This document shows positions 1-64,000 of a DNA stretch of 64,000 bases, one piece after another; position 1 is the first letter of the stretch; every line of letters starts with the position of its first letter. Made by a program: the position numbers and the translations under genes. Origin of the DNA: Escherichia phage vB_EcoS_I14. Where the stretch lies: the sequence record PP892525.1. One strand, written 5' to 3'. The notes under the pieces are model-generated. The model worked only from the letters and a program-made list of their open reading frames with translations. It made no database searches and was not told the origin of the DNA.

Positions 1-43
1 ACACCCACGCGTACGTAATCCAAAGAAATTGGCAAAAGTCAAA

Positions 44-292
44 TTAACGCATAGAAGGGTCATCAAACCTGTGTTCTGGTCTGAACTCACGGAATCTCTT
101 CCGCGACGCCCGAGATCCATCCGACCACTCCCGCTCAAACTCCGCACGTTTCTCGTCAAACTTACGCTCCCTTTCCGCAATCTCCCGCGTCACTCCCGCA
201 ATATATTCCCGCAGCTTACGTTCAATTGCCGCAGTCGTCCCGAAAGCTCCCGCGAGTATCCCGATAATAAAAGCAATTACAATACTAAACAT
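44..292 (-). CDS. small single-pass membrane protein (hypothetical)
   Basis: 82-aa ORF; N-terminal hydrophobic helix (FSIVIAFIIGILAGAF) followed by strongly charged Arg/Glu-rich tail; ATG overlaps stop of upstream mini-ORF (TAATG). The overlapping + ORF 29..415 is Arg/Pro-rich low complexity and judged an antisense shadow. Confidence 0.45.
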   Translation of the reverse strand: MFSIVIAFIIGILAGAFGTTAAIERKLREYIAGVTREIAERERKFDEKRAEFEREWSDGSRASRKRFREFRPEHRFDDPSMR

Positions 293-321
293 TACTTATA
301 TTCCCGCAGCTTACGTTCAAT
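202..321. repeat. 25-bp direct repeat, two copies (about 202..226 and 297..321)
   Basis: tatattcccgcagcttacgttcaat occurs twice about 95 bp apart; on the - strand both copies encode the IERKLREY motif shared by two adjacent small ORFs. Confidence 0.8.
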
Positions 322-396
322 ACGAGCTAAATGGTTATCCAAGACACATTGTCCTAGAATTACCACAACTAATAAAACAATAATTATTACTCCCAT
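292..396 (-). CDS. mini membrane peptide, 34 aa (hypothetical, below ORF-track cutoff)
   Basis: Hand translation of - strand: MGVIIIVLLVVVILGQCVLDNHLARIERKLREYK; hydrophobic helix plus IERKLREY motif; start and stop both sit in TAATG overlaps with neighbours. Confidence 0.3.
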   Translation of the reverse strand: MGVIIIVLLVVVILGQCVLDNHLARIERKLREYK

Positions 397-524
397 TATA
401 GCCACCCCGCCATAGCTGCTAACCAAAAACCTACGAAGATTAGGAATAATACAAAACCAAATCCGTAAATATTAATCCACGCTTCGTACACTTCTCCACG
501 CCTGTTCTTTCTTTTATTTGACAT
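396..524 (-). CDS. mini membrane peptide, 42 aa (hypothetical, below ORF-track cutoff)
   Basis: Hand translation of - strand: MSNKRKNRRGEVYEAWINIYGFGFVLFLIFVGFWLAAMAGWL; basic N-terminus then hydrophobic helix; GGAG about 10 nt upstream of ATG; stop overlaps next start. Confidence 0.3.
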   Translation of the reverse strand: MSNKRKNRRGEVYEAWINIYGFGFVLFLIFVGFWLAAMAGWL

Positions 525-589
525 ATCTTTTATGCTCCTATGAGTCTGGTATTTGACATATCTTTTATGCTCCTATGAGTCTGGTATTT
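520..589. repeat. perfect 35-bp tandem duplication (2 head-to-tail copies)
   Basis: gacatatcttttatgctcctatgagtctggtattt repeated exactly; on the - strand each copy carries GGAG + ATG, so the initiation region of the 396..524 ORF is duplicated (upstream copy gives a 9-codon mini-ORF). Confidence 0.85.
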
Positions 590-722
590 GGAATACCCTA
601 GCAATTGCAGTGATTAGTATAAATATTCTTATTACACCTTCCCTAGTGTCTTGTGTGGCATCCTGGACTAATTCTGCGCTAGGATTATCTTAAGTGGTGA
701 TAGTTACTAAGGTCGTTTTTAC

Positions 723-956
723 TTAGAAAACTCCCTCACATGTATTCCCTTCAGTAAAGTAGCTTACGGGGGCCCAAAAAGACCCATAGGCCATAATTGG
801 TGACACCAAAAACATATCCCCTTTCCTATCAAAAACATTAGCCTTATATTTCACATGATCTTGTACATAGTAGGCCTCACATTTAATATCTTTAGGACCA
901 AAAGTAGAGCAAGCCGAAAGAAGTACCACTGCCATAGCTAAAAATAATTTTTTCAT
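723..956 (-). CDS. llp: lytic-conversion lipoprotein Llp (receptor-blocking superinfection exclusion)
   Basis: 77-aa ORF with signal peptide and lipobox (LLSAC); divergently placed next to the 640-aa receptor-binding protein gene, as in T5 llp-oad locus; length matches T5 Llp precursor (recalled). Confidence 0.8.
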   Translation of the reverse strand: MKKLFLAMAVVLLSACSTFGPKDIKCEAYYVQDHVKYKANVFDRKGDMFLVSPIMAYGSFWAPVSYFTEGNTCEGVF

Positions 957-984
957 TTACATTCTCCTCTATTTAATTTATAAT
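956..984 (+). promoter_or_regulatory. candidate sigma70-like promoter upstream of pb5 gene (TTTACA-17-TATAAT)
   Basis: Hexamers with 17-nt spacer in AT-rich divergent region; -35 overlaps llp start codon. Confidence 0.3.
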
Positions 985-987
985 ACT

Positions 988-1016
988 ATTATACAGAATT
1001 ATAGCAATATAGGCAA
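988..1016 (-). promoter_or_regulatory. candidate promoter for llp (TTGCCT-17-TATAAT on - strand)
   Basis: Reverse complement of 988..1016 gives -35 TTGCCT, 17-nt spacer, -10 TATAAT, about 30 nt upstream of llp ATG. Confidence 0.4.
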
Positions 1017-1035
1017 TTAAATTTTTGGAGAACTT

Positions 1036-2958
1036 ATGAGTTTTTTCGCTGGCAAGCTAAATAATAAATCTATACTCTCTCTGCGCAGGGGTAGTGGCGG
1101 AGATACTAATCAACATATTAATCCTGACTCTCAGACCATATTCCATTCAGATATGCCTCATGTTATCATAACAGAAACTCACTCCACAGGGTTAAGGCTA
1201 GATCAAGGTGCTGGTGACTATTACTGGTCTGAAATGCCTAGCAGAATTACCCAGTTACATAATAATGATCCTAATAGGGTTGTGCTGACGGAGATTGAGT
1301 TCTCAGATGGCTCTAGACATATGTTATCCGGTATGTCTATGGGGGTAGGTGCTAAGGCGTACGGAATTATAAATCCACAGGTCATGTCCCAGGGTGGCTT
1401 AAAAACACAAATAACAGCTAGTGCTGATCTATCCCTTGATGTAGGTTATTTTAATAGCGGTACTAGCGGTACGATCCCCCAGAAGCTTAGAGATGGTACT
1501 GGATGTCAGCATATGTTTGGGGCTTTTAGTGGACGTAGAGGGTTTGCATCTAGTGCAATGTACTTAGGGGGTGCCGCTCTTTATAAGTCTGCCTGGGATG
1601 GTTCAGGATATGTAGTGCCGGATTCAGGAACTCTAACTATCCCTAGCGACTACGTTAGGCATCCCGGAGCTAGAAACTTTGGATTTAACGCCATATATGT
1701 TCGTGGAAGGTCTTGTAATAGAGTTCTTTACGGTATGGAGGGGCCTAACTATACTACTGCTGGAGCCGTGCACGGTGCTTCTAGTTCTGGGGCTCTTAAC
1801 TTTATGTCTAATCCTAGCAATCCCTCGGCTCCTAAGTACACTGTAGGTTTCGCACGTGCTGATCCCACTAACTATGCTTATTGGGAAAGTATGGGTGATC
1901 CGAATGATGCTGCTAATGGGCCTATAGGTATATATAGTGAGCACCTCGGTATTTATCCATCTAAAATTACCTGGTATGTTACCAATCTAGTATACAATGG
2001 CTCAGGATACAATATTGATAGTGGGCTATTTACTGGCAATGATATTAAACTTAGTCCAAGAGAATTTATTATTAAAGGGGTTAACGTTAATAATACATCC
2101 TGGAAGTTTATCAACTTTATAGAGAAAAACTTCAATGTAGGGAGCAGAGCTGATTTTCGTGATGTTGGGTGTAACTTGAGTATGGGTGCCCCCTCTACTG
2201 GAGTTTCTGGAATAGCCACTTTTGGATTACCAACTGCGGAGAGCAATAACACTCCTAGTATTAAGGGAGGTAACGTTGGCGGTTTGCACACTAATGTTGT
2301 TAGTATTTATAACTTTTTACCTTCAGCATCTTGGTATGTTTCTAGTAATCCTCCAAAAATAGGGAGTAATTATGGGGACGTTTGGAGTGAGAATCTTTTA
2401 CCTTTAAGACTTCTAGGTGGTAGCGGAAGTACTGTACTATCTGGTAACATAGTATTTCAGGGTAATGGTTCCGTGCATGTTGGCACCGTGGGACTAGATC
2501 TTAATAGTAGTAGAAATGGCGCAATTGTATGTACTATGGAGTTCCTGGATGACACATGGTTGTCTGCAGGAGGTATTGGCTGCTTTAATCCTACGGAAAT
2601 GCTATCTAAAGGCGCTGAATATGGCGATAGTAGGTTTAGAATGGGTGGCAATACTATTGATAAAAAACTTCACCAAATATTATCCCTACCTGCAGGAGAA
2701 TATGTACCATTTTTTACTATTAAAGGTACTGTAGTAAATGCTTGTAAATTACAGGCTGCTGGGTATACTCCAACTCCGTACTGGGTATCTGGGTTGCCAG
2801 GATCCGTAGGTCAAATGGGTTACTATACTCTAACATACTATATGAGAAATGATGGGAATAATAATATCTCTATTTGGTTAGAATCCTCTATGAGCAATAT
2901 AATTGGCATGAAAGCATGCTTACCAAATATTAAACTTATAATTCAACGCCTTACCTAA
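1036..2958 (+). CDS. oad: receptor-binding tail protein pb5 (FhuA-binding type)
   Basis: 640-aa ORF, same length and N-terminus (MSFFAGKL...) as T5 pb5 as I recall it; adjacent divergent llp; GGAG RBS. Confidence 0.85.
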
Positions 2959-2968
2959 AGGAGGAAAT

Positions 2969-3451
2969 ATGGCAAATGATGTATTAGTACCAGATCTTAT
3001 GTCCCCTGAAGGGATGGATGTAATTGAAGCATATTTACAGTGTGGCAGCGATGTGCCTTCTGCCGCACGTAGTCTTGGAATGTCGGAAATTGCTTTCCGA
3101 GATATTATGAATCGTAGTGAAGTTAAGAACTACTTAAATGATATTTTTATGGAGAGTGGTTTCCGTAATAGGGATCGTTTATTTGGTGTTCTAGATGAAG
3201 TTATCAAGCGTAAACTAGAGGAGCTAGAAGAAACCGGCATGGGTTCTGACCAAGATATTATGGATATTCTCTGGAAGGCACACAAGATGAAGATGGAAGA
3301 AATGAAAATGATGGTAGAACTGGAGAAAGTGAAGGCAGCAGCCCGTACTCCAGCCAATCAGACCAACATCCAGAATAATATTATTGCTGGAGCTGGGGAT
3401 CAAAACTACATGGACTTAATTACTTCCCTAGCTACTGGAGGTAAGAAGTAA
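2969..3451 (+). CDS. terminase small subunit (putative)
   Basis: 160 aa, HTH-like segment ([17 protein letters not shown]), immediately upstream of and translationally coupled (TAATG) to terminase large subunit; AGGAGG RBS. Confidence 0.55.
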
Positions 3452-4767
3452 TGGAAGTATCAAGACCCTACGTTAACACAGTAGATGTTATTGATTTCGG
3501 AATAGATAAACGTTTCTTTCGTCTACCTGTTTCTGGAATATTAGCGCAAGAAGGCATTACACCTAATGGTCCTCAAATAGCGATTATCAATGCGCTAGAA
3601 GATCCTAGACATCGTTTTGTAACGGCGTGTGTATCACGCCGTGTAGGTAAATCCTTCATCGCATATACTCTTGGGTTTCTAAAATTGCTGGAACCCAATG
3701 TGAAGGTGTTAGTAGTTGCCCCTAACTATTCACTGGCCAACATCGGATGGTCTCAGATTCGTGGTCTCATTAAGAAGTATGGCCTACAAACCGAGCGTGA
3801 GAACGCTAAAGATAAAGAGATTGAGTTAGCTAATGGTTCTCTATTTAAACTAGCTTCCGCGGCTCAGGCCGACTCCGCAGTTGGACGTTCATATGACTTT
3901 ATCATCTTTGACGAAGCGGCGATTTCCGATGTGGGTGGTGATGCCTTCAGGGTTCAGTTGCGTCCTACCCTAGATAAACCTAATTCTAAGGCTCTATTTA
4001 TCTCTACTCCTCGTGGCGGTAACTGGTTTAAAGAGTTTTATGCCTATGGATTTGATGATACATTACCTAACTGGGTATCTATTCATGGTACATATCGTGA
4101 TAACCCACGTGCTGACTTGAATGATATTGAGGAAGCACGTCGTACTGTTAGTAAAAACTACTTCCGTCAGGAATATGAGGCTGATTTTTCTGTATTCGAA
4201 GGTCAGATCTTCGATACCTTTAATGCTATCGATCATGTTAAGGACCTTAAAGGTATGCATCACTTCTTTAAAGATGACGAAGCATTCGAAACATTACTTG
4301 GTATTGACGTTGGTTATCGTGATCCTACAGCAGTTCTTACTATCAAGTATCATTACGATACGGATACTTACTATGTATTAGAAGAATACCAGCAGGCAGA
4401 GAAAACTACAGCTCAGCATGCTGCTTATATTCAGCACTGTATAGATCGCTATAAAGTTGATCGTGTTTTTGTTGACTCTGCAGCAGCTCAGTTCCGCCAG
4501 GACTTAGCTTATGAACATGAAATTGCATCAGCTCCAGCTAAAAAATCTGTCCTAGATGGTCTAGCATGCTTACAAGCGCTATTCCAGCAGGGAAAGATTA
4601 TTGTAGATGCTTCATGTTCCTCATTAATCCATGCATTGCAGAACTATAAATGGGATTTCCAAGAAGGTGAAGAAAAATTATCACGTGAAAAACCACGTCA
4701 TGATGCTAACTCTCACCTCTGTGATGCTCTGCGCTATGGAATTTACTCTATTTCCCGTGGTAAATAA
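3451..4767 (+). CDS. terminase large subunit
   Basis: 438 aa; Walker-A-like ATPase region and C-terminal nuclease-type acidic motifs (IIFDEAA, DSAAAQ); position upstream of portal. Confidence 0.9.
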   Translation: MEVSRPYVNTVDVIDFGIDKRFFRLPVSGILAQEGITPNGPQIAIINALEDPRHRFVTACVSRRVGKSFIAYTLGFLKLLEPNVKVLVVAPNYSLANIGWSQIRGLIKKYGLQTERENAKDKEIELANGSLFKLASAAQADSAVGRSYDFIIFDEAAISDVGGDAFRVQLRPTLDKPNSKALFISTPRGGNWFKEFYAYGFDDTLPNWVSIHGTYRDNPRADLNDIEEARRTVSKNYFRQEYEADFSVFEGQIFDTFNAIDHVKDLKGMHHFFKDDEAFETLLGIDVGYRDPTAVLTIKYHYDTDTYYVLEEYQQAEKTTAQHAAYIQHCIDRYKVDRVFVDSAAAQFRQDLAYEHEIASAPAKKSVLDGLACLQALFQQGKIIVDASCSSLIHALQNYKWDFQEGEEKLSREKPRHDANSHLCDALRYGIYSISRGK

Positions 4768-4881
4768 ATAAGTATAGGAAGGGATACTACTCAGTTGGTA
4801 TCCCATTCCTGCATTTTAAAATCCCCTTTACAAATTCGATACGATTATGTATACTATATTCATACAGTTGAGGAGAACACT

Positions 4882-5319
4882 ATGGCAAGCAATGTAAAAT
4901 ATAAACGCGATGCTATATCCCTTATGAGAGACGGAATAAAAAGTCAATATAAAAAAGACTCTCAATGTGCTATCTGCGGTTGTGCTGAAGAATTAGAGCT
5001 TCATCATTACCATACGGTGTCTCTACTAGTTAAAAAATTTGCTAAAGAACTCCAATTGGATTTCACTGACGAAGAAATAGTCCTTTCAAATAGGACGGCA
5101 TTCTATGATCGATATAGGCATGAGCTAGTAGAAGACACTGTTACCCTTTGTGTACACCATCACCAATTATTACATAAGGTTTACACAAAAGAACCTCCTT
5201 TATTTTCTGCTAATAAGCAAAAAGTGTGGGTTCAAAAGCAGAAAGACAAATTACAGAATCCTCAAGAAAAGACACAAGTCAAGACTGAAACAAAATCAGG
5301 ATTCGCAAGGTTCTTATAA
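4882..5319 (+). CDS. HNH endonuclease
   Basis: Track ORF 4795..5319; likely start ATG 4882 after AGGAGA. CxxC...HH...N...CxxHH motif (CAICGCAEELELHHYH ... CVHHHQLLH) typical of HNH nucleases; sits between terL and portal. Confidence 0.75.
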   Translation: MASNVKYKRDAISLMRDGIKSQYKKDSQCAICGCAEELELHHYHTVSLLVKKFAKELQLDFTDEEIVLSNRTAFYDRYRHELVEDTVTLCVHHHQLLHKVYTKEPPLFSANKQKVWVQKQKDKLQNPQEKTQVKTETKSGFARFL

Positions 5320-6536
5320 TGGGTTTTAAAAGCTGGATTACTGAAAAGCTAAATCCGGGTCAACGTATTATAAGAGACATGGAACCAGTTAGTCATCGCA
5401 CTAACCGTAAGCCTTTTACCACTGGACAAGCCTACAGTAAAATTGAGATTCTCAATAGAACTGCTAATATGGTTATAGATAGTGCGGCGGAGTGTTCTTA
5501 TACTGTCGGAGATAAATATAATATTGTCACGTATGCCAATGGCATCAAGGCAAAGACTCTAGACACTCTCTTAAATGTACGACCTAATCCATTCATGGAT
5601 ATAAGCACATTCCGTAGACTTGTAGTCACTGACCTACTTTTTGAAGGTTGTGCTTACATCTATTGGGATGGCACAGCACTCTATCATGTCCCTGCTGCAC
5701 TAATGCAAGTAGAGGCAGATGCCAATAAGTTTATCAAAAAATTTATATTTAATAACCAGATAGACTATCGCGTAGATGAGATTATCTTTATAAAGGATAA
5801 CAGTTACGTGTGTGGCACAAATTCTCAAATTTCTGGACAATCTCGTGTTGCCACTGTTATTGATTCTCTTGAGAAGCGTTCTAAGATGCTTAACTTTAAA
5901 GAGAAGTTCCTCGATAACGGAACCGTGATTGGTCTTATTCTTGAGACGGATGAAATCCTGAACAAGAAATTGCGTGAGCGTAAACAAGAAGAATTACAAC
6001 TAGATTATAATCCTAGTACTGGTCAGTCCTCTGTCCTGATTCTAGATGGTGGTATGAAAGCTAAACCGTACTCCCAAATATCCTCTTTTAAAGATCTAGA
6101 CTTTAAGGAAGACATTGAAGGATTTAATAAATCTATCTGTCTAGCCTTTGGTGTTCCGCAAGTGCTACTTGATGGAGGTAATAACGCGAACATTCGACCA
6201 AATATCGAACTGTTCTATTACATGACTATCATCCCTATGCTGAACAAACTGACTAGTTCTCTTACTTTCTTTTTTGGTTATAAGATTACTCCTAATACTA
6301 AGGAAGTAGCTGCATTAACACCAGATAAAGAAGCTGAGGCTAAACATTTAACCTCATTGGTTAATAATGGTATTATGACTGGTAATGAAGCTCGTTTAGA
6401 GCTGAACCTTGAACCTTTAGATGATGAGCAGATGAATAAGATTCGTATTCCTGCTAACGTTGCTGGTTCTGCAACAGGTGTATCTGGTCAAGAAGGTGGC
6501 AGACCTCAAGGTTCCACCGAGGGAGATAAAGAATGA
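5319..6536 (+). CDS. portal protein (pb7-like)
   Basis: 405 aa, position between terminase and protease/capsid, start coupled by TAATG; length close to T5 portal. Confidence 0.85.
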   Translation: MGFKSWITEKLNPGQRIIRDMEPVSHRTNRKPFTTGQAYSKIEILNRTANMVIDSAAECSYTVGDKYNIVTYANGIKAKTLDTLLNVRPNPFMDISTFRRLVVTDLLFEGCAYIYWDGTALYHVPAALMQVEADANKFIKKFIFNNQIDYRVDEIIFIKDNSYVCGTNSQISGQSRVATVIDSLEKRSKMLNFKEKFLDNGTVIGLILETDEILNKKLRERKQEELQLDYNPSTGQSSVLILDGGMKAKPYSQISSFKDLDFKEDIEGFNKSICLAFGVPQVLLDGGNNANIRPNIELFYYMTIIPMLNKLTSSLTFFFGYKITPNTKEVAALTPDKEAEAKHLTSLVNNGIMTGNEARLELNLEPLDDEQMNKIRIPANVAGSATGVSGQEGGRPQGSTEGDKE

Positions 6537-7021
6537 TTGATTATAATGGTCTAAAGACCATTTTTGGTGAAAAACTACCAGAATCTCATATCTTCTTTGC
6601 TACGGTTGCTGCGCATAAATATGTTCCTAGCTATGCTTTTCTACGTAGAGAACTAGGACTTTCATCTGCGCATACTAACCGTAAAGTATGGAAGAAATTT
6701 GTAGAGGCTTATGGTAAAGCAGGTCCAGTAGATGTTGTTCCTGGAGCCCCTACATTGCAGGTAACTCCGGGTGAAAATTCAGTAACTTATACAATTACTG
6801 ACGGTACAAATACCGGCTCACCAATCACTCAGTATAAAGTATACTATACTGATGGGGTTACTGCGAAAACCTATAATTCTGGGTCTTCTAAAACAGGTAC
6901 TATTTCTACCTTAGAAGCAAAAGAGTATACTTTCCAGGCAGTAGCTGTTAATGGGGCAGGAGAATCTCCTAAGTCTACAGCAGTAAAAGCTACCCCAACT
7001 GCACCTGGTGTTGGAGGCTAA
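6533..7021 (+). CDS. capsid decoration protein (pb10-like, Ig/FN3-like C-terminal domain)
   Basis: 162 aa; C-terminal beta-rich segment (PGAPTLQVTPGENSVTYTITDG...) typical of Ig-like decoration domains; position portal-protease. Confidence 0.55.
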   Translation: MIDYNGLKTIFGEKLPESHIFFATVAAHKYVPSYAFLRRELGLSSAHTNRKVWKKFVEAYGKAGPVDVVPGAPTLQVTPGENSVTYTITDGTNTGSPITQYKVYYTDGVTAKTYNSGSSKTGTISTLEAKEYTFQAVAVNGAGESPKSTAVKATPTAPGVGG

Positions 7022-7024
7022 TAA

Positions 7025-7657
7025 ATGACACAAGCTGCTATTGACTATGATAAGTTAAAATCAGCACCGGTTCATTTAGATGCTTATATTAAATCTATTG
7101 ATAGCGAATCCAGAGAAGGTGTTGTAAAAATCCGCGGATTCGCTAATACAATTAGTAAAGATCGCGCTGGTGATGTAATCCCTGCCTCGGCATGGAAAAC
7201 ATCTAATGCACTTGCTAACTACATGAAAAACCCGATTATTCTTTTCGGACACGACCATCGTCGTCCAATCGGCAAGTGTATTGATCTTAATCCTACTGAA
7301 ATGGGTCTCGAAATCGAATGCGAGATCTATGAAAGTTCTGATCCGGCTATCTTTTCACTAATTAAAAACGGTGTACTGAAAACTTTTAGTATCGGATTCC
7401 GCTGCCTAGATGCAGAGTGGGATGAAGCTACGGATATATTTATTATTAAAGATTTAGAACTATACGAAGTTTCGGTAGTTTCTGTACCTTGTAATCAGGA
7501 CTCAACATTCAATCTTGCTAAGAGCATGAATGGCCATGATTACACTGAATGGCGCAAATCTTTTACTGCAATAAGTTCTAAAGCTGTCCCAGCTCAAGAA
7601 CGTAATCTTTCTGAACTAGAAAAACTTGCGATAGCTTTAGGCTACGTTAAAGAATAA
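7025..7657 (+). CDS. prohead maturation protease (pb11-like)
   Basis: 210 aa ORF immediately upstream of the major capsid gene; HK97-type protease position; length matches T5 pb11. Confidence 0.8.
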   Translation: MTQAAIDYDKLKSAPVHLDAYIKSIDSESREGVVKIRGFANTISKDRAGDVIPASAWKTSNALANYMKNPIILFGHDHRRPIGKCIDLNPTEMGLEIECEIYESSDPAIFSLIKNGVLKTFSIGFRCLDAEWDEATDIFIIKDLELYEVSVVSVPCNQDSTFNLAKSMNGHDYTEWRKSFTAISSKAVPAQERNLSELEKLAIALGYVKE

Positions 7658-7674
7658 CGGAGAATTATTTAAAA

Positions 7675-9051
7675 ATGACTATTGATATTAATAAGCTGAA
7701 AGAAGAACTTGGTCTGGGTGATCTGGCTAAATCTCTGGAAGGTCTGACCGCTGCTCAGAAAGCTGCTGAAGCTGAACGTATGCGTAAAGAGCAGGAAGAA
7801 AAAGAACTGGCTCGTATGAATGATCTGGTTTCTAAAGCAGTTGGCGAAGATCGTCAGAAGCTAGAAGAAGCTCTGGAACTGGTTAAATCCCTGGATGAGA
7901 AATCTAAGAAGAGCGCAGAACTGTTTGCACAGACTGTAGAAAAACAGCAGGAAACTATTGTTGGTCTTCAGGACGAAATCAAATCTCTGCTAGCAGCTCG
8001 TGAAGGTCGTTCCTTCGTTGGTGATAGCGTAGCTAAAGCACTGTATGGTACTCAGGAAGCTTTTGAAGATGAAGTTGAAAAACTGGTTCTGCTATCCTAT
8101 GTAATGGAAAAAGGCGTATTCGAAACTGAACATGGTCAGAATCACCTTAAAGCTGTAAACACCTCTTCTTCAGTTCAGGTTTCCAGTGAAAACTATGAAA
8201 CTATTTTCTCCCAGCGTATCATTCGTGATCTGCAGAAAGAGCTGGTAGTTGGTGCACTGTTCGAAGAATTGCCGATGTCTAGTAAGATTCTTACTATGCT
8301 AGTTGAACCAGATGCTGGTAAAGCTACTTGGGTTGCTGCTTCTACTTATGGTACTGATGCAACTACTGGTGAAGAAGTTAAAGGTGCTCTGACTGAAATT
8401 CATTTCAGTACTTACAAACTGGCTGCTAAATCCTTTATCACTGATGAAACTGAAGAAGATGCAATCTTCTCTCTGCTGCCTCTGCTTCGTAAGCGTCTGA
8501 TTGAAGCACACGCTGTTTCTATCGAAGAAGCCTTCATGACCGGTGATGGTTCCGGTAAGCCGAAAGGTTTGCTGACTCTTGCTAGCGAAGATGGTGCTAA
8601 AGTTACTACTGAAGCTAAAGCTGATGGTACTGTTCTGGTAACTGCTAAAACTATTTCTAAACTGCGTCGTAAACTTGGCCGTCATGGTCTGAAACTGAGC
8701 AAACTGGTACTGATCGTATCTATGGATGCTTACTACGACCTGCTAGAAGATGAAGAATGGCAGGATGTTGCACAGGTTGGTAATGATGCTGTTAAACTGC
8801 AAGGTCAGGTTGGTCGTATTTATGGTCTGCCGGTTGTAGTTTCTGAGTACTTCCCAGCTAAAGCAGCAGATAAAGAGTTTGCAGTTATTGTTTATAAAGA
8901 TAACTTCGTAATGCCGCGCCAGCGTGCTGTTACTGTTGAACGTGAGCGCCAAGCTGGCAAACAGCGTGACGCATACTACGTTACTCAGCGTGTTAACCTG
9001 CAACGTTACTTTGCAAATGGCGTTGTATCCGGTGCTTACGCTAGCGCTTAA
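7675..9051 (+). CDS. major capsid protein precursor (pb8-like, HK97 fold with N-terminal scaffolding delta domain)
   Basis: 458 aa; coiled-coil-rich N-terminal about 160 aa (delta domain) then capsid-fold region; high codon-adapted composition; followed by strong terminator. Confidence 0.9.
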   Translation: MTIDINKLKEELGLGDLAKSLEGLTAAQKAAEAERMRKEQEEKELARMNDLVSKAVGEDRQKLEEALELVKSLDEKSKKSAELFAQTVEKQQETIVGLQDEIKSLLAAREGRSFVGDSVAKALYGTQEAFEDEVEKLVLLSYVMEKGVFETEHGQNHLKAVNTSSSVQVSSENYETIFSQRIIRDLQKELVVGALFEELPMSSKILTMLVEPDAGKATWVAASTYGTDATTGEEVKGALTEIHFSTYKLAAKSFITDETEEDAIFSLLPLLRKRLIEAHAVSIEEAFMTGDGSGKPKGLLTLASEDGAKVTTEAKADGTVLVTAKTISKLRRKLGRHGLKLSKLVLIVSMDAYYDLLEDEEWQDVAQVGNDAVKLQGQVGRIYGLPVVVSEYFPAKAADKEFAVIVYKDNFVMPRQRAVTVERERQAGKQRDAYYVTQRVNLQRYFANGVVSGAYASA

Positions 9052-9070
9052 TACAGGCTTTTCAGCCGAT

Positions 9071-9097
9071 AAGGAGAGCTTCGGCTCTCCTTTTTTA
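9071..9097 (+). terminator. rho-independent terminator after major capsid gene
   Basis: aaggagagc-ttcg-gctctcctt perfect hairpin with UUCG tetraloop followed by tttttatt. Confidence 0.7.
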
Positions 9098-9110
9098 TTG
9101 GGAAAAATAA

Positions 9111-9623
9111 ATGCAAATCATCACAGCCGAAGATTATAGATTATATGGTGGTTTAAAACGACCTGAATTAGAGTCTGGTGTAGAAATGATGATTACTGCT
9201 GCCAATGCGCTGATTACGAGCCTTCTAGGCATGGATGATGCTGATGCGGTAGACCAGTTAATCAACACAAAACCTACACGTAGGAAATATTTTCTGAGCT
9301 CACCATCTGCTACCTCCGTAACTAAAGTGACGATTAACGATAATGAGATTGACCCAGAGCAGTATAAGCTATACTCTGACGGTATTATCCTTCTCAAATT
9401 TAATCCTCCGGAAGGTTATATGGATGTAGCATATACACAAGGTGGATTCAATCCAATACCTGAAGATCTCAAACTTGCAGCATGTATGCTAGTAGATCAT
9501 TGGCACAAACAAGATTATCGCCAAGCTAAAACAATTGGTGGTGAAACAGTAACCTTCAATAATACTAAATCTGGTATTCCAGAGCATATTCGTACTATTA
9601 TTGAAGTATATAGGAGAGTATAA
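9111..9623 (+). CDS. head completion / head-tail adaptor protein (putative)
   Basis: 170 aa ORF directly after capsid gene in conserved head-to-tail gene order; no motif-level evidence. Confidence 0.45.
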   Translation: MQIITAEDYRLYGGLKRPELESGVEMMITAANALITSLLGMDDADAVDQLINTKPTRRKYFLSSPSATSVTKVTINDNEIDPEQYKLYSDGIILLKFNPPEGYMDVAYTQGGFNPIPEDLKLAACMLVDHWHKQDYRQAKTIGGETVTFNNTKSGIPEHIRTIIEVYRRV

Positions 9624-10390
9624 TGTCTCTTTCCGATCTAGCTAAACAAATTATTAAAGAGCAGCTAGATACTGCAGGACGATCTGAAAATAATAAGAAT
9701 ACTGTTGTGTACTCTGTTGAAACAGGGCTAAAAGATCCTACCAGAGATGGTACTGTTGCTCAAGTATCTTTTAAGTTTTCAAAACCTGTATCCCAAGATC
9801 TTCTTGATGTTAGAACAGCCTCTATACTAAAAGCTGTATCCTCTAGTTTAGATCTTTCGGGAGATTTAGGTGCTCTAGAGAATTTAATACAAGCAACCGC
9901 TGGTAAAAAATCCGCTGTAGGTAAAAAACGTTCTACAGGCAGAGTACAGGTAAACTTTGGGGATCCTAGAGACGTGGAGGATGGATACTCAGGTGCAATA
10001 ACAGGTGCTTCCGGACGTTTCGTGTCTAATAGCAATATGAAGGTTATACTAGAGATAGTTGCTAAAGAGTACTTAATAAAGGATATGAAGAAGACAGGAG
10101 CGCCATTAAAATTTAGAACCGGTCGCTTTGCAAATTCTCTAAAAATTAAGGATGTTATGCTTAGAGACGCAGAAACTAGTAAAGGTTCTCCTGAATTGAA
10201 CGTAACATATAATTATATGACTCGTCCATATTCTGTGTTCAACCCCGCAGTATCTACATATAGAAGATTATCTCTACGACCTTATCCTGGCGCTAGAAAC
10301 CCACAAAAACTTATTGGTGAGGCTATAGCAAAAGCTGCAAGAGACCTGATTCACTCCAGATATAAAATTAAGGTTAATCAAGGAACCTAA
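9623..10390 (+). CDS. head-tail connector / tail completion protein (putative)
   Basis: 255 aa, coupled start (TAATG), synteny only. Confidence 0.4.
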   Translation: MSLSDLAKQIIKEQLDTAGRSENNKNTVVYSVETGLKDPTRDGTVAQVSFKFSKPVSQDLLDVRTASILKAVSSSLDLSGDLGALENLIQATAGKKSAVGKKRSTGRVQVNFGDPRDVEDGYSGAITGASGRFVSNSNMKVILEIVAKEYLIKDMKKTGAPLKFRTGRFANSLKIKDVMLRDAETSKGSPELNVTYNYMTRPYSVFNPAVSTYRRLSLRPYPGARNPQKLIGEAIAKAARDLIHSRYKIKVNQGT

Positions 10391-10393
10391 TAA

Positions 10394-10879
10394 ATGGACC
10401 ATAGAACAAGTATTGCACAAGCTATGGTTGACCGAATCTCTAAACAAATGGATGGTTCTCAACCTGATGAATATTTTAATAACCTATACGGAAACGTTTC
10501 TCGTCAAACTTATAAATTTGAGGAAATACGAGAGTTTCCTTATGTGGCAGTTCATATCGGAACTGAAACTGGGCAGTATCTTCCTTCGGGCCAACAGTGG
10601 ATGTTTTTAGAACTTCCAATCCTGGTGTACGATAAAGAGAAAACAGACATTCAAGAGCAACTTGAAAAACTCGTAGCGGATATAAAAACCGTTATTGACA
10701 CAGGTGGAAATTTAGAATATACTGTTAGTAAACCTAATGGATCGACCTTCCCATGTGAGGCAACTGATATGATCATTACATCAGTTAGTACAGATGAGGG
10801 TCTACTGGCCCCGTATGGTTTAGCAGAAATAAATGTAACAGTGAGGTATCAGCCTCCACGTAGGTCACTTCGCAGATAA
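10394..10879 (+). CDS. tail terminator-like protein (putative)
   Basis: 161 aa ORF immediately upstream of tail tube gene; synteny only. Confidence 0.4.
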   Translation: MDHRTSIAQAMVDRISKQMDGSQPDEYFNNLYGNVSRQTYKFEEIREFPYVAVHIGTETGQYLPSGQQWMFLELPILVYDKEKTDIQEQLEKLVADIKTVIDTGGNLEYTVSKPNGSTFPCEATDMIITSVSTDEGLLAPYGLAEINVTVRYQPPRRSLRR

Positions 10880-10905
10880 GTTACAGATTAGGAGAAAATA
10901 ATTAA

Positions 10906-12312
10906 ATGTCTTTACAACTATTACGTAATACTCGAATCTTCGTGTCTACGGTTAAGACTGGTCATAATAAGACCAACACGCAAGAGATTCTAGTTCAGGA
11001 TGATATTTCTTGGGGTCAGGACAGTAACTCAACAGATATTACTGTTAATGAAGCTGGTCCGCGTCCAACTCGTGGTTCTAAACGTTTTAATGACTCTTTA
11101 AACGCGGCTGAGTGGAGTTTCTCTACTTACATCCTGCCATATAAAGATAAAACTACTAACAAACAGATTGTCCCTGACTATATGTTATGGCATGCTCTTT
11201 CTAGTGGTAAAGCTCTTAACCTAGAAGGTGATACAGGAGCACATAATAACGAAACCAATTTTATGGTTAACTTTAAAGATAACGCGTACCACGAACTGGC
11301 AATGCTGCATATCTACATCCTGACTGACAAAGCATGGAGTTACATCGACTCTTGCCAGATCAACCAGGCAGAAGTTAACGTTGATATTGAGGATATTGGT
11401 CGTGTAACTTGGTCAGGTAATGGTAACCAGCTTATTCCTTTGGATGAGCAACCATTTGACCCTGATACTGTAGGTATTGATGATGAAACTTATATGACTA
11501 TTCAGAGTTCTTATATCAAGAACAAGTTGACTATCCTGAAAATTAAGGATATGGATTCTGATAAGGCATATGATATCCCTATTACTGGGGGTACTTTCAC
11601 CATTAATAACAATATTACGTACCTAACCCCGAATATTATGTCCCGTGTAAATATTCCGATCGGTTCATTTACTGGTGCATTTGAATTAACTGGTTCACTA
11701 ACTGCCTATCTAAATGATAAATCTCTTGGTTCTATGGAACTGTACAAAGATCTTATCAAAACCTTGAAGGTAGTTAACAAGTTTGAAATTGCACTTATCC
11801 TTGGTGGTGAGTATGATGATGAACGCCCGGCAGCTGTGTTAGTTGCTAAACAGGCGCATGTTAACATTCCTACTATTGAGACTGATGATGTACTTGGTAC
11901 TTCAGTAGAGTTTAAAGCTATTCCTACAGATCTGGATACTGGTGATGAGGGTTATCTTGGTTTCTCTAACAAGTATACTAAAACCACTATGGCTAATCTG
12001 ATTGCTACAGGAGATGGCGCTAAAACTCCACCAAAACTAGTTGAATCAATCACAGTTAAATCTGCTGGTAATGTCACCTCAGTGGAGAATAGCAATACTC
12101 TACAGATGTCTGTTGAAGTAACTCCACCAGATGCTACTAATAGTGCTGTAACCTGGTCTATTTCTAGTGGTGATGCAGCTACAATTGATCCAGAATCTGG
12201 TCTATTAACTGCGGACACTACTAAGACTGGAGAAGTTACTGTTAAAGCTGTAGCTAAAGACGGTTCTGGTGTAGAAGGTACTAAGAGCATTACAGTTACT
12301 GCGGGTGGCTAA
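10906..12312 (+). CDS. tail tube protein (pb6-like) with C-terminal Ig-like (BIG2-type) domain
   Basis: 468 aa; C-terminal about 90 aa shows Ig-like pattern (VTWSISSGDAATIDPESGLLTA...TVKAVAKDGSG); position before chaperone and tape measure. Confidence 0.85.
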   Translation: MSLQLLRNTRIFVSTVKTGHNKTNTQEILVQDDISWGQDSNSTDITVNEAGPRPTRGSKRFNDSLNAAEWSFSTYILPYKDKTTNKQIVPDYMLWHALSSGKALNLEGDTGAHNNETNFMVNFKDNAYHELAMLHIYILTDKAWSYIDSCQINQAEVNVDIEDIGRVTWSGNGNQLIPLDEQPFDPDTVGIDDETYMTIQSSYIKNKLTILKIKDMDSDKAYDIPITGGTFTINNNITYLTPNIMSRVNIPIGSFTGAFELTGSLTAYLNDKSLGSMELYKDLIKTLKVVNKFEIALILGGEYDDERPAAVLVAKQAHVNIPTIETDDVLGTSVEFKAIPTDLDTGDEGYLGFSNKYTKTTMANLIATGDGAKTPPKLVESITVKSAGNVTSVENSNTLQMSVEVTPPDATNSAVTWSISSGDAATIDPESGLLTADTTKTGEVTVKAVAKDGSGVEGTKSITVTAGG

Positions 12313-12316
12313 TTAA

Positions 12317-13216
12317 ATGTACTACTCTCTAATGAGAGAGTCAAAAGTTATAGTTGAGTATGATGGTAGGGCATTTCATTTTGATGCCCTATCAAACTAT
12401 GATATACAGACTTCCTACGAGGAATTCAAGACTCTTCGTAGGACTGTTCATCGTAGAACTAACTATGCAGACTCTATTATAAATGCTCAAACTCCCTCTT
12501 CTATCTCTCTAGCAGTAAATTTCAGTAATACTCTTACTGAAGCTAACTTCTTTGAATGGTTAGGTTTTGATAGAAAAGGTAATACTTTCTTACTCCCACT
12601 ATATAGTAGTAATATTGAACCTATTATGTTCAATATCTATATAGTAAATAAAGATAATAACTGTGTATATTTTGAAAACTGTTATGTATCTACGGTAGAT
12701 TTTTCTTTAGATAAGAACATACCAATTCTTAATGTTGGTATTGAGTCTGGGAAATTCTCAGAAGTATCTACCTATAGGGAAGCAGCTTCTATTATACAGG
12801 GTGAAGTAATGTCTTACAGCCCAGTAATAGTTTCTACTAATGGCAGCATCTTACCCGGTCTTATTTCTGCCTCTTTATCTTTCCAACAGCAGTGCTCCTG
12901 GAGAGAGGATAAGAGTGTTTTTGATATAAATAAAATTTATAATAATAAAAGAGCCTATGTAACTGAAATGAATGCTTCGGCAACCATCTCTCTATACTAC
13001 TTAAAACGTTTTGCAGGAGATATGGTTTATAATATAGAACCGGAGATAGATGTACCTTTAACGATAAGAAATAATAATATTTCTATAGATTTTCCTTCAG
13101 CACGTATTACAAAACGCCTAGAGTTCTCAGATGTGTATAGAGTTGAGTGGGATATTATACCTACTGCTTCTTCAGACCCAGTGAGAATAGATTTCTTTGG
13201 AGAAATTAAAAAATGA
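12317..13216 (+). CDS. minor tail protein (p140-like)
   Basis: 299 aa ORF between tail tube and chaperone genes; synteny with T5 p140 (recalled). Confidence 0.5.
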   Translation: MYYSLMRESKVIVEYDGRAFHFDALSNYDIQTSYEEFKTLRRTVHRRTNYADSIINAQTPSSISLAVNFSNTLTEANFFEWLGFDRKGNTFLLPLYSSNIEPIMFNIYIVNKDNNCVYFENCYVSTVDFSLDKNIPILNVGIESGKFSEVSTYREAASIIQGEVMSYSPVIVSTNGSILPGLISASLSFQQQCSWREDKSVFDINKIYNNKRAYVTEMNASATISLYYLKRFAGDMVYNIEPEIDVPLTIRNNNISIDFPSARITKRLEFSDVYRVEWDIIPTASSDPVRIDFFGEIKK

Positions 13217-13617
13217 TTAATTTAAAAGATATTACTCTTGATACTCGTACTATTACTCTTTCCTACCCAGGTATGCCGAACTTTAAACTAGAACTTAACT
13301 ACATGTCTCGTGCTACCTCTAAACGTGTTATTTCTTCTGCTAAACGCGATGAATGGGTTAACGGTACTTTGATTCAGGTACAGGATGACGATAAGTTCAT
13401 TGAAGCCTTTGTTGACGCAGCTATTAAAGGCTGGACTGGTTTGACTGTTGGTGACGTTGAAAAACTGATGCTGATTGAAACAGATGCTGATCCTGCTACT
13501 GAAGTTCCTTTTAGCCGCGATAATGCTGTAATGCTCATGCAGAACTCTGCTGCGTTTGATTCTTGGATCAACCAGACAGTGTTCCACTTAGACACTTTTC
13601 GTAGCCCAAAAGCGTAA
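13213..13617 (+). CDS. tail assembly chaperone (putative)
   Basis: 134 aa acidic ORF directly upstream of tape measure region; typical gpG-like position. Confidence 0.5.
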   Translation: MINLKDITLDTRTITLSYPGMPNFKLELNYMSRATSKRVISSAKRDEWVNGTLIQVQDDDKFIEAFVDAAIKGWTGLTVGDVEKLMLIETDADPATEVPFSRDNAVMLMQNSAAFDSWINQTVFHLDTFRSPKA

Positions 13618-13678
13618 AGAACTTCTAGATGCTGTTGCTGATTTTGCAGATAAATGTATTAAAAGCTCAGCATCTAAA

Positions 13679-14047
13679 ATGACTAAACAACAATACTTAA
13701 TACTTTGTGAGTCAATGGGTATAGAACCGGATCCAAAGGCTATGCCAGTTGAACTCGAAGATTTTCCACCTATTGTATCTATTAGTATGAATATTTATAA
13801 CAGTCTAATTGATTGTTTCATACCAGGTGACTTTCCTATTTTTATAGGTAAGGATAAGGCCGCATTAGGTGTTTTATTTGATATTTATGGGATTACTGAT
13901 CCTATAGAAAAAGAATTTGTTCTACACATTATCAATATATTTGATGCTAAAGCTGTAGATGCTGCACGTAAACGTGCTGAGAAGCATAAACCGCAAAACG
14001 GAAGGATTCCTAACGTTAAGCCACATGCTAGATCTCGTGCACGGTAA
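13679..14047 (+). CDS. hypothetical protein, possible frameshift-extension (gpT-like) partner of chaperone
   Basis: 122 aa ORF in the +1 frame relative to 13213..13617; that frame is open from about 13592; no SD before its ATG. Confidence 0.35.
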   Translation: MTKQQYLILCESMGIEPDPKAMPVELEDFPPIVSISMNIYNSLIDCFIPGDFPIFIGKDKAALGVLFDIYGITDPIEKEFVLHIINIFDAKAVDAARKRAEKHKPQNGRIPNVKPHARSRAR

Positions 14048-14082
14048 AAGTTTCCTCCAATGGGCGTTCCACGATGAGGCTT

Positions 14083-14116
14083 GGCTCTGGGTGATTTGCC
14101 CAGAGCCTTTTTTATT
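14083..14116 (+). terminator. rho-independent terminator
   Basis: ggctctggg-tgatttg-cccagagcc 9-bp perfect stem followed by ttttttatt. Confidence 0.7.
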
Positions 14117-14130
14117 GGGAAAAATAAAAC

Positions 14131-17100
14131 ATGACTGATAAGCTAATACGAGAATTACTAATAGACGTTAAACAGAAGGGGGCAACTCGTACTGCAAAGT
14201 CTATTGAAAACGTATCTGATGCGTTGGAAAATGCTGCTGCTGCTTCCGAACTGACAAATGAGCAGTTAGGTAAAATGCCCAAAACTCTTTATTCCATTGA
14301 GAGGGCAGCAGACAGAGCAGCGAAAAGTCTTACTAAAATGCAAGCTAGTAGGGGTATGGCTAGTATCACCAAATCTATTAATGATATTGGTGATAAACTA
14401 GATTACCTAGCTATTCAACTTATTGAAGTAACAGATAAACTAGAAATTGGATTCGATGGAGTTTCTAGATCTGTTAAAACAATGGGTAATGATGTTGCAG
14501 CTGCAACAGAAAAAGTCCAGGATAGATTATACGATACTAATAGAGCATTAGGTGGCACAGCTAGGGGTTTTAATGATACTGCTGGTGCCGCTGGTAGAGC
14601 TTCTAGAGCTATTGGTAATACTTCTGGTTCAGCACGTGGTGCAACTCGTGATTTTGCGGCAATGGCTAAGATCGGTGGTAGTCTACCTATTATGTACGCA
14701 GCTCTTGCTTCCAACATCTTCGTCTTGCAATCAGCATTTGAACAACTTAAACTAGGTGATCAGCTAAATCGTCTAGAAAAATTTGGTGTTATAGTAGGTA
14801 CTCAGACAGGTACTCCTGTTCAGACCCTTGCTAGATCACTACAAGAAGCTGCTGGATATGCTATTTCTTTTGAGGAAGCAATGAGACAGGCATCTTCAGC
14901 ATCTGCTTATGGATTTGATGCCGAACAACTTAATAAATTTGGTTTAGTAGCTCGTCGTGCGGCTGCTGTTCTTGGCGTTGATATGACTGATGCACTTAAC
15001 CGTGTAATTAAGGGCGTATCTAAACAAGAAATCGAACTTCTAGATGAACTTGGGGTCACCATCCGTCTTAATGACGCATACGCTGATTATGTTAAACAGT
15101 TAAATGCTGCAAACACAGGTATAACATATAATGTTAATAGTCTTACCACTTTCCAGAAGCAACAAGCATACGCTAACGCGGTAATTGCTGAATCTACTAA
15201 GCGTTTTGGCTACCTAGATGAAGTACTACGTGCAACTCCATGGGAGCAATTTGCTGCTAATGCAGATGCTGCACTAAGAAAAATACAACAAGCTGCTGCT
15301 AAGTATTTAGGGCCAGTAATTGATGCTATCAACACAGTATTTTACACTTCTCAGGCTTCTATATCTGCTGAAGCAGCTAGGGCCCAAGAAAAAACTAATA
15401 GACAGATAGACCCTACTAACGTTGGTGCTGTTGCTTTAAGTTTAGCTGCTTCTGAAGAAGGCTATAATAAAGCTCTAGATATGTATAAGGAATCTCTTGA
15501 TAAGCGTAATAAGCTAAAATCTGAGTTCGATAAACGAATGGAACAAGCAGATTTCTATACAAAACTAGCTATACGTCAAGTTGGTGAAGGTATTCCTATT
15601 GGTCTTGCAGCAGCAGGTGCTTCGGAGGCCAATAAGCAATTTGTAGCAGAAACTGCAGCTATGGGTCTACAAGTAACTAGACTTGGTAAGGAAGTAGAGG
15701 ATTCTACGGAGAATCTCAATGCTTGGAAATCAGCGTATCAAGCTGCTGGTGCCGCTGCTGCAAAGGCTAGTCCAGAGTTTCAGAAGCAAATTAATCTACA
15801 GAGAGATACTACTGATCCTGATGCTGTATACGATTTTAACTCTACTGTATTAAAAGGACTAACTGAGCAGCAGAAAGCGTACAATCAGACTAAGAAAACT
15901 GCTAGTGACTTAGCTAATGATATACAGAACGTTGCTCAGAATACAGATACTGCTGCTAAAACTAGTGCTACTTTAGCAGATGCTATAAAAAACATAGAGT
16001 CTCTATCTCTAGGTACTGGTAAGAGTGCTGATGAGTACGTTAAAAATCTCAACCTAGGCTACAATACCTTGTCTGAAATGAAAACTGCGTCTCAGGCCTT
16101 ATCTGAGTACGTTAAACTAACTGGTAATGAAACTAAAAATCAGTTAGCAGTTCAACAGAAAATAGCTGATGTATATAATCAAACTAAGGATAAGGAAAAA
16201 GCTCAGGAAGCTGGTAGACGTTTAGAGTTGCAACAGTTAGAAGAGCAAGAAACTGCTTTACGCCGTGTTCTTCAAACAAACCAGGGAAATAAAGCTGTTG
16301 AGAAAGAAATTGAAAAAATTCAGCTGGAGAAACTTAAGCTTACTAATCAGGGTATGGAGGCCCAGAAGAAGGTTAAGGATTACACAGATAAAATCCTGGG
16401 TGTAGATCGTGAGATAGCTCTCTTAAATAACCGTACTATGACAGATACTCAGTACCGTCTAGCACAGTTAAATCTTGAATTGACCATTGAAAAAGAGAAG
16501 TATGAATGGTATACAAAACAAGCTGATAAGCAGAAAGAAGCTGAGCAATCTAGACGTGCCCAAGCCCAAATTGAACGTGAAATCTGGAAATTCCGCCAAG
16601 ATCAGATTGCTTCAATGGCTGCTGGTAGAGAGGAAGAACAGCAAAGACAATTTACTGCTAAACCATTAATGGGAAATGCGGAGCGCTTACAGGAACAGCT
16701 AAAATTATATGAAGACTTAAAGCAGAAAACATTAGGTAATGCTGCGGCACAAGCGGAATATAATAAAAAGATAGCTGAAACTAGGGCACAACTAGCAGGT
16801 TTAAGGGCACAGAGAAATGCGGAGATGCAAGCTTCTGTTGGATCTTCTTTAGGTGCTGTGTACACTCCTACAACTGGACTATCAGGGGAAGACAAAGATT
16901 TTGCTGATATGGGAAATAGAATGGCTTCTTATGATCAGGCAATCTCTAAGTTATCTGAGCTAAACTCCGAAGCAACTGCTGTGGCTCAAAGCATGGGTAA
17001 TTTAACTAATGCTTTGATTCAGTTCTCAATGAAATCATTAGATACTACTTCCACGATCGCAGCAGGTATGCAAGCTGTATCTTCTGTGATTCAGTATAGT

Positions 17101-17811
17101 GCTAGTCAGCAGGTTAGTGCCATTGATCAGGCTATTGCAGCAGAGCAGAAACGTGATGGTAAATCAGAAGCATCTAAAGCTAAATTGAAGAAGTTGGAAG
17201 CTGAAAAGCTGAAGATTCAACAAGACGCAGCTAAGAAGCAGATTATCATCCAAACTGCAGTAGCTGTAATGCAGGCGGCAACGGCTGTTCCATACCCGTT
17301 CTCTATTCCTTTGATGGTGGCGGCAGGTTTGGCTGGTGCCTTAGCTCTTGCTCAAGCATCTTCTGCATCTGGTATGTCAAGTATTGCTGATTCTGGAGCG
17401 GATACAACTAGTTACCTAACCTTAGGAGAGCGTCAGAAGAATATAGATGTGTCTATGTCTGCTAATGCTGGTGAATTATCTTATATCCGTGGCGATAAAG
17501 GCTTAGGCGGTGCTAACTCTTTCGTTCCTCGTGCTGAGGGTGGTAACATGTACCCAGGGGTTAGCTATCAAATGGGTGAGCATGGTACAGAAGTAGTTAC
17601 ACCTATGGTTCCTATGAAAGCTACACCTAATGATGAGCTAAAAACCTCATCTAACTCAACTTCAGGAAGACCTATCATCCTGAATATTAGTGCTATGGAT
17701 GCTGCAAGTTTTAGAGAGTTTGCTTCTAGTAATAGTAGTGCTCTAAGAGACGCAGTAGAATTAGCTCTGAATGAGAACGGTGCTAGTCTGAAAACATTAG
17801 GAAATTCTTAA
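14131..17811 (+). CDS. tape measure protein (pb2-like)
   Basis: 1226 aa, long alpha-helical/coiled-coil Ala/Gln/Lys-rich protein with hydrophobic segment near C-terminus; position and size match T5 pb2. Confidence 0.9.
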   Translation: MTDKLIRELLIDVKQKGATRTAKSIENVSDALENAAAASELTNEQLGKMPKTLYSIERAADRAAKSLTKMQASRGMASITKSINDIGDKLDYLAIQLIEVTDKLEIGFDGVSRSVKTMGNDVAAATEKVQDRLYDTNRALGGTARGFNDTAGAAGRASRAIGNTSGSARGATRDFAAMAKIGGSLPIMYAALASNIFVLQSAFEQLKLGDQLNRLEKFGVIVGTQTGTPVQTLARSLQEAAGYAISFEEAMRQASSASAYGFDAEQLNKFGLVARRAAAVLGVDMTDALNRVIKGVSKQEIELLDELGVTIRLNDAYADYVKQLNAANTGITYNVNSLTTFQKQQAYANAVIAESTKRFGYLDEVLRATPWEQFAANADAALRKIQQAAAKYLGPVIDAINTVFYTSQASISAEAARAQEKTNRQIDPTNVGAVALSLAASEEGYNKALDMYKESLDKRNKLKSEFDKRMEQADFYTKLAIRQVGEGIPIGLAAAGASEANKQFVAETAAMGLQVTRLGKEVEDSTENLNAWKSAYQAAGAAAAKASPEFQKQINLQRDTTDPDAVYDFNSTVLKGLTEQQKAYNQTKKTASDLANDIQNVAQNTDTAAKTSATLADAIKNIESLSLGTGKSADEYVKNLNLGYNTLSEMKTASQALSEYVKLTGNETKNQLAVQQKIADVYNQTKDKEKAQEAGRRLELQQLEEQETALRRVLQTNQGNKAVEKEIEKIQLEKLKLTNQGMEAQKKVKDYTDKILGVDREIALLNNRTMTDTQYRLAQLNLELTIEKEKYEWYTKQADKQKEAEQSRRAQAQIEREIWKFRQDQIASMAAGREEEQQRQFTAKPLMGNAERLQEQLKLYEDLKQKTLGNAAAQAEYNKKIAETRAQLAGLRAQRNAEMQASVGSSLGAVYTPTTGLSGEDKDFADMGNRMASYDQAISKLSELNSEATAVAQSMGNLTNALIQFSMKSLDTTSTIAAGMQAVSSVIQYSASQQVSAIDQAIAAEQKRDGKSEASKAKLKKLEAEKLKIQQDAAKKQIIIQTAVAVMQAATAVPYPFSIPLMVAAGLAGALALAQASSASGMSSIADSGADTTSYLTLGERQKNIDVSMSANAGELSYIRGDKGLGGANSFVPRAEGGNMYPGVSYQMGEHGTEVVTPMVPMKATPNDELKTSSNSTSGRPIILNISAMDAASFREFASSNSSALRDAVELALNENGASLKTLGNS

Positions 17812-17818
17812 AACTGGA

Positions 17819-17845
17819 GGAGGACTTTGAGTCCTCCTTTTCTTT
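17819..17845 (+). terminator. rho-independent terminator after tape measure gene
   Basis: ggaggac-tttga-gtcctcc hairpin followed by ttttcttt. Confidence 0.7.
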
Positions 17846-17864
17846 ATGGAAAAATAAAAATTTC

Positions 17865-17893
17865 TTGATAAAATTTTCTAATACTATTATAAT
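17865..17893 (+). promoter_or_regulatory. strong sigma70 consensus-like promoter inside late operon (TTGATA-17-TATAAT)
   Basis: cttgataaaattttctaatactattataat; followed by AT-rich leader and strong RBS aaagaggagaaattaactATG at 17903..17923. Confidence 0.6.
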
Positions 17894-17920
17894 ATTGTTA
17901 TTAAAGAGGAGAAATTAACT

Positions 17921-18535
17921 ATGAGATTACCAGACCCATACACGAATCCAGAACTTTCAGGCTTAGGATTCGAAAGTGTTAACCTGATTGATAATGACCC
18001 AGTAATTCGTGATGAGTTACCAAATGGTAAAGTTAACGAAGTTAAGGTATCCGCTCAATACTGGGGTATAAATATTTCTTACCCAGAATTATTTCCAGAT
18101 GAATATAGTGTTCTAGATGCTTTTATTCTAGAATACAAAAGGACTGGTGGTTATATAGATGTTATATTACCACAATACGAAGCTTTTAGAGTTAGAGGTA
18201 ATACTAGTCTAGTAAATATACCTGCTGGACAGAAGGGTTCTAATATAACTATGGATACAAAAGGACTTCTTACAGGTACTCCAAAACCGGGGGATCTATT
18301 TAAGCTGTCTAACCACCCAAAAGTATATAAAATAACATCATTTAATAAATCAGGTAATACATGGTCCATAAACTTATACCCTGATTTATTTATAACTACT
18401 ACTGGAGCGGAGAAGCCAGTATTTAATGGAATACTATTTAGAACAAAACTCATGAATGGTGATGCTTTTGGATCTACACTAAATAATAATGGAACATACT
18501 CCAACATCTCATTAAACTTACGGGAAAGTCTATGA
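17921..18535 (+). CDS. distal tail protein (Dit, pb9-like)
   Basis: 204 aa ORF after tape measure; length equals T5 pb9 (recalled); strong RBS. Confidence 0.7.
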   Translation: MRLPDPYTNPELSGLGFESVNLIDNDPVIRDELPNGKVNEVKVSAQYWGINISYPELFPDEYSVLDAFILEYKRTGGYIDVILPQYEAFRVRGNTSLVNIPAGQKGSNITMDTKGLLTGTPKPGDLFKLSNHPKVYKITSFNKSGNTWSINLYPDLFITTTGAEKPVFNGILFRTKLMNGDAFGSTLNNNGTYSNISLNLRESL

Positions 18536-21381
18536 AAAAAATATTAGATAGTGCTAGAAACTACTTAAAAAATAATAGCAGAATAAAAACTGCTAGTCTA
18601 ATTTCTCTAGAGTTGCCTAGCTCTACTGGTACTAGTACTGCTTTTATTTATTTAACTGATTATTTTAGAGATGTACTATATAATGGTATTTTGTATCAGG
18701 CTGGTAAAGTTAAATCTATTAGCGCACATAAACAAAACAGAGATTTATCTATTGGCAGTCTATCTTTTACTATTACGGGTACAGCGCAGGATGAAGTACT
18801 GAAATTAGTGCAGAATGGTGTGTCCTTTTTAGATAGAACAGTATCAATCCACCAAGCAATTATTACAGAGGATGGTTCTATTTTACCTGTAGACCCAGAC
18901 ACAAACGGGCCTTTATTATACTTTAGAGGTAGAATTACTGGTGGAGGCATTAAGGACAACATTAGTACTTCCGGGGTTGGAACCTCCACAATTACTTGGA
19001 ATTGTTCTAACCAATTCTATGATTTTGATAGGGTTAATGGTAGATTTACTGATGATGCTTCTCATAGAGGGCTTGAAGTTGTAGCAGGGCAATTACTTCC
19101 ATCTAACGGGGCTAAAAGACTTGAGTACCAAGAAGACTACGGTTTCTTTCACGCCAATAAAAGTATCTCTATTCTAGCAAAGTATCAGGTACAGGAAGAA
19201 AGATACAAGCTAAAGTCTAAGAAAAAGCTATTTGGACTATCTAGAAGTTATAGTCTTAAAAAGTATTATGAGACTGTTACTAAAGAAGTAGATATAGATT
19301 TTAACCTTGCTGCTAAGTATATACCAGTAGTTTATGGTGTACAGAAAATACCGGGAATACCTATTTTTGCGGATACGGAATTACATAATCCTAATATAGT
19401 TTACGTAGTATATGCTTTTGCTGAAGGAGAGATAGACGGTTTTCTTGACTTTTCCTTTGGTGATAATCCTATGATTTGTATGGACTCTAATGATAGCTCT
19501 GCTAGAACCTGCTTCGGTGTTAAAAAAGTAGCAGGAGACACCATGCAAAGAATAGCATCAGGAATATCTTCTAGTAGTCCTTCTGTGCATGGCCAGGAAT
19601 ATAAATATAACGATGGTAATGGTGATATAAGGATTTGGACTTATCATGGAAAAGCTGATCAAACGGCTTCTGAAGTATTAGTAAATATAGCGAAGGAGCG
19701 TGGGTTCTATCTCCAAAGTATGAACGGTAATGGGCCTGAGTACTGGGATGCTAGATATAAACTATTAGATACTGCTTATGCGGTAGTACGCTTTACTATT
19801 AATGAAAATAGAACTGAGATTCCAGAAGTTAGTGCTGAGATTCAGGGTAAGAAGGTAAAAATCTATCATTCTGATGGTAGAGTAACTACTAACAGCACTA
19901 GTTTAAATGGTATCTGGCAAACACTTGATTACTTAACTTCAGATAGATACGGCGCTAACATTACTATTGATCAGTTCCCTCTTCAACAATTGATACAGGA
20001 AGCTGCTATCCTAGATATTATAGATGAATCTTACCAAGTATCCTGGCAGCCATACTGGAGATATGTTGGGTGGACTGATCCATTAGCAGAAAATAGACAA
20101 ATAGTACAAATGAATACTATTCTAGACACATCTGAATCAGTATTTAAAAACGTGCAAGGTTTGCTAGAGTCCTACGGTGGGGCTATTAACAATTTATCTG
20201 GTCAATACAGGATTACTGTAGAAAAATATTCTAATACTCCATTAGAGATTAATTTTCTGGATACTTATGGTGATTTAGAGCTATCAGATACTACTGGTAG
20301 AAATAAATTCAACTCAGTTCAAGCATCCATCGTAGACCCAGCTCTTAGCTGGAAAACTAACTCTATTACCTTTTATAACTCTAGATATAAAGAGCAAGAT
20401 AAAAATTTAGACAAAAAATTACAATTATCTTTTGCAAATATAACTAACTACTATACTGCTAGAAGTTTTGCAGACAGAGAACTTAAGAAATCTAGGTATT
20501 CTAGAACTCTCTCATTTTCTTTACCATATCAATTCATCGGTATTGAGCCTAATGATGCTATTGCATTTACATACGACCGTTACGGATGGGATAAGAAGTA
20601 CTTTTTAGTAGATGAAGTCGAAAACTCTAGGGAAGGAAAGATAAATGTTACCCTACAGGAGTATGGGGAAGATGTATTTATCAACTCTGATCAAGTAGAT
20701 AATAGTGGTAATGATATACCAGATATTAGTAACAACGTTCTTCCTCCTAGAGATTTTAAATATACCCCTACACCTGGTGGTTTAGTTGGTTCTATAGGAA
20801 AAAATGGTGAGTTATCTTGGCTTCCAAGCTTAACTAATAACGTAGTTTATTATTCTATCGTGCATTCTGGCCATGCTGAACCTTATATTGTGCAGCAACT
20901 AGAAACAAATCCCAATGAACGCATGATCCAAGAGATAATTGGAGAGCCTGCAGGCTTAGCGATATTTGAAATAAGGGCTGTGGATATAAATGGTAGAAGA
21001 AGTTCTCCAGTAACATTATCTATAGAACTTAACTCTGCTAAAAACCTAAGTGTAGTATCTAATTTTAGGGTAACTAATACGGCTTCTGGGGATGTAACTG
21101 AATTTGTAGGCCCAGATGTAAAACTAGCTTGGGATAGGATACCAGAAGAAGATATAATAGAAAGTATATTCTATACTCTGGAGATCTATGATTCTCAGAA
21201 TAGAATGCTAAGAAGTGTACGTATTGAAAATCAGTATACTTATGACTATTTATTAATATATAATAAGGCAGATTTTGCTCTCCATAACAGCGGTGCTCTA
21301 GGGATCAATAGAAAACTATATTTTCGTATTAGAGCAGAAGGAGATGATGGAGAACAGTCTGTGGAGTGGGCATCCATTTAA
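18532..21381 (+). CDS. baseplate hub protein (pb3-like, Tal-type)
   Basis: 949 aa ORF following Dit; size and position match T5 pb3. Confidence 0.8.
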   Translation: MKKILDSARNYLKNNSRIKTASLISLELPSSTGTSTAFIYLTDYFRDVLYNGILYQAGKVKSISAHKQNRDLSIGSLSFTITGTAQDEVLKLVQNGVSFLDRTVSIHQAIITEDGSILPVDPDTNGPLLYFRGRITGGGIKDNISTSGVGTSTITWNCSNQFYDFDRVNGRFTDDASHRGLEVVAGQLLPSNGAKRLEYQEDYGFFHANKSISILAKYQVQEERYKLKSKKKLFGLSRSYSLKKYYETVTKEVDIDFNLAAKYIPVVYGVQKIPGIPIFADTELHNPNIVYVVYAFAEGEIDGFLDFSFGDNPMICMDSNDSSARTCFGVKKVAGDTMQRIASGISSSSPSVHGQEYKYNDGNGDIRIWTYHGKADQTASEVLVNIAKERGFYLQSMNGNGPEYWDARYKLLDTAYAVVRFTINENRTEIPEVSAEIQGKKVKIYHSDGRVTTNSTSLNGIWQTLDYLTSDRYGANITIDQFPLQQLIQEAAILDIIDESYQVSWQPYWRYVGWTDPLAENRQIVQMNTILDTSESVFKNVQGLLESYGGAINNLSGQYRITVEKYSNTPLEINFLDTYGDLELSDTTGRNKFNSVQASIVDPALSWKTNSITFYNSRYKEQDKNLDKKLQLSFANITNYYTARSFADRELKKSRYSRTLSFSLPYQFIGIEPNDAIAFTYDRYGWDKKYFLVDEVENSREGKINVTLQEYGEDVFINSDQVDNSGNDIPDISNNVLPPRDFKYTPTPGGLVGSIGKNGELSWLPSLTNNVVYYSIVHSGHAEPYIVQQLETNPNERMIQEIIGEPAGLAIFEIRAVDINGRRSSPVTLSIELNSAKNLSVVSNFRVTNTASGDVTEFVGPDVKLAWDRIPEEDIIESIFYTLEIYDSQNRMLRSVRIENQYTYDYLLIYNKADFALHNSGALGINRKLYFRIRAEGDDGEQSVEWASI

Positions 21382-23438
21382 TGATTTCGAATAATGCACC
21401 AGCCAAAATGGTCTTAAATAGTATAATGACTGGATATACAATGGCGTATGTCCAGCACTCTATATATACTGACTATGATGTTATTGGTAGATCTTTTTGG
21501 TTAAAGATAGGAGAAAGTATAGATAGACGTGATTATACTGGTATAGATACTTTCTTCGTAATGATTAATAACCTGACCCCTTCAACCTCCTACGATATTC
21601 AAGGGGCTTTCTATGACTCTATCATTGATTCTGAACTGTTAGAGGCTAAGATTGGTATCAATCTCTCTAATGAGACTAACTTTAGGACAAAAGAGAAGCC
21701 AACAATTGTTGCAGCAAGATCTGAATCAGAACCTGTGGATGTTGGGGTAGGTGCACCGATAGTTATCGTAGAGACAACTGGTGAAGCAAGTTACTGTACT
21801 ATTGAGTTAAAAAGTACAGCTACTGAAGACAGTCCTTGGACTAAGTATTACATTGGGGCTTTAGGTTCTACTATTAAATTTGGTGGAGTTCCTATCGGAG
21901 ATTATAAGATCAGAATATCTGGTCAAGTAACTATGCCTGATGGTGTTACAGTTGATTCTTCTGGGTACTATGAATTCCCTAATATTTTAACTGTAGCGTA
22001 TAATTTTGTTCCTCCCACCGCACCTATCGATATTGTTTTTAAAGCTGCACGAATTGCTGATGGTAAAGAACGATATGACGTTAGAATTGAGTGGGATTGG
22101 GAACGCGGAGCTGGTGCTAATGTTCGTGAGTTCTTAGTTACTTATATAAACTCTGAAGAATACGCTAAGACTGGATGGGCTAAAGCTCAAAAGATAAATG
22201 TTGGTGCTGCCAGAGCTGCAACAATTATATCATTCCCATGGAAAGTTGAGCATACTTTTAAGGTCTCATCAATTGCCTGGGGACCAAATAAACAGGATAT
22301 AACAGACTCTACAGTACAAACTTTTATACTAAATGAAGATACTCCTCTAGATAATAGTTTTGTCAATGAGACGGGTATTGATGTTAACTATGCCTTTATT
22401 AAGGGCAGCATGAAAGATGGAGAAATCTGGAGACAGACATTCTTAATAGATGCAGCTACTGGTGCTATTAACATTGGTCTGCTAGATGAAGAAGGAAAAG
22501 CACCTATTTCTTTTGACCCTATAAACCGCGTTGTTAACGTTGATGGTAAAGTAATTACTAGAGATATTAATGCTGCGAACTTTATCATGACTAACTTATC
22601 TGGTAAGGATAATCCAGCAATTTACACTCAAGGTAAATCTTGGGGAGATAATAACTCAGGTATTTGGATGGGTATGGATAATGCCTCTGCCAAAGCTAAG
22701 TTAGACATTGGTAATGCCACACAGTGGATTCGTTATGATGGTGATACTCTTCGTATATCTAGTGGAGTTGTTATTGGAACTCCTAATGGTGACGTAGATA
22801 TTGGTACTGGGATGCAGGGTAAACAAACAGTATTTGTTTATAAGTTAGCAACATCTCTACCCGCTAAACCACTAGAACAAGATTATCCGCCTCCTGGGTG
22901 GTCAAAAACTCCACCTAATCGTACAGATATGACACAAAATATCTATGCGACTACTGGTACGCTTGATCCAGTTACTAACAAACTTCTTGAAGGTACTAGC
23001 TGGTCTGATGTAGTTCAGTGGAGTGGTACTGAAGGTACTATTGGTGCAGATGGTCAAAGAGGTCCTGGCATGTATTCCTTAGGTATTCCAGGTCTTGGTG
23101 GCTGGGATGATGGACAAGCTAATGCCTTCTTTCAGAATAACTTTGGTAGTCCACCAGTTAGATATGATGTATTGACTGAGTTTAATAGTAATGCTCCGCA
23201 ATCCGCATTTACTCGTCAATGGAATGGTTCCGGTTGGATTAACCCTGCAATGGTTCTTCATGGCAACATGATTGTTAATGGAACTGTGACTGCTGATAAG
23301 ATTGTGGCAGGAAATGCCTTCTTATCACAAATCGGTGTTAATATAATCTATGATAGAAATGCTGCGTTATCAGGGAACCCTGAGGCATACTACAAGATGA
23401 AGATAGACCTAAATAGTGGGTATATCCATATAAGGTAA
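21366..23438 (+). CDS. central straight-fibre protein (pb4-like)
   Basis: Track ORF starts at GTG 21366; an ATG at 21381 overlapping the pb3 stop (TAATG) is an equally plausible start. Beta-rich, FN3-like repeats; about 685-690 aa. Confidence 0.7.
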   Translation: MGIHLMISNNAPAKMVLNSIMTGYTMAYVQHSIYTDYDVIGRSFWLKIGESIDRRDYTGIDTFFVMINNLTPSTSYDIQGAFYDSIIDSELLEAKIGINLSNETNFRTKEKPTIVAARSESEPVDVGVGAPIVIVETTGEASYCTIELKSTATEDSPWTKYYIGALGSTIKFGGVPIGDYKIRISGQVTMPDGVTVDSSGYYEFPNILTVAYNFVPPTAPIDIVFKAARIADGKERYDVRIEWDWERGAGANVREFLVTYINSEEYAKTGWAKAQKINVGAARAATIISFPWKVEHTFKVSSIAWGPNKQDITDSTVQTFILNEDTPLDNSFVNETGIDVNYAFIKGSMKDGEIWRQTFLIDAATGAINIGLLDEEGKAPISFDPINRVVNVDGKVITRDINAANFIMTNLSGKDNPAIYTQGKSWGDNNSGIWMGMDNASAKAKLDIGNATQWIRYDGDTLRISSGVVIGTPNGDVDIGTGMQGKQTVFVYKLATSLPAKPLEQDYPPPGWSKTPPNRTDMTQNIYATTGTLDPVTNKLLEGTSWSDVVQWSGTEGTIGADGQRGPGMYSLGIPGLGGWDDGQANAFFQNNFGSPPVRYDVLTEFNSNAPQSAFTRQWNGSGWINPAMVLHGNMIVNGTVTADKIVAGNAFLSQIGVNIIYDRNAALSGNPEAYYKMKIDLNSGYIHIR

Positions 23439-23444
23439 TAAATA

Positions 23445-23867
23445 ATGAGTACTGAAAATAGAGTTATAGACTTAGTGATAGATGAGAAAGTACCTTATGG
23501 TCTAATGATGCAATTCTTAGATGTTGATGATAGTACTTATCCACCTACAAATACCCCTGTTAACTTAACAGGGTATTCTCTAAGGGGTACTATAAAGACC
23601 GGGCTTGATGAGAACGCGGAAACTTTGGCATCTTTTACTACTAAAATTATTGATGCTGCTCAAGGTGCTATAGCTATAAGTTTACCCGTAGAGGCGGTAG
23701 ATAATATTGGTGAAAAAGCCACCAAAGAGAGAGATAAGTATAACCCTCGCCAACGTTTTGCAGGATACTATGATATAATTATGACACGAGATGTCATAGG
23801 ATCAGCTATTAGCTCTTTTCGTATAATGGAGGGTAAAGTATTTATCAGTGATGGGGTAACTAGATAA
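23445..23867 (+). CDS. collar protein (p132-like, Ig-like fold)
   Basis: 140 aa ORF immediately upstream of lateral fibre gene; length equals T5 p132 (recalled). Confidence 0.6.
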
Positions 23868-26342
23868 TGGCAATAACTACTAAGATTATTGTACAACAAA
23901 TATTAAATATTGATGATACTAAAGCTACTGCTAGTAAATTTCCTAGATACACAGTAACTCTTGGAAACTCTATTAGCTCTATTACTGCTAATGAGTTAGT
24001 ATCCTCTATAGAGGCCGCTGCTAAGTCTGCTGCGGCTGCAAAAGATTCTGAAATAGCTGCTAAAACCTCAGAACTTAATGCTAAGAACTCTGAACAGGAA
24101 GCTGCTATTTCTGCTGGAGCTTCTGAAGCTTCTGCTACTCAGTCTGCTACCTCTGCTACTCAGTCCGCAGCGTCAGCCAATAAGTCTGCAGAATCCGCTG
24201 CCTCAGCTAAAATATCCGAGACTAATGCGAAGACTAGTGAAACTAATGCGAAGACTAGTGAAACTAACTCGAAGACTAGTGAAACTAATGCTGACGCATC
24301 CGCTGCTGCTGCAAAAATTAGTGAGACTAATGCAAAGGCAAGTGAGACTAATGCAGCTCAATCAGCAGCTGATGCAAAACTTAGCGAGGGTAACTCAAAG
24401 GTCAGTGAGACTAATGCAGCTCAATCAGCAGCTGATTCTAGCGGTTTTAGGAATGAGGCGGAAATATTTTCTGGGCAAGCTGCTGCATCGGCATCTGCGG
24501 CAAAAATCTCCGAAACCAATGCAAAAAACTCGGAAACAAATGCTAAGGCTAGTGAAACTACTGCTGCAGGATCTGCAACTTCCGCCAGTCAATCTGTAAC
24601 TACTATTCAAGGACTTAAATCAGATGTTGAGCAGTTAAAATCTGATACCCAGGCTATTAAAAATAGTGCTGTAACAGAGACAACAGCTTTAAAAGCAGAT
24701 GTTGAGCAGTTAAAATCTGATACCAGATGTTGAGCAGTTAAAATCTGATACCCAGGCTATTAAAAATAGTGCTGTAACAGAGACAACAGCTTTAAAAGCA
24801 GATGTTGAGCAGTTAAAATCTGATACACAAGGTATTAAGGATAGCGCGGTATCTGAGACAACAACTTTAAAAAACCAAGCTGCTGCTTCTGCTACACAAG
24901 CGGGTAACAGTGCTGTTGAGGCCGGGCAACAAGCTAGCAATGCTGCTGGTAGTGCAAATAGCTCTAAAGCAGAAGCAGACCGTGCAAAAGCAGAAGCAGA
25001 CCGTGCGGAAGTTGCAGCTAACAGGGCTCCCGATCTTCAACCATTCCCTGACGTATGGATTCCATTTAATGACTCACTTGATATGCTTGCAGGTTATTCA
25101 CCTGGCTATAAGAAAATAACAGTTGGTGAAGATGTTATTACAATGCCTTCTGATAAGGTTGTTAATTTCTCGCGTGCGTCAAATGCAACATACATAAATA
25201 AGCATGGTGAATTTTGCATTGCTAATATCGATGAGCCTAGATTTGAAAAGCAAGGACTCTTAATTGAAGGCCAGCGGACAAACTATATCACTTATAGTAA
25301 TGACCCCGCTTCATTAAATACGGATAAATACCGTAGTGATGTTACTTATAATATTGATAAGTATGGTTTTGCATATGCAACGGCGACAGCAAACGAAAAA
25401 GCACAAAGTGAGTATCCTTCATTATTTTATTGTGAAACAGTAAATGCAATCAACTGTCAGCAAAATGAATACGTTTCTTTATCTATACGAGTAAAGGCAA
25501 ACTTGGGTATCTATATCACACCGCAATTTTATTTAGTAGGTGAGGACGGAGGTCTTATTCTCGGCGCTAGATCTTTCATAAGTTGCAAAACTGGTGAAGT
25601 TTCTTCTGTAGTAGAAGGGAGAGGTACTATAACACATAGAATATATAGAGAAGACAACGGATGGTTGAAAGTTGAAGCTACATGTAAATTTGTAGAACGT
25701 GGTGGTAACTCTATTGGATCTGTAAATTATTGTAGGGAGAATGATCAACCTGTACAGGTTGGGGATACAATATCATTTTGTACCCCACAATTTGAAAAAG
25801 GGTTTTGTGCATCCTCCTTCATTATTACGGGGAGTACACCTGCAACAAGGGCTGTAGATTATATTACTATACCTGCAAGAAATAATTTCTCAGGAACTAA
25901 TATTTCATTACTTGCTGAGGTAAGTATTAACTGGGATAGCTTTCAACTAAATAATACATACCCGATGATAATTGATAATAAGCCATACTACGTAGAAGGA
26001 AAAGCATTTGTTGCGGAATTTGATAGTACCTCCACTACACCTTACGCGTATGTGGTAAATGAGGATGGATCAACTATTTTGTCTAGGGGTTATTCATTTG
26101 AAAAACAATTTTCTCCCCATGTATTTGGTTTTATTTTTAGTGGTAATGGAGATGTCACCTCGTTTGTTAATGGGAATAAGGGTGGTACCTCACACGGTTC
26201 TACCTGGAAAGGAACGGACTCGGACTCGTCAGTAGAAATAGGCGGTAGACCTTCAGATTCAACTAAATTGTACGGTCATATTCGTAACCTTAGAATATGG
26301 AATAGAGTATTAACAGATAGTCAAATGCGGGAGAAAGTTTAA
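23867..26342 (+). pseudogene. lateral (L-shaped) tail fibre shaft gene interrupted by a frameshifting 28-bp tandem duplication
   Basis: ORF 23867..24733 (Ser/Ala/Thr/Asn-rich SETNAKTSETNAK repeats) stops at DTRC*; the original frame continues (frame of ORF 25083..26342) once a 28-nt duplicated segment near 24697..24724 is removed, giving an 815-codon gene. Confidence 0.7.
24622..24875 (+). repeat. tandem 75-nt coding repeats (25-aa DVEQLKSDTQAIKNSAVTETTALKA units) with an extra 28-nt partial copy
   Basis: gatgttgagcagttaaaatctgatac occurs four times; copies 1 and 3 are full 75-nt units, copy 2 is truncated after 26 nt + ca, copy 4 diverges. Confidence 0.8.
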
Positions 26343-26609
26343 GTGAAAGATATTAATTTGCAATTCAAGGATGAAAAACATTATCGGGATGTTGTCGTTG
26401 ATAGTGGGTGGCTTAAGACAAACTACGGTAACGTGTTTATAGATGAAATTGGTTTTATCCCTGTGGTAGACGACCCTAAAAGTAAAACCCCAGCTATTAT
26501 TGGTAAAGAAGGTTATTACATAAATATAAGGATAGTAGGAGATAATATAGACTTGTCAGACATCGAACAATTCATTATTGAGAATCCCGGTGTACGCAAA
26601 TGGGCATAA
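26343..26609 (+). CDS. hypothetical 88-aa protein (GTG start) or in-frame extension of fibre gene beyond TAA
   Basis: Begins with GTG immediately after the TAA of 23867..26342 in the same frame; GGGAGA about 8 nt upstream. Confidence 0.3.
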   Translation: MKDINLQFKDEKHYRDVVVDSGWLKTNYGNVFIDEIGFIPVVDDPKSKTPAIIGKEGYYINIRIVGDNIDLSDIEQFIIENPGVRKWA

Positions 26610-26619
26610 GAGGTGATTA

Positions 26620-28356
26620 ATGACTACTTATACTAATATCCCCCAGGATATTACAAAACTTAAAGACGAAAAGATGGATAAAAACAACAATTTATCCGAT
26701 CTTGCAGACCGTGCAGCAGCATGGTTAAATGTGCGTCCTATTGGGTCCACCCCTCTTGCGGGAGATCCTGTTGGGGACTATGATGCCGCAACTAAACGTT
26801 GGGTAGAGAATAAGATTAACACTGGTACAGTCGGTCCCACTATGAATGGTGTTATGAATTACGGTGTTGGTGATTTCCACCTTCGCGATAGCCGTGCGTA
26901 TATTCAACCTTATGAAGTAGTTTCTGATGGGCAGCTTCTTAACAGGGCTGACTGGCCGGAGCTTTGGGCATACGCTCAAATGGTTGGTGTTATAGAGGAT
27001 TCCGTATGGTTAGCGGATAAATTTCAGCGTGGTAAGTACTCATCTGGGGATGGGATAACAACCTTTCGTGTTCCAGATAAGAATGGGGTGCAGGAGGGAT
27101 CAATACGTGCTCTTTATGGCCGTGGAGATGGTGGGAATAGTGGTGCAAATGGGCAACTGTTCGAATCCGCTGCGCCTAATATCTATGGGCGTATTGCTAG
27201 TTATTCTGGCTCGTCGTATGCTCAGGTATTCAGCGATATCAATCAAGGTGCATTTAGAACAAGTAATGATCTATTCCCTGCTGCGGCAGGTGATGCAATC
27301 CCGATGACGGGTGCAATTTCAATATCTGGGCGCTACAACACCCTTGAGATTGATGCGTCACGCTCAAGCCTGATCTATGGGGCATCAACTGACGAAATCC
27401 TTACACGAAACTTTGTCGGCGTCTGGGTGATTCGTGCATCTGGTGGATTTGTTGCTGCGAATACCTCTTGGAGTGTTATTAATGCTGATAAAGCAACCCC
27501 AGATTCAGGTGTTGTTGTTTCTGGTGGTAGTGTTAAATCTGAATATAAATCGCCCAGTGCAAATGTAACAGCGGAACTAAAATCAAGTAAAGTAATTAAT
27601 GGTGCATGGGGTGTTAGCTTAACTATAACAGATGATAGAGGGATCCCTGTAAGCATTAAGTATGACAGTAATGGTCAGTTTTCAACATCCCATAGGCCGT
27701 CTGGAGTTGGTACAGGGAGCTCTTATAGTCACTGCGCTTATCGCGCGCCAGACTGGTGGAACAACACAGCATATTCTACCTTCGTTCCAATTCTTGGGGG
27801 TGGTAGTGGTAATTCACTAAAGAACTATAGATCTTTTGCTTGTTTTGGACAAATATCTTATCCTGATTCTAGTAATAATTATCCTAGAGCTGCAATTGCT
27901 CAAGTTAGGGATTGGGCACTACCAGATGGTGAACAAGGTAACGGCAAGAGTATTACCGTGTTTACGTTTATTGATAATTCATTTGATATTCAATACGGAT
28001 ACAACGATGGTTCATTAAATTATATCTTTTCAAAATCTCCAATTTGTGATGAAAGATTAAAGAAAAATATTGAATCCATTGATACTAATATTGCAATAAG
28101 CAATATTAAGCAGATGTCATATAAATCATACATCTATAAAAATGACGAGAATGAACAGGTGCGCCGTGGTTTTATAGCTCAGGATTTACAGAAAATAGAT
28201 CCCCAATATGTACGGGAATACGGAGATCCTGGAAGAGAGAAAACGTTAGCCATTGATGAAAACGTTATGTTGCTTGATTCAGTTGCTGCGGTTAAGTGGC
28301 TTATTAATAAAGTTGAGGAGTTGCAAGAAGAAATAAATGTATTGAAAGCTAAGTAA
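26620..28356 (+). CDS. lateral tail fibre receptor-binding protein with C-terminal intramolecular chaperone (peptidase S74-type) domain
   Basis: 578 aa; strong RBS (AAGAGGTGA); C-terminal about 100 aa with DERLKKNIESID...VAAVKWLINKVEELQEEINVLKAK pattern typical of autoproteolytic fibre chaperone domains. Confidence 0.75.
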   Translation: MTTYTNIPQDITKLKDEKMDKNNNLSDLADRAAAWLNVRPIGSTPLAGDPVGDYDAATKRWVENKINTGTVGPTMNGVMNYGVGDFHLRDSRAYIQPYEVVSDGQLLNRADWPELWAYAQMVGVIEDSVWLADKFQRGKYSSGDGITTFRVPDKNGVQEGSIRALYGRGDGGNSGANGQLFESAAPNIYGRIASYSGSSYAQVFSDINQGAFRTSNDLFPAAAGDAIPMTGAISISGRYNTLEIDASRSSLIYGASTDEILTRNFVGVWVIRASGGFVAANTSWSVINADKATPDSGVVVSGGSVKSEYKSPSANVTAELKSSKVINGAWGVSLTITDDRGIPVSIKYDSNGQFSTSHRPSGVGTGSSYSHCAYRAPDWWNNTAYSTFVPILGGGSGNSLKNYRSFACFGQISYPDSSNNYPRAAIAQVRDWALPDGEQGNGKSITVFTFIDNSFDIQYGYNDGSLNYIFSKSPICDERLKKNIESIDTNIAISNIKQMSYKSYIYKNDENEQVRRGFIAQDLQKIDPQYVREYGDPGREKTLAIDENVMLLDSVAAVKWLINKVEELQEEINVLKAK

Positions 28357-28395
28357 AAGAAAACCCCAGTGGACTTTGTCCACTGGGGTTTATTA
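28355..28395. terminator. bidirectional rho-independent terminator at late/early module boundary
   Basis: aaaagaaaa-ccccagtggac-ttt-gtccactgggg-tttatta: 11-bp perfect stem flanked by A-run and T-run between convergent fibre and dUTPase genes. Confidence 0.75.
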
Positions 28396-28411
28396 TTAGT
28401 TAATTGGGTGG

Positions 28412-28858
28412 TTATTTACTTCCTGAACTTCCAAATCCGCATACCCCACGATTAGTCTCTCCTAGTTCGTCAACGATTTCAAAATTATGAGTTGAGTAGT
28501 ATGGTACTACTACTAGCTGGCAAAGTCTTTCAAAATTCTCCAGAGTTTGAATTTCAGAACCGTAGTTGAACAGGTTCATCTTAATAGTTCCACGGTAGTC
28601 TGAGTCAATCACTCCTGCGGTATTTGCAATCATCAGATGACGCTTACCTAAAGAGCTGCGAGGAACTACCAAACCGAACCAACCTCGCGGAATTTCCACC
28701 GCGACACCGGTGTCAATCATTAAGGATTTGCCTGGTGCAATAGCACGTAAATCTGCAGCAGGGTTAGTACCAAAGAATGCTCGTAGATCCATACCTGCGG
28801 CATCTTCGGAACCAATCTTAGGCATACAATCTGGATGGGTTAACTTAATTTTAATCAT
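28412..28858 (-). CDS. dut: dUTP pyrophosphatase (dUTPase)
   Basis: 148 aa; classic dUTPase motifs (AGMDLRA, GVIDSDYRG, GFGSSG). Confidence 0.9.
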   Translation of the reverse strand: MIKIKLTHPDCMPKIGSEDAAGMDLRAFFGTNPAADLRAIAPGKSLMIDTGVAVEIPRGWFGLVVPRSSLGKRHLMIANTAGVIDSDYRGTIKMNLFNYGSEIQTLENFERLCQLVVVPYYSTHNFEIVDELGETNRGVCGFGSSGSK

Positions 28859-29730
28859 TGTCTTGCAATCTCCAAAATATCTTTTGTAAACTTATCTAAT
28901 ACGTCTTGACCTACAGCAGCAATAGCATCCACACAGTAAGTAGGTAAATCAACCAGAATTAGGTTTCGATAAAGCAACTCTTCCGAAGCATTTAAATTCT
29001 GTATATATTTCTGTTTTCCAGGCAATGGAAGCTGATCAATAATATCCAAAACGTTACCAAATTCACGAATAATGTTATATCCTCGTTTTGCTCCGATACC
29101 TTCAACACCACGGATATTATCCCCCAGGTCACCCATAATTGCCTTCAGAGAGATAAACTGCTCTACATCGTCAACATTATGATGCTCATACATATCACGA
29201 AGATGGTATTCACGGCGTGTTGTGAAAGAAAAACGAGAAACTTTATCAGTTAATAAAGTATCCCAGTCACCGTCAGTAGAAATCAGCCAAACGTGGTCAT
29301 ATAGATGCCCGATCAGCTTAACAATATAAGCTGCCATATCATCTGCTTCTACACCACGAATAGTGAAAGTTGGGAATGTAGTTTCACATAGTTCGAAAGC
29401 ATCTTTCAAATACTCGAAGAACTGCTCATCTAACGCTTTCTCCTCTTCCGTACGCTGAGAGTATTTCTCATCTCGATTCCCTTTATACTCTGGAAGATGC
29501 TCTAAGCGGAATGCAGACTTCCCTTTATCTCCTAAAACTATTGTGGTTCTAGCAGAATAAGATTTTGCTAGAGATTGAATCGTAGAAACATAACTTGAGG
29601 CAAATGGTTTTTTACTATTGTTATGCTTGAAGCGAAAGCCTAAGTTAGTTCCATCAACAATCATTAGGTTACGACGGGAAGCCATTTCAGCTTCCTCTTC
29701 TTCAATAAATTTTCCCCAGGATTTACTCAT
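28855..29730 (-). CDS. flap endonuclease / 5'-3' exonuclease (T5 D15-like)
   Basis: 291 aa (same as T5 D15 FEN as recalled); PIN-like N-terminal acidic cluster (MIVDGTNLGFR) and H3TH region. Confidence 0.9.
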   Translation of the reverse strand: MSKSWGKFIEEEEAEMASRRNLMIVDGTNLGFRFKHNNSKKPFASSYVSTIQSLAKSYSARTTIVLGDKGKSAFRLEHLPEYKGNRDEKYSQRTEEEKALDEQFFEYLKDAFELCETTFPTFTIRGVEADDMAAYIVKLIGHLYDHVWLISTDGDWDTLLTDKVSRFSFTTRREYHLRDMYEHHNVDDVEQFISLKAIMGDLGDNIRGVEGIGAKRGYNIIREFGNVLDIIDQLPLPGKQKYIQNLNASEELLYRNLILVDLPTYCVDAIAAVGQDVLDKFTKDILEIARQ

Positions 29731-30212
29731 TATTTAATTAAGTCCTCAACAGATGCATGATGTAGCCACGGCTCAAATAAACCAATTACGATTTCCATGT
29801 CCTTCTTATTTAACACCATATGGGTACGACTCATTAAGTTGTCAACCATCGGGTCTGAGCTATCCAAAGCTATCAACCACTGTCCTCTGTCTTTCTTGAA
29901 TATTAATGCAGGTTTGGAGTTCATCTGCTCACCTTCACGTGAGCACTGCTGCCACCACTTCTCTAGAGTGGATTCACCGACATTAAATAAATTACTTGAT
30001 ATATTATCATCTTTATACCACTTAACTTCGAAGCAGTATTTACTAATGTGTCCGCTTTGAGGTGGAAGGTAGATGTCACCTTTCAGTCCATGGCTCTGGC
30101 CAAAAGCACCAGAGCCAGGAACACGTTCCCACTCAAGACCTGTACGCTCACGTAGAATATCTCTTACCTGATATTCACCACGTTTACCTTTCTCTCTACT
30201 ATCTACAGCCAT
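29730..30212 (-). CDS. hypothetical protein, possible PD-(D/E)xK-type nuclease (D14 position)
   Basis: 160 aa; weak D...EVK pattern (GDIYLP...CFEVKWYK); synteny with T5 D14. Confidence 0.35.
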   Translation of the reverse strand: MAVDSREKGKRGEYQVRDILRERTGLEWERVPGSGAFGQSHGLKGDIYLPPQSGHISKYCFEVKWYKDDNISSNLFNVGESTLEKWWQQCSREGEQMNSKPALIFKKDRGQWLIALDSSDPMVDNLMSRTHMVLNKKDMEIVIGLFEPWLHHASVEDLIK

Positions 30213-30215
30213 GTT

Positions 30216-32054
30216 TTATTCTAAGTAGGAAAATCCTTCTGCATCTTTTTTGACAGTAATCTTATGAGCTAATGGATGCGTATGCCCATGAGAAACAATG
30301 ATAGAGTTTAGACTTTCTTCCTCATTTAATAGTTCAACAAGGGTGTCAAGTCCTTTAGTATCAATAAAGCTAATTACTTCATCAAGGAATAGAAGATTAA
30401 TATTAACTTTACTAATAGATGTTAGTAGCATTCGAATAGCTAACAGAGTTGCTAGGTTGATTCGACTTTGCTGACCAGTAGAGCAATTCTCCATACTAGT
30501 ACGATTTCCATCATTGAAGATTACTACTTGTAATTTTGTTTCATCAAGTTCAAATCCAAGTGCGAACTTACCGCCAGTCATAATGGAAAGGTATTTATTG
30601 ATAAGCTCTTCAAATACTTTCACACTATGCTCTAGTTTATATCCTACTAGATTCTTTAATGCAGTGATCAGAATATCGAGATCAGCAACAGCTTCTGATA
30701 CTCCATCCAGTTTGGAAGTAATCTCAGACATTTCTGCCTCAGCTTTCTCAATCTGTTCTAGTTTCGCTTTATATTTTGCATTGGCTAATTCAACATTTGC
30801 ATTATGCTCTTTGGCAATTGCAACCTTAGAACGGCCATCAGCGATTTCCTGTTCTAGTTGTCGGATTTGCACCTGTAGGTTTTGCACATTGAGTTCTTCA
30901 AAAGAAGTATCACTCATTGAATTTTTGAACTCGTCTCTAGCTGCCACTGCTTTATCCAAAGCATCCTTTGCTCTAGTATACGCAACGTACTCAAGTTGTT
31001 CTTTCTTCAACTGTTCTAGCTTAGCTTCAAGAGATTGCTTCTCTTTGAATAGAGGGTCATATTCTATTCTAGCCATATCCATTGCTTTTTGAGCAGCAGT
31101 TGTATCTAGATGAGTGCCACAGGTAGGACATTCAGTATTTGAAGCCTCTTGCTTGAACTTCTGATAACGTTTCTTAACTTCGCCCGCACGTGAGGTCACA
31201 ATCGTTAGGTCACGCGTAACACTTGAGATCTCTTCGTTTTGGTCAGTGGGCGCAGGCAAATTTTTGAAAGGCTCGAAAGATTGTTCGGCAACTTGTACAG
31301 CTTTGTCCAAATTACGCAATTTAGTAATATTAGCCTCTTGAGACTTGGCTAATGCCGCCTTAATTTTCGATTCAGTAAGTTCTTGTGCTAATGGCTCTTC
31401 ATCAAACTCCGGTACTTCTACAGGTTCCTGCAAAGTTCCCAGATTATTCTTTCCATTAAGGATTTTCGTAATTACAGCCATTTGGCCCTGCAAATTATTT
31501 AAGGTATTTGCTATTTCTTTACGGTCAGCCTTAATAGTTTCTGACATTTCTTTGTACTGTTCTTGATTGAACAAGTTAACAAGAAAAGCCTTACGTGTTG
31601 CGTCTGTTGCTTTTAGAAAGTCTAGATTGGAACCCACTGATTGATAAATTAGTTTGGTGAATGTTTGGAAGTCACCCCCCATAATCTCTTCAATCATCTT
31701 GTATGTTTGAGTTGCTGTATGTCCACTAATATCTTCTCCATTCTTAATAAGAGTTACTTTAGCAGTTGACTTAACTACTTTATGCAATTCATACTCATCT
31801 TCATCTTTCGAGAAGTAAGCGTGCATATCATATTCTTTTTTCGGAGAAGACCAAGAGAACAAAGCATCCTTCTTGATACCTCGAGAGTTCTTATTATAAA
31901 ATAGTTCTTCAATAACAGTAGCAATAGTGGATTTCCCTAGCCCATTGCCACCAATTAGTTGAGTAACTGGATTCTTATCGAAATGAATTACGATGTCCTT
32001 ACCGTAAGACATAACGTTACTAAATTTTAGTGTCTTAATTGTAATCTTTGACAT
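30216..32054 (-). CDS. SbcC/Rad50-like recombination ATPase (D13-like)
   Basis: Walker A (GGNGLGKST), long coiled-coil, CxxC zinc hook (CPTCGT), C-terminal signature/Walker B (LFLDEV); track start 32135, probable start ATG 32054 (MSKITIK). Confidence 0.8.
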   Translation of the reverse strand: MSKITIKTLKFSNVMSYGKDIVIHFDKNPVTQLIGGNGLGKSTIATVIEELFYNKNSRGIKKDALFSWSSPKKEYDMHAYFSKDEDEYELHKVVKSTAKVTLIKNGEDISGHTATQTYKMIEEIMGGDFQTFTKLIYQSVGSNLDFLKATDATRKAFLVNLFNQEQYKEMSETIKADRKEIANTLNNLQGQMAVITKILNGKNNLGTLQEPVEVPEFDEEPLAQELTESKIKAALAKSQEANITKLRNLDKAVQVAEQSFEPFKNLPAPTDQNEEISSVTRDLTIVTSRAGEVKKRYQKFKQEASNTECPTCGTHLDTTAAQKAMDMARIEYDPLFKEKQSLEAKLEQLKKEQLEYVAYTRAKDALDKAVAARDEFKNSMSDTSFEELNVQNLQVQIRQLEQEIADGRSKVAIAKEHNANVELANAKYKAKLEQIEKAEAEMSEITSKLDGVSEAVADLDILITALKNLVGYKLEHSVKVFEELINKYLSIMTGGKFALGFELDETKLQVVIFNDGNRTSMENCSTGQQSRINLATLLAIRMLLTSISKVNINLLFLDEVISFIDTKGLDTLVELLNEEESLNSIIVSHGHTHPLAHKITVKKDAEGFSYLE

Positions 32055-33012
32055 ATTTCGCAGCTCTAGCCAAGATTCTATCAATGTCGCCTTGAGACAG
32101 CTTCTCGACTTCACGGAAGTAAAGTTCAAGTTCACCTAACATATCAAGATCAACAAGATTTAACTTAGCGTCTTTAGTAACTCGATGGTTAATCTTCTTA
32201 TCTAATAAATCAGAGTCTTTGATAGACTTTAATTGAACAACGTCACCAGTAACTTCATAGACTACACGATCATAATCACTAGGTTCCATCTCTTCACCGG
32301 CTCCGATTGTTTTACGAATCAGTTGTGGTAAATCACCTAGTTCAATCCATTCTACTTTTAATGTGTCGGTATCGACGATAAAGCAACCATTTGTACCTTT
32401 TGTGCGTTCTCTATGGAACGATGTAGTTAATGGAGACCCTGGGTAGAGAAGTCTAGTAGATCCGATAGTCTGGCTATTAGTATAAGAATGTAAATCTCCA
32501 GCAATTACAGTATCATAACAGTTGTACTTAGTTAGATCAATTTCTGGTTTTACATGTGGAGGGATTTCACCACGAACATGCGTGAAACATAGTTTTGATT
32601 CAGACGGTTTCCACTTAGACTTATGGATCTCATCATACGGAACAATATCAAATTCAGGGGAACGATATGGTTTGGTAATTACTTCCCACTTTCCACTAGT
32701 TACTTTATTAATAACCCCCGCATAATGATACAGACATGAAATGGTTTTAGTTAACATTTCATGATTTCCAGTAAAGATTTTGCCTGGATGGTCGAGTCTT
32801 GACATGAACTGTTCAAGCAGTTCTATTTCTTCTGACGACGGGTCGGCAACATCAAGTATATCACCACCAGCAATATGAAGATCACAGTTATGATTATGGA
32901 ATATATCATTTAACCGTTCTCCTAGCATCAGGAAGCGACGCTTCTGCCATTCCTTTGGAACTTTATCTTGTCCTAGTTTGATATGATGATCAGCACTAAA
33001 TAATATTCTCAT
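32035..33012 (-). CDS. SbcD/Mre11-like nuclease (D12-like)
   Basis: 325 aa; calcineurin-like metallophosphoesterase motifs (ILFSADHH, GDILD, GNHE). Confidence 0.85.
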   Translation of the reverse strand: MRILFSADHHIKLGQDKVPKEWQKRRFLMLGERLNDIFHNHNCDLHIAGGDILDVADPSSEEIELLEQFMSRLDHPGKIFTGNHEMLTKTISCLYHYAGVINKVTSGKWEVITKPYRSPEFDIVPYDEIHKSKWKPSESKLCFTHVRGEIPPHVKPEIDLTKYNCYDTVIAGDLHSYTNSQTIGSTRLLYPGSPLTTSFHRERTKGTNGCFIVDTDTLKVEWIELGDLPQLIRKTIGAGEEMEPSDYDRVVYEVTGDVVQLKSIKDSDLLDKKINHRVTKDAKLNLVDLDMLGELELYFREVEKLSQGDIDRILARAAKYVKDYN

Positions 33013-33041
33013 TGGTTAAAAAGAAAGGGGCCGAAGCCCCT
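33012..33041 (-). terminator. GC hairpin with GNRA-like loop, candidate terminator/processing site
   Basis: aggggc-cgaa-gcccct flanked by T-rich sequence on both strands, between two - strand genes. Confidence 0.45.
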
Positions 33042-33048
33042 CTATTTA

Positions 33049-33822
33049 TTAGTCGTCCAGATCGCTTGCAGCTTCTGTGTCAATACCTTTCTGGGAGCCT
33101 GCATTGCTATTACCAGATTTGGCATCATCATCTTTATTCTCGCGACCCTCCATGAAGGCTAGAATTGCTTCTCTCTGCTCTTCATAAGTAGGAACCGGAT
33201 AGGTTTGTTCCAGAGAAGGAACTTTTTCGAACTTAATGATGTCGCCATCTTCATCACACATAGCTTCACCGATCAGATCGACATCCGCAGCATATTGCTT
33301 AGATTCCGCACTGTTAGGATCTTGCAGCTTAATCTGGAACTGCATAGCAGCAATCTGCTGTACATCATACTCAGTATCGAAACCTTTACCTTTTTTCTCG
33401 ATAGAAATATCAATATCAAACGGAGTTGCCAGGCTCAGCTGCTTCATGATAGACTGGATGCCTTTCAGAATAGTGGCCTTAACTTCCATTACTTTCAGTT
33501 TGTTATCAGAACGGTCAATAACAAAAGCGATATAGTTTTTCTTCGGTTTCAGCGGAACACGATTACCATCTTTATCCAGCTCTTTCTCGAAGAAGCCCAT
33601 CTCATGAACTGGATCAGCTTTACCACGAACAAAACTCTCTTTGTCACGGTTAAAACGGAGACATTCGAAAGGAGCTACGTTACCCTCTTTATTAGTCAGC
33701 CAATAGACATAACGTGGAAGAACACCAGAAACGATACGAACACGAGTGATACCGTTGTTGAACTTCAGGAATTCGATTTTATCGTTAGAACCGCCAGTAG
33801 TTTCGCCCCAAGACTTAGCCAT
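33049..33822 (-). CDS. hypothetical protein with acidic C-terminal tail (candidate ssDNA-binding or recombination mediator)
   Basis: 257 aa; C-terminus DTEAASDLDD resembles acidic tails of SSB-type proteins; located inside replication/recombination cluster. Confidence 0.35.
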   Translation of the reverse strand: MAKSWGETTGGSNDKIEFLKFNNGITRVRIVSGVLPRYVYWLTNKEGNVAPFECLRFNRDKESFVRGKADPVHEMGFFEKELDKDGNRVPLKPKKNYIAFVIDRSDNKLKVMEVKATILKGIQSIMKQLSLATPFDIDISIEKKGKGFDTEYDVQQIAAMQFQIKLQDPNSAESKQYAADVDLIGEAMCDEDGDIIKFEKVPSLEQTYPVPTYEEQREAILAFMEGRENKDDDAKSGNSNAGSQKGIDTEAASDLDD

Positions 33823-34099
33823 ATTTTATTTCCTCTTTAAAGATTAATTTTGATTTGTTAATTGCGATTAGTGGGTTAGTGTCGATTACTAAACGTGGTA
33901 TCCATACTGGAACATATTGCATGTCCAAACTAGGATCGTTTGTAAACTTGTATTCGGCATAATTTCGTAGACTTAAAATTCCTAGATATTCTGCCAGTTG
34001 TCTAATAGACAACTTATTTGGATTATCAACTATTGTTGATTCATTCAAAATGAATGAGGAACCGACCAATAATTGGTGAGCATCAGGCTCTGTAAGCAT
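33815..34099 (-). CDS. hypothetical protein
   Basis: 94 aa ORF preceded by early-type promoter. Confidence 0.4.
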   Translation of the reverse strand: MLTEPDAHQLLVGSSFILNESTIVDNPNKLSIRQLAEYLGILSLRNYAEYKFTNDPSLDMQYVPVWIPRLVIDTNPLIAINKSKLIFKEEIKYG

Positions 34100-34206
34100 T
34101 CTTTTGAAGAGCTTAATAATTAGGTCGGAATTTCCTCTAGCTAGTAAGTATAGCTTTTCATAATCGAAGAATTTAATTTTTGTTTTCTCCTCGAATTTAT
34201 GTATAT

Positions 34207-34236
34207 ATTATACTAGATTTCAAGAGAATTTAGCAA
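34207..34236 (-). promoter_or_regulatory. early sigma70 promoter (TTGCTA-18-TATAAT)
   Basis: Reverse complement shows ttgcta...tataat followed by conserved atatacataaatt leader; upstream of 33815..34099. Confidence 0.55.
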
Positions 34237-34307
34237 CTAAAATTTTTATTTTTCTGCTTCGGACTTTCTTATCAATCCGAAACTTTCTCTCTCAAATTTA
34301 TGTATAT

Positions 34308-34336
34308 ATTATACATCATTTATGAGCTGTTGCCAA
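34308..34336 (-). promoter_or_regulatory. second tandem promoter copy overlapping helicase 3' end (TTGGCA-17-TATAAT)
   Basis: Same 20-bp -10/leader segment (aatttatgtatatattatac, about 34295..34314) as the promoter about 100 bp downstream. Confidence 0.4.
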
Positions 34337-35672
34337 ATGCAATTTTAGCTAATTGAACTGCTTTCTCCGGAGTCATGGTAATAGTTTTCCACCCGTTGTT
34401 ACGATATACTGACATACGTCCAGAAGCCTGTCTTAGTCCAGTGCCTCCTTTCATAATTAGATCTACAACAATAGGGTCGAGTTTACCTTCAACAATACGT
34501 TGAACACGACCTGCAAGCTGTTCAATGAGAGACTCATTATTAATAAGACTTCCCATTATTAAACAAGATAGCTCATTAAGGGAGATACCTTCAGAGAAGA
34601 TACTCTGAGCTGCTGCAAGTACACAAGGTCCACCTTTTGCTATATCTTCCTGGATTTTTAATCGGTCATCTAAGTGGGTTGCCCCTATAATTTCATATGT
34701 TGTAACACCACGCTGTGCAAGAGCTTCTAGTACTGTCTGGATTAACTCTGTTCTATCGCTTACAATGAGTACTTTATGCCCCATATTCACGTATAAATGT
34801 GCTAGATTTATAATAGTCTCTCGATATTCAGGATGATTATATACATCGTTAGCACGTAATGCCCATGGTACGTTTTGGTTCCCTGATAACTCAACAGGTA
34901 CGGAGTACCTATGGATTGTAGGTGCAACAGTATTATTAACCGGTGGGCTAAAGATCTTATATCCAAAGAAATCTTTGAACATAACTTGTAGACCATCTTT
35001 TCTTTTTAATGTACCAGATAGTCCAATCTTATAGCGAGCACATGATATTTCTAGGAAGTTAGTGAAAGTTGTAGCCACACAATGGTGAACTTCATCAACT
35101 ATAACAGTACCGAATACTTTAGAAAGATTATTCGCATGTTTATTCACTGTTTGAATATTACTGACCACAATTGGTGGATCAATATTGTATTTTCCAGAAC
35201 CTATGATACCTGGTTCAAACCCAAACCATCTACGAACTTCTGCCGCCCACATTTCACGAATAGATGTATTAGTACAAATTACCAAAGTTTTCTGGCCAAA
35301 TTTATATGCAAGTGCAAGGGCTAGGATAGTTTTACCAAATCCAGGCTTACCATTAATAATACAGGTATCATCGCACTCTTCATATATTGGGAGTTGGTCT
35401 TCTTCACGCAGCGTGAACTTAGGTTTTGGTATATCTACCGGAGCTAATGTACGTTTATCGACTAATTCGTATTTTACTCCTTTAGCATCTAGTAAATCCA
35501 GACGCGTGATAGGAATCCACTTAATCTCTTTGGCAACAACACCACTATTCTTATACATAATAGGGTATTTACTAGTCATTGTCTCTATGTGATAAGTGGT
35601 TTGCTTACTACAATAATCCCAAAGTTCATCATCGGGCTTGAAATAGGCTTTATTAGATATAACAACCTTCAT
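34320..35672 (-). CDS. SF2 DNA helicase (D10-like)
   Basis: 450 aa; Walker A (GKPGFGKT), DEVH box (VIVDEVHH), helicase C-terminal motifs. Confidence 0.8.
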   Translation of the reverse strand: MKVVISNKAYFKPDDELWDYCSKQTTYHIETMTSKYPIMYKNSGVVAKEIKWIPITRLDLLDAKGVKYELVDKRTLAPVDIPKPKFTLREEDQLPIYEECDDTCIINGKPGFGKTILALALAYKFGQKTLVICTNTSIREMWAAEVRRWFGFEPGIIGSGKYNIDPPIVVSNIQTVNKHANNLSKVFGTVIVDEVHHCVATTFTNFLEISCARYKIGLSGTLKRKDGLQVMFKDFFGYKIFSPPVNNTVAPTIHRYSVPVELSGNQNVPWALRANDVYNHPEYRETIINLAHLYVNMGHKVLIVSDRTELIQTVLEALAQRGVTTYEIIGATHLDDRLKIQEDIAKGGPCVLAAAQSIFSEGISLNELSCLIMGSLINNESLIEQLAGRVQRIVEGKLDPIVVDLIMKGGTGLRQASGRMSVYRNNGWKTITMTPEKAVQLAKIAFGNSS

Positions 35673-36166
35673 AATTTTATTCTAAGTCTAGGAATTTCAG
35701 GCTCCTCTTGATGGACTTGGTAAATAACAGGGCTATTATTTACCAGAATATAGCTTATATAAGCTGGAACATAGGATAATACAAATGGATATGGAACTTT
35801 AGCTACATAGCATTGGTATTTTCCGTTATAAATTCTAGCTGAATGCAAAACTTTAGAGGTGACAACATCATAGAACGTAGTTTTCTTCCAGTTAATAAGA
35901 TTTCCATCAGAATCTATAAATTGGCTACGCTTTGACCCAACTAATTGAGACAACATTGATATTCTGCCTCTAATAGGGTAGAGCTTGTATGGTAATTCTT
36001 TCCGTTTCTCAAATAGAATAAGCCTACGTTGAGAAAACGTGCCAGGCAACTTCCTGTTATCTAGCACATATTTATTATATCTTGTTGTAATTACGGAATA
36101 ATCACCTTCTTGCTCAATTGATACAAACGCCCGTAAAGCATATACGGGCAATTTGAAATCAAGCAC
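35669..36166 (-). CDS. hypothetical protein
   Basis: 165 aa ORF coupled between DNA polymerase and helicase genes. Confidence 0.45.
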   Translation of the reverse strand: MLDFKLPVYALRAFVSIEQEGDYSVITTRYNKYVLDNRKLPGTFSQRRLILFEKRKELPYKLYPIRGRISMLSQLVGSKRSQFIDSDGNLINWKKTTFYDVVTSKVLHSARIYNGKYQCYVAKVPYPFVLSYVPAYISYILVNNSPVIYQVHQEEPEIPRLRIKL

Positions 36167-38726
36167 CGAGAATCCTTCTCACGTTATCCAGATCTTTACA
36201 TACAGCAATAAACTTATCATCCTTGTATTTGCTGTGATCTGGATGCTCTTTATCCATTGCAGCTAGTTTCTTATACTCGAACTCTGCATCAAGTAATACA
36301 CCCTTGACATAACGAGTATATTCATCATCATCAATACAAGCGATTGATGGGTGCTGCTTCTTCATCTTACCACAAGAGTAGTCACGAGAACCTCCAGCTT
36401 CAGAATCAGAATCAATACCAATCGGACAACCAGGAATACTGATACCACGGTCTTTCTGAATATTACGAATCAGGATTTCATTGTATTGGTCGATCAAATC
36501 CTCACGAACAATAGCAACTACGGAGTCGTGAACCAGCATAACAATCTTCATCTCTTGTTCTAGGCCAAGAGAAATGATCTCATTATCTGCATCTACAGCA
36601 CCTAAAAGGAGGCTATCAGAAGAAGCAGACTGAATGATTGCGTTAAATCCAGAACGGATTTCTTCACCTTGAACACCACGGTCTTCGGAGTGGATATTAT
36701 GCAGACGACGTTTACGACCAAAGTGACTATAGATAAACCCATGATTCTTGATCTGATCATGGCACTTATCAATCCAACGCTTAAGCTGCGGGAACTGACC
36801 GAAGTATGTCTCAATGTACTCTTTAGCATCTGCAACCGTACACTCTACAAACGGTTCGCCTGTCTTAGCAGCCTGTTCCAGAAGAGCTTCGTTAACAGAA
36901 TGAGCTACTTTAGCCGGGCCGGAACCATACAGAATACCAAAGGTGATTGCTTTAGCTGCTTGACGCAGAGCTGGGAATAACTTTTTAACATCACGAGGTT
37001 CGCATTGAAGCTTAAATACCATGTGTGCGATGTTAGAGTGGAAGTCAGGGTATTTATCAGGCTCATTTCTCATGTTGATAAATACTTGTTGCATATTTCT
37101 ATCACCAGATAGAACAGCAGCATAATAAACTTCCGCAGTTGTTAAGTCCCATGCGATTACACGATACCCGGTAGGAGCTACTACACAACCCTTGATAATA
37201 GATTCATCACGAGGTAACTGTTGCAGGTTCAGTTTACCAGAAGAACTCAGACGACCAGAAGTGGTCATGTGTTCGTGGAAGCCAGTACGAATGCAACCAT
37301 CAGCATCAATACTCAGAAGAATCTTCTCAACATAAGTAGAGATCAGCTTAGTCAGCTTACGAATCTCTAGTAGAGTCTTAGCAATTGGATGCTGCGTAGA
37401 CAATTCGTTCAGAGCCTCTGCATCTGTAGAGTCTGCTCCAGTATCCGTCAATTTACCTGTTGGAGTTAACCCAACATAATCAAACAGAAGAACACGTAGC
37501 TGCTTAACAGAGTTTGGGTTAAACGCTTCGTTCTGGTCTTTCTCTAGCTGAACGACTTCTGGATAAGTATACAGCTTCTCACGAGCTTTATTCAGATTAT
37601 GAGTTAACTGGTACTGAGCTTCTTTTAAACGATCAATAGAAATAGGTACACCACGATCCTCAACACGCTGGAGAAATACACAACCAGGCATTAGAACATC
37701 ATAATACAGACTGCAAAGTTTTTCATTCTTCTCAATTTTTGGTAAGAAGAAGTTGTGCAAACGTATGGTGGCATCGGTATCTTTTGCAGCGTAAGGCCAC
37801 ATAATATCAAACGGAATTAAATCATAGGTGAAATCTTCTTTCTTGATTTTATGTGCTTTGCAGTAATCCTCCTTGAACTTATCTAGCTCAAAGTCATAGT
37901 CACCCATATCGGTATACTTCATTGCTAGAGATTTCAAGCCATGAGTACCACGACGCTCATCTAGAACATAATGCTGCAACATTGTATCATGGAGCCTGCG
38001 TTCTTTATGTGCTTTATCAAAAGTAAGTCCCAGATGGTACTTATAAAAGTGCATATCGAACTTCAAGTTGTGAAAAACAATAGTGTGGTTTTCACTATCC
38101 AGAATTTTCTGGAGATAATATACTGCAACCTCTGTGAGACAATCAGAATCGATATATACACCCTGATACTCTTGGTGAGACATAGAAACACCAAGCAGAT
38201 AACCATCTCGACAGTATAGTGCTGAGGTTTCGGAGTCGAATGCGACAGGTCCGATAACCATATTATACACCATCTTGATATATTCTTCCGCCTCGTCAGG
38301 GTCAGTAATAGGACGGTAATCACCAGCTTTTGCAATCTTCTCACGACCATTGATAATATCGTGGATATTCTCTACTGTTGCATCAAAAACTGGTTTCATT
38401 TCAGGCTTAAAGTGTAACTGGGCTGGGCTGATACTCGCAATCCAGTTAGCATATCCATTATACTCTACACGTTTACCAGTATAATCCCCAATGCCTTTCT
38501 TTCCTGCAAAGTATAGGAAAGGTTCAGCACCTACCAGTATAACAAAATCATAATCATTCGGGTCAAATGGGTTTTCTGGTGTTCCAATAGTAATATGCTT
38601 TTTAAGCAAACGACCAGATAACTTCTCGTTACACATATGGAATACATCAACTTCCTCGCCGTATAGCTGGAAATGTTTATCATAACGAGTGTTATTTAGA
38701 GCTTTATCAACTACTGCGATTTTCAA
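36159..38726 (-). CDS. DNA polymerase (family A, with 3'-5' exonuclease domain)
   Basis: 855 aa (same as T5 DNA polymerase as recalled); exo motifs (FDSETS) and Pol I motifs (DYSQIELR-like, KxxxFGxxYG: AKAITFGILYGSG). Confidence 0.9.
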   Translation of the reverse strand: MKIAVVDKALNNTRYDKHFQLYGEEVDVFHMCNEKLSGRLLKKHITIGTPENPFDPNDYDFVILVGAEPFLYFAGKKGIGDYTGKRVEYNGYANWIASISPAQLHFKPEMKPVFDATVENIHDIINGREKIAKAGDYRPITDPDEAEEYIKMVYNMVIGPVAFDSETSALYCRDGYLLGVSMSHQEYQGVYIDSDCLTEVAVYYLQKILDSENHTIVFHNLKFDMHFYKYHLGLTFDKAHKERRLHDTMLQHYVLDERRGTHGLKSLAMKYTDMGDYDFELDKFKEDYCKAHKIKKEDFTYDLIPFDIMWPYAAKDTDATIRLHNFFLPKIEKNEKLCSLYYDVLMPGCVFLQRVEDRGVPISIDRLKEAQYQLTHNLNKAREKLYTYPEVVQLEKDQNEAFNPNSVKQLRVLLFDYVGLTPTGKLTDTGADSTDAEALNELSTQHPIAKTLLEIRKLTKLISTYVEKILLSIDADGCIRTGFHEHMTTSGRLSSSGKLNLQQLPRDESIIKGCVVAPTGYRVIAWDLTTAEVYYAAVLSGDRNMQQVFINMRNEPDKYPDFHSNIAHMVFKLQCEPRDVKKLFPALRQAAKAITFGILYGSGPAKVAHSVNEALLEQAAKTGEPFVECTVADAKEYIETYFGQFPQLKRWIDKCHDQIKNHGFIYSHFGRKRRLHNIHSEDRGVQGEEIRSGFNAIIQSASSDSLLLGAVDADNEIISLGLEQEMKIVMLVHDSVVAIVREDLIDQYNEILIRNIQKDRGISIPGCPIGIDSDSEAGGSRDYSCGKMKKQHPSIACIDDDEYTRYVKGVLLDAEFEYKKLAAMDKEHPDHSKYKDDKFIAVCKDLDNVRRILGA

Positions 38727-38740
38727 ATTTAATCTCCTCT

Positions 38741-38785
38741 TGGTAAGTAAGTATAACTTCAGTGTTTCTTCTCTAACTTACCAAT
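38741..38785 (-). promoter_or_regulatory. 5'-UTR stem-loop upstream of DNA polymerase gene
   Basis: 9-bp inverted repeat ttggtaagt / acttaccaa with about 27-nt loop located between the promoter -10 and the AGAGGAG RBS. Confidence 0.4.
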
Positions 38786-38788
38786 ATA

Positions 38789-38817
38789 TTATATCAAAAT
38801 ATTGGGATAATAGCAAA
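38789..38817 (-). promoter_or_regulatory. early sigma70 promoter for DNA polymerase operon (TTGCTA-17-TATAAT)
   Basis: Reverse complement: ttgcta ttatcccaatattttga tataat. Confidence 0.6.
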
Positions 38818-38819
38818 TA

Positions 38820-39149
38820 CTATTTATAGGTGTGTAGTAATTTACGCATTTCATTGCGCTGCTTTTCTAGCACTCGAAATTCTTCATCTATACACAGAAA
38901 AGCATCTAGCACTTTCATAGATTGCTCAGTATTTTCTACAACAGCCCAATCATATGTTAGGTACACCTCTTGACCTGTATCTTTTACTTTAAAGTAAATA
39001 TAAGATGCAGGCAATTTAGGATCACCAAATAAATGGAAATTCTTTCGTTTATTAATGGACTCCAGTGTTGTAAACCGCTCTAGTTTAACCTCTTTGTGTG
39101 TTATACTATCGTACACCGGAACATCCGCATAAATATATACATATTCCAT
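38820..39149 (-). CDS. hypothetical protein
   Basis: 109 aa ORF between primase and polymerase promoter. Confidence 0.45.
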   Translation of the reverse strand: MEYVYIYADVPVYDSITHKEVKLERFTTLESINKRKNFHLFGDPKLPASYIYFKVKDTGQEVYLTYDWAVVENTEQSMKVLDAFLCIDEEFRVLEKQRNEMRKLLHTYK

Positions 39150-39175
39150 AGTAGCTCCTCAGTTATTTAGGACTA

Positions 39176-40066
39176 TTATACCAAATCTTTAAGCGACTCA
39201 GCAACTAAAATTTCAATACGTTTTGCTAACATATCAATTTCATCTTTGTTTAAATCACCCGGATCTTTGCCTTCTGGCAGAAGAAAGTTAGCAACTACAG
39301 GTGTTAAACGCGTTTTTGTACGAATTAGCTTGGCCAACGCTTGTGCAGCTTTGTTACCAGAAGCATCATTATCTAGTAAGATAACAACAACTTTTACACC
39401 AGCAATAATATAAGGACTGAACTTATCTGCAATGTTATCCGAAGTAAACTGATGTGTACCAAAGCAGCAAGAAGCATAGTCTATACCATTATCCTCTAGG
39501 TTAAGCATATCAAAGATACCTTCAACTAGAATAAGAACTGGAGTATTATATCGTACAGGGAAAATCGGTGGTGAAACTTGTTTTGGTTTTACTAAGTATT
39601 TAGGAGGGGCAGAACTGTTTATAGAACGACCCAAAAATAGGATATTGCGTCCAACAGCATCTGTGATTGGGAATACAATTCTGCCTTCCCAGTCTGCTTG
39701 GTGTTGGAAAGCAAAATATTTCTTCAAGGTTTTAGAACTTATACCTCGGAAATCACCTTCGAAAAGGTAAGCAGATTCAGGAATTGCAAGATTTGTAGAT
39801 CCATTCCTAATCTCTGAAATCTTTTTACGTACCTGCGATAGTCTTGGAGACTGTCGGTACTGAGTCTCGTTAAAATAATGGTAAATGCTCGGTATACCTT
39901 TACCGAAGCCACAACTCAAGCAGTGCATAATACCTGTTTCAGGATCAATACGCAAACTTGGGTGTTTATCGTCATGATCTGGATTGAGACAACAGATGAG
40001 GATGTCCCCACCTGTGTCTTTATATTCAATGCCTTTCAGATCAAGTAGTTCTGTTATTCTACTCAT
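39176..40066 (-). CDS. DNA primase (DnaG-like, zinc-binding + TOPRIM)
   Basis: 296 aa; CxxH...CxxC zinc motif (CCLNPDHDD...CLSCGFG), TOPRIM-like acidic motifs (EGIFD, LDNDASG). Confidence 0.8.
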   Translation of the reverse strand: MSRITELLDLKGIEYKDTGGDILICCLNPDHDDKHPSLRIDPETGIMHCLSCGFGKGIPSIYHYFNETQYRQSPRLSQVRKKISEIRNGSTNLAIPESAYLFEGDFRGISSKTLKKYFAFQHQADWEGRIVFPITDAVGRNILFLGRSINSSAPPKYLVKPKQVSPPIFPVRYNTPVLILVEGIFDMLNLEDNGIDYASCCFGTHQFTSDNIADKFSPYIIAGVKVVVILLDNDASGNKAAQALAKLIRTKTRLTPVVANFLLPEGKDPGDLNKDEIDMLAKRIEILVAESLKDLV

Positions 40067-41535
40067 ATATCGCTGGCCTGTTCACCTGTTGAATTTTCAG
40101 TTTTGTCTTTCTTAGCACGTTTAGGTTGAGCCGGCTTATCCTTCTCAATAGGGATAACGAACTCAGCTTCCATTTGAGATATATCTTCCATTGCTAGGTT
40201 GGTAGTGTTATCCATTCGCAGAGTTTCCCAATTCATTTTAGGCATAAACTTCACGCTATCAGAAGAACGAGTCTTAACGAAGTCAAACATAATAGCACCT
40301 TGACCATTATCAGCTTTAGCAGCATTAAGATTAGCAGCCATGTCTGCGGAATCAAGAATCCCCTTTGACATACGTGTTCTACCATCTTGATCGATCTGGT
40401 AGGGAGCTACGCCAGCCACGTTATGTTTCTGGCAGATGGATTTGAAAGACGAGCTAACAACCATCTGTTCCTTCCAGTCATACATATCAATGGTTTTAGA
40501 ATCTGGAAGTCGGGTTTGGTTAATATAGTCCAGTAAAGCTACTGTAACTTTATCACCATATCTAGCAACTAATTTATTTAATTCTACGTCAACTGTTGTA
40601 ATGGACAGTTCAGGGTCATAAACGATAATCATAGGAGTATGTAGTTCATACCCTTCTATTAGCTTACTCTCCATATCGTAGAAATCACTCATCTTAGCCA
40701 TTGTATACTGTTTAACGAAGTTATCGAAAAGCTCTTCACCCCCGTTGAACATTCTAGCTCTAGTTCTGGCTAATCTCAATAGAGCTGCACCTTCTAGAGT
40801 ATTATTACGCATTGCTAGTGCTGATACCCCGGCTAACATGGCTAGATTACGTCTAAATACTTCATGTTCTTTCATCTCAATTGAGAAGTATGGAGCAATA
40901 TCTCCATTCAAATATTGCTGAACCTGTATGTTTGAACAGATAATGGATTTACCAGTACCACGCCAACCACCAAGCAGTAACGTTTCTGTGCGAGCTAAAC
41001 CAATTTGAGCGTCGAACTCATTACAAATACCAAGAGCGATTAAGTTCAGTTTGGTATCTTCTTCTCTCTGGAAAATACGCATGTTATCTGCGTTGAATAC
41101 TTTTCCAGTATTCGTTACTTTCTCTTCTAATTTTAAGTGAAGGGAGGCAACTCGGTTGAGAATTTCTCCCTGATCCAGCATTGTTAAATCTTGAAGCACG
41201 TCTGTTTCTAGAAGCTTCAGGAATAAATCCTGTGTATATTCAGCCTCTAGGACTTCAAGTGCCTGTTCCATGCTCACTTCTGGAATTTGAGTGTTAGCTA
41301 AGACGACTAGAGCTTGAGAAAGGCGGGCGTTCCTATTAGCTTCAAGCATAAGTGCGTCAATGGACGGCATTGTGTTATATTTTTTATAATAATTCTGGAC
41401 GGCTTGGTAAATTGAGGAGAAAGCGTCATTAAAATGATCTTTATGCAGTTTTGAGAATGTTTCCAATGCTATTTGCTTCTGTTCGGAAGCTAGAAGCATC
41501 TTTAACACTACAGCTTGCACGTTAAACAAGGTCAT
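40063..41535 (-). CDS. replicative DNA helicase (DnaB-like)
   Basis: RecA-like core with Walker A (GGWRGTGKS); track start 41586 would translate terminator hairpin, so ATG 41535 (MTLFNV) preferred. Confidence 0.75.
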   Translation of the reverse strand: MTLFNVQAVVLKMLLASEQKQIALETFSKLHKDHFNDAFSSIYQAVQNYYKKYNTMPSIDALMLEANRNARLSQALVVLANTQIPEVSMEQALEVLEAEYTQDLFLKLLETDVLQDLTMLDQGEILNRVASLHLKLEEKVTNTGKVFNADNMRIFQREEDTKLNLIALGICNEFDAQIGLARTETLLLGGWRGTGKSIICSNIQVQQYLNGDIAPYFSIEMKEHEVFRRNLAMLAGVSALAMRNNTLEGAALLRLARTRARMFNGGEELFDNFVKQYTMAKMSDFYDMESKLIEGYELHTPMIIVYDPELSITTVDVELNKLVARYGDKVTVALLDYINQTRLPDSKTIDMYDWKEQMVVSSSFKSICQKHNVAGVAPYQIDQDGRTRMSKGILDSADMAANLNAAKADNGQGAIMFDFVKTRSSDSVKFMPKMNWETLRMDNTTNLAMEDISQMEAEFVIPIEKDKPAQPKRAKKDKTENSTGEQASDI

Positions 41536-41617
41536 TCTCCTTTGCACGCTTTCGTGCCTTCTAAATGCAAAAAGGGGAAGGAGCATAGCCCCCTCCCCTT
41601 AGGTTTAATTTACCAGA

Positions 41618-42385
41618 TTATTCAGCAGCCGCAGCTTTTGCATCCAGTTTAGCACGCTTAGCGGCACCATCATAGTCCTTAGCAACCAGACCACGACGAG
41701 ACAGCATAGATTTAACACCGCGCTCAGACTTACCAGTTTTCTCAGCGATCTCAGCAACAGTCATGTTAACCAGATCCAGACCTTCTAACAAATCTTCACG
41801 AGTTTTAGCACTTGAAGTTTCCTGTACCGGCATAGCAGCGATACGACCTTCACGAAGCAGGCTCAGAGCTTTACCACGGATCTGCTTGATATTACGACCG
41901 AAGTGAGCAGCAATAGCTTCAATAGTAGCACCAGCAACAACCTGATTAACAAAATCAGTTTCTTCATCCGGAGTGAAGGAACGAACAGCGGCAGCTTTTT
42001 CAGTTGGTTTAACAGAAGCGGTCATTTCCAGACTCAGGATCTTACCCTGTACCTGCTTAGCACCGAACTGACCACCAGCTACAGCAGCAGCGATTTCAGC
42101 ATAGGTATACTGACCAGCATGAGCGTTCAGGAAATCAACCAGTTCAGCTTCCTGCTCGGGAGTCCACGGGGATTTCTGTACTTCGTTAGCTTTCTGTACT
42201 TCAAAACCTTCTTTACGCAGTTTAGAGCCAACAGAGCGAGCAGTAACATCTTTGCCAGTTTCAGCAGCCAGTTCAGCAGCGATAGCAGCTACTTGTTCTT
42301 GAGAGATTACAGCAACACCCAGAGCAGTGGCTTTTGCTTTCAGAGACTCGGTTACACCTTCTACGTTCCAGTTCAGTTTAGACAT
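41618..42385 (-). CDS. hypothetical protein with internal duplicated segment (possible DNA-binding protein)
   Basis: 255 aa, Ala-rich; two related segments (GKILSLEMTASVK / GKALSLLREGRIAAM). Confidence 0.4.
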   Translation of the reverse strand: MSKLNWNVEGVTESLKAKATALGVAVISQEQVAAIAAELAAETGKDVTARSVGSKLRKEGFEVQKANEVQKSPWTPEQEAELVDFLNAHAGQYTYAEIAAAVAGGQFGAKQVQGKILSLEMTASVKPTEKAAAVRSFTPDEETDFVNQVVAGATIEAIAAHFGRNIKQIRGKALSLLREGRIAAMPVQETSSAKTREDLLEGLDLVNMTVAEIAEKTGKSERGVKSMLSRRGLVAKDYDGAAKRAKLDAKAAAAE

Positions 42386-43160
42386 TATTATTTTTCTCCA
42401 ATAGTTCTTTAATCGACAGGATTTCTATCCCATTCGTTTCGGCTTTCTTATAAGATGAGGAAGAACGTTTTGATTCATCCTCACAGATTAGGTATTTGAC
42501 GTCTTTAGTAACGGATTTCTTAACCGTATACCCTAGACTTTCTAAATAGTTTGTTGCATCCGTTCTATTTGCAAAATCTTGCAAAGATCCGGTAATACAT
42601 ACCGCGATTCCATTTGGCTGGGCAACTAATTCATCTGTAATGATGATATTAGCTTTAGTGCCCCTAATACCAGTTGAAAATTTCCACGGTAGTTCGATAA
42701 CATCTTTGCCTTGTGGGGAATTTAGCCAGGCTTTATAATTTTCTCCAGCCTTGCCGTCAGCCTTCACATCGTGGAAGCTAGTGCAATTTTGGGATAATTT
42801 CTTTGCTGCAACCTCTCCAATTAGAGGGATTCCTAAAGAACCGAGAACTGAACCAAAGTCAATGTCTCCGCGAACTTTAGTATTTAATTCGCTAATTAAC
42901 TTAGCGGCAACCTTGCTACCCACGGCTCTAACCAAATCTTCTTCGGTTAGGTAAAATAGTTCTGAAATCTTCGTCAGCTCCAGCTTCTCAATAGTTTTTG
43001 GGCCAAAGCCCTTTAACTTCATTTTTGTACAGAAGTTCTCAATTAACTTACTTGATTGTGCTGGACAGTTGGACTTATTACGACAGAATAATTGTCCGTT
43101 GACAAGATCTAGCTTAGAACCACAAGAGGGACATTGTGTTGGAATTTCGATTTTCATCAA
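42378..43160 (-). CDS. NAD-dependent DNA ligase, C-terminal subunit (Zn finger + HhH)
   Basis: 260 aa; C4 zinc finger (CPSCGSKLD...CRNKSNC) and helix-hairpin-helix (IPLIGEVAAKKL, GIRG). Confidence 0.8.
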   Translation of the reverse strand: MMKIEIPTQCPSCGSKLDLVNGQLFCRNKSNCPAQSSKLIENFCTKMKLKGFGPKTIEKLELTKISELFYLTEEDLVRAVGSKVAAKLISELNTKVRGDIDFGSVLGSLGIPLIGEVAAKKLSQNCTSFHDVKADGKAGENYKAWLNSPQGKDVIELPWKFSTGIRGTKANIIITDELVAQPNGIAVCITGSLQDFANRTDATNYLESLGYTVKKSVTKDVKYLICEDESKRSSSSYKKAETNGIEILSIKELLEKNNNV

Positions 43161-43187
43161 ATTTCTTCCTTATCAATTTATATAAAT

Positions 43188-43216
43188 ATTATAGCAAGTA
43201 TTTAAGCATTTAGCAA
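43188..43216 (-). promoter_or_regulatory. early sigma70 promoter between the two ligase genes (TTGCTA-17-TATAAT)
   Basis: Reverse complement: ttgcta aatgcttaaatacttgc tataat, in the 199-bp spacer separating ligase halves. Confidence 0.6.
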
Positions 43217-43359
43217 CTACAATTTTAACTAACTTTGCTTACCCTCGCCATAACTTTCTATCCCTCAACTGAATGATAATAGTATATACCTAAGCGGCGA
43301 AAATGTCAATAACCACTTTATAATTCCGATATGGTAGATGGGTAGCAAAGGGTTATGTA

Positions 43360-44331
43360 TTAATCGTATACTCGCTCTACTATGCACGGGATTACACCAC
43401 CAGCACGAATCACTCGAATCTGGCAACCGATCTCTAGATCAAGAGAGTTAATATAATCAACGTTATTAAGAGTCGCTTTAACAATTGTAGCGTCATCAAT
43501 AATTACCGGTTCGAAATAACCAACTGGAGTTACTTTACCAGAAGCCCCTACCTGCCATTCAACTTTAGTAAGAGTTGTAATCTCGCCTTCTTCATCCTCT
43601 TTAATAGCGAATGCCCCACGAGGGAATTTATTAGTCCAGCCTTCACGGAAGAATTTGTTGTTGTCATTAATACGAACAACTTTACCGTCCGTCGGAATCC
43701 ATTTAAAGAAGGAACGCACATTAACAACTGTTAAGAAATCTTCATTCTCTAGCCAGAGCATATCTTTTAAATATGATTCTGTAATACCTACAGATTCAGC
43801 AGAACACTGGATACCGTATGCAACAAAGATTAAACCACCTTCCCCGATACGTTGTACGAAATCATCGCTATCTTTGAGGTTAATAGCGCCAGAGGCAAAG
43901 TTACGTTTATTTTCTACTTCTTTTGTAATTAGAACTTCACCAGTAATTTGAGTAGGTACTTTTTGGGAAATCTTTTTAGGGATGTTCAGCAATCTTACGT
44001 TGCTTGTGACATCATTCCCTAGAATGCCATTACCGCGAGTTAGTGCTTGAACAAATTCGCCATTAATATATAACAGAGAAATCGCACAACCATCTAACTT
44101 ATCAGTTTCTACCTGACCTAATGGGTTAAACGGAGGTTTATCCCCACGATTATAATAAACTTTCTGTAAAGAATACATACGATACAGATGTGGAATATCT
44201 CCCTTAGGCCCAATCTCTTCCTCTAGTGGGAATCTTTTAATCAGACGATCATATTCTTCGTCAGAGATTAAAGACATTCCCTGGTAATACGCTTCTTGGC
44301 AACGTTTAATAAAGTCTTTTACATTAGTCAT
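43360..44331 (-). CDS. NAD-dependent DNA ligase, N-terminal subunit (adenylation + OB domain)
   Basis: 323 aa; adenylation lysine motif KLDG (ETDKLDGCAIS) and downstream nucleotidyltransferase/OB motifs. Confidence 0.8.
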   Translation of the reverse strand: MTNVKDFIKRCQEAYYQGMSLISDEEYDRLIKRFPLEEEIGPKGDIPHLYRMYSLQKVYYNRGDKPPFNPLGQVETDKLDGCAISLLYINGEFVQALTRGNGILGNDVTSNVRLLNIPKKISQKVPTQITGEVLITKEVENKRNFASGAINLKDSDDFVQRIGEGGLIFVAYGIQCSAESVGITESYLKDMLWLENEDFLTVVNVRSFFKWIPTDGKVVRINDNNKFFREGWTNKFPRGAFAIKEDEEGEITTLTKVEWQVGASGKVTPVGYFEPVIIDDATIVKATLNNVDYINSLDLEIGCQIRVIRAGGVIPCIVERVYD

Positions 44332-44362
44332 TTATTTGTATCTCTCATTAATTTATATAAAT

Positions 44363-44391
44363 ATTATATAACAAAACTGAGTTGAAAGCAA
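44363..44391 (-). promoter_or_regulatory. early sigma70 promoter (TTGCTT-17-TATAAT)
   Basis: Reverse complement: ttgctt tcaactcagttttgtta tataat upstream of ligase N-terminal gene. Confidence 0.6.
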
Positions 44392-44401
44392 ATACATTTA
44401 T

Positions 44402-44433
44402 AAAGAAAAAGCCAAGAACTAGGCATTCTTGGC
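44402..44433 (-). terminator. rho-independent terminator (- strand)
   Basis: gccaagaa-ctaggcat-tcttggc hairpin; on - strand followed by U-run (complement of aaagaaaaa). Confidence 0.6.
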
Positions 44434-44727
44434 TTTGAGTTCTTCAGCTCGTTTCTGTACTTCATGTAAAACCTCAGATTCGCTAAGAATCTGGGTAAAC
44501 GCATAGAAAAGCTGTGATGTTGTTTCTAGGGTGTAAGGAAAAGAGAAGCCAGATTTCGTTGGAAACCATTCATCATTAATATCAAGAAGCCAGTAACGAA
44601 TACCCATGTATAGATTCCCACGAAATTCAGATACTGTTAATCTTACTTGTTCTCCCTCCTTCTCCCAGAGTATGATGGACTGGTCATCAACGTGTCCTTC
44701 ATAGTTTTGATTTACCTGTTCGCTCAT
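44419..44727 (-). CDS. hypothetical protein
   Basis: 102 aa ORF; terminator downstream. Confidence 0.45.
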   Translation of the reverse strand: MSEQVNQNYEGHVDDQSIILWEKEGEQVRLTVSEFRGNLYMGIRYWLLDINDEWFPTKSGFSFPYTLETTSQLFYAFTQILSESEVLHEVQKRAEELKAKNA

Positions 44728-44742
44728 TTACATATCCCAAAT

Positions 44743-44767
44743 ACACAAAAAGCCCCATATAGGGGCT
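44743..44767 (-). terminator. hairpin terminator (- strand)
   Basis: agcccc-atat-aggggct with T-run on - strand side. Confidence 0.5.
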
Positions 44768-44777
44768 AATTGGTTTC

Positions 44778-45074
44778 TTATCGGCCTACTGGAGAAGCAC
44801 GATCTAACTCTGATTGGAGGCTAGTCACACGACGGACTTTCTCGACAGGAATAAAACGGAAGCTATCATTAGTACGAGAGAAGACAAGGATCTCATCATC
44901 TTTCGCTTTACGAATACGTTCACGTTTAATACGCTCAGCCAGATATTTATCTTGGGCTGGATCAAATTCCATCGTACCCTGAAGGTACGTGGTTCCTTTC
45001 TGACGAAGTTTCTCGTAATGAAGATAAAACTCACCAAATTTTTCACATTGTGCGATAATTTCAGCTTTGGTCAT
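44778..45074 (-). CDS. hypothetical protein
   Basis: 98 aa basic ORF; overlapped by antisense shadow ORFs. Confidence 0.4.
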   Translation of the reverse strand: MTKAEIIAQCEKFGEFYLHYEKLRQKGTTYLQGTMEFDPAQDKYLAERIKRERIRKAKDDEILVFSRTNDSFRFIPVEKVRRVTSLQSELDRASPVGR

Positions 45075-45110
45075 AACTGTGTTCCTTTTGTTGGTGGATT
45101 TATCTAAAAA

Positions 45111-45521
45111 TTACTTAGTGATAGCTCGGATTGCTTCTGCCAGATGAGCAGCCGCTTTACCGGTCAGTTTGTCGATAATTGCATCATCCAGAAAATCTGG
45201 TGCTAGGCCAGCATCAGAGAATGCTGAACGAAGGTCGGCATGAGCTTGGGCTTTGGAAGTACGAGAACCACCAGAAGCTTTTTCTCCAGTAGATGCGCTA
45301 GATTTAGAAGCAGAGCCAGCAGCTTTCTTGATATACAAACCTGCTTTAGTCAGCTTCATACGAAAACCGTTCGGAGTTACACCATTTTCCTGGGCAATTT
45401 CGCTAACAATTTCCATGCTAACACCTGGACGTTCATCCTCTGGGAATTGCTCCATACGAGCAACGTATTCGGAAGACATTTTTTCGAACAGTTCATCAGT
45501 CCACTGAGTTGGAGTAGTCAT
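45111..45521 (-). CDS. hypothetical protein
   Basis: 136 aa ORF downstream of early promoter. Confidence 0.45.
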   Translation of the reverse strand: MTTPTQWTDELFEKMSSEYVARMEQFPEDERPGVSMEIVSEIAQENGVTPNGFRMKLTKAGLYIKKAAGSASKSSASTGEKASGGSRTSKAQAHADLRSAFSDAGLAPDFLDDAIIDKLTGKAAAHLAEAIRAITK

Positions 45522-45578
45522 ATTTTATATTTCCTTAATTAAGAATTAAACAGAATAGTTCTTTCAAACTATGAGAAT

Positions 45579-45607
45579 ATTATATCAAGAATTATAGGAT
45601 TAAGCAA
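45579..45607 (-). promoter_or_regulatory. early sigma70 promoter (TTGCTT-17-TATAAT)
   Basis: Reverse complement: ttgctt aatcctataattcttga tataat. Confidence 0.6.
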
Positions 45608-45627
45608 CTGAAATTTTTCTGTAATTG

Positions 45628-45915
45628 CTACACATCTAGCTCAACGATCTCCCAATCATCCGCCAGAGCTTCTTCTAGGGTTAGGGAGGAGGTTTTCCAT
45701 GTTGCGTCTTTTATATCGAACTTGGTATACCCATCTTCATTGGGCCACCAGGTAAACTCGACAATATCATTATTATCAACATCTACTTTTATAATAGTAG
45801 AGTAATAAGTACGAGAGTCCCAATTACCCCAGCTATCCCGCTGGAGATATTTTACATCTCCATCTTTGAGCAAATCTGTTAGCTTACTCACGGCGTTTTC
45901 CTTTTTCTTTATCAA
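45628..45915 (-). CDS. hypothetical protein
   Basis: 95 aa ORF, Trp-rich, coupled to upstream gene. Confidence 0.45.
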   Translation of the reverse strand: MIKKKENAVSKLTDLLKDGDVKYLQRDSWGNWDSRTYYSTIIKVDVDNNDIVEFTWWPNEDGYTKFDIKDATWKTSSLTLEEALADDWEIVELDV

Positions 45916-46588
45916 GCTTCAGGGCGGCCTTAACAGCTTCGTTAATCAACGTAATAATTTCTTCACGAGTCCACTTGTACCCTAGAGATTTTACGTCAAC
46001 CCCTAGTTTTTCCAGATGTTTAACAGAAGCCAGCTCGTAATTCATATAATGAACGTTCTGTTGTTTGCCTTCCGATAGAAGCCATACACGGTAACAACCA
46101 ACAGGATTATCCATTGCTTTTTTGATTTCACCGATACACTGGTATCCAGGAACCCAAACAAGCTCACCAACTGCAAATTCTTCTGCTACAGCATCATCAG
46201 GAATAATCGGAGGATTCAATGGATCTACAATATCGTTCAAACGAAGTAGAGCACCATAGCGTTCCAGAACAGATTTAACCATTGCTACAGAGCGGTAATT
46301 ACGATCGGCAATTTCTTCAAAAGAATCACCAGATAAATACTGCTCAATAACGTTAGCTAACTCGATGCCTTCAATAAGTGTGCCACGTTTCTTTTTCTTC
46401 ATTTCGGCAACTTGAATTTGGCGATCTTGCCACTCTTCAATCATCCTTTCCATAGTTGGATTGGATGATACGCCGAGCATTTCACATGCTGCTTTCTTAG
46501 TACCACCGTTCTCCAGATGCTCTATAACCTTTTTAAAGACTTCATCAGGGATTTCATGGATATGTTTCTTTCTACGAGAACCAGCCAT
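45884..46588 (-). CDS. putative HTH DNA-binding protein
   Basis: 234 aa; N-terminal HTH-like segment (GGTKKAACEMLGVSSNPTMERMIEEW). Confidence 0.5.
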   Translation of the reverse strand: MAGSRRKKHIHEIPDEVFKKVIEHLENGGTKKAACEMLGVSSNPTMERMIEEWQDRQIQVAEMKKKKRGTLIEGIELANVIEQYLSGDSFEEIADRNYRSVAMVKSVLERYGALLRLNDIVDPLNPPIIPDDAVAEEFAVGELVWVPGYQCIGEIKKAMDNPVGCYRVWLLSEGKQQNVHYMNYELASVKHLEKLGVDVKSLGYKWTREEIITLINEAVKAALKLDKEKGKRRE

Positions 46589-46619
46589 ATTTAAACTCCT
46601 CTCTCAAATTTATAAATCT

Positions 46620-46648
46620 ATTATACAGAAATTTTTTGCACTATGCAA
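46620..46648 (-). promoter_or_regulatory. strong early promoter, closely resembling classical T5 promoters (TTGCAT-17-TATAAT + ATAGATTTATAAATTTGAGAGAGGAG leader)
   Basis: Reverse complement: aaatttatttgcatagtgcaaaaaatttctgtataatagatttataaatttgagagaggag; strongly resembles the T5 N25-type promoter as I recall it. Confidence 0.65.
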
Positions 46649-46656
46649 ATAAATTT

Positions 46657-46899
46657 TTACGATTCCTTGAGCAAAGAAGCAAGTTCAGCATAGACTTTAT
46701 CTAACTCAAAGCCGATGCGAAGAGACACGTTAGTTTTCCGTTGTTTAAGTAACCACTCGGATATGTTAGGGATGCCAGCTAATCTATGTGGTACCACCCT
46801 ACATAGCTTTTCCGAAGTGTCGTAAACAGGAACTTTACGTTCTTTTACTGGGAACTTCCTTGTTTCCCATTTTTTATTCTTCACTGTCATTTCTAGCAC
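46657..46899 (-). CDS. hypothetical protein
   Basis: 80 aa ORF overlapping 3' end of large ATPase gene. Confidence 0.4.
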   Translation of the reverse strand: MLEMTVKNKKWETRKFPVKERKVPVYDTSEKLCRVVPHRLAGIPNISEWLLKQRKTNVSLRIGFELDKVYAELASLLKES

Positions 46900-49663
46900 C
46901 TAGCTCTGCCATTGCTTCATCATGCATATGTTTCTCCTCATCAGTCATAAACTTATACGGGATTGGCATACATTCGATTTTACAATAGGTTCTGTACCAG
47001 TCTACAATATTCTCCGTGTTCATATCCTTACCAATACCCATCATACCAAGATACATTCTGGCATATTTTGGGTTAGCACTCTGACCTGTTTTAAGGAAGA
47101 AATCTTTCTTCTTACCTTTCAGAGCTTCTATGAATGGTTTGATAGTGACATTTGAGCACTTCTTAATATCTTCCCAGAACATCTCGTGCATTTTATGGAA
47201 GAATGCCGCTCGATCATTCGGTTTATCCTTGATATACTGCTCAACATGCTCAACTGTTACATCTTTAATAGACTCAAGATGATAATAGCGAACAAGAAGT
47301 AGTTTAGCTTCATACGCATCTGCATGACGTGGAGCACAATAATCAGGAGTTGAATACAAAATAGCTTTGATTCGCTCTTCCGTATATTCTTTTCCTGCAC
47401 CTTCGATAGTTCCCCAGCTTTCACTGAAAATATCAATAGTTGCACCCTGATCAAGCAAGTAATAACGTAAAGTACTAGTATAGTTCCTAGATTCCAGCTC
47501 CCTACGACGTGCGTATAATTGCTGTGCTAACTCCAGCCAACCTTCATCAATGTTATACTGTTCAGAACCTGCGGAGAATCCACTCGTAGATTTATCAATA
47601 AAATAATAAATGTTCTGGGCACCACGGTCGCGCCTGATTGCTTGGAAACGCATGTTTGGCGCTTGGTTGCTAGTTCTAGTAATAACGAATACGTTATCAA
47701 AATAGTTGAAGTCAACACCACTCGTTACGGATGGACTACATAATAAGCAATCAATTTGTTGGTCAATTAACTCATTAGTTGTGTAATCCAGAATACGTCG
47801 AATATCTACATCAGACGTAGAGTTTGAGTGGATTTCCTTAACTAACGCACCCGTATTACGACGCAACGCCATGCCCTTCTCATTCAGTTCATCCGGCCCA
47901 CAGTCAGATACTAGGATAGATTTCTCCCCCATCTCTAGAGATGTCTGAAGCGCAACCCAAATACTGGATTCATCAGGGAACTCATAAGCATGAGCTTTTG
48001 ACAGCATTTTTCGGTGATGATTATAAAATGCAACCGGTTTATCAAACTCAATCAAGGAACCATATGCTTCAATTGTTTCTGCACTAATATCACCATCAGA
48101 TAATATAATGATTTTTGCAGTTGCAAGAATATCCCGAAGAACCTGAATGCATTCACGACGTTGTTTAACAACCGGGGCGAATAGTAGGTCATTCATTACA
48201 GCATCACATTCATCGATAAAGATTGCATCAATTTGACCAATAAAACTCTTGAACTTATGCAAAGAGTGAATAGTTGTGGACATACGGTCAATAGCACCAC
48301 GCTTAAAATTAAGCATATCTACAGACTTATCATATTGTCCTGCACTAAATTTCTTAGCATTTGAAGACACCAGTGCTCTAGTATTGGTAATTGCTAAGAA
48401 ATTACCTTTAATAACTCCCGAATCTAACCAACGCACAACCGCCGTGGTTTTACCTGTACCTAGACTTGCTTTTACAAAAGTCATATAACCTTCTGGTGGC
48501 ACAGTATTTAATTTCAAGAAGTTATCAGTTTCTAGGGAGTTAGTTTCTAGCTTTTTAAGTGGAATACCTTTTAAAACATCAGGTATATCGCGTTTAGAAT
48601 TATTAACAAACGCTTTCAGAGCCTGTTTACGACCGTTATTAAAGTAATCTTGAATATTACGACTATTATCTTTAGTTGCAATATATTCTGATAAGGCTGG
48701 GCGGATTTCTTTTTCTAGCCATGCAAAATCAACACCATCCTCTAAAGCCCTGTGATAGAGTTTAGGAATAATACGTAGATACACTCCATCCTCAGCTTCT
48801 TCTAGTTCGCTGATAGTTTCTTCTACTTTATCAGAGGCAGCTTTTTTACCCTTAATTTGGTCGAGTAAAGAGTAAAACTCCTCCTTAAACTCACCTCTAG
48901 TTGTTTCATAGTCAACCAGATTATTTGGTAAATTTACTTTAGAACCTTTAACAAATACCAGACGTGAAGCACCCTCCGCCTTAAACGGATCTACTATACC
49001 ATCGGTAAATAACGGATCTGCAAAATAATGGAGCTGTACGGAAGAGTAATAAGCTAAGTCGGCAATATCAAAGCCATACTTTTGTCTACTACTTTCGTTG
49101 ATAGATGTAAATAAGAATTTGATTTGACCCTGAGTTACTTTAACATTAGATTCTAGTATTAAGTGCATTCGGATACCTGGTTTTAGCCCAGCCGAAGATG
49201 ATGCATGAGCGATAAACCCTGCATCAAGAGGAAACATATCCTCACTAATACTATTTAACATTCTAATAATATGTCGAGCCATACCAACAAGATCAAACTT
49301 GTTACAACCACCTGTATCTACAATACCATCCACGTCCATTGCAATTATATGACTTGGGTTAGATACATTAAAGTTGCCCTTCTTACGTCGCACATTATTT
49401 TTAGGTGCAAGACATCGACCTCGTACCGCAACGATATGAGGGTCAGACGTTAAACGCCTCATAAGAGGGAGCATTTCTACTAGGGTTTGAGGATCAACTT
49501 CATCAATTACATCAAACTTGAAGGGCATTGAAGCTGGTTTACCTTCAGGATGCTTTGAGGAAAATCTTTTAGCAAAAAGATAGTCTTCTGCTTTAACTTC
49601 TCGCCAAATGCCTGTGGCTAAGTCGCGATGAAATCCTGCATGACCTTGTAGGATTGAGAACAC
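46874..49663 (-). CDS. large P-loop NTPase (helicase/replication-initiator-like)
   Basis: Walker A (GTGKTT) and Walker B-like (IFIDECD) motifs; track start is TTG 49741; GTG 49663 preceded by AGGAG is the more plausible start (about 929 aa). Confidence 0.6.
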   Translation of the reverse strand: MFSILQGHAGFHRDLATGIWREVKAEDYLFAKRFSSKHPEGKPASMPFKFDVIDEVDPQTLVEMLPLMRRLTSDPHIVAVRGRCLAPKNNVRRKKGNFNVSNPSHIIAMDVDGIVDTGGCNKFDLVGMARHIIRMLNSISEDMFPLDAGFIAHASSSAGLKPGIRMHLILESNVKVTQGQIKFLFTSINESSRQKYGFDIADLAYYSSVQLHYFADPLFTDGIVDPFKAEGASRLVFVKGSKVNLPNNLVDYETTRGEFKEEFYSLLDQIKGKKAASDKVEETISELEEAEDGVYLRIIPKLYHRALEDGVDFAWLEKEIRPALSEYIATKDNSRNIQDYFNNGRKQALKAFVNNSKRDIPDVLKGIPLKKLETNSLETDNFLKLNTVPPEGYMTFVKASLGTGKTTAVVRWLDSGVIKGNFLAITNTRALVSSNAKKFSAGQYDKSVDMLNFKRGAIDRMSTTIHSLHKFKSFIGQIDAIFIDECDAVMNDLLFAPVVKQRRECIQVLRDILATAKIIILSDGDISAETIEAYGSLIEFDKPVAFYNHHRKMLSKAHAYEFPDESSIWVALQTSLEMGEKSILVSDCGPDELNEKGMALRRNTGALVKEIHSNSTSDVDIRRILDYTTNELIDQQIDCLLCSPSVTSGVDFNYFDNVFVITRTSNQAPNMRFQAIRRDRGAQNIYYFIDKSTSGFSAGSEQYNIDEGWLELAQQLYARRRELESRNYTSTLRYYLLDQGATIDIFSESWGTIEGAGKEYTEERIKAILYSTPDYCAPRHADAYEAKLLLVRYYHLESIKDVTVEHVEQYIKDKPNDRAAFFHKMHEMFWEDIKKCSNVTIKPFIEALKGKKKDFFLKTGQSANPKYARMYLGMMGIGKDMNTENIVDWYRTYCKIECMPIPYKFMTDEEKHMHDEAMAELGARNDSEE

Positions 49664-50162
49664 AACAATACTCCTGTGTTGGAAATGAAATAAGTTTTCT
49701 TTAGGACTATTCAGAAAGAATAGAACAACTGTTACTGTCAATTTCTCAACAAATTAATTGCAAATACTGAAGTGGGGTGGCAACTTCCACTTTCACGCTA
49801 CACTGCCGCTTCACTATACCGCACAAATCCTTGAGGATGGCCGCTAAGCCAGATTTGCTCACCTAATGCTTCATGTACTAGCTCATACTAGATGTAGTAT
49901 ACCTTACGTCATCACTTCTCAGAGTTTTTCACTCTTCCCGTCTCACTTCACAACCACCTCACACTAGGTTGCTTCGAGGCCTTACCAGGGTTCCTACGGG
50001 ATGTAGATCGCTAAGTATTCTATTAATTATTTGTTTAAAAACTAACACGTAACAGTTAAAACAACCCTTAATGGGGCAGCCTAACTGTTCCGTATCGCGG
50101 ATTGTAAACAAGAAAAATTAGCAAAATCAATTTTTACTAATGTCTCTCAATTCAATATAAAT

Positions 50163-50191
50163 ATTATATCAAGATTTTGGGCATCCTGCAA
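50163..50191 (-). promoter_or_regulatory. early sigma70 promoter about 500 nt upstream of the large ATPase gene (TTGCAG-17-TATAAT)
   Basis: Reverse complement: ttgcag gatgcccaaaatcttga tataat; transcript would run through the ORF-free region 49664..50160. Confidence 0.5.
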
Positions 50192-50282
50192 GTAAAATTT
50201 TCCGGACGGTGCTATCATTGGTCTTGAGTACGGATAAAACCGAGCCAAAATGACTCGGTAATCAGAGTTCAGCTAGTAAAAA

Positions 50283-50675
50283 TCATTCATCATTTAGGCC
50301 TGGAACATAGATCCCAACACGGTTTAATTGTTCTTTAGCTTCTTTGAGAATATCTGGAGTGTACTCCCAAATATCATCTTCCACCTGTAAAAGATGGGGC
50401 GAACAACCGTCATCCGGCACACGACATATGGCCAAACCACGTGGATGGAACAAAGAGAAATTTAGGGCAACAATTAAACCCATAGCAGACAATTCATTCC
50501 AATCCAATTCCCATTCCCCCGCGTAGCCGGATAGGAAAACACCAACACAGGGATCATCTATTTGCTGCTCCGGAAAAGTGAGGGAGGCTTGTCTTACCCC
50601 CAACCAACGTTGTAGCAGCTTCTCCGCACGTTTCACCAAACTAGGGTCAATCTGACGCCAATATACTTGTTCCAT
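50283..50675 (-). CDS. hypothetical protein (paralog of 50685..51113)
   Basis: 130 aa; shares CxG..V..G..EW.L.W.EL..MGL..ALN..LF.P pattern with adjacent ORF. Confidence 0.5.
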   Translation of the reverse strand: MEQVYWRQIDPSLVKRAEKLLQRWLGVRQASLTFPEQQIDDPCVGVFLSGYAGEWELDWNELSAMGLIVALNFSLFHPRGLAICRVPDDGCSPHLLQVEDDIWEYTPDILKEAKEQLNRVGIYVPGLNDE

Positions 50676-50684
50676 TCTGCCTCC

Positions 50685-51113
50685 TTAAGCAGTTAAACCT
50701 GGGATCATATACCCGAAACGGCGAAGTTTTTGAATCCCCTCATTTACTTCTTCCGGTGAGTAAGACCAACCATAACGTTCATTAATCTGAAAACCAGGAG
50801 ATTCACTAGTTTTATAGTTAACAACGAGGCGGTGCTTAGCAGGCATAAACAGCTTATAATTTAACGCAAAAACTAAGCCCATTTCGTCTAACTCTTTCCA
50901 GCCCACAATCTCTTCAAGACCATCCTCTACCTGAACAATTAAACCAATACAGGGAGCCTCATCAATATCATCTTTAAAAGCAAAGGAGATTTCGTTATTC
51001 TCACACCATATTTTCAAAGAGTTAATAGCCTCATTATACAGGCTAGCTGGGAGGGTACGCCAAAAGTTAACCAAAATTGGGTTAGCCTCTTTAGAGAAGA
51101 CATTATTAAACAT
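50685..51113 (-). CDS. hypothetical protein (paralog of 50283..50675)
   Basis: 142 aa; conserved CIGLIVQVEDG...GWKELDEMGLVFALNYKLFMP block aligned with neighbour. Confidence 0.5.
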   Translation of the reverse strand: MFNNVFSKEANPILVNFWRTLPASLYNEAINSLKIWCENNEISFAFKDDIDEAPCIGLIVQVEDGLEEIVGWKELDEMGLVFALNYKLFMPAKHRLVVNYKTSESPGFQINERYGWSYSPEEVNEGIQKLRRFGYMIPGLTA

Positions 51114-51115
51114 AT

Positions 51116-51622
51116 TTACACCTTAAATTGTTGTAGGGCTTTACACATTTCAAGATCTGGACTAAATTCTAACATATAGCTAACAGCTTTTAAATCTTGA
51201 AGATTTATTCCAGTCCTACCGTTGACTATAACCGTTGGATACTGATACATCATAGCACCCGCATCATCAAGCACACACCAATGTTTGAGCTTATGCTTTT
51301 CAACGAAGCGAAGAACAGAATTGCCCCTAGATAATCCACCCCCAGTAAAATCCGTTGTACCAAGAAAACGATCGATAAGGCCTAATCCGGTCATAATCTG
51401 AACGTTCTCCATCTCATTTCTGACAGAGAACCAAGATGATACTCCAACAATCATTATCGGAGAAGGACGAATAAAGTCCTGAAAAGCCTTGAGAAGCGGT
51501 TTGAAAACCCAGTCACTTCCAAAGAAAATCTTTTCATTATCAGGTGCATGATGGTGGGAGATGCTCGAATTGAGCACCCCATCAATATCTAGAAAAATAA
51601 TTGGAGTATTACTTATTTCCAT
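51116..51622 (-). CDS. HAD-superfamily phosphatase (nucleotidase/polynucleotide-phosphatase-like)
   Basis: 168 aa; N-terminal HAD motif I (IIFLDIDGVLNS) and C-terminal DD motif (WCVLDDAG). Confidence 0.6.
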   Translation of the reverse strand: MEISNTPIIFLDIDGVLNSSISHHHAPDNEKIFFGSDWVFKPLLKAFQDFIRPSPIMIVGVSSWFSVRNEMENVQIMTGLGLIDRFLGTTDFTGGGLSRGNSVLRFVEKHKLKHWCVLDDAGAMMYQYPTVIVNGRTGINLQDLKAVSYMLEFSPDLEMCKALQQFKV

Positions 51623-51818
51623 TTTTGTTCCTTTCTAAGAACGTATCATACTCAACCGTATCAACATATATAACACCATAGTCATCGGATTTATAGTCCA
51701 TTTCCCACAGCTCACAGCGATAGCACCAACTACCATCTGCCCATACAAATATATCATCGGGATGTGTATAAACAGATTTAACTATGGACATATCTGTTTC
51801 CCTTGCTTCTCGACACAT
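51609..51818 (-). CDS. hypothetical protein
   Basis: 69 aa ORF overlapping both neighbours. Confidence 0.35.
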   Translation of the reverse strand: MCREARETDMSIVKSVYTHPDDIFVWADGSWCYRCELWEMDYKSDDYGVIYVDTVEYDTFLERNKNGNK

Positions 51819-52614
51819 AAGGTCTACCCTCTAAATGAGCTTCTACACGAGCAATAAAATCAGGGTCACTAAAAGCATCTACCGCACCTTTACTCCAGTA
51901 AGGGATACCGCGTTCTTCCAACTGGTACATCTCACTACGAGTCATACCTTGATAGCCCGGTTCTGCTGCGAGGGCACTATCATAGTAGTTAACAACCATA
52001 AGTTTCGCAGCAGTCAAATTAAGAACAGGAAATAATTCCCAGTAGAAGTTAATTACTTGGTTAGAGCAACCAACCACAATGATCATATCTTGACTGGTAA
52101 TACCATCAAAAACATTATACATTTCTGCGTATGCAGGAGCATGTTCTCCAAAGAAGATTACATTAGGTTTAACCCATTTATAATCATCTGGATCAATAGA
52201 ATTATACCCTACATCAATAATCCGTTTATTGCTACTATTGTAGCTATCAGCTACAACAACCTCTTTTAAATATCCGTGAATGTGCAGAATGTCACTATGT
52301 GGAACGCCAGCACGCTCAATAAGGTCATCAACGTTGGTAGTCAAGTTTACTACTTGACCTGGATATTGTTTATACCATTCACCAATACGCAAATGTGCAA
52401 GATTGGGTTCAACAGTTTTTAGCTCTTCACGACGTTTGTTGTAAAACATATGGGTTTTATGGTAAAAATTACCACGAAAGGCATGAATATTACATACTTC
52501 TTCTAGATCATAATCATCCCACAATGCTTTACCACTAGCAGTATCAGTACGAAAAGCTCGTACACCACTTTCAACACTCAAACCTGCACCGCTAATAATA
52601 ATTACCCTACGCAT
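51778..52614 (-). CDS. Sir2-family (sirtuin-like) NAD-dependent protein
   Basis: 278 aa; sirtuin Rossmann motifs GAGLSVESGVRAFR, TTNVDDL, IHGY, VVGCSN. Confidence 0.65.
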   Translation of the reverse strand: MRRVIIISGAGLSVESGVRAFRTDTASGKALWDDYDLEEVCNIHAFRGNFYHKTHMFYNKRREELKTVEPNLAHLRIGEWYKQYPGQVVNLTTNVDDLIERAGVPHSDILHIHGYLKEVVVADSYNSSNKRIIDVGYNSIDPDDYKWVKPNVIFFGEHAPAYAEMYNVFDGITSQDMIIVVGCSNQVINFYWELFPVLNLTAAKLMVVNYYDSALAAEPGYQGMTRSEMYQLEERGIPYWSKGAVDAFSDPDFIARVEAHLEGRPYVSRSKGNRYVHS

Positions 52615-52828
52615 TTTTCACCTGTTCTCTGAAGTTTTGCCCAATACTGTCTAATAGCTCAGCTAATTCTTTATTGCCTTTCTCCATTAAGGTATTAGCA
52701 ATAACTTCTAGCATAGTAGCACAGGATTCAACACCATCCTTATAGCCAGTTTCCCAGTGCTGCATTAATGCGTTTTCCAAAGCGGAGTTTAAACCCTTAT
52801 CTGGCAGCATCGGCTTCGAGAATGCCAT
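52607..52828 (-). CDS. hypothetical protein
   Basis: 73 aa ORF coupled to Sir2-like gene. Confidence 0.4.
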   Translation of the reverse strand: MAFSKPMLPDKGLNSALENALMQHWETGYKDGVESCATMLEVIANTLMEKGNKELAELLDSIGQNFREQVKNA

Positions 52829-53000
52829 AAAGTTTCTCCTCTAGTTCCATAACACGATTTTCATAAGAGGCACGCAACTTTTCAATTGCTAGCGCACGCA
52901 CTGTAACCTCATTAGAATTAATAGCTAATTGGGCCAGATCTTCTGTTTCCATACGTCCGTTGTAAATTAAGCGATATTTAAGATGTTTTACGTTTTTCAT
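52797..53000 (-). CDS. hypothetical protein
   Basis: 67 aa ORF. Confidence 0.4.
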   Translation of the reverse strand: MKNVKHLKYRLIYNGRMETEDLAQLAINSNEVTVRALAIEKLRASYENRVMELEEKLYGILEADAAR

Positions 53001-53009
53001 TCTTGTTCC

Positions 53010-53291
53010 TTAGTTCTGTACTGTAAATTCATTCTTATCACAGTGAGCATAATAATACCCGTACATACGATAAATTTTCACAGCCTTAGTAGACCCCTTC
53101 GATTCTTCATAATCGATCCAGAGCCACTTGTCTTTACCTACATAGTGTACCCGAAACTTCTTAACCTTCTTATCATTCCATGTTGCAACAACACGACGAT
53201 AATCAAATCCACCCAACCAATCTAGAGCCTTACGTTCTTCACTAGGCTCTCCAAGATGGGAGACATCTACTTTAGGAAGCAACTCGCTCAT
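53010..53291 (-). CDS. hypothetical protein
   Basis: 93 aa ORF directly downstream of early promoter. Confidence 0.45.
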   Translation of the reverse strand: MSELLPKVDVSHLGEPSEERKALDWLGGFDYRRVVATWNDKKVKKFRVHYVGKDKWLWIDYEESKGSTKAVKIYRMYGYYYAHCDKNEFTVQN

Positions 53292-53320
53292 AGCTTTCTC
53301 CTATCAAATTTATAAATCTA

Positions 53321-53349
53321 TTATATATAAATTTTTGGCTGAAAGCAAA
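53321..53349 (-). promoter_or_regulatory. early sigma70 promoter (TTGCTT-17-TATAAT)
   Basis: Reverse complement: ttgctt tcagccaaaaatttata tataat followed by agatttataaatttgataggag leader. Confidence 0.6.
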
Positions 53350-53390
53350 TAAAATAAAAGCCAGGTCGACTAGCAACCCGGCTGATTAGC

Positions 53391-55265
53391 TTATTTAGCT
53401 CGAATATCCTGATGTTTCACCCTGCCCATAACCTCATGCTGTTTGCCTGGGTTAAATGGACGAGCACCTGGATTTCCAAGATACCCACAAACTCGACGAG
53501 TTACTTCAAGAGTTTCAGGGTCATGATTACCACAGATAGGGCACTTAAACCCATCTTCGGATGCTATTGTTTCACCTAAGAATCCACATTTACCACAAGA
53601 ATCCACTGGAGTATTAATACCGAAGTAATGAACCTTACTAGCAGCATAATTAATAACCCATTCCAGTGCATCTGGGAATCGTTTCATATCCGGTAGTTCT
53701 ACATAGGAAATACACCCACCAGAAGCAATCGGAGTAAAGTTAGATTCATAATCAAATTTGACGTTAGGAGCAACTTTACGTTCCACATCAAGGTGGTGCG
53801 AGTTAGTGTAGTATCCTTTAGACAGAATATCTTCATGCTCTGGGAAATATTCACGGTCTAGACGACAAAAACGATCACATAGGGATTCTGATGGTGTAGC
53901 ATACAGGCTATAACCTAACTTAGTTTCTTCCTTCTTCTGATCGACTCTATCCCGCATGTACTGCAATACACGCTGAACAAACTTGATGCAGGTCTCGGAC
54001 ATTGTGTCTACATCTTTGCCAAACATGAACTGTAGCATTTCATGGCAACCAATATACCCTAGAGATACAGAAGCACGGTTATAGAAATGATCGAATACAT
54101 ATTCATCAGGCTCCAAGCGTAAACCAAAGGCTCCTGACATATAGAGGATAGGTGCAGCTTTAGCTTGGATGTATTTTAAGCGATCAACTCTCCACTCCAA
54201 TGCTTTTAACGCTGTATCCACACGTAGCTCAAGCAAATCAAAGAATAGATCAATATTTCCTTCAGCTTCGATAGCAATTCTAGGCAAGTTTACAGAAACA
54301 ACACCTAAGTTATTACGACCGGCAGTTTCACCATCTTCTGTAGCAGCTAAGAATGAACGACAGCCCATAGAAACTTTATAGTCTCCAGTAACTTCCACAA
54401 CCTTATCATAGCTGATATAATCTGGATACATACGTTCAGCAGTACATTTCATAGCTAACTTCTTGATGTCATAATTAACATCCCCTGGTTTCATATTTAC
54501 GCCATCACGAAGTACAAATACCAGTTTCGGGAAGATAGCTGTACGTTTATTGATACCTAAACCATCCATGCGTACTTTGAGTATTGCTTTCTGTACTAGA
54601 CGTGCTTCCCAAGAAGTTCCCAGACCAAAGCCAAAGGTAATAAATGGACTCTGACCATTAGAGTTGAACATGGTATTGATTTCATATTCTAGACCCTGAC
54701 AGGCATCATAAACTTCTTTTTCAGTCATCTCCGTAGCCATTACTGATGCTTTGGCCTCATCCTTAGTCCAACGTTTTGCAAACGCATGATTTTTGTCATA
54801 GGATTTACGAACATAAGGAGCTAATACTTCATCAAGGCGATCCACGGAAGTACCACCATACTGATGGGAACTAACCTGTGTGATAATCTGAGCTGTAATA
54901 GCCGCCGCAGTAGTGATAGAGTTTGGAGTGCTAATTTCAGCATTACCAACCTTCATACCATTCTTCAACATATCTTCCAGAGCTACCAGACAACAGTTAG
55001 TCATGCCTAATGCAGCATAATCAGCATCATGGAAATGAATATCCCCAATCATATGAGCATTTCGAATCTGAATTGGCATTTCTTCTAGAATCAGATACTT
55101 ACTCAATTCACCTGCAAGCATATCCCTTTGTGTAGGGAAACGTTCTGAGGGTTTATTGGCATTATTAAACAGCAGTTCTTCATCTGCTGACCCTTCGATA
55201 ATCTCTTTGCAGTTTCTAATTAACGCCTGCATTCCTTTATACTTTAGTTCTTCATTGCGATTCAT
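53391..55265 (-). CDS. nrdD: anaerobic ribonucleoside-triphosphate reductase
   Basis: 624 aa; C-terminal glycyl-radical motif (RVCGYLG) and Zn-ribbon cysteines (CGKCGF...CPICG). Confidence 0.85.
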   Translation of the reverse strand: MNRNEELKYKGMQALIRNCKEIIEGSADEELLFNNANKPSERFPTQRDMLAGELSKYLILEEMPIQIRNAHMIGDIHFHDADYAALGMTNCCLVALEDMLKNGMKVGNAEISTPNSITTAAAITAQIITQVSSHQYGGTSVDRLDEVLAPYVRKSYDKNHAFAKRWTKDEAKASVMATEMTEKEVYDACQGLEYEINTMFNSNGQSPFITFGFGLGTSWEARLVQKAILKVRMDGLGINKRTAIFPKLVFVLRDGVNMKPGDVNYDIKKLAMKCTAERMYPDYISYDKVVEVTGDYKVSMGCRSFLAATEDGETAGRNNLGVVSVNLPRIAIEAEGNIDLFFDLLELRVDTALKALEWRVDRLKYIQAKAAPILYMSGAFGLRLEPDEYVFDHFYNRASVSLGYIGCHEMLQFMFGKDVDTMSETCIKFVQRVLQYMRDRVDQKKEETKLGYSLYATPSESLCDRFCRLDREYFPEHEDILSKGYYTNSHHLDVERKVAPNVKFDYESNFTPIASGGCISYVELPDMKRFPDALEWVINYAASKVHYFGINTPVDSCGKCGFLGETIASEDGFKCPICGNHDPETLEVTRRVCGYLGNPGARPFNPGKQHEVMGRVKHQDIRAK

Positions 55266-55295
55266 TATACCCTCCTTCTCTAACTAAGACTACTA

Positions 55296-55324
55296 TTATA
55301 ACTCATTCGAAGGCGGATGTCAAC
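55296..55324 (-). promoter_or_regulatory. consensus sigma70 promoter for nrdD (TTGACA-17-TATAAT)
   Basis: Reverse complement: ttgaca tccgccttcgaatgagt tataat, about 30 nt upstream of nrdD ATG. Confidence 0.65.
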
Positions 55325-55375
55325 AATATTTTACTATAAAGTTCTATAACATGATCTGAGTCAAAAAATTTTATT

Positions 55376-55404
55376 TGCCAACCTCTACTAAAAATAGTAT
55401 AATC
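55376..55404 (+). promoter_or_regulatory. early sigma70 promoter (TTGCCA-17-TATAAT), distal of two tandem + promoters
   Basis: ttgcca acctctactaaaaatag tataat, about 200 nt upstream of phoH. Confidence 0.55.
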
Positions 55405-55516
55405 ACGCACCCGTGTACGCGATATAAAATGATTATCTAGTACCATACATCTCCCAATAAAAGCAAGCAAATTTTTTATTTAAATGCAATATCATAGGCT
55501 TATTTAAAATTGTAGT

Positions 55517-55545
55517 TGCTTTCTCCCGTATATATTGGTATAATA
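55517..55545 (+). promoter_or_regulatory. early sigma70 promoter for phoH (TTGCTT-17-TATAAT)
   Basis: ttgctt tctcccgtatatattgg tataat. Confidence 0.6.
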
Positions 55546-55608
55546 TATTTGTAAGTTGATAAACAAGATCTTTTTGTTGATCCTCTGTTAGCGAAGTACA
55601 CTATAGGA

Positions 55609-56370
55609 GTGTTATTTATGGGAAAAGCACGTCAAAAAAGAGAGAACCGCAATGGTTCAAGAAAGCGTGGCAACAAGTACGAGAGTAACGTAATTCAAGC
55701 AGATTTCTCTGGTGATTACGCCAATCCAGTTGCTAAATCCCTAGTTGGTAAAAACCGTGAGCAAAAATCATATATCAATATGATCAAGAACAACACAGTG
55801 ACTGTGGGTATCGGTGAACCAGGTACTGGTAAAACCTTTATCCCGTCCGTTCTTGCAGCTCAGGAACTCGTAGACATTCACTCAGATATTGAGCAAGTGA
55901 TCCTCGTGCGTCCGAACGAACCTCTAGGTAAATCTCTTGGTATGCTCCCAGGTGATCTAGCAGAAAAGCTAGAGCCTTGGTTGGAACCAATAGCCGATGG
56001 CATGAAATGGGCAATCGGTGATCACGCCTATAAAGGATATGTCGAACGTCAGAAAATCAAATTCCTGGCTATCGAACATGCCCGTGGCCGAACTTTCAAC
56101 AACTCCTATGTAATTGTCGATGAAGCTCAGAATATTTCCGTTGAGGCAATGATTTGTCTTCTAACTCGTGTAGGGCAAGACTGCCGTTTAATTATCTGCG
56201 GAGATATAGCTCAGAAAGACATTAAAGGTGACTCAGGTCTAGCACTCCTTATGGAAGTCTATGAGAAATACGAAAATGCCCCATTCTCAATGATCGAATT
56301 GATTGATAACGTTCGTTCTGTTGAGTCTAAAGCATTCTATGACATCTTTAAAGACATGGGGAAGGTGTAA
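55609..56370 (+). CDS. phoH: PhoH-like ATPase
   Basis: 253 aa; Walker A (GEPGTGKTF), Walker B (VIVDEAQN) and PhoH C-terminal pattern. Confidence 0.85.
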   Translation: MLFMGKARQKRENRNGSRKRGNKYESNVIQADFSGDYANPVAKSLVGKNREQKSYINMIKNNTVTVGIGEPGTGKTFIPSVLAAQELVDIHSDIEQVILVRPNEPLGKSLGMLPGDLAEKLEPWLEPIADGMKWAIGDHAYKGYVERQKIKFLAIEHARGRTFNNSYVIVDEAQNISVEAMICLLTRVGQDCRLIICGDIAQKDIKGDSGLALLMEVYEKYENAPFSMIELIDNVRSVESKAFYDIFKDMGKV

Positions 56371-56371
56371 T

Positions 56372-56593
56372 ATGGGAAACGTCGTTCATCTGAGCCGTAA
56401 AACTAAAATACATCGTACTTCACTGAGTGCTGCTAATATAATTACACGTAAGGAAGGGGAAGAAAGTCCTAAGACAACCCTAGCGTGGAAAATTGTAACC
56501 TCAAATCCAAATAAACCATTCAATTATAATGAGCTGAGCACCTCCATAGATATTCTATTAAAAGAAGTGGCTAGAGCTAAAATAATTGAATAA
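56372..56593 (+). CDS. hypothetical protein
   Basis: Track ORF 56303..56593; ATG 56372 preceded by GGAAGG is likelier start (73 aa). Confidence 0.4.
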   Translation: MGNVVHLSRKTKIHRTSLSAANIITRKEGEESPKTTLAWKIVTSNPNKPFNYNELSTSIDILLKEVARAKIIE

Positions 56594-56677
56594 ACTAAAA
56601 AGCTAGACTGGTAATATACAGGGCCTGGGTATGAAAATACTCGGGCCTTTTCTATCAGAAAATTTTATTTGCCTAAT

Positions 56678-56706
56678 GACCGATAATAAAGTAGAATATT
56701 CCTTAA
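56678..56706 (+). promoter_or_regulatory. early sigma70 promoter for nrdA (TTGCCT-17-TAGAAT)
   Basis: ttgcct aatgaccgataataaag tagaat. Confidence 0.5.
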
Positions 56707-56735
56707 ATCCTGATAACTATAAAAAGGAAAGCCAA

Positions 56736-59066
56736 ATGAGCCATCGCATTGAAAAAGTAATTAAACGTGACGGTACTGTAGAAGACTTTGCTCCTGAAAA
56801 AATCAATGGTTGGGCAGAGTATGGGTGCAAAACAGTTGATGTAAGTTGGTCAGCCATTACTATGGCTGCTCAAAAAACTCTGCCTAAAGGGGTTGTAGAT
56901 TCCGACACTCTGATGGATGCATTAATTAAAGCTGCTGAAAGTCTTATTAAAGATAATCCAGCATATGATGTGCCAGCAAAGGAATTACGTCTTGCGCAAA
57001 TGCGTAAACGCCTTTATGACTCTTTCGAACCACCTTCTCTACGCTTCTTCCATGACCATATGGTTAGCGTAGGTGCATGGGAAGACATGAGTGCATGGAT
57101 TACCGATGAGCAATTTGAAGCTCTGAATCAGGTTATCGACCATGACCGTGACCGTCTTTTTACTAGTGGTGGGCTGAAGCAGTTCTTTGATAAGTATTCC
57201 CGTCGTAACATAGCCACTGGTGAAATTTACGAAACCCCGCAGTTTGCCTACATGGGTATGGCAATGGCGATGCTTTCTCAACCTAACTGGACAATTCTAG
57301 ATGCAATCGACCTCTACAACGCAATGTCACTCCACAAAATCAACGTTCCTACGCCGCCACTGGTTGGTCTGCGCTCTAGTGACCGTGGATTTGCTAGTTG
57401 CTGCCTCGTGGATTCCACTGACACGTTGGATTCAATCGACACCGCCGAGCACATCGTCTTCAAAATGGTCGCAGCCAGAGCGGGAATCGGGTATCATCTT
57501 GAAAGCCGATCAATTGCTGATCCGGTGCGAAATGGGGCATTCCCGCATTCCGGAAAACTGCCATATTATCGACACATTGACCGCTCAGTAAAGGCCAATA
57601 CTCAGCAAACTCGTGGTGGTTCTGCTACAGTGTCTTATCCGTACTTCGACCCTGAAATCATTCAATTGATGCAGGTTAAGCAACAACGTGCTACAGATGA
57701 GAATAAAATTGATAAGATGGATTATTCTCTAAGCTTTAACAATCTTTTGTTAAAACGTTATCTTAAAAACGAAGATATTACGCTAATGTCATACTTCTAT
57801 GCTCCAGAAGTTCATGAAGCGTTTTATAGTGATGACGAGGCTAAATTTGAAGAAATCTACGTGGCAGCGGAGAAACGTGTGGCATCTCTTACAAAGATCG
57901 ACCACGAAGGAAAAACAGTTCCAGCAGCTCCTAAAGTCTCTGCAAAAGAAATCCTAGATACTTGGCTACGTATCCGAATGGAAACAGGACGTATGTATGC
58001 TCATCACATTGGGGAATCTAATCGTCACGGTAACTTCCTTGATCCGATCCGTATGACAAACCTTTGTGTTGAAATTACTCAGCCTACACGCCCGTTCCAT
58101 CACATTACAGAGCTGTACAAGACAAAAGAGCAGCTTAATCAGATGAAGCCGGAGGATATTGGTGAAGTATCCCTGTGTAACTTAGGTGGTGTTGTACTTG
58201 GACGCATGGAATCTCTGGCTGAGTGGGAAAAAACTTGCTACATCCTTCTGAAGTTTGTTGATACAATTATTGAAATTCAGGATTACCCGTTCCCAACTAT
58301 GGAATATACGGCTAAGAAACGTCGTAATGTTGGTATTGGCCTGATGAACGCAGCAGGTGCAATGGCAGCAGAAGGTCTGGCTTACGAAGGTATTGAAGCT
58401 CGTAACTGGATCCACCGTGAGGCTGAAAAACTGTCTTACTTCCTGCATAAAGCCTCTGTACGCCTGGCTAAGGAACAGGGTGCATGTGAGTGGTTTGATC
58501 GTACTAAACCATCTAAAGGAATTCTGGTAATCGACACGTACAAGAAAACTGTTGATGAGTTGGTATCCGTAGGTCTAGAAATGGACTGGGAGTCTCTGCG
58601 TGCAGATATTCTGAAATACGGTATGCGTAACTCTGTTCTGACTGCTCAGATGCCAGGAGAAAGTTCTTCTGTTCTGTTAGGTGTTACTAACTCTATTGAA
58701 CCGCCTCGTAAGATTGTATCTATCAAGGGTAGTGCAGTGAATAAAGTAATTGCAATTGCCCCGGGTGCAACCGATTGGGAAACGTTAATGAGCTATAAAC
58801 TGGCTTATGATGTAGATCGTATAGAGTGGATCAAATGGGTAGCAACTATGCAGAAATTCTTCAGTCAGTCTATCAGTACGAATATGTACTATGACTACAC
58901 CAAGTTTGAGAATGAAATCATTCCTGGCCCAGTAGTAGTTCGTGATTTCATGACTGCTGTTAAATACGGGTGGAAAACTTGGTATTATGCTAACTTCAAC
59001 ACCGCAAATGGTGGTGGTGCTGGAGAAGAAGCAGCCGGTTGTGCATCAGGCGGTTGTACTATTTAA
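56736..59066 (+). CDS. nrdA: ribonucleoside-diphosphate reductase large subunit
   Basis: ATP-cone start (MSHRIEKVIKRDGTVEDF) after AAGGAAA RBS; track ORF begins 35 codons earlier at 56631; class Ia catalytic motifs (NLCxEI, C-terminal CxxGGC). Confidence 0.85.
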   Translation: MSHRIEKVIKRDGTVEDFAPEKINGWAEYGCKTVDVSWSAITMAAQKTLPKGVVDSDTLMDALIKAAESLIKDNPAYDVPAKELRLAQMRKRLYDSFEPPSLRFFHDHMVSVGAWEDMSAWITDEQFEALNQVIDHDRDRLFTSGGLKQFFDKYSRRNIATGEIYETPQFAYMGMAMAMLSQPNWTILDAIDLYNAMSLHKINVPTPPLVGLRSSDRGFASCCLVDSTDTLDSIDTAEHIVFKMVAARAGIGYHLESRSIADPVRNGAFPHSGKLPYYRHIDRSVKANTQQTRGGSATVSYPYFDPEIIQLMQVKQQRATDENKIDKMDYSLSFNNLLLKRYLKNEDITLMSYFYAPEVHEAFYSDDEAKFEEIYVAAEKRVASLTKIDHEGKTVPAAPKVSAKEILDTWLRIRMETGRMYAHHIGESNRHGNFLDPIRMTNLCVEITQPTRPFHHITELYKTKEQLNQMKPEDIGEVSLCNLGGVVLGRMESLAEWEKTCYILLKFVDTIIEIQDYPFPTMEYTAKKRRNVGIGLMNAAGAMAAEGLAYEGIEARNWIHREAEKLSYFLHKASVRLAKEQGACEWFDRTKPSKGILVIDTYKKTVDELVSVGLEMDWESLRADILKYGMRNSVLTAQMPGESSSVLLGVTNSIEPPRKIVSIKGSAVNKVIAIAPGATDWETLMSYKLAYDVDRIEWIKWVATMQKFFSQSISTNMYYDYTKFENEIIPGPVVVRDFMTAVKYGWKTWYYANFNTANGGGAGEEAAGCASGGCTI

Positions 59067-59074
59067 TAAAAACA

Positions 59075-59102
59075 AGGGGATCTTCGGGTCTCCTTTTTCT
59101 TT
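59075..59102 (+). terminator. rho-independent terminator after nrdA
   Basis: aggggatc-ttcg-ggtctcct hairpin (UUCG loop, two wobble pairs) followed by ttttcttt. Confidence 0.55.
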
Positions 59103-59112
59103 GAAATTTTAC

Positions 59113-59141
59113 TTGCTAATCGCTACCAGATTTGCTATAAT
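59113..59141 (+). promoter_or_regulatory. early sigma70 promoter for nrdB (TTGCTA-17-TATAAT)
   Basis: ttgcta atcgctaccagatttgc tataat. Confidence 0.65.
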
Positions 59142-59172
59142 ATTCCTGAAATAGTGAGAAAGAGGAAAATCA

Positions 59173-60318
59173 ATGACTACTTTACTAAACCTGAACTGGG
59201 ATCATACTAACGCTGACCTTTTCCTGGGAGATTCTCTCGGTATCGCAGATTATGTACGTGTAGCACATCCAGAACTAGAACGTCTGGCACTACTGCAACG
59301 CTCTCAATTTTGGACTGAAACTGAAATCAGTCTGGAAGCAGATAAGAAACAATGGCCTAATCTCCCACGTGAAATTCAGGAAATTACACTCCTGAACTTA
59401 GCATGGCAAACCCAAACCGACTCCTTTATCAGTCGTGCCCCTGAAGCAGCTATTATGCCGCTTGTAAGTCGTCCAGAATTGGAAGGTATGCTCAAGCAGT
59501 GGAGCTACTTCGAAGATCTGCATAGTCGTGCTTATAGTAATATTATTCGTAATGTGCTGACTGATCCAGCAGAATTTATTGATTCTGTAACCAAAAATCA
59601 AGAAGCATTCGCACGAATCGCTGATTCTGTTGAGCTATTTGATGAGCTATATCAGTTAGGCCAGTATTTCATCGCAGTACGCGATCATCGTGGTGACAAT
59701 ACATATCCAGAAACTGAGTTCCCTGAAGTTAAACGTGAAACTCAGGCTAAACTATTAGACGCTTACTTTGCGATCTATGGTCTGGAAGCAATGCAGTTTT
59801 ACGCATCCTTTGCATGTACTTTTGCATTAGCAGAGAATGATATTCTGCAAGGTATTGCTAAAAATCTGCAATTAATCGCTAAAGATGAAGCTCTGCACAC
59901 TCAGATGTCCAAAGCAATCATCCAGATTATGTTCCAGCAGTTTGACAAAGATCTGGTGGATGAAGCAGTGGCTAAAGCACCAGCACAGCTCCTGAAAACT
60001 CTGAAAACTGAAATTGAATGGGGTCATTTCATTTTCAAAGGTCGTAGTCTGATTGGCTTGAATGCAGAACTTCTAGAAGAATATCTGTACTTTGTGGGGC
60101 GTAATGCATTTATGCACATCGGTGTAGAATGGCCTAGTCATTTACCAGTAATCACCAAGAACCCCATTCCGTGGATCATGAACTGGCTGGATACCACTTC
60201 TTTACAGCCTGCTCCACAAGAAATCCAGATTGGTGCAGCATATCGTGTAGGTCAAGTCACCGAAACCTCTACTGATACTCTGAAAGATCTGGGTAATGAA
60301 TTTGGAGATTTCTTATGA
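59173..60318 (+). CDS. nrdB: ribonucleoside-diphosphate reductase small subunit
   Basis: 381 aa; ferritin-like di-iron motifs (ExxH pairs, e.g. EALHTQ) and radical-site region. Confidence 0.85.
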   Translation: MTTLLNLNWDHTNADLFLGDSLGIADYVRVAHPELERLALLQRSQFWTETEISLEADKKQWPNLPREIQEITLLNLAWQTQTDSFISRAPEAAIMPLVSRPELEGMLKQWSYFEDLHSRAYSNIIRNVLTDPAEFIDSVTKNQEAFARIADSVELFDELYQLGQYFIAVRDHRGDNTYPETEFPEVKRETQAKLLDAYFAIYGLEAMQFYASFACTFALAENDILQGIAKNLQLIAKDEALHTQMSKAIIQIMFQQFDKDLVDEAVAKAPAQLLKTLKTEIEWGHFIFKGRSLIGLNAELLEEYLYFVGRNAFMHIGVEWPSHLPVITKNPIPWIMNWLDTTSLQPAPQEIQIGAAYRVGQVTETSTDTLKDLGNEFGDFL

Positions 60319-60848
60319 TTACAGCAATGTATGCAGTTGGGCCGAATGGGGAGTTCGGCCTCCACGGTAAACTTCCGTGGGGTTCCTTCAAAGAAGAACT
60401 AGATGCTTTCTATTCTCAACTGGACGTGTTGAATCCAGATAACATCATCATTGGTGCTGGTACTTATTTAGCTCTTCCATACGCCGTTAGGGAACGTATG
60501 ATTGGAGCTTCTGATCTATTTATTCGTGCTGATCGTCCACTGCCAGACGATATTACACATGGTATTTACACCCCAATTTCTAAGATTGGGGATACATTGC
60601 CTACGTTCTTAAAAGATCAACAGACAGTGGTTTTAGGTGGCGCAACATTACTGTACGAAATGTATATTCACGGTCATATTGAAAGTGCTTTCGTATCCAC
60701 AATCTTTAGTGATCAAAAACTAGAGGCAGATGTACATCTGGATAATACGATTCTAGATTACAACTATGAATCTACTCGTTTAGTTTACGCAACTGGCGCA
60801 AACAGTGATAACAGCCTGCGATTTGTACAGGAATTGGTTACTTATTAA
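60315..60848 (+). CDS. dihydrofolate reductase
   Basis: 177 aa; DHFR N-terminal pattern (AVGPNGEFGLHGKLPW) and GG/T motifs; coupled to nrdB and thyA. Confidence 0.8.
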   Translation: MITAMYAVGPNGEFGLHGKLPWGSFKEELDAFYSQLDVLNPDNIIIGAGTYLALPYAVRERMIGASDLFIRADRPLPDDITHGIYTPISKIGDTLPTFLKDQQTVVLGGATLLYEMYIHGHIESAFVSTIFSDQKLEADVHLDNTILDYNYESTRLVYATGANSDNSLRFVQELVTY

Positions 60849-61687
60849 TGCAACAATATTTAAAAATTCTAACAGATGTAATTTTACTGGGTGAACCACG
60901 TAACGATCGTACAGGAACAGGCACAGTTTCAATTTTCGATTCCTATGCTAAGTTCGACCTACGTGAAGGATTCCCTGCCGTAACTACTAAACGTCTAGCT
61001 TGGAAATCGGTAGTTGGGGAACTCTTATGGTTCCTATCTGGATCTACAAATCTCCATGATCTGCGTGTATTCACGTTTGGGCGTGACCAAGGACAGTGGA
61101 CTATCTGGACCCCAAATTATGAAGACCAAGCTATAAGCATGGGTTATGACAATGGTAATCTAGGACCAGTATACGGTAAACAATGGCGCAACTTTGGCGG
61201 ACGAGATCAGATTTTAGAACTCATTGAGGGACTCAATAATAATCCACATAGTCGTAGACACCTAGTATCTGCATGGAACGTTGCTGAACTGGATAAGATG
61301 GCACTACCACCATGTCATTATGGTTTTCAGTGTTACGTAAGTAATGATGGATACCTAGATCTTAAATGGACACAACGTTCTGTAGACTGTTTTCTAGGCC
61401 TACCTTTCAATATTGCTAGTTATGCTTTATTAACACATATACTAGCAAAACTGACTGGACTAAAACCTCGTTATCTCATCTTTAGTGGTGGAGATACACA
61501 TATTTACAGTGATCATATAGAGCAAGTAGAGGAGCAAATGAAACGTAAACCACGTCCTCTGCCAACTCTAGTAATGCCAGAATTTGTAGATCTCTATGAT
61601 TTATTAGAGAATAATACTGCGGCTTGGTCCTTCCAGCTTGAAGGATATGATCCGCATCCAGCTCTTAAAGCTAAAATGTCTTCTTAA
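60848..61687 (+). CDS. thyA: thymidylate synthase
   Basis: 279 aa; catalytic PPCH motif (LPPCHYGFQCYV), RxxxxSAWN (RRHLVSAWN). Confidence 0.9.
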   Translation: MQQYLKILTDVILLGEPRNDRTGTGTVSIFDSYAKFDLREGFPAVTTKRLAWKSVVGELLWFLSGSTNLHDLRVFTFGRDQGQWTIWTPNYEDQAISMGYDNGNLGPVYGKQWRNFGGRDQILELIEGLNNNPHSRRHLVSAWNVAELDKMALPPCHYGFQCYVSNDGYLDLKWTQRSVDCFLGLPFNIASYALLTHILAKLTGLKPRYLIFSGGDTHIYSDHIEQVEEQMKRKPRPLPTLVMPEFVDLYDLLENNTAAWSFQLEGYDPHPALKAKMSS

Positions 61688-61693
61688 TTTAAA

Positions 61694-61716
61694 TAGCCCT
61701 TCGGGGCTATTATATT
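61694..61716 (+). terminator. hairpin terminator after thyA
   Basis: atagccc-ttcg-gggctat followed by tatattt. Confidence 0.5.
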
Positions 61717-61726
61717 TAAATTTCAT

Positions 61727-61755
61727 TTGCTTATTTAGTGAAATTTAAATATAAT
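61727..61755 (+). promoter_or_regulatory. early sigma70 promoter (TTGCTT-17-TATAAT)
   Basis: ttgctt atttagtgaaatttaaa tataat. Confidence 0.65.
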
Positions 61756-61780
61756 ATATTTTATAAATTGGAGGTATATA

Positions 61781-62062
61781 ATGATTTCAGCCAAAGAAGC
61801 TCAAGAACTTGCAGGATTAACAGAAGTACCCGCATTTCTAAAGTTTATAGAAGAAAAGATTGTAGAAGCTGCTAAGTCTGGAAATACAGAAGTAATTATT
61901 CGAGATAATCCTTACGCTAGGTGGCTATATAATCCTAGAGAAATGCCAGGAGCCGCTAAATCGGTACTAAAAACCTTATCGGATAAGGGGTATCATCTCT
62001 CACAATACTACCGAGAAGCCGCCTTTGTAGACATGGGTCTTAAAATTAGTTGGGAGGTATAA
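61781..62062 (+). CDS. hypothetical protein
   Basis: 93 aa ORF with GGAGG RBS; stop overlaps RNase H start. Confidence 0.45.
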   Translation: MISAKEAQELAGLTEVPAFLKFIEEKIVEAAKSGNTEVIIRDNPYARWLYNPREMPGAAKSVLKTLSDKGYHLSQYYREAAFVDMGLKISWEV

Positions 62063-62538
62063 TGTCGGTTTTCCACATTTACACAGATGGTGCTTGTAAG
62101 TCTAACCCAGGTCCGGGTGCTTGGGGTTTTATTGTCTATGATGGTAACGACGATCGTTTAGGTTCTAAATCTGGTTATAATCCTAAAACCACAAATAATG
62201 AGATGGAACTCACAGCTATCGTAGAAGCCCTACGTTGGTCTGTTAAAAAAGATAATAGACCAATTGCTATCTATACTGACTCTGCTTATTGCAAAAATGG
62301 CATGGAAAGTTGGATGTTTTCTTGGCAAAGGAAAGGCTGGAAGAAAGCAGATGGTGAAGTCCCTCTTAATCTAGAACTTTGGCAGGAAGCATTTAAATTA
62401 ACACAGCAGTATATCAACTTTCATAATACTAACCCTACCTTTATTAAGGTTAAAGGACATTCTGGTATTAGTGGTAATGAAGCTGTAGATGCATTGTGTA
62501 ACACAGTTATTACTGAAGCTGAAATGGCTGAGATGTGA
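62062..62538 (+). CDS. ribonuclease H
   Basis: Track ORF starts at TTG 62050; ATG 62062 after GGGAGG preferred. RNase H motifs (YTDGAC, ELTAIVEAL, TDSAY, GHSG..GNEAVD). Confidence 0.8.
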   Translation: MSVFHIYTDGACKSNPGPGAWGFIVYDGNDDRLGSKSGYNPKTTNNEMELTAIVEALRWSVKKDNRPIAIYTDSAYCKNGMESWMFSWQRKGWKKADGEVPLNLELWQEAFKLTQQYINFHNTNPTFIKVKGHSGISGNEAVDALCNTVITEAEMAEM

Positions 62539-62558
62539 TAAATAAATTAAAAATTTTC

Positions 62559-62587
62559 TTGCTTAAAGCCCTCTAATTTAGTATAAT
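62559..62587 (+). promoter_or_regulatory. early sigma70 promoter (TTGCTT-17-TATAAT)
   Basis: ttgctt aaagccctctaatttag tataat. Confidence 0.65.
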
Positions 62588-62614
62588 ATTCTTATTGAAA
62601 GTGAGGAGGGCTTT

Positions 62615-62893
62615 ATGCGAATTTATAACTCAAATTCACTAGGATTTAAACCATTGAGAAAACGTGCACAATCACCTCGTCAAATAAGAAAGGCTAATAT
62701 TGGTGAGCCAGAAACACGTCTTCCACCTCCTCCAGAGCAACGTTTAGTTTATCTGGATGAAGAATTAGCTGAACGCGAAAGAAAAGCTCAGGAAGAGATT
62801 GAGCGTAAGAAAATGTGTACTGCTCCGGCGTATAATAAAGGAGCGTATCAATATGTCTCAGATGCTGAACAAGCTAAGATGGTTGGTAGATAA
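62615..62893 (+). CDS. hypothetical protein
   Basis: 92 aa ORF with GAGGAGG RBS. Confidence 0.45.
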   Translation: MRIYNSNSLGFKPLRKRAQSPRQIRKANIGEPETRLPPPPEQRLVYLDEELAERERKAQEEIERKKMCTAPAYNKGAYQYVSDAEQAKMVGR

Positions 62894-62911
62894 TTTTTAA
62901 AAAAAATTCAT

Positions 62912-62940
62912 TTGCTAAACGCTTCAAATTCTCGTATAAT
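62912..62940 (+). promoter_or_regulatory. early sigma70 promoter (TTGCTA-17-TATAAT)
   Basis: ttgcta aacgcttcaaattctcg tataat. Confidence 0.65.
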
Positions 62941-62978
62941 ATACTTCATAAATTGATAAACAAAAAGGAAAATAAATA

Positions 62979-63494
62979 ATGGCTAAGCAGAAAAACGCAA
63001 AAACTCAAGCAGCTCCGGCAGTTAAAACTTTCCCACAGACCGAGGCTAATCGCAAAGCTCGTCTGGAACGCCACCTGCGTAAGCATCCTACCGATGCTCA
63101 GGCTGCGCAAGCACTGAATAGTCCGGCTCCGATTCGTCAGAAGCCTAAAGCTAAAAATGCCACCCGTAAATCCTACAAAATGGTTATGTATGTAGAAAAT
63201 TACGGCCACAAATCTGTCTCAGTTTCCCTGAGCTTTAACGCTGGGGCTGAATTGTTCTCTCGTAATGGTATGTCCATGAAAGACTATGAGAAAGCAGTTA
63301 ACCAGAAGCGTAAACCAACAGCAGATGTATTACGTGATACTCGTGGACAGTTTGGTTCTGTTAAGCCAAATATCTTTGGCGTAGAGTATAGTAAAGATAA
63401 TGTTCGTGCTCTGTGTTACGGTGTAGGCATTAAGTTCACTGGTGATTCTGCTCGTAAATCTGCTAAACCAGCTCGCAAGCGTAAAGCGAAGTAA
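62979..63494 (+). CDS. hypothetical basic protein (possible nucleic-acid-binding)
   Basis: 171 aa, Lys/Arg/Ala-rich N- and C-termini; codon usage like highly expressed genes. Confidence 0.45.
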   Translation: MAKQKNAKTQAAPAVKTFPQTEANRKARLERHLRKHPTDAQAAQALNSPAPIRQKPKAKNATRKSYKMVMYVENYGHKSVSVSLSFNAGAELFSRNGMSMKDYEKAVNQKRKPTADVLRDTRGQFGSVKPNIFGVEYSKDNVRALCYGVGIKFTGDSARKSAKPARKRKAK

Positions 63495-63558
63495 TAGATA
63501 AATAGGGGCAGAAGCCCCTACAATCTACTAATTCTCTAACTAATCAAGGATATTTTTT

Positions 63559-63774
63559 ATGTTCTCTAAGAAACCACGTTCTGTTACTGAAATCGTTGCT
63601 TCCTTTACCACTATCACTGATGAGCTTCAAGCTCGTATTGAGGCTGATCAAAAAATTGCTGCGGATATTCAGAAACAGCAGGAAGAACTCGCTTTAAAGT
63701 TGGCTGAAACCAACAAGAGTGAAAAATCTGCCCAAACTATTATGGAAAATATCTTTAAACTGCTGGGCAAGTGA
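63559..63774 (+). CDS. hypothetical coiled-coil protein
   Basis: 71 aa ORF flanked by GC hairpins. Confidence 0.4.
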   Translation: MFSKKPRSVTEIVASFTTITDELQARIEADQKIAADIQKQQEELALKLAETNKSEKSAQTIMENIFKLLGK

Positions 63775-63783
63775 TTTAAATCA

Positions 63784-63806
63784 GGGGGCGAAAGCCCCTC
63801 TTATTT
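63784..63806 (+). terminator. GNRA-loop GC hairpin, candidate terminator
   Basis: ggggc-gaaa-gcccc followed by tcttattt. Confidence 0.4.
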
Positions 63807-63815
63807 GGAGAAACT

Positions 63816-64000
63816 ATGCGTAATTTTGTAGCAAAGAATGATTTTAACCGTGCTAGCACTCATAAGTCCGCTAGAGATTATACACGACTTTCTAGTCATG
63901 AGGTAATGGATACCTGTTATGAAGAGCTGGAAGGTAGCTGGAATGAATGGCCCGGCCTCTCTATGGAAGAGAACTGGGATGTCAGTGAGGATATGCTTCC
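63816..64000 (+). CDS. hypothetical protein (3' end beyond window)
   Basis: Open frame from ATG 63816 (after GGAG) to window end; not in ORF track because truncated. Confidence 0.3.
   Translation, partial: MRNFVAKNDFNRASTHKSARDYTRLSSHEVMDTCYEELEGSWNEWPGLSMEENWDVSEDML

Follow-up and report, generated by a model that had tools for sequence, protein, structure and literature searches.

The DNA analysed here, a window of 64 kb, derives from the genome of a T5-like phage (Tequintavirus). On its minus strand, the stop codon of a 130-aa gene (50283) and the GTG start codon of a 929-aa gene (49663) enclose a non-coding gap of 619 bp (49664..50282), and the existence of such a gap before the large ATPase gene, first proposed in a sequence-only reading, is thereby confirmed. 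It is the largest stretch of the window without a plausible gene; when ORFs below 80 aa are disregarded, only the gap 416..1035 is longer, and it carries a 77-aa ORF. T5 itself has an equivalent gap, which is unannotated in three T5 reference records. Several records annotate tiny "hypothetical proteins" inside the gap. Homing-endonuclease genes are inserted near it in some relatives. A search for tRNA and tmRNA genes found none.

The features of the locus are listed in Table 1. The early promoter that had been pointed out is present and is kept in almost every relative; the pattern TTGC-N15-19-TAWAAT was found in 37 of 41 related loci. Its counterpart is annotated in T5 records, once as "putative early promoter T5P32". 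Judged from the position of the promoter, transcription should start near 50157. The upstream terminator has an annotated counterpart in T5 (AY543070 and AY587007) and in phage Lindwurm; read from the sequence, it is taken to delimit the unit on its 5′ side. The leader shows no antisense promoter. A literature search returned neither a published description of the leader region nor a T5 transcript map spanning it, and no T5 transcript-end data were found in the searchable literature.

The downstream gene product, T5.108, was described by Wong et al. 2013 (PMC3632103) as the "D2" bipolar helicase. The Pfam Herpes_ori_bp match corresponds to a UL9-like SF2 helicase core. The N-terminal domain gave no Pfam or PDB sequence match, and a search for homologous proteins gave two fragments only. 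A single-sequence AlphaFold model of this domain was unusable (pLDDT 34). Remote homologues of the domain sit N-terminal to VapE/D5-type helicases and PriCT_2, and it is probably a primase.

Table 1. Features of the leader locus in the window, in the order of transcription
Feature	Position	Strand	Remarks
Rho-independent terminator of the upstream operon	50232..50262	-	ACCGAGUC/GGCUCGGU and U run; read from sequence
Early sigma-70 promoter	50163..50191	-	TTGCAG-N17-(TG)ATATAAT; extended -10 TG
Whole untranslated transcript (leader), ~494 nt	49664..50157	-	Contains the structured RNA
P1, 5′-terminal hairpin, 16-23 bp, then U-rich tract	50108..50150	-	In every lineage, at the transcript 5′ end
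Conserved box 1, ACGGAACAGUUAGGCUGCCCCA	50072..50093	-	Sequence kept in types A and B, L044, L025, L026, L037 and L053
P2a, small hairpin adjoining box 1, AGGCUGCCC/GGGUUGUUU	50059..50082	-	RNAalifold, types A and B
Closing stem, 5′ arm, long, A-U-rich	50025..50058	-	Partner 49726..49759
5′ strands of nested helices P4 (GAAUACU) and P5 (GCG..CUACAU)	50001..50020	-	Partners 49795..49803 and 49762..49768
5′ sub-domain, three-way junction including GCAACC/GGUUGU hairpin, CUAG...AGGU loop	49937..50000	-
Small hairpin AGAGU-GAAAA-ACUCU, then conserved GAGAAGUG	49913..49935	-
Hairpin CAUCUAGU...AUUAGGUG	49860..49894	-	RNAalifold, type A; pairs invariant, prediction only
UAGC hairpin: outer CAAAUCU/GGAUUUG, 3′ bulge, inner GGCU/GGCC closing UAGC tetraloop	49823..49858	-
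Invariant CUUAGCGG in the UAGC hairpin	49841..49848	-
3′ strands of P5 (GUGUAGCGU, within the conserved CAGUGUAG motif) and P4 (AGUAUUU)	49762..49803	-
GUUGCCAYC-loop hairpin, branching between the P5 and P4 3′ strands	49770..49792	-	Covarying stem
Closing stem, 3′ arm	49726..49759	-	Partner 50025..50058
Terminal hairpin CUAUUC-UUUCU-GAAUAG, UGUUC on its 5′ side	49707..49723	-	Covaries between lineages
Tentative hairpin UUCC-AACACA-GGAG, pairing the helicase-gene Shine-Dalgarno	49671..49684	-	RNAalifold, type A
Gene for 929-aa "replication origin binding protein" (T5.108)	46874..49663	-	Pfam Herpes_ori_bp, residues 394-533; PHROG 3712

The leader region holds no ORF that is conserved in length and frame in the relatives. 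The statement that it lacks any ORF longer than a few codons was too strong, since sense stretches free of stop codons extend to 52 codons, and ORFs that begin with TTG or GTG would encode 50 and 38 aa. The 50-aa ORF is interrupted by TAG in T5 and by TGA in lineage L026, and none of the leader ORFs is conserved. Among the lineages, the longest sense-strand open stretches measure 40–79 codons and differ from one lineage to another, while peptide matches spread over several frames and both strands, the pattern that conserved nucleotide blocks would give. A hidden protein gene was rejected because the open stretches vary and the matches are specific to neither frame nor strand, and the relatives, checked for a conserved protein-coding gene, have none here. 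The purine richness and strand skew described earlier are weak and do not set the leader as a whole apart; it is 53.5% purine compared with 52.9 ± 2.5% for the transcribed strand of the neighbouring genes. Only a 257-nt core stands higher (58.4% purine, GC skew 0.23; top 7–8% of windows).

Comparative folding showed one architecture shared by at least eight sequence lineages with unalignable cores and kept by compensatory changes. It comprises a 5′ hairpin, a conserved box, an A-U-rich closing stem, nested long-range helices, and hairpins with invariant loops (for example, CUUAGCGG). Transcription of the leader from the conserved early promoter is strongly supported. So are a structured domain that occupies ~430 nt between box 1 and the start codon, its ~330-nt core closed by the long A-U-rich stem, and the conservation of this architecture throughout the T5-like phages. 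The arms of P1 differ by lineage (UUAGUAAAA/UUUUGCUAA in the window, UUAGACAAG/UUUGUCUAA in L026, and UUAGGCGUUU/AAGCGCCUAA in L029). Box 1 lies 406–432 nt from the start codon in all of the types and lineages listed for it in Table 1. The pairs of P2a are invariant, and this hairpin is therefore without support from covariation.

The short inverted repeats that had been noted proved to be far longer, the main one being a 34-nt imperfect repeat whose arms lie 265 nt apart. In the window, the closing stem has 31–32 bp, four of which are G·U, and its duplex energy is −28.4 kcal/mol, compared with −11 ± 2.8 for shuffled sequences and −17.9 for the antisense strand. One-sided G·U/A-U changes occur at eight of its pairs within type A, and almost none is broken. 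Equivalent stems of unrelated sequence, 21–39 bp long and spanning 317–353 nt, are found in T5, L044, L026, L037, L029, L038, and L025, with z-scores of −3.7 to −8.9 against shuffles. In seven of seven lineages, the sense stem is more stable than the antisense stem, and each lineage uses 2–8 G·U pairs. The minimum free energy z-scores of the sense strand are negative in eight of eight lineages and never weaker than those of the antisense strand. The sense strand folds better in every lineage because of the G·U pairs. The closing stem provides the near-continuous double strand of ~20 bp or more that marks RNase III-processed leaders, and its cleavage by RNase III is a prediction.

Within the core, P5 shows two double-sided compensatory positions in type A (GC to AU or the reverse, six sequences each) and also covaries between lineages. 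The stem of the GUUGCCAYC hairpin changes from U-A to G-C in four type-A sequences, and its counterparts are AAGGGGG/CCCUU in L037, GAGG/CCUC in L025, and AGGAGGA/UCUUCCU in L053. The closing helix of the 5′ sub-domain has one double-sided change, and its GCAACC/GGUUGU hairpin is replaced by GCUAUC/GAUAGC in L053, ACAAUC/GAUUGU in L026, and GCGGCA/UGCCG in L037. The first pair of the GAAAA hairpin is G-C in 11 and A-U in six type-A sequences, which is a compensatory change; in other lineages, the stem reads CCG/CGG, GGGG/CCCU, or GGUC/GACC. The UAGC hairpin is present in all 11 copies examined, including that of Aeromonas phage TS3. Its outer helix is different in each copy, its inner pairs covary (G-C, A-U, and C-G), and the complementarity of the outer helix exceeds that of shuffles (Fisher combined p = 2e-5). 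The terminal hairpin has the counterparts CUUUCC/GGAAAG in L026, CUAUC/GAUAG in L025, and CCUG/CAGG in L029.

Near the start codon, the assignment of the Shine-Dalgarno hairpin is tentative. A comparable hairpin occurs in L025 (UUCUUC/GGAGAA), and it is not conserved everywhere. The Shine-Dalgarno hairpin and a pairing of box 1 with the spacer are predicted in types A and B, where they are invariant, and are not conserved in other lineages. A cis-regulator of the riboswitch or attenuator type would need a terminator or a sequestered ribosome-binding site that alternates with the sensor fold and is conserved along with it; in some lineages, the RNA is uncoupled from the gene. A switch by alternative pairing between GAACAGUUA (box 1) and UAACUGUUAC was dropped because this pairing is not conserved in L022 or L026.

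For type A, 131 pairs were evaluated and 99.8% of the cells are paired. Double-sided changes occur at five pairs (25 cells), compared with 0–1 pairs in slid controls, and the covariation score of 0.047 (controls, at most 0.016) was reached by none of 500 shuffles. Type B has 133 pairs with double-sided changes in seven; within either type, the close kinship of the sequences leaves few independent events behind the counts. Many more compensatory changes are seen between lineages. P5 and the UAGC, GAAAA, and GUUGCCAYC hairpins covary there, with helices placed in register manually or from folds of the individual sequences, a procedure biased towards finding pairs. MAFFT misregisters the stems across lineages; therefore, anchored per-sequence folding was used, which is weaker than a structure-aware alignment. 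A scan of genomes and viral contigs for the pattern GAGAAGTG-N55-75-CTTAGCGG, whose 16 specified bases are too few, gave essentially chance matches beyond the T5-like contigs already known. The proposal of a regulatory RNA or long structured leader is well supported by the compensatory changes within and between lineages and by the sense-specific G·U pairs, and the RNA is very probably folded and under selection.

A covariance-model search with Rfam 15 (including GOLLD, ROOL, HEARO, OLE, 6S, RNase P, tmRNA, and riboswitches) over the whole window and 15 related loci matched no family at the gathering thresholds. At relaxed thresholds over 49300..50700, the archaeal C/D-box RNA sR17 appeared as a chance match (17.6 bits, threshold 36, E = 0.28). 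The large structured RNA at this locus is real and apparently undescribed, matching no known RNA family.

A long ORF-free transcribed region lies upstream of the helicase gene throughout the Demerecviridae, sometimes as a separate promoter-to-terminator unit. Relatives infecting Aeromonas and Vibrio, whose helicase proteins are 25–34% identical, also have a long, ORF-free, promoter-driven region before the gene. In Aeromonas phage TS3, it contains three UUAGCGG motifs, two of which form clear hairpins, and a 27-bp long-range stem. The Vibrio-phage regions have no motif in common with the T5-type RNA, and their folding z-scores range from +2.2 to −5.0, so that they are only candidate homologues. 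The equivalent region of the Vibrio D360 type folds no better than shuffles (z = +2) and may be non-homologous to the T5-type RNA. The core occurs as discrete sequence types, with an optional 97-nt insert that has TTTTTCTT on its flanks, and genera have exchanged these types whatever the identity of their helicase. The element occurs once, and its site does not vary.

On balance, these observations suggest that the RNA is functionally tied to the helicase or the replication module. The best explanation overall, which we favour with moderate confidence on the basis of anatomy and synteny, is that the leader RNA acts as a functional partner of the primase-helicase encoded directly downstream, most likely in replication initiation or else in controlling that gene.

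It is rather unlikely that the element is purely a cis-regulatory 5′ leader, whose structure would control the stability and translation of the helicase mRNA with no DNA-level role. Such a leader would work by RNase III cleavage in the long stem and by hiding the ribosome-binding site, and the UAGC hairpin might be the binding site of the helicase or some other early protein. Parallels would be the leader of lambda N and the operators of T4 genes 32 and 43. The 31 bp of dsRNA in the closing stem, a 5′-terminal hairpin typical of stabilised mRNAs, the Shine-Dalgarno sequence in a predicted hairpin, and the ability of box 1 to pair with the spacer before the GUG in types A and B are consistent with it. 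Moreover, the window and most Markadamsvirinae have neither a terminator nor a promoter between the RNA and the GTG start. However, a consensus promoter intervenes in L038, and intrinsic terminators do so in TS3 and in D360/L057, with an extra ORF in L057. Translation control is therefore disfavoured as the conserved role, and coupling to translation is not the conserved feature, although these signals do not by themselves prove a role in replication. Only types A/B and L037 keep a pairing between box 1 and the initiation region, and a multi-junction fold of ~330 nt with several invariant loops far exceeds the needs of known translational operators.

The size, multiple junctions, and invariant loops are those of a complex folded RNA and would also suit a stand-alone, trans-acting phage ncRNA or ribonucleoprotein scaffold beside the helicase gene for historical reasons only. 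It might then be a decoy for a host protein, either a defence or an RNA-binding one, or resemble the oligomeric "ornate" RNAs ROOL and GOLLD. The discrete promoter-to-terminator units in TS3 and D360-type phages point in this direction, as does the exchange of core types between genera regardless of the helicase, which is expected of a module under diversifying or exchange pressure. The absence of an Rfam match was once true of other orphan large RNAs. We nevertheless consider this explanation improbable. The co-oriented position directly upstream of the initiator gene is kept across subfamilies (25–34% protein identity) while the other neighbours all change, which is hard to explain without a functional link to that gene.

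For the other proposal of the sequence-only reading, a DNA-level element such as a replication origin, the evidence points both ways. To our knowledge, the T5 origin, and how the initiator finds it, have never been defined at the sequence level. T5 origins have been mapped "near the centre" of the genome (bioRxiv 10.1101/866236), and the leader locus, at ~48.5% of the length of T5, is placed accordingly, which speaks for an origin here. So does the neighbourhood of the initiator gene, which is preserved family-wide, even where the RNA unit is transcriptionally separate. Against an origin, no GC-skew switch was found at the leader site, and the extremes of the cumulative GC skew track gene orientation. 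Also against it, the leader region has no iterons and no tandem or direct repeats; the repeat search gave two-copy families only (10–17 nt, 73–91% identity). TAACAGTT occurs twice in the leader region and nine times in the window, where 3.45 copies are expected. An origin of the iteron type (lambda, P4, plasmid oriV, or SaPI ori) was rejected, as sets of at least three direct repeats of 10–22 bp are absent. An origin of the herpesvirus oriS/oriL (UL9) type was likewise rejected; a palindrome with an A-T-rich centre and inverted UL9 boxes is missing. A-T-rich tracts exist in the region and are the stem arms. The sole local inverted repeat (50047-50058 / 50082-50093) has a G+C-rich spacer of 23 nt and is not conserved in L022 or L026. 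As in an R-loop or primer-RNA origin, a conserved promoter leads into an untranslated leader of 494 nt without a conserved ORF. The sequence proxy for R-loop propensity is weak (core GC skew 0.23, top 8% of windows; no G clusters).

An origin element acting at the DNA level, with a functionless transcript, would place the pairing in the non-template DNA strand, made single-stranded by unwinding or by an R-loop, and the hairpins would be recognition sites for a primase or helicase, like RSF1010 ssiA/ssiB, ssoA, or the UL9-bound OriS* hairpin. The adjoining probable primase-helicase initiator, the central genome position, and the A-T-rich stem arms agree with such an element, and the strand specificity of the pairing does so too, the displaced DNA strand being identical to the RNA in sequence. 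The loop motif TAGCG may resemble CS-6 (TAGCGT) of ssoA. Nevertheless, this explanation is very unlikely. The closing stems depend on 2–8 G·U pairs; when DNA parameters are applied, the energy of the T5 stem weakens from −27.7 to −9.0 kcal/mol, and sense and antisense hardly differ any more. The stems are still better than shuffles under these parameters (z = −3.3 to −11.7), but most of the energy is lost, along with most of the sense/antisense difference. Partners up to 350 nt apart would demand very extensive unwinding, iterons and direct repeats are absent from the region, and a conserved promoter and, in some lineages, a terminator frame the unit just like a gene. Finally, a recombination-prone spacer or mobile-element remnant with no specific function, its inverted repeats being MITE-like terminal repeats, might account for the discrete core types, the optional insert flanked by TTTTTCTT, and the nearby homing-endonuclease genes of some relatives, but it is already disfavoured and exceedingly improbable, since the element is single-copy at a constant site, the arms diverge between lineages yet stay complementary with compensatory and G·U changes, the internal helices covary, and the length is held to 406–432 nt.

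If the RNA is indeed the partner of the primase-helicase, the likeliest mechanism is that the early transcript would fold co-transcriptionally, and the closing stem of ~30 bp would serve as a processing site, probably for RNase III, as in the stems of pre-rRNA. The folded core would thereby be released and parted from the helicase mRNA. By way of its invariant loops (CUUAGCGG, GUUGCCAYC, and GAGAAGUG), the folded RNA would recruit or position the initiator at its own template, and the transcript, possibly as an R-loop, would mark or prime the first origin near the genome centre. In the lineage of the window, the structure also lies on the helicase mRNA and pairs the ribosome-binding region; therefore, it should tune helicase synthesis as well. 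An R-loop/primer or loading-site mechanism specifically is offered tentatively, as a possibility that we regard as rather unlikely. A still bolder and quite unlikely proposal is that the RNA and the primase-helicase form a replication-initiation ribonucleoprotein, in which the folded RNA, made in cis, excised at the long stem, and bound by the initiator through its loops, would be the origin specificity subunit. The RNA in such a particle would hold an R-loop open at its own template for helicase loading; alternatively, its 3′ end would be the first primer for the AEP-type primase-polymerase domain. This would explain why the core is swapped as a cassette while it stays attached to the initiator gene.

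T5 ranks among the founding models of phage biology, and if a ribonucleoprotein of this kind exists, a classical lytic dsDNA phage would have an RNA-defined origin. A large RNA with a conserved fold adjoins the initiator gene in hundreds of sequenced T5-like phages, many of which are candidates for therapy or biocontrol. If the RNA acts in initiation, the question of the T5 origin becomes directly testable, and a further case of RNA-dependent origin function, linked to a UL9-like helicase, would be added. If it is a regulator or a trans-acting RNA, the few large structured RNAs known from phages would gain a new family. In both cases, tiny "hypothetical proteins" should no longer be placed in the gap by annotation pipelines.

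Several known systems resemble the T5-like element in part. RNase III-processed leaders (lambda N and T7 early mRNA) and the 16S/23S pre-rRNA stems share with it the long double-stranded stem, here of 21–39 bp. Such stems flank a folded RNA or precede an early gene, and the T5-like element lies in the 5′ leader of an early essential gene; the predicted effect is likewise release of the folded RNA and an influence on downstream translation. However, the RNase III sites described in phages are local, ~20-bp hairpins that contain an internal loop, whereas the stem here closes a conserved domain of 260–290 nt. GOLLD, ROOL, HEARO, OLE, and raiA are similar in their length of several hundred nucleotides, multiple junctions, and invariant loops, and these large "ornate" RNAs of bacteria and phages, like the T5-like RNA, were found comparatively, are phage-borne, and have no known function. 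In contrast to these RNAs, the element is matched by no Rfam covariance model in the window or the 15 related loci, and it is linked to one protein gene, that of the initiator helicase, rather than to tRNA clusters or other contexts.

The single-strand initiation sites RSF1010 ssiA/ssiB (RepB′ primase), the rolling-circle ssoA, and the UL9 OriS* hairpin have in common with the element strand-specific folding, covarying stems, and conserved loops, and in each case a primase or helicase initiator adjoins, the helicase core of T5.108 being UL9-like. These sites are 40–250 nt of single-stranded DNA, whereas the T5-like pairing uses G·U, which is weak in DNA, and joins partners up to 350 nt apart. 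The T5-like unit is, moreover, driven by a promoter of its own and in some lineages ends at a terminator.

ColE1 RNA II, T4 oriF/uvsY and oriG/34, and the T7 primary origin have an untranslated transcript of several hundred nucleotides that a strong promoter drives at the initiation region, a feature that the leader would share, and both these R-loop origins and the leader unit are placed in the replication module of the genome. RNA II needs a defined secondary structure for its function, and the T5-like leader is also structured. The resemblance lies only in a possible way of working. Unlike ColE1, the leader has no detected antisense promoter of the RNA I type, and the T5-like fold is much more elaborate than in the ColE1, T4, and T7 origins, with invariant loops. 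The initiator also differs, being a UL9-like SF2 helicase with a probable primase domain in the T5-like phages instead of host Pol I/RNase H or gp59/gp41.

No other stretch of the window that lacks a plausible gene is as long as the non-coding gap preceding the helicase gene. The segment 49600..50300 matched 535 phage records, nearly all of them T5-like (Tequintavirus, Epseptimavirus and relatives), and T5 has the identical order of terminator, promoter, about 470 unannotated nucleotides and gene (AY543070 and AY587007; also phage Lindwurm). The T5 records annotate the promoter, one of them as "putative early promoter T5P32", and none of the three carries an RNA or origin feature at the gap. 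The promoter proposed in a sequence-only reading of this DNA was recovered, and its pattern was matched in 37 of 41 related loci (numbered with an L below). In three of the other four, an inserted HNH-type ORF supplies its own promoter; L038, the last of the four, carries a promoter of the TTGACA type in place of the usual one. The HNH-type endonuclease-like ORF sits directly upstream in L008, L013 and L032 (positions 1700-2010), where TTTGCA-N17-TATAAT replaces the usual terminator and promoter and the leader is kept from its first hairpin on. A terminator also stands between the RNA unit and the upstream operon, which encodes a Sir2-family protein, a HAD_SAK_2 ("Swiss Army Knife" RNA-repair-type HAD) protein and two DUF7415 proteins. 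No link between this operon and the RNA was found, and its synteny is lost in distant relatives. Only one further long stretch of the window has no ORF reaching 80 aa. It lies between oppositely oriented genes, contains a 77-aa minus-strand ORF and probably represents a divergent promoter region plus a small gene.

The same reading had described the leader as ORF-free and purine-rich. Open stretches in fact reach 52 codons, and there are TTG/GTG-start ORFs of 50 and 38 aa, none of them conserved. A conserved protein-coding gene in relatives, named as the finding that would speak against an RNA, did not emerge: the leader holds no conserved ORF, and inter-lineage peptide similarities are scattered over several frames and both strands. 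The purine bias was not borne out (53.5% versus 52.9 ± 2.5% in neighbouring transcribed sequence); a mild skew is limited to the central 257 nt (top 7-8% of windows).

Sequences upstream of 33 helicase homologues were aligned. Their flanks are conserved, and the centre consists of discrete, mutually unalignable sequence types, across which a few invariant islands persist, such as GCTTAGCGGC. Every core type was folded separately, and this comparative folding, recommended earlier, revealed one plan shared by all core types. Despite the unrelated cores, 406-432 nt separate the conserved box from the start codon in every lineage. The invariant loop UAGCG(G) presumably resembles the CS-6 motif (TAGCGT), which may be coincidence; CS-6 is a loop motif of the ssoA single-strand origins of rolling-circle plasmids. 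The Shine-Dalgarno sequence of the helicase gene is placed within a predicted hairpin.

Features of the locus and of neighbouring or compared regions (window positions; RNA elements listed 5' to 3')
Feature	Position (strand)	Description	Occurrence	Basis
Upstream operon	50283..52614 (-)	Sir2, HAD_SAK_2, two DUF7415
Non-coding gap	50282 to 49664
Promoter	50191..50163 (-)	TTGCAG-N17-TATAAT with TG extension		pattern match
5'-end hairpin		16-23 bp	all types	per-type folding
Insertion point equivalent of 97-nt module	~50109		L002, L005, L024, L031, L044
Conserved box	50072..50093	ACGGAACAGUUAGGCUGCCCCA	all types	per-type folding
Long A-U-rich closing stem	50025..50058 / 49726..49759	21-39 bp, arms 317-353 nt apart	every lineage	per-type folding
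Nested long-range helices (including P5)		inside closing stem		per-type folding
UAGC hairpin	49823..49858 (-)	invariant CUUAGCGG, ~200 nt past stem start		per-type folding
Invariant loop	49841..49848 (-)	UAGCG(G)	all lineages
Small hairpin		3' of closing stem, UGUUC before it		per-type folding
Helicase gene start	49663 (-)	GTG, 929 aa
N-terminal domain of the helicase	48900..49663 (-)	residues ~1-250, probable primase
Second ORF-poor stretch	416..1035	ORF at 723..956 (-)

It is very likely that the sense-strand transcript has been selected for a specific, complex structure. For the 17 sequences of type A, the core type to which the window belongs, RNAalifold gave 131 pairs, and 99.8% of the cells are paired; 5 pairs (25 cells) have double-sided changes and 12 have only G·U/Watson-Crick changes. 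When the partners were slid by 1-3 columns, 0-1 double-sided pairs remained, and the covariation score of 0.047 compares with at most 0.016 in these controls and was reached by none of 500 shuffles. An independent set of 16 sequences with the core type of T5 (type B, T5 among them) gave 133 pairs, 7 double-sided changes and helices at matching positions; events within either type are few because the sets are close relatives. Lineages were compared by per-sequence folding or hand anchoring because MAFFT left the stems out of register. The same helices pair through differing sequences in different lineages: the long-range helix P5 is CUACAU/GUGUAG in the window, CUGCGU/GCGCAG in L012, CUGUAU/GUACAG in L053, CUAGAA/UUCUAG in L025, CUGUGU/GCACAG in T5 and CCAUAU/GUAUGG in L044. 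Among 11 copies of the UAGC hairpin, no two share the same outer helix (Fisher combined p = 2e-5 versus shuffles), and the inner pairs alternate among G-C, A-U and C-G. The hairpins with GAAAA and GUUGCCAYC loops are likewise paired with changed sequences.

Downstream of the first hairpin, 51 phage records carry an optional 97-nt module that has a TTTTTCTT direct repeat on both sides and a predicted hairpin of its own (AUUUACGG/CCGUAAAU). The module is single-copy in all of them, is restricted to the RNA locus and co-occurs with different core types. The discrete core types (L004-L055, types A and B) are independent of helicase identity. The helicases of L012 (type A) and L013 (type B) are each 95% identical to that of the window, and the Epseptimavirus Stitch has a type B core, as T5 does. 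This uncoupling, seen by sequence comparison, suggests that the core is exchanged like a cassette between genera by recombination.

The adjacent gene is T5.108, annotated as "putative replication origin binding protein", with a Pfam Herpes_ori_bp match at residues 394-533. It is the "D2" bipolar SF2 helicase for which Wong et al. suggested an initiation role (PMC3632103). Neither Pfam nor PDB sequences gave a match to its N-terminal 390 residues. An exhaustive phmmer search found 81 relatives; alignments to the remote members (E = 1e-7 to 1e-3) cover residues ~30-250. Eight of ten Pfam-scanned remote relatives have C-terminal VapE-like, DUF5906, D5_N or Pox_D5 helicase domains, and in one (P0045) the matched segment is followed by PriCT_2. 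In primase-helicases, the corresponding N-terminal position is held by an archaeo-eukaryotic primase domain. The family alignment retains a DxD motif (D110, D112) and SSSAG...H167. From the domain position and these motifs, T5.108 probably joins a primase to a UL9-like helicase, a fusion that most records do not mention.

We lean slightly towards the view that the RNA works with the helicase or the replication module. The ~30-bp A-U-rich closing stem resembles the type of duplex that RNase III cuts, and it shares with pre-rRNA processing stems the geometry of flanking sequences paired around a folded RNA. Cleavage would free the folded core, separating it from the helicase mRNA. In the mechanism that seems most economical, the folded transcript would recruit or position the primase-helicase at its own template, perhaps as a primer or by way of an R-loop; this R-loop/primer or loading-site mechanism is put forward tentatively. 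T5 origins were mapped close to the genome centre (bioRxiv 10.1101/866236), and the position of the RNA locus, at 48.5% of the T5 genome, is consistent with this.

A tblastn search with the first 300 helicase residues found 905 phage records across Demerecviridae. In Aeromonas phage TS3, ~1.3 kb without ORFs precedes the gene, with a promoter-like site at one edge and a strong intrinsic terminator at the other. It contains a perfect long-range stem of 17+10 bp and three UUAGCGG motifs, two of them within clear hairpins. In the Vibrio phages D360 and L057, a promoter is followed by 480-570 nt of non-coding sequence and two terminators ahead of the gene; L057 also has an additional ORF between the unit and the gene. 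A long non-coding region likewise lies upstream in Achelous, JSF12 and SJ1, and in L038 a consensus promoter separates the RNA domain from the gene. For the Vibrio phage regions, no sharing of motifs and no consistent excess of folding could be demonstrated. The records place several 29-56-aa "hypothetical proteins" in the non-coding regions of D360 (L041, 1808-2432) and Achelous (L040, 2019-2189), and the D360 helicase CDS is annotated from 2636, with the conserved MF..IL start at 2501; these are probably annotation artefacts. The layouts in TS3, D360, L057 and L038 indicate that the tie of the long non-coding region to the gene is family-wide and that transcriptional fusion is not. Regulation purely as a leader is therefore doubtful. 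In Markadamsvirinae, the same structure would additionally tune helicase translation, since the Shine-Dalgarno sequence sits in a predicted hairpin. The tie persists in separate transcription units, which favours a role with the protein or the locus DNA over translation control alone. A trans-acting RNA unrelated to the helicase is improbable. The leader is an untranslated transcript from a conserved early promoter, tied family-wide to the initiator gene.

The closing-stem duplex is 3.7 to 8.9 SD more stable than dinucleotide shuffles in seven lineages. The transcribed sense beats the antisense in all seven (T5, -27.7 versus -5.8 kcal/mol) because 2-8 G·U pairs per stem turn into C·A on the other strand. 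Under DNA energy parameters, most of the stem energy and strand asymmetry is lost, and the dependence on G·U pairs argues for RNA rather than DNA as the acting form. For the whole closed domain, all 8 lineages have negative sense-strand MFE z-scores (-0.8 to -5.3), and sense folding is never weaker than antisense. A single-stranded-DNA origin signal is very unlikely; single-strand initiation signals also have covarying stems and conserved loops beside a primase, but the G·U reliance of the leader points to RNA. That the structure has no function at all is scarcely credible.

A covariance-model search, also recommended earlier, matched no Rfam family in the window or 15 related loci; the leader RNA is therefore not GOLLD, ROOL, HEARO, OLE, 6S or any riboswitch class. 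No description of the locus was found in the searchable literature, and a term search of a viral-contig survey of structured RNAs, with elements mostly of ~67 nt, gave no hit for helicase, origin, Tequintavirus or Demerecviridae (PMC10690425). The original observation was real, and the conserved RNA goes beyond its description: the replication module of this classical model phage contains a large, conserved structured RNA that has apparently not been described before, and we rate it, from sequence, as a non-coding RNA or structured leader attached to the replication initiator. An iteron origin and a UL9-type palindromic origin were both rejected for the locus. The closing stem has the sequence required of RNase III substrates and is a candidate substrate. 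In a likeness that leaves aside the hybrid and primer steps, the leader RNA may function as ColE1 RNA II and the transcript-dependent origins of T4 and T7 do.

Follow-up and report, generated by a model that had tools for sequence, protein, structure and literature searches.

The closest described relatives of the locus analysed here are the genes T5.102 and T5.105 of phage T5 and the corresponding region of Escherichia phage SP15. The latter is the prototype of a neighbourhood in which a sirtuin stands beside a HAD phosphatase of the Swiss-army-knife (SAK) type, and for which KptA-like RNA repair has been predicted from gene context only (Iyer et al. 2022, Viruses 14:1977; PMC9503650). The likeness to KptA/Tpt1 is functional and hypothetical only: it lies in the proposed chemistry, an NAD+-dependent removal of phosphate from RNA that would yield nicotinamide and ADP-ribose cyclic phosphate, and in a comparable RNA-repair gene context. 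The fold of KptA, which belongs to the ADP-ribosyltransferase superfamily, is unrelated to that of the sirtuins, and the phage sirtuin differs further in being acidic. The Sir2 NADases of defence systems (ThsA, DSR1/DSR2, SIR2-HerA, SIR2-APAZ) share with it the Sir2 superfamily and NAD+ as a substrate. For the HAD partner, the capless (C0) phosphatases MDP-1, SCP1/FCP1, UBLCP1 and the phosphatase domain of T4 Pnkp offer a comparison; the last of these heals RNA 2',3'-cyclic and 3'-phosphate ends. Finally, in NARP1-AP (Adps + Namat + Adpp) a phosphatase gene is part of the NARP1 operon, and NARP1 is supplied with derivatives of ADP-ribose by accessory enzymes encoded beside it, Adpp with its Macro domain and RyDEP with its RyR domain (Osterman et al. 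2026 preprint).

The window, a stretch of 64,000 nucleotides of sequence record PP892525.1, comes from Escherichia phage vB_EcoS_I14, a T5-like phage. Its Sir2 and HAD genes, orthologous to T5.102 and T5.105, form a conserved early-gene module of T5-like phages. The pair has long been annotated, and the neighbourhood as well as the RNA-repair prediction have been published; the feature is thus already known. Genes, order and flanks are those of the T5 and SP15 type (nrdD ... Sir2 - small ORF - HAD - two DUF7415 genes - origin-binding protein). T5 annotates two small ORFs between Sir2 and HAD where vB_EcoS_I14 has one, but otherwise nothing material differs. Compared with SP15, the arrangement is identical, and the proteins are 97.0% (Sir2) and 97.6% (HAD) identical. 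The features of the unit are listed in Table 1. The reading frames of Sir2 and HAD agree exactly with a preliminary description made from the sequence alone, and the placement in the early region made there is borne out by synteny with the early replication and nucleotide-metabolism genes of T5 (nrdD upstream, the origin-binding protein downstream). The hairpin is the upstream boundary of the unit that holds Sir2 and HAD. At the matching position, between nrdD and T5.100, a terminator and a promoter are annotated in T5, and a further terminator is annotated past T5.107.

Table 1. Features of the Sir2/HAD unit in the window, from its upstream boundary to its last gene
Feature	Coordinates	Strand	Description or family match
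Terminator-like hairpin	53359..53383	-	10-bp stem with 6 GC pairs, then T-run; 3' of nrdD
orf93	53010..53291	-	First gene of the unit, no assigned function; phrog_7953, E 8.8e-66
orf67	52797..53000	-	No assigned function; phrog_5236, E 8.4e-46
orf73	52607..52828	-	Small acidic protein; phrog_5827, E 5.8e-31
Sir2-family protein	51778..52614	-	278 aa, T5.102 orthologue; SIR2 PF02146; phrog_2162
orf69	51609..51818	-	69 aa, between Sir2 and HAD; phrog_5116, E 8.7e-30
HAD phosphatase	51116..51622	-	Capless (HAD_SAK_2), 168 aa, T5.105 orthologue; PF18143
DUF7415 protein a	50685..51113	-	T5.106 orthologue; PF24187, E 9.1e-35
DUF7415 protein b	50283..50675	-	T5.107 orthologue, tandem paralogue, last gene of the unit; PF24187, E 9.6e-31

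The small genes of the unit differ in their conservation. The product of orf93 is 100% identical to its Epseptimavirus counterpart, and orf73, whose stop codon overlaps the Sir2 start, is only 36% identical to the Epseptimavirus version. In most loci of Tequintavirus and Epseptimavirus, the gene directly precedes Sir2. Between these sister genera, the segment of Sir2 and orf73 has been swapped for an allele of 36-52% identity within flanks that are 87-100% identical; orf73 diverges jointly with the Sir2 allele. The position of orf69, which overlaps Sir2 at one end and HAD at the other, is conserved across related loci, and in a related phage a 60-aa version starting at 51791 is annotated. As a conserved third component it was rejected: it is unlike the 81-aa spacer ORF between HAD and Sir2 in the divergent locus L002, and shows no similarity to the spacers between the two genes in divergent lineages. 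Pfam scans assigned no family to the small ORFs next to Sir2 or HAD, either in the window or in the divergent loci. DUF7415 protein a still adjoins Sir2 in Klebsiella T5-like phages, which have kept the sirtuin and have no HAD gene. A PDB sequence search with this protein gave nothing useful. The T5 annotation notes had hinted at DUF7415 near HAD in T4-like phages of Aeromonas and Morganella; two such loci were examined, and they contained no DUF7415 homologue near HAD.

The Sir2 protein is a true member of the sirtuin superfamily. It matches the Pfam family with E 8.2e-25 and 88.2 bits (cut-off 24 bits), phrog_2162 with E 1.4e-121, and E. coli CobB (1s5p) with E 7.9e-18 in a sequence search. 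Its AF2 model (pLDDT 88.8) is matched to CobB by Foldseek with E 3.8e-18 and a target-normalised TM-score of 0.85. All motifs quoted in the preliminary description were located, namely GAGLS (aa 9-13), FR (21-22), TTNVD (92-96) and HG (113-114), together with FYNKRR (57-62) and FGE (155-157). The fold and the intact catalytic His, Asn and Asp are confirmed, and the matches of the sirtuin and of its HAD neighbour are far beyond chance. Invariant in 64 members of the clade are G9, A10, G11, S13, F21, R22, Y58, R61, N94, D96, H113, F155 and E157. Y58 and R61 align with the FYNARR segment of CobB and are found in 139 and 111, respectively, of the 146 nearest cluster representatives. The domains of the pair look catalytically intact, and the sirtuin keeps all residues required for NAD+ binding and for cleavage of the nicotinamide-ribose bond. 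It shares with CobB and SIRT5 the Rossmann fold and the GAGxS, FR, N-x-D, His-Gly, FGE and Y-x-x-R motifs, but differs from them in its phage-specific contexts, in an identity of only ~25%, in the TQN motif, where the Q is replaced by T93, and in the loss of the zinc cysteines. The Cys4 module is absent, as the protein contains only C41 and C183 and no Cys in aa 114-150. The nearest ~25 representative clusters also have no zinc-module Cys; among the 146 nearest, 93 carry three or more in this segment. The protein is a zinc-less offshoot of the CobB/SIRT5-type (Y-x-x-R) sirtuins, in a phage-centred branch. It also falls into the distinct viral clade with a SAK-like HAD neighbourhood, the SP15-type 'RNA-repair' sirtuins. 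In the literature searched we found no experimental work on any phage sirtuin, nor biochemistry for any member of the clade.

These features bear directly on the explanation that the protein is an ordinary lysine deacylase, which, soon after infection begins, would free proteins of the host or the phage of acetyl or of acidic acyl groups (succinyl, malonyl), a CobB-like resetting of enzymes with HAD as a mere neighbour. CobB and SIRT5 are the best matches in sequence and fold. The Y-x-x-R motif, which reads succinyl- and malonyl-lysine in class III sirtuins, the FGE loop and the catalytic His are invariant, and so are V152, F154 and F155, whose hydrophobic side chains form the lining of the acyl-lysine tunnel. 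The clade is acidic (median pI 5.18; a pI >8 in 0 of 120 members), and such a surface suits basic protein substrates. Databases also annotate such proteins as deacylases by default, and PMC5107563 views the Vibrio phage homologues in this way. However, the zinc module that characterised deacylases retain is missing, and the Q of TQN is exchanged. Moreover, this explanation accounts neither for the gene neighbourhoods described below nor for the phosphatase, since the O-acyl-ADP-ribose product carries no phosphomonoester for HAD. We consider it somewhat unlikely.

The preliminary description had drawn an analogy to the NADases of defence systems, and this analogy was not supported. A PADLOC scan (E <= 0.01) of Sir2, HAD, orf69 and DUF7415 protein a gave no match, and we have dropped the reading on this ground. 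No HerA, SLOG/ThsB, Argonaute or DSR C-terminal partner or sensor for Sir2 is present at the locus, and NCBIfam gave only sub-threshold CobB-type matches. In contrast to the defence enzymes, the phage sirtuin is encoded by a virulent phage and clusters with deacylase-type sirtuins and not with the ThsA, DSR or HerA-linked type. Sir2 domains can be NADases, and the residues for N-glycosidic cleavage are present; still, a phage-borne toxin that depletes NAD for superinfection exclusion or host shut-off is highly improbable. It would also be at odds with the phage's own NAD-dependent DNA ligase, which needs NAD+, and with the investment of relatives in NAD restoration.

The HAD protein matches HAD_SAK_2 with E 7.3e-20 and 72 bits (cut-off 27.5 bits), and its model (pLDDT 94) has the HAD fold. 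All four phosphatase motifs (DxD, S/T, K/R, DD) are kept, and there is no cap domain, as in the C0 enzymes named above. The nearest structures are MDP-1 and the CTD phosphatase SCP1, and also UBLCP1, which all act on large substrates. A PDB sequence search gave nothing useful. The protein, described earlier as a nucleotide phosphatase, is not a generic enzyme of that kind; its family is that of the capless HADs of 'Swiss-army-knife RNA repair'.

Adjacency of the sirtuin to an intact HAD phosphatase is conserved in relatives and holds for virtually every T5-like record from Salmonella and Escherichia. Tequintavirus and Epseptimavirus have the order Sir2 - small ORF - HAD. In three divergent Demerecviridae-like contigs the order is flipped (HAD - small ORF - Sir2), and HAD is only 39-45% identical. 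The deacylase explanation leaves a linkage that is kept through this flip unaccounted for. The zinc-less sirtuin is carried by 1007 of the 50,697 phage records searched (~2%). In large myophages, sirtuins of 56-63% identity are part of operons of the Metallophos - RNA ligase - cREC - kinase - Sir2 type, often next to NARP1 genes, which rebuild NAD+. Such operons were found in ~13 loci and in two different arrangements, counts that are not independent, as these contexts come from few related lineages. A deacylase would explain neither this placement nor the recurrence of NARP1 genes beside the sirtuin. In the window itself, a search revealed no RNA ligase, polynucleotide kinase, cREC, metallophosphoesterase, Adps or Namat gene and no gene for a tRNA.

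Outside the T5-like (Demerecviridae) phages, genes of the sirtuin clade adjoin NARP1 (Adps/Namat) genes in ~10 of 28 loci. Nine of these have Adps/Namat neighbours, and in eight of the nine, RNA-repair genes separate the two; in the tenth, L074, the neighbour is a lone Nampt-like gene. HAD homologues are found in a similar setting. The nearest ones outside T5-like phages (38% identity) head an Adps-Namat operon, and the phage concerned lacks a sirtuin, an arrangement of which we found no mention in the literature searched. They occupy the NARP1 operon of Serratia phage ChuuTotoro and its relatives. The Nampt-like protein of ChuuTotoro matches the solved Namat structure 9W5X (1e-115); its Adps-like protein matches only canonical PRPS entries in the PDB, and its identity rests on the operon architecture and the short length of 287 aa. 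The HAD-NARP1 operon is rare, with three phage records and two metagenomic occurrences (locus L004 and, putatively, a contig of ~151 kb carrying P0136). The neighbourhoods of the distant homologues from IMG/VR are mostly uninformative. The placement in the NARP1 operon suggests that HAD acts on phosphorylated ADP-ribose. It resembles that of the phosphatase gene of NARP1-AP, but the phage protein has the HAD and not the Macro fold: the enzyme of the window has neither the Macro domain nor the Adps-Namat operon of the NARP1-associated phosphatases of the Adpp type.

Of the proposed connection to NAD or ADP-ribose metabolism, the link itself is plausible in view of the NARP1 neighbours of both sirtuin and HAD homologues; the part that rested on defence NADases was not supported. 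A counter-defence role of the pair is plausible as well. In a refined form of the earlier proposal, both enzymes would act on small molecules, HAD as an analogue of Adpp on the ADPR-1''P that arises from RES-type defences, and the sirtuin on NAD+ or an NAD-derived immune signal and not on a macromolecule. This would agree with the HAD-Adps-Namat operon of the sirtuin-free phage, with the precedents of Adpp and RyDEP as accessory enzymes that feed NARP1, and with L072 and L074, where sirtuins adjoin NARP1 or Nampt-like genes without RNA-repair genes. The replacement of the Sir2 and orf73 allele resembles the turnover of host-interaction genes. T5-like phages carry NARP3 and the NAD-dependent DNA ligase, and NAD supply therefore matters to them. 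However, the window has no NARP1 genes to use the ADP-ribose, capless HADs usually act on large substrates, and the HAD-NARP1 operon is rare. We also know of no sirtuin that acts on NAD-derived immune signals. This explanation appears quite unlikely.

The function of the pair is most likely an NAD-consuming repair of RNA ends rather than a defence-style destruction of NAD. Following Iyer et al. 2022, the sirtuin would act like the RNA 2'-phosphotransferase KptA/Tpt1 and move ADP-ribose from NAD+ onto the phosphate of a damaged RNA, for example a tRNA cut by host anticodon nucleases. Nicotinamide would be released, the phosphate cleared and ADP-ribose 1'',2''-cyclic phosphate or 1''-phosphate made. 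HAD would then take off a phosphate, terminal or cyclic. Its target would be the RNA end or else the by-product, phospho-ADP-ribose, which would become plain ADP-ribose; the gene-context data favour the by-product. In NARP1-carrying phages, this ADP-ribose could be rebuilt into NAD+. The module is accessory and not essential, because natural T5-like variants exist in which the region is deleted.

The RNA-repair model is supported by the catalytic integrity of the sirtuin, the definition of its clade, the RNA-repair operons, a linkage that survives rearrangement, the SAK family of the HAD with its capless fold close to enzymes of large substrates, and the precedent of Adpp and RyDEP. As HAD is common to sirtuin and NARP1 contexts, it is simplest to assume that both deal with phosphorylated ADP-ribose. 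A KptA-like reaction yields such a product and a deacylase does not, which favours KptA-like chemistry. Several observations stand against it. The acidic clade is unlike typical RNA-end enzymes, and the invariant tunnel residues and the succinyl-type Y58/R61 are those of an ordinary deacylase. Klebsiella T5-like phages keep the sirtuin without HAD, most of the distant HAD homologues have uninformative neighbours, and the myophage contexts stem from few related lineages. Moreover, the window lacks RNA ligase, polynucleotide kinase, cREC, Adps and Namat, and the pathway in T5-like phages would therefore have to rely on host enzymes. On balance, we put the model as a whole (KptA-like RNA repair by the sirtuin, phosphate clearing by HAD, an accessory module) forward tentatively, as possible and not quite probable.

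A wider proposal, distinctly doubtful in its entirety, is that the SAK-type HAD would be a phosphatase of phospho-ADP-ribose, with ADPR-1''P and/or ADPR-1'',2''-cyclic-P as its substrates, and thereby a HAD-fold counterpart of Adpp. It would be paired either with NARP1, where NAD+ is rebuilt after RES-type cleavage or decay of ADPR-PP, or with a zinc-less sirtuin that frees RNA of phosphates through transfer of ADP-ribose. In T5-like phages, the result would be an anti-defence module of NAD-fuelled RNA repair and by-product clearing.

As a finding of a genome scan, the locus is ordinary, and its genes had been annotated before. Still, ~2% of the phage records searched carry the zinc-less sirtuin, and the conflict between bacteria and phages is now seen to centre in large part on NAD+. 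Should the sirtuin indeed clear RNA phosphates with NAD+, this would be new chemistry for the sirtuin fold and a new arm of phage tRNA repair, and the enzyme would be the first of this fold with a demonstrated activity of this kind. If HAD dephosphorylates phospho-ADP-ribose, it would offer a second answer, unrelated to the first, to the problem that Adpp solves with a Macro domain, and would tie RNA repair to NAD recycling. Both ideas are directly testable, since T5-like phages, like their relatives in BASEL, lend themselves to genetics.

The window derives from a T5-like phage (Demerecviridae, Markadamsvirinae), and the 3.4 kb around its sirtuin (Sir2) and HAD phosphatase genes match 531 phage records, the top hit being Salmonella phage HMD-7 at 97.7% identity. 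The ORFs for Sir2, the small orf69 and HAD overlap and together occupy 51116-52614 on the minus strand. They apparently share one transcription unit in the order orf93, orf67, orf73, Sir2, orf69, HAD and two tandem DUF7415 paralogues, after which the gene for the origin-binding protein follows. The annotation of T5 shows an identical layout (T5.100-T5.107), in which T5.102 is Sir2 and T5.105 is HAD. Pfam matches confirmed both domains of the preliminary description, and every sirtuin motif it quoted was found at its position. In some records the DUF7415 pair is called “tail tube protein”, a label that looks spurious.

Coordinates of the features in the window and in related genomes
Feature	Position	Strand	Remarks
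Sir2	51778..52614	minus	278 aa, Pfam SIR2 E 8.2e-25
orf69	51609..51818	minus	69-aa ORF
HAD	51116..51622	minus	168 aa, Pfam HAD_SAK_2 E 7.3e-20
Tandem DUF7415 paralogues (T5.106/T5.107)	50283-51113		3' of HAD
Terminator-like hairpin	53383..53359	minus	3' of nrdD; the unit starts beyond the hairpin
Swapped segment	51778-52828		versus 8001-8852 of locus L010 plus the upstream ORF
NAD-dependent DNA ligase region	42378-44331	minus	two adjoining ORFs
Origin-binding protein ORF	46874-49741		TTG start
nrdD/phoH intergenic promoters	55295-55403	both	back-to-back
Natural deletion variants			L094 (IMG/VR UViG_2706796320), PQ002169, MZ501103; ~1.3 kb lost
HAD - PRPS-like - Nampt-like operon	35888-39104		Serratia phage ChuuTotoro ON287369 (L003 / L009); also 2 related phage records and a metagenomic contig (L004)

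Three further observations concern the surroundings of the unit. The ORF of the origin-binding protein encodes 955 aa; since annotated orthologues have ~929 aa, its true start probably lies downstream of the TTG. The intergenic promoters are near-consensus sigma-70 sequences, TTGACA-17-TATAAT facing nrdD (minus) and TTGCCA-17-TATAAT facing phoH (plus). The two ORFs of the ligase region (323 and 260 aa, ~200 bp apart) are syntenic with genes that are both annotated as NAD-dependent DNA ligase in HMD-7 and as a split ligA/ligB (T5.116/T5.117) in T5; with such an enzyme, phage replication depends on NAD+.

Among solved structures, E. coli CobB comes closest to Sir2 by sequence (1s5p, E 7.9e-18), ahead of archaeal Sir2 homologues and SIRT5, and a fold search with an AlphaFold2 model (pLDDT 88.8, from an alignment of 64 clade members) repeated this ranking (CobB E 3.8e-18, target-normalised TM-score 0.85). 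Invariant in the clade alignment are G9 A10 G11 S13, F21 R22, N94 D96, H113 G114 and F154 F155 E157, as well as Y58 and R61, which form the class III Y-x-x-R signature and align to FYNARR of CobB. Unlike CobB, the phage protein has no cysteines in the zinc-module segment (C41 and C183 are its only ones), and the Q of TQNxD is replaced by T93. In a set of 1.84 billion representative proteins, 3043 relatives were found at E <= 1e-3, of which 46 reached E <= 1e-30. All of the nearest 146 clusters keep H113 and N94; the two main states among them are “Q, zinc” (77) and “T, no zinc” (34), and the ~25 closest have T at position 93 and lack the zinc module. Because the motifs are invariant, the Cys module is lost and the relatives fall into these states, Sir2 is placed by sequence in a zinc-less branch of the CobB-type sirtuins and is predicted to be catalytically intact. 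The preliminary description had likened it to the NAD-consuming effectors of antiphage systems. Sir2 matched no PADLOC defence model, so an analogy to the NADases ThsA, DSR or SIR2-HerA is unsupported, and a phage-borne NADase toxin seems very improbable.

In HAD, homologues down to 37% identity keep D12/D14 (DxD), S62/S63 and D119/D120 as well as R99, which lies in an invariant loop, TGGGxSRG. A cap insertion is absent from its model (pLDDT 94); no close solved structure was found by sequence, and Foldseek returned weak matches only. The Pfam description of HAD_SAK_2 is “HAD domain in Swiss Army Knife RNA repair proteins”, so the term “nucleotide phosphatase” used previously had to be dropped along with the NADase analogy, while the domains and the NAD theme stand. 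HAD (T5.105, NC_005859) is widely misnamed “Sir2 (NAD-dependent deacetylase)” in RefSeq and Pharokka records, because the Sir2-labelled phrog_18062 matches its C-terminal 92 aa (E 4.4e-58); the “Sir2 x2” of many records results from this error. Deletion chimeras that fuse Sir2 to the HAD C-terminus, such as SelmaRatti, may have seeded the label.

By tblastn, 1007 of 50,697 phage records contain a relative of Sir2. Besides T5-like phages, they include Vequintavirinae and further myophages of ~145 kb, Vibrio phages resembling KVP40, and jumbo phages. HAD was detected in 500 records, of which ~440 are T5-like. Salmonella and Escherichia T5-like phages carry both genes. Their Klebsiella counterparts keep Sir2 and the DUF7415 pair without HAD (82 records among the matches to the 3.4 kb region versus 3 in the HAD search; in L011, L069, L070 and L065, Sir2 is ~49% identical and the pair adjoins it), and the sirtuin function is therefore not strictly dependent on HAD. 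The linkage has nevertheless outlasted rearrangement, as three divergent Demerecviridae-like metagenomic contigs show the reversed order HAD - small ORF - Sir2 (HAD 39-45% identical). The spacer ORFs have no homology across lineages. Natural T5-like variants lacking Sir2 and the N-terminal part of HAD exist, and the module is thus dispensable for propagation.

Compared with Epseptimavirus phage 118970_sal2, NrdD (98%), orf93 (100%), HAD (91%) and the origin-binding protein (90%) are highly identical, but Sir2 reaches only 51.5% and the overlapping upstream orf73 36%; against L010, the genes flanking the swapped segment are 87-100% identical. The window's Sir2 resembles the Sir2 of a divergent Demerecviridae-like contig (68%) and the myophage sirtuins (60-66%) more than it does the sister-genus protein. 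Judging from these identities, the orf73-Sir2 segment, which differs in this way between Tequintavirus-type and Epseptimavirus phages, has evidently been swapped as one cassette, a pattern typical of accessory, host-interaction genes. Owing to this joint exchange orf73 is a candidate partner of the sirtuin, and the overlap of its stop with the Sir2 start suggests translational coupling.

The neighborhood has a published prototype, Escherichia phage SP15 (Sir2 97.0%, HAD 97.6% identical), for which Iyer, Burroughs, Anantharaman and Aravind (Viruses 2022, PMC9503650) proposed that the sirtuins remove RNA 2'-phosphates like KptA and that associated phosphoesterases open cyclic phosphates or process the by-product ADPr>P. 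Our scan of neighbors at 59 IMG/VR sirtuin loci independently confirms the RNA-repair context: ~145 kb myophage sirtuins (56-63% identical) lie in an operon with a metallophosphoesterase, an RNA ligase, cREC and a polynucleotide-kinase-like P-loop protein, the kinase and phosphoesterase being transcribed divergently instead in Vequintavirus. We tentatively favor a model in which Sir2 and HAD would form an RNA- or phosphate-directed module. A scan of the window for genes of RNA ligase, kinase, cREC, Adps, Namat and tRNAs found none. The sirtuin clade is also acidic throughout (median pI 5.18, range 4.6-6.05, 0 of 120 members above pI 8; net charge of the window's Sir2 about -8), which is unexpected for an RNA-end enzyme. 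This acidity would suit a plain protein deacylase, and a CobB/SIRT5-like one needs just such hydrophobic residues in its tunnel, together with Y-x-x-R. However, the deacylation product O-acyl-ADPR carries no phosphomonoester for HAD to remove, which indirectly favors a phosphate-directed sirtuin reaction; we consider simple deacylation unlikely, though a serious contender.

Neighbors of distant HAD homologues were mostly uninformative. An RNA ligase/kinase/phosphoesterase cassette lies close to three of the loci, and two or three have Namat- or Adps-like genes, the components of the NAD-rebuilding pathway NARP1, in their vicinity. The nearest non-T5 homologues (38% identity) head an operon with PRPS-like and Nampt-like genes. 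In ChuuTotoro, the Nampt-like protein matches the Namat structures 9W5X/9W5W (PMC12774641) at E 1e-115 and true NAMPTs at ~1e-48, which identifies the operon as genuine NARP1. Its PRPS-like protein, whose PDB matches are canonical PRPS entries only, is short (287 aa) like Adps, which has no PRPS C-terminal module. In the complete 147 kb genome, an hmmsearch that used the clade profile at E <= 1 detected no sirtuin. Among sirtuin loci, eight with RNA-repair genes have an Adps-like/Namat-like pair 5-8 kb away on the opposite strand, at L072 such a pair is the divergent neighbor and RNA-repair genes are absent, and at L074 a Nampt-like gene lies immediately upstream; these loci represent few related lineages and the counts are not independent.

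Some NARP1 operons contain the Macro-domain phosphatase Adpp, which converts ADPR-1''P to ADPR and defeats RES-type defence (Osterman et al.), and a RyR-domain glycosidase beside NARP1 supplies it from cyclic ADPR signals. Neither of the papers on these two enzymes mentions a HAD or a sirtuin. A small-molecule counter-defence role of Sir2 and HAD in NAD/ADPR metabolism appears rather doubtful to us. ADPR cyclic phosphate arises as the by-product of KptA-type reactions and also when ADPR-PP decays in NARP1 reactions, and a phosphorylated ADP-ribose as HAD substrate would most simply account for partnering with either a sirtuin or NARP1. The ChuuTotoro-type HAD is a candidate for an “associated phosphatase” of NARP1 with a HAD fold, and of the two options of Iyer et al. 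the pairing favors processing of the by-product. We found no counterpart of this lead in the literature searched.

The sirtuin annotation dates from the T5 genome publication, and no experimental work on any phage sirtuin was found in the searchable literature. The Sir2/HAD feature is real, catalytically plausible, conserved and already annotated, and its neighborhood has been published with a mechanistic prediction, so that the feature as such is known. Its remaining interest lies in the biochemistry of Sir2 and HAD and in the link between HAD and NARP1.
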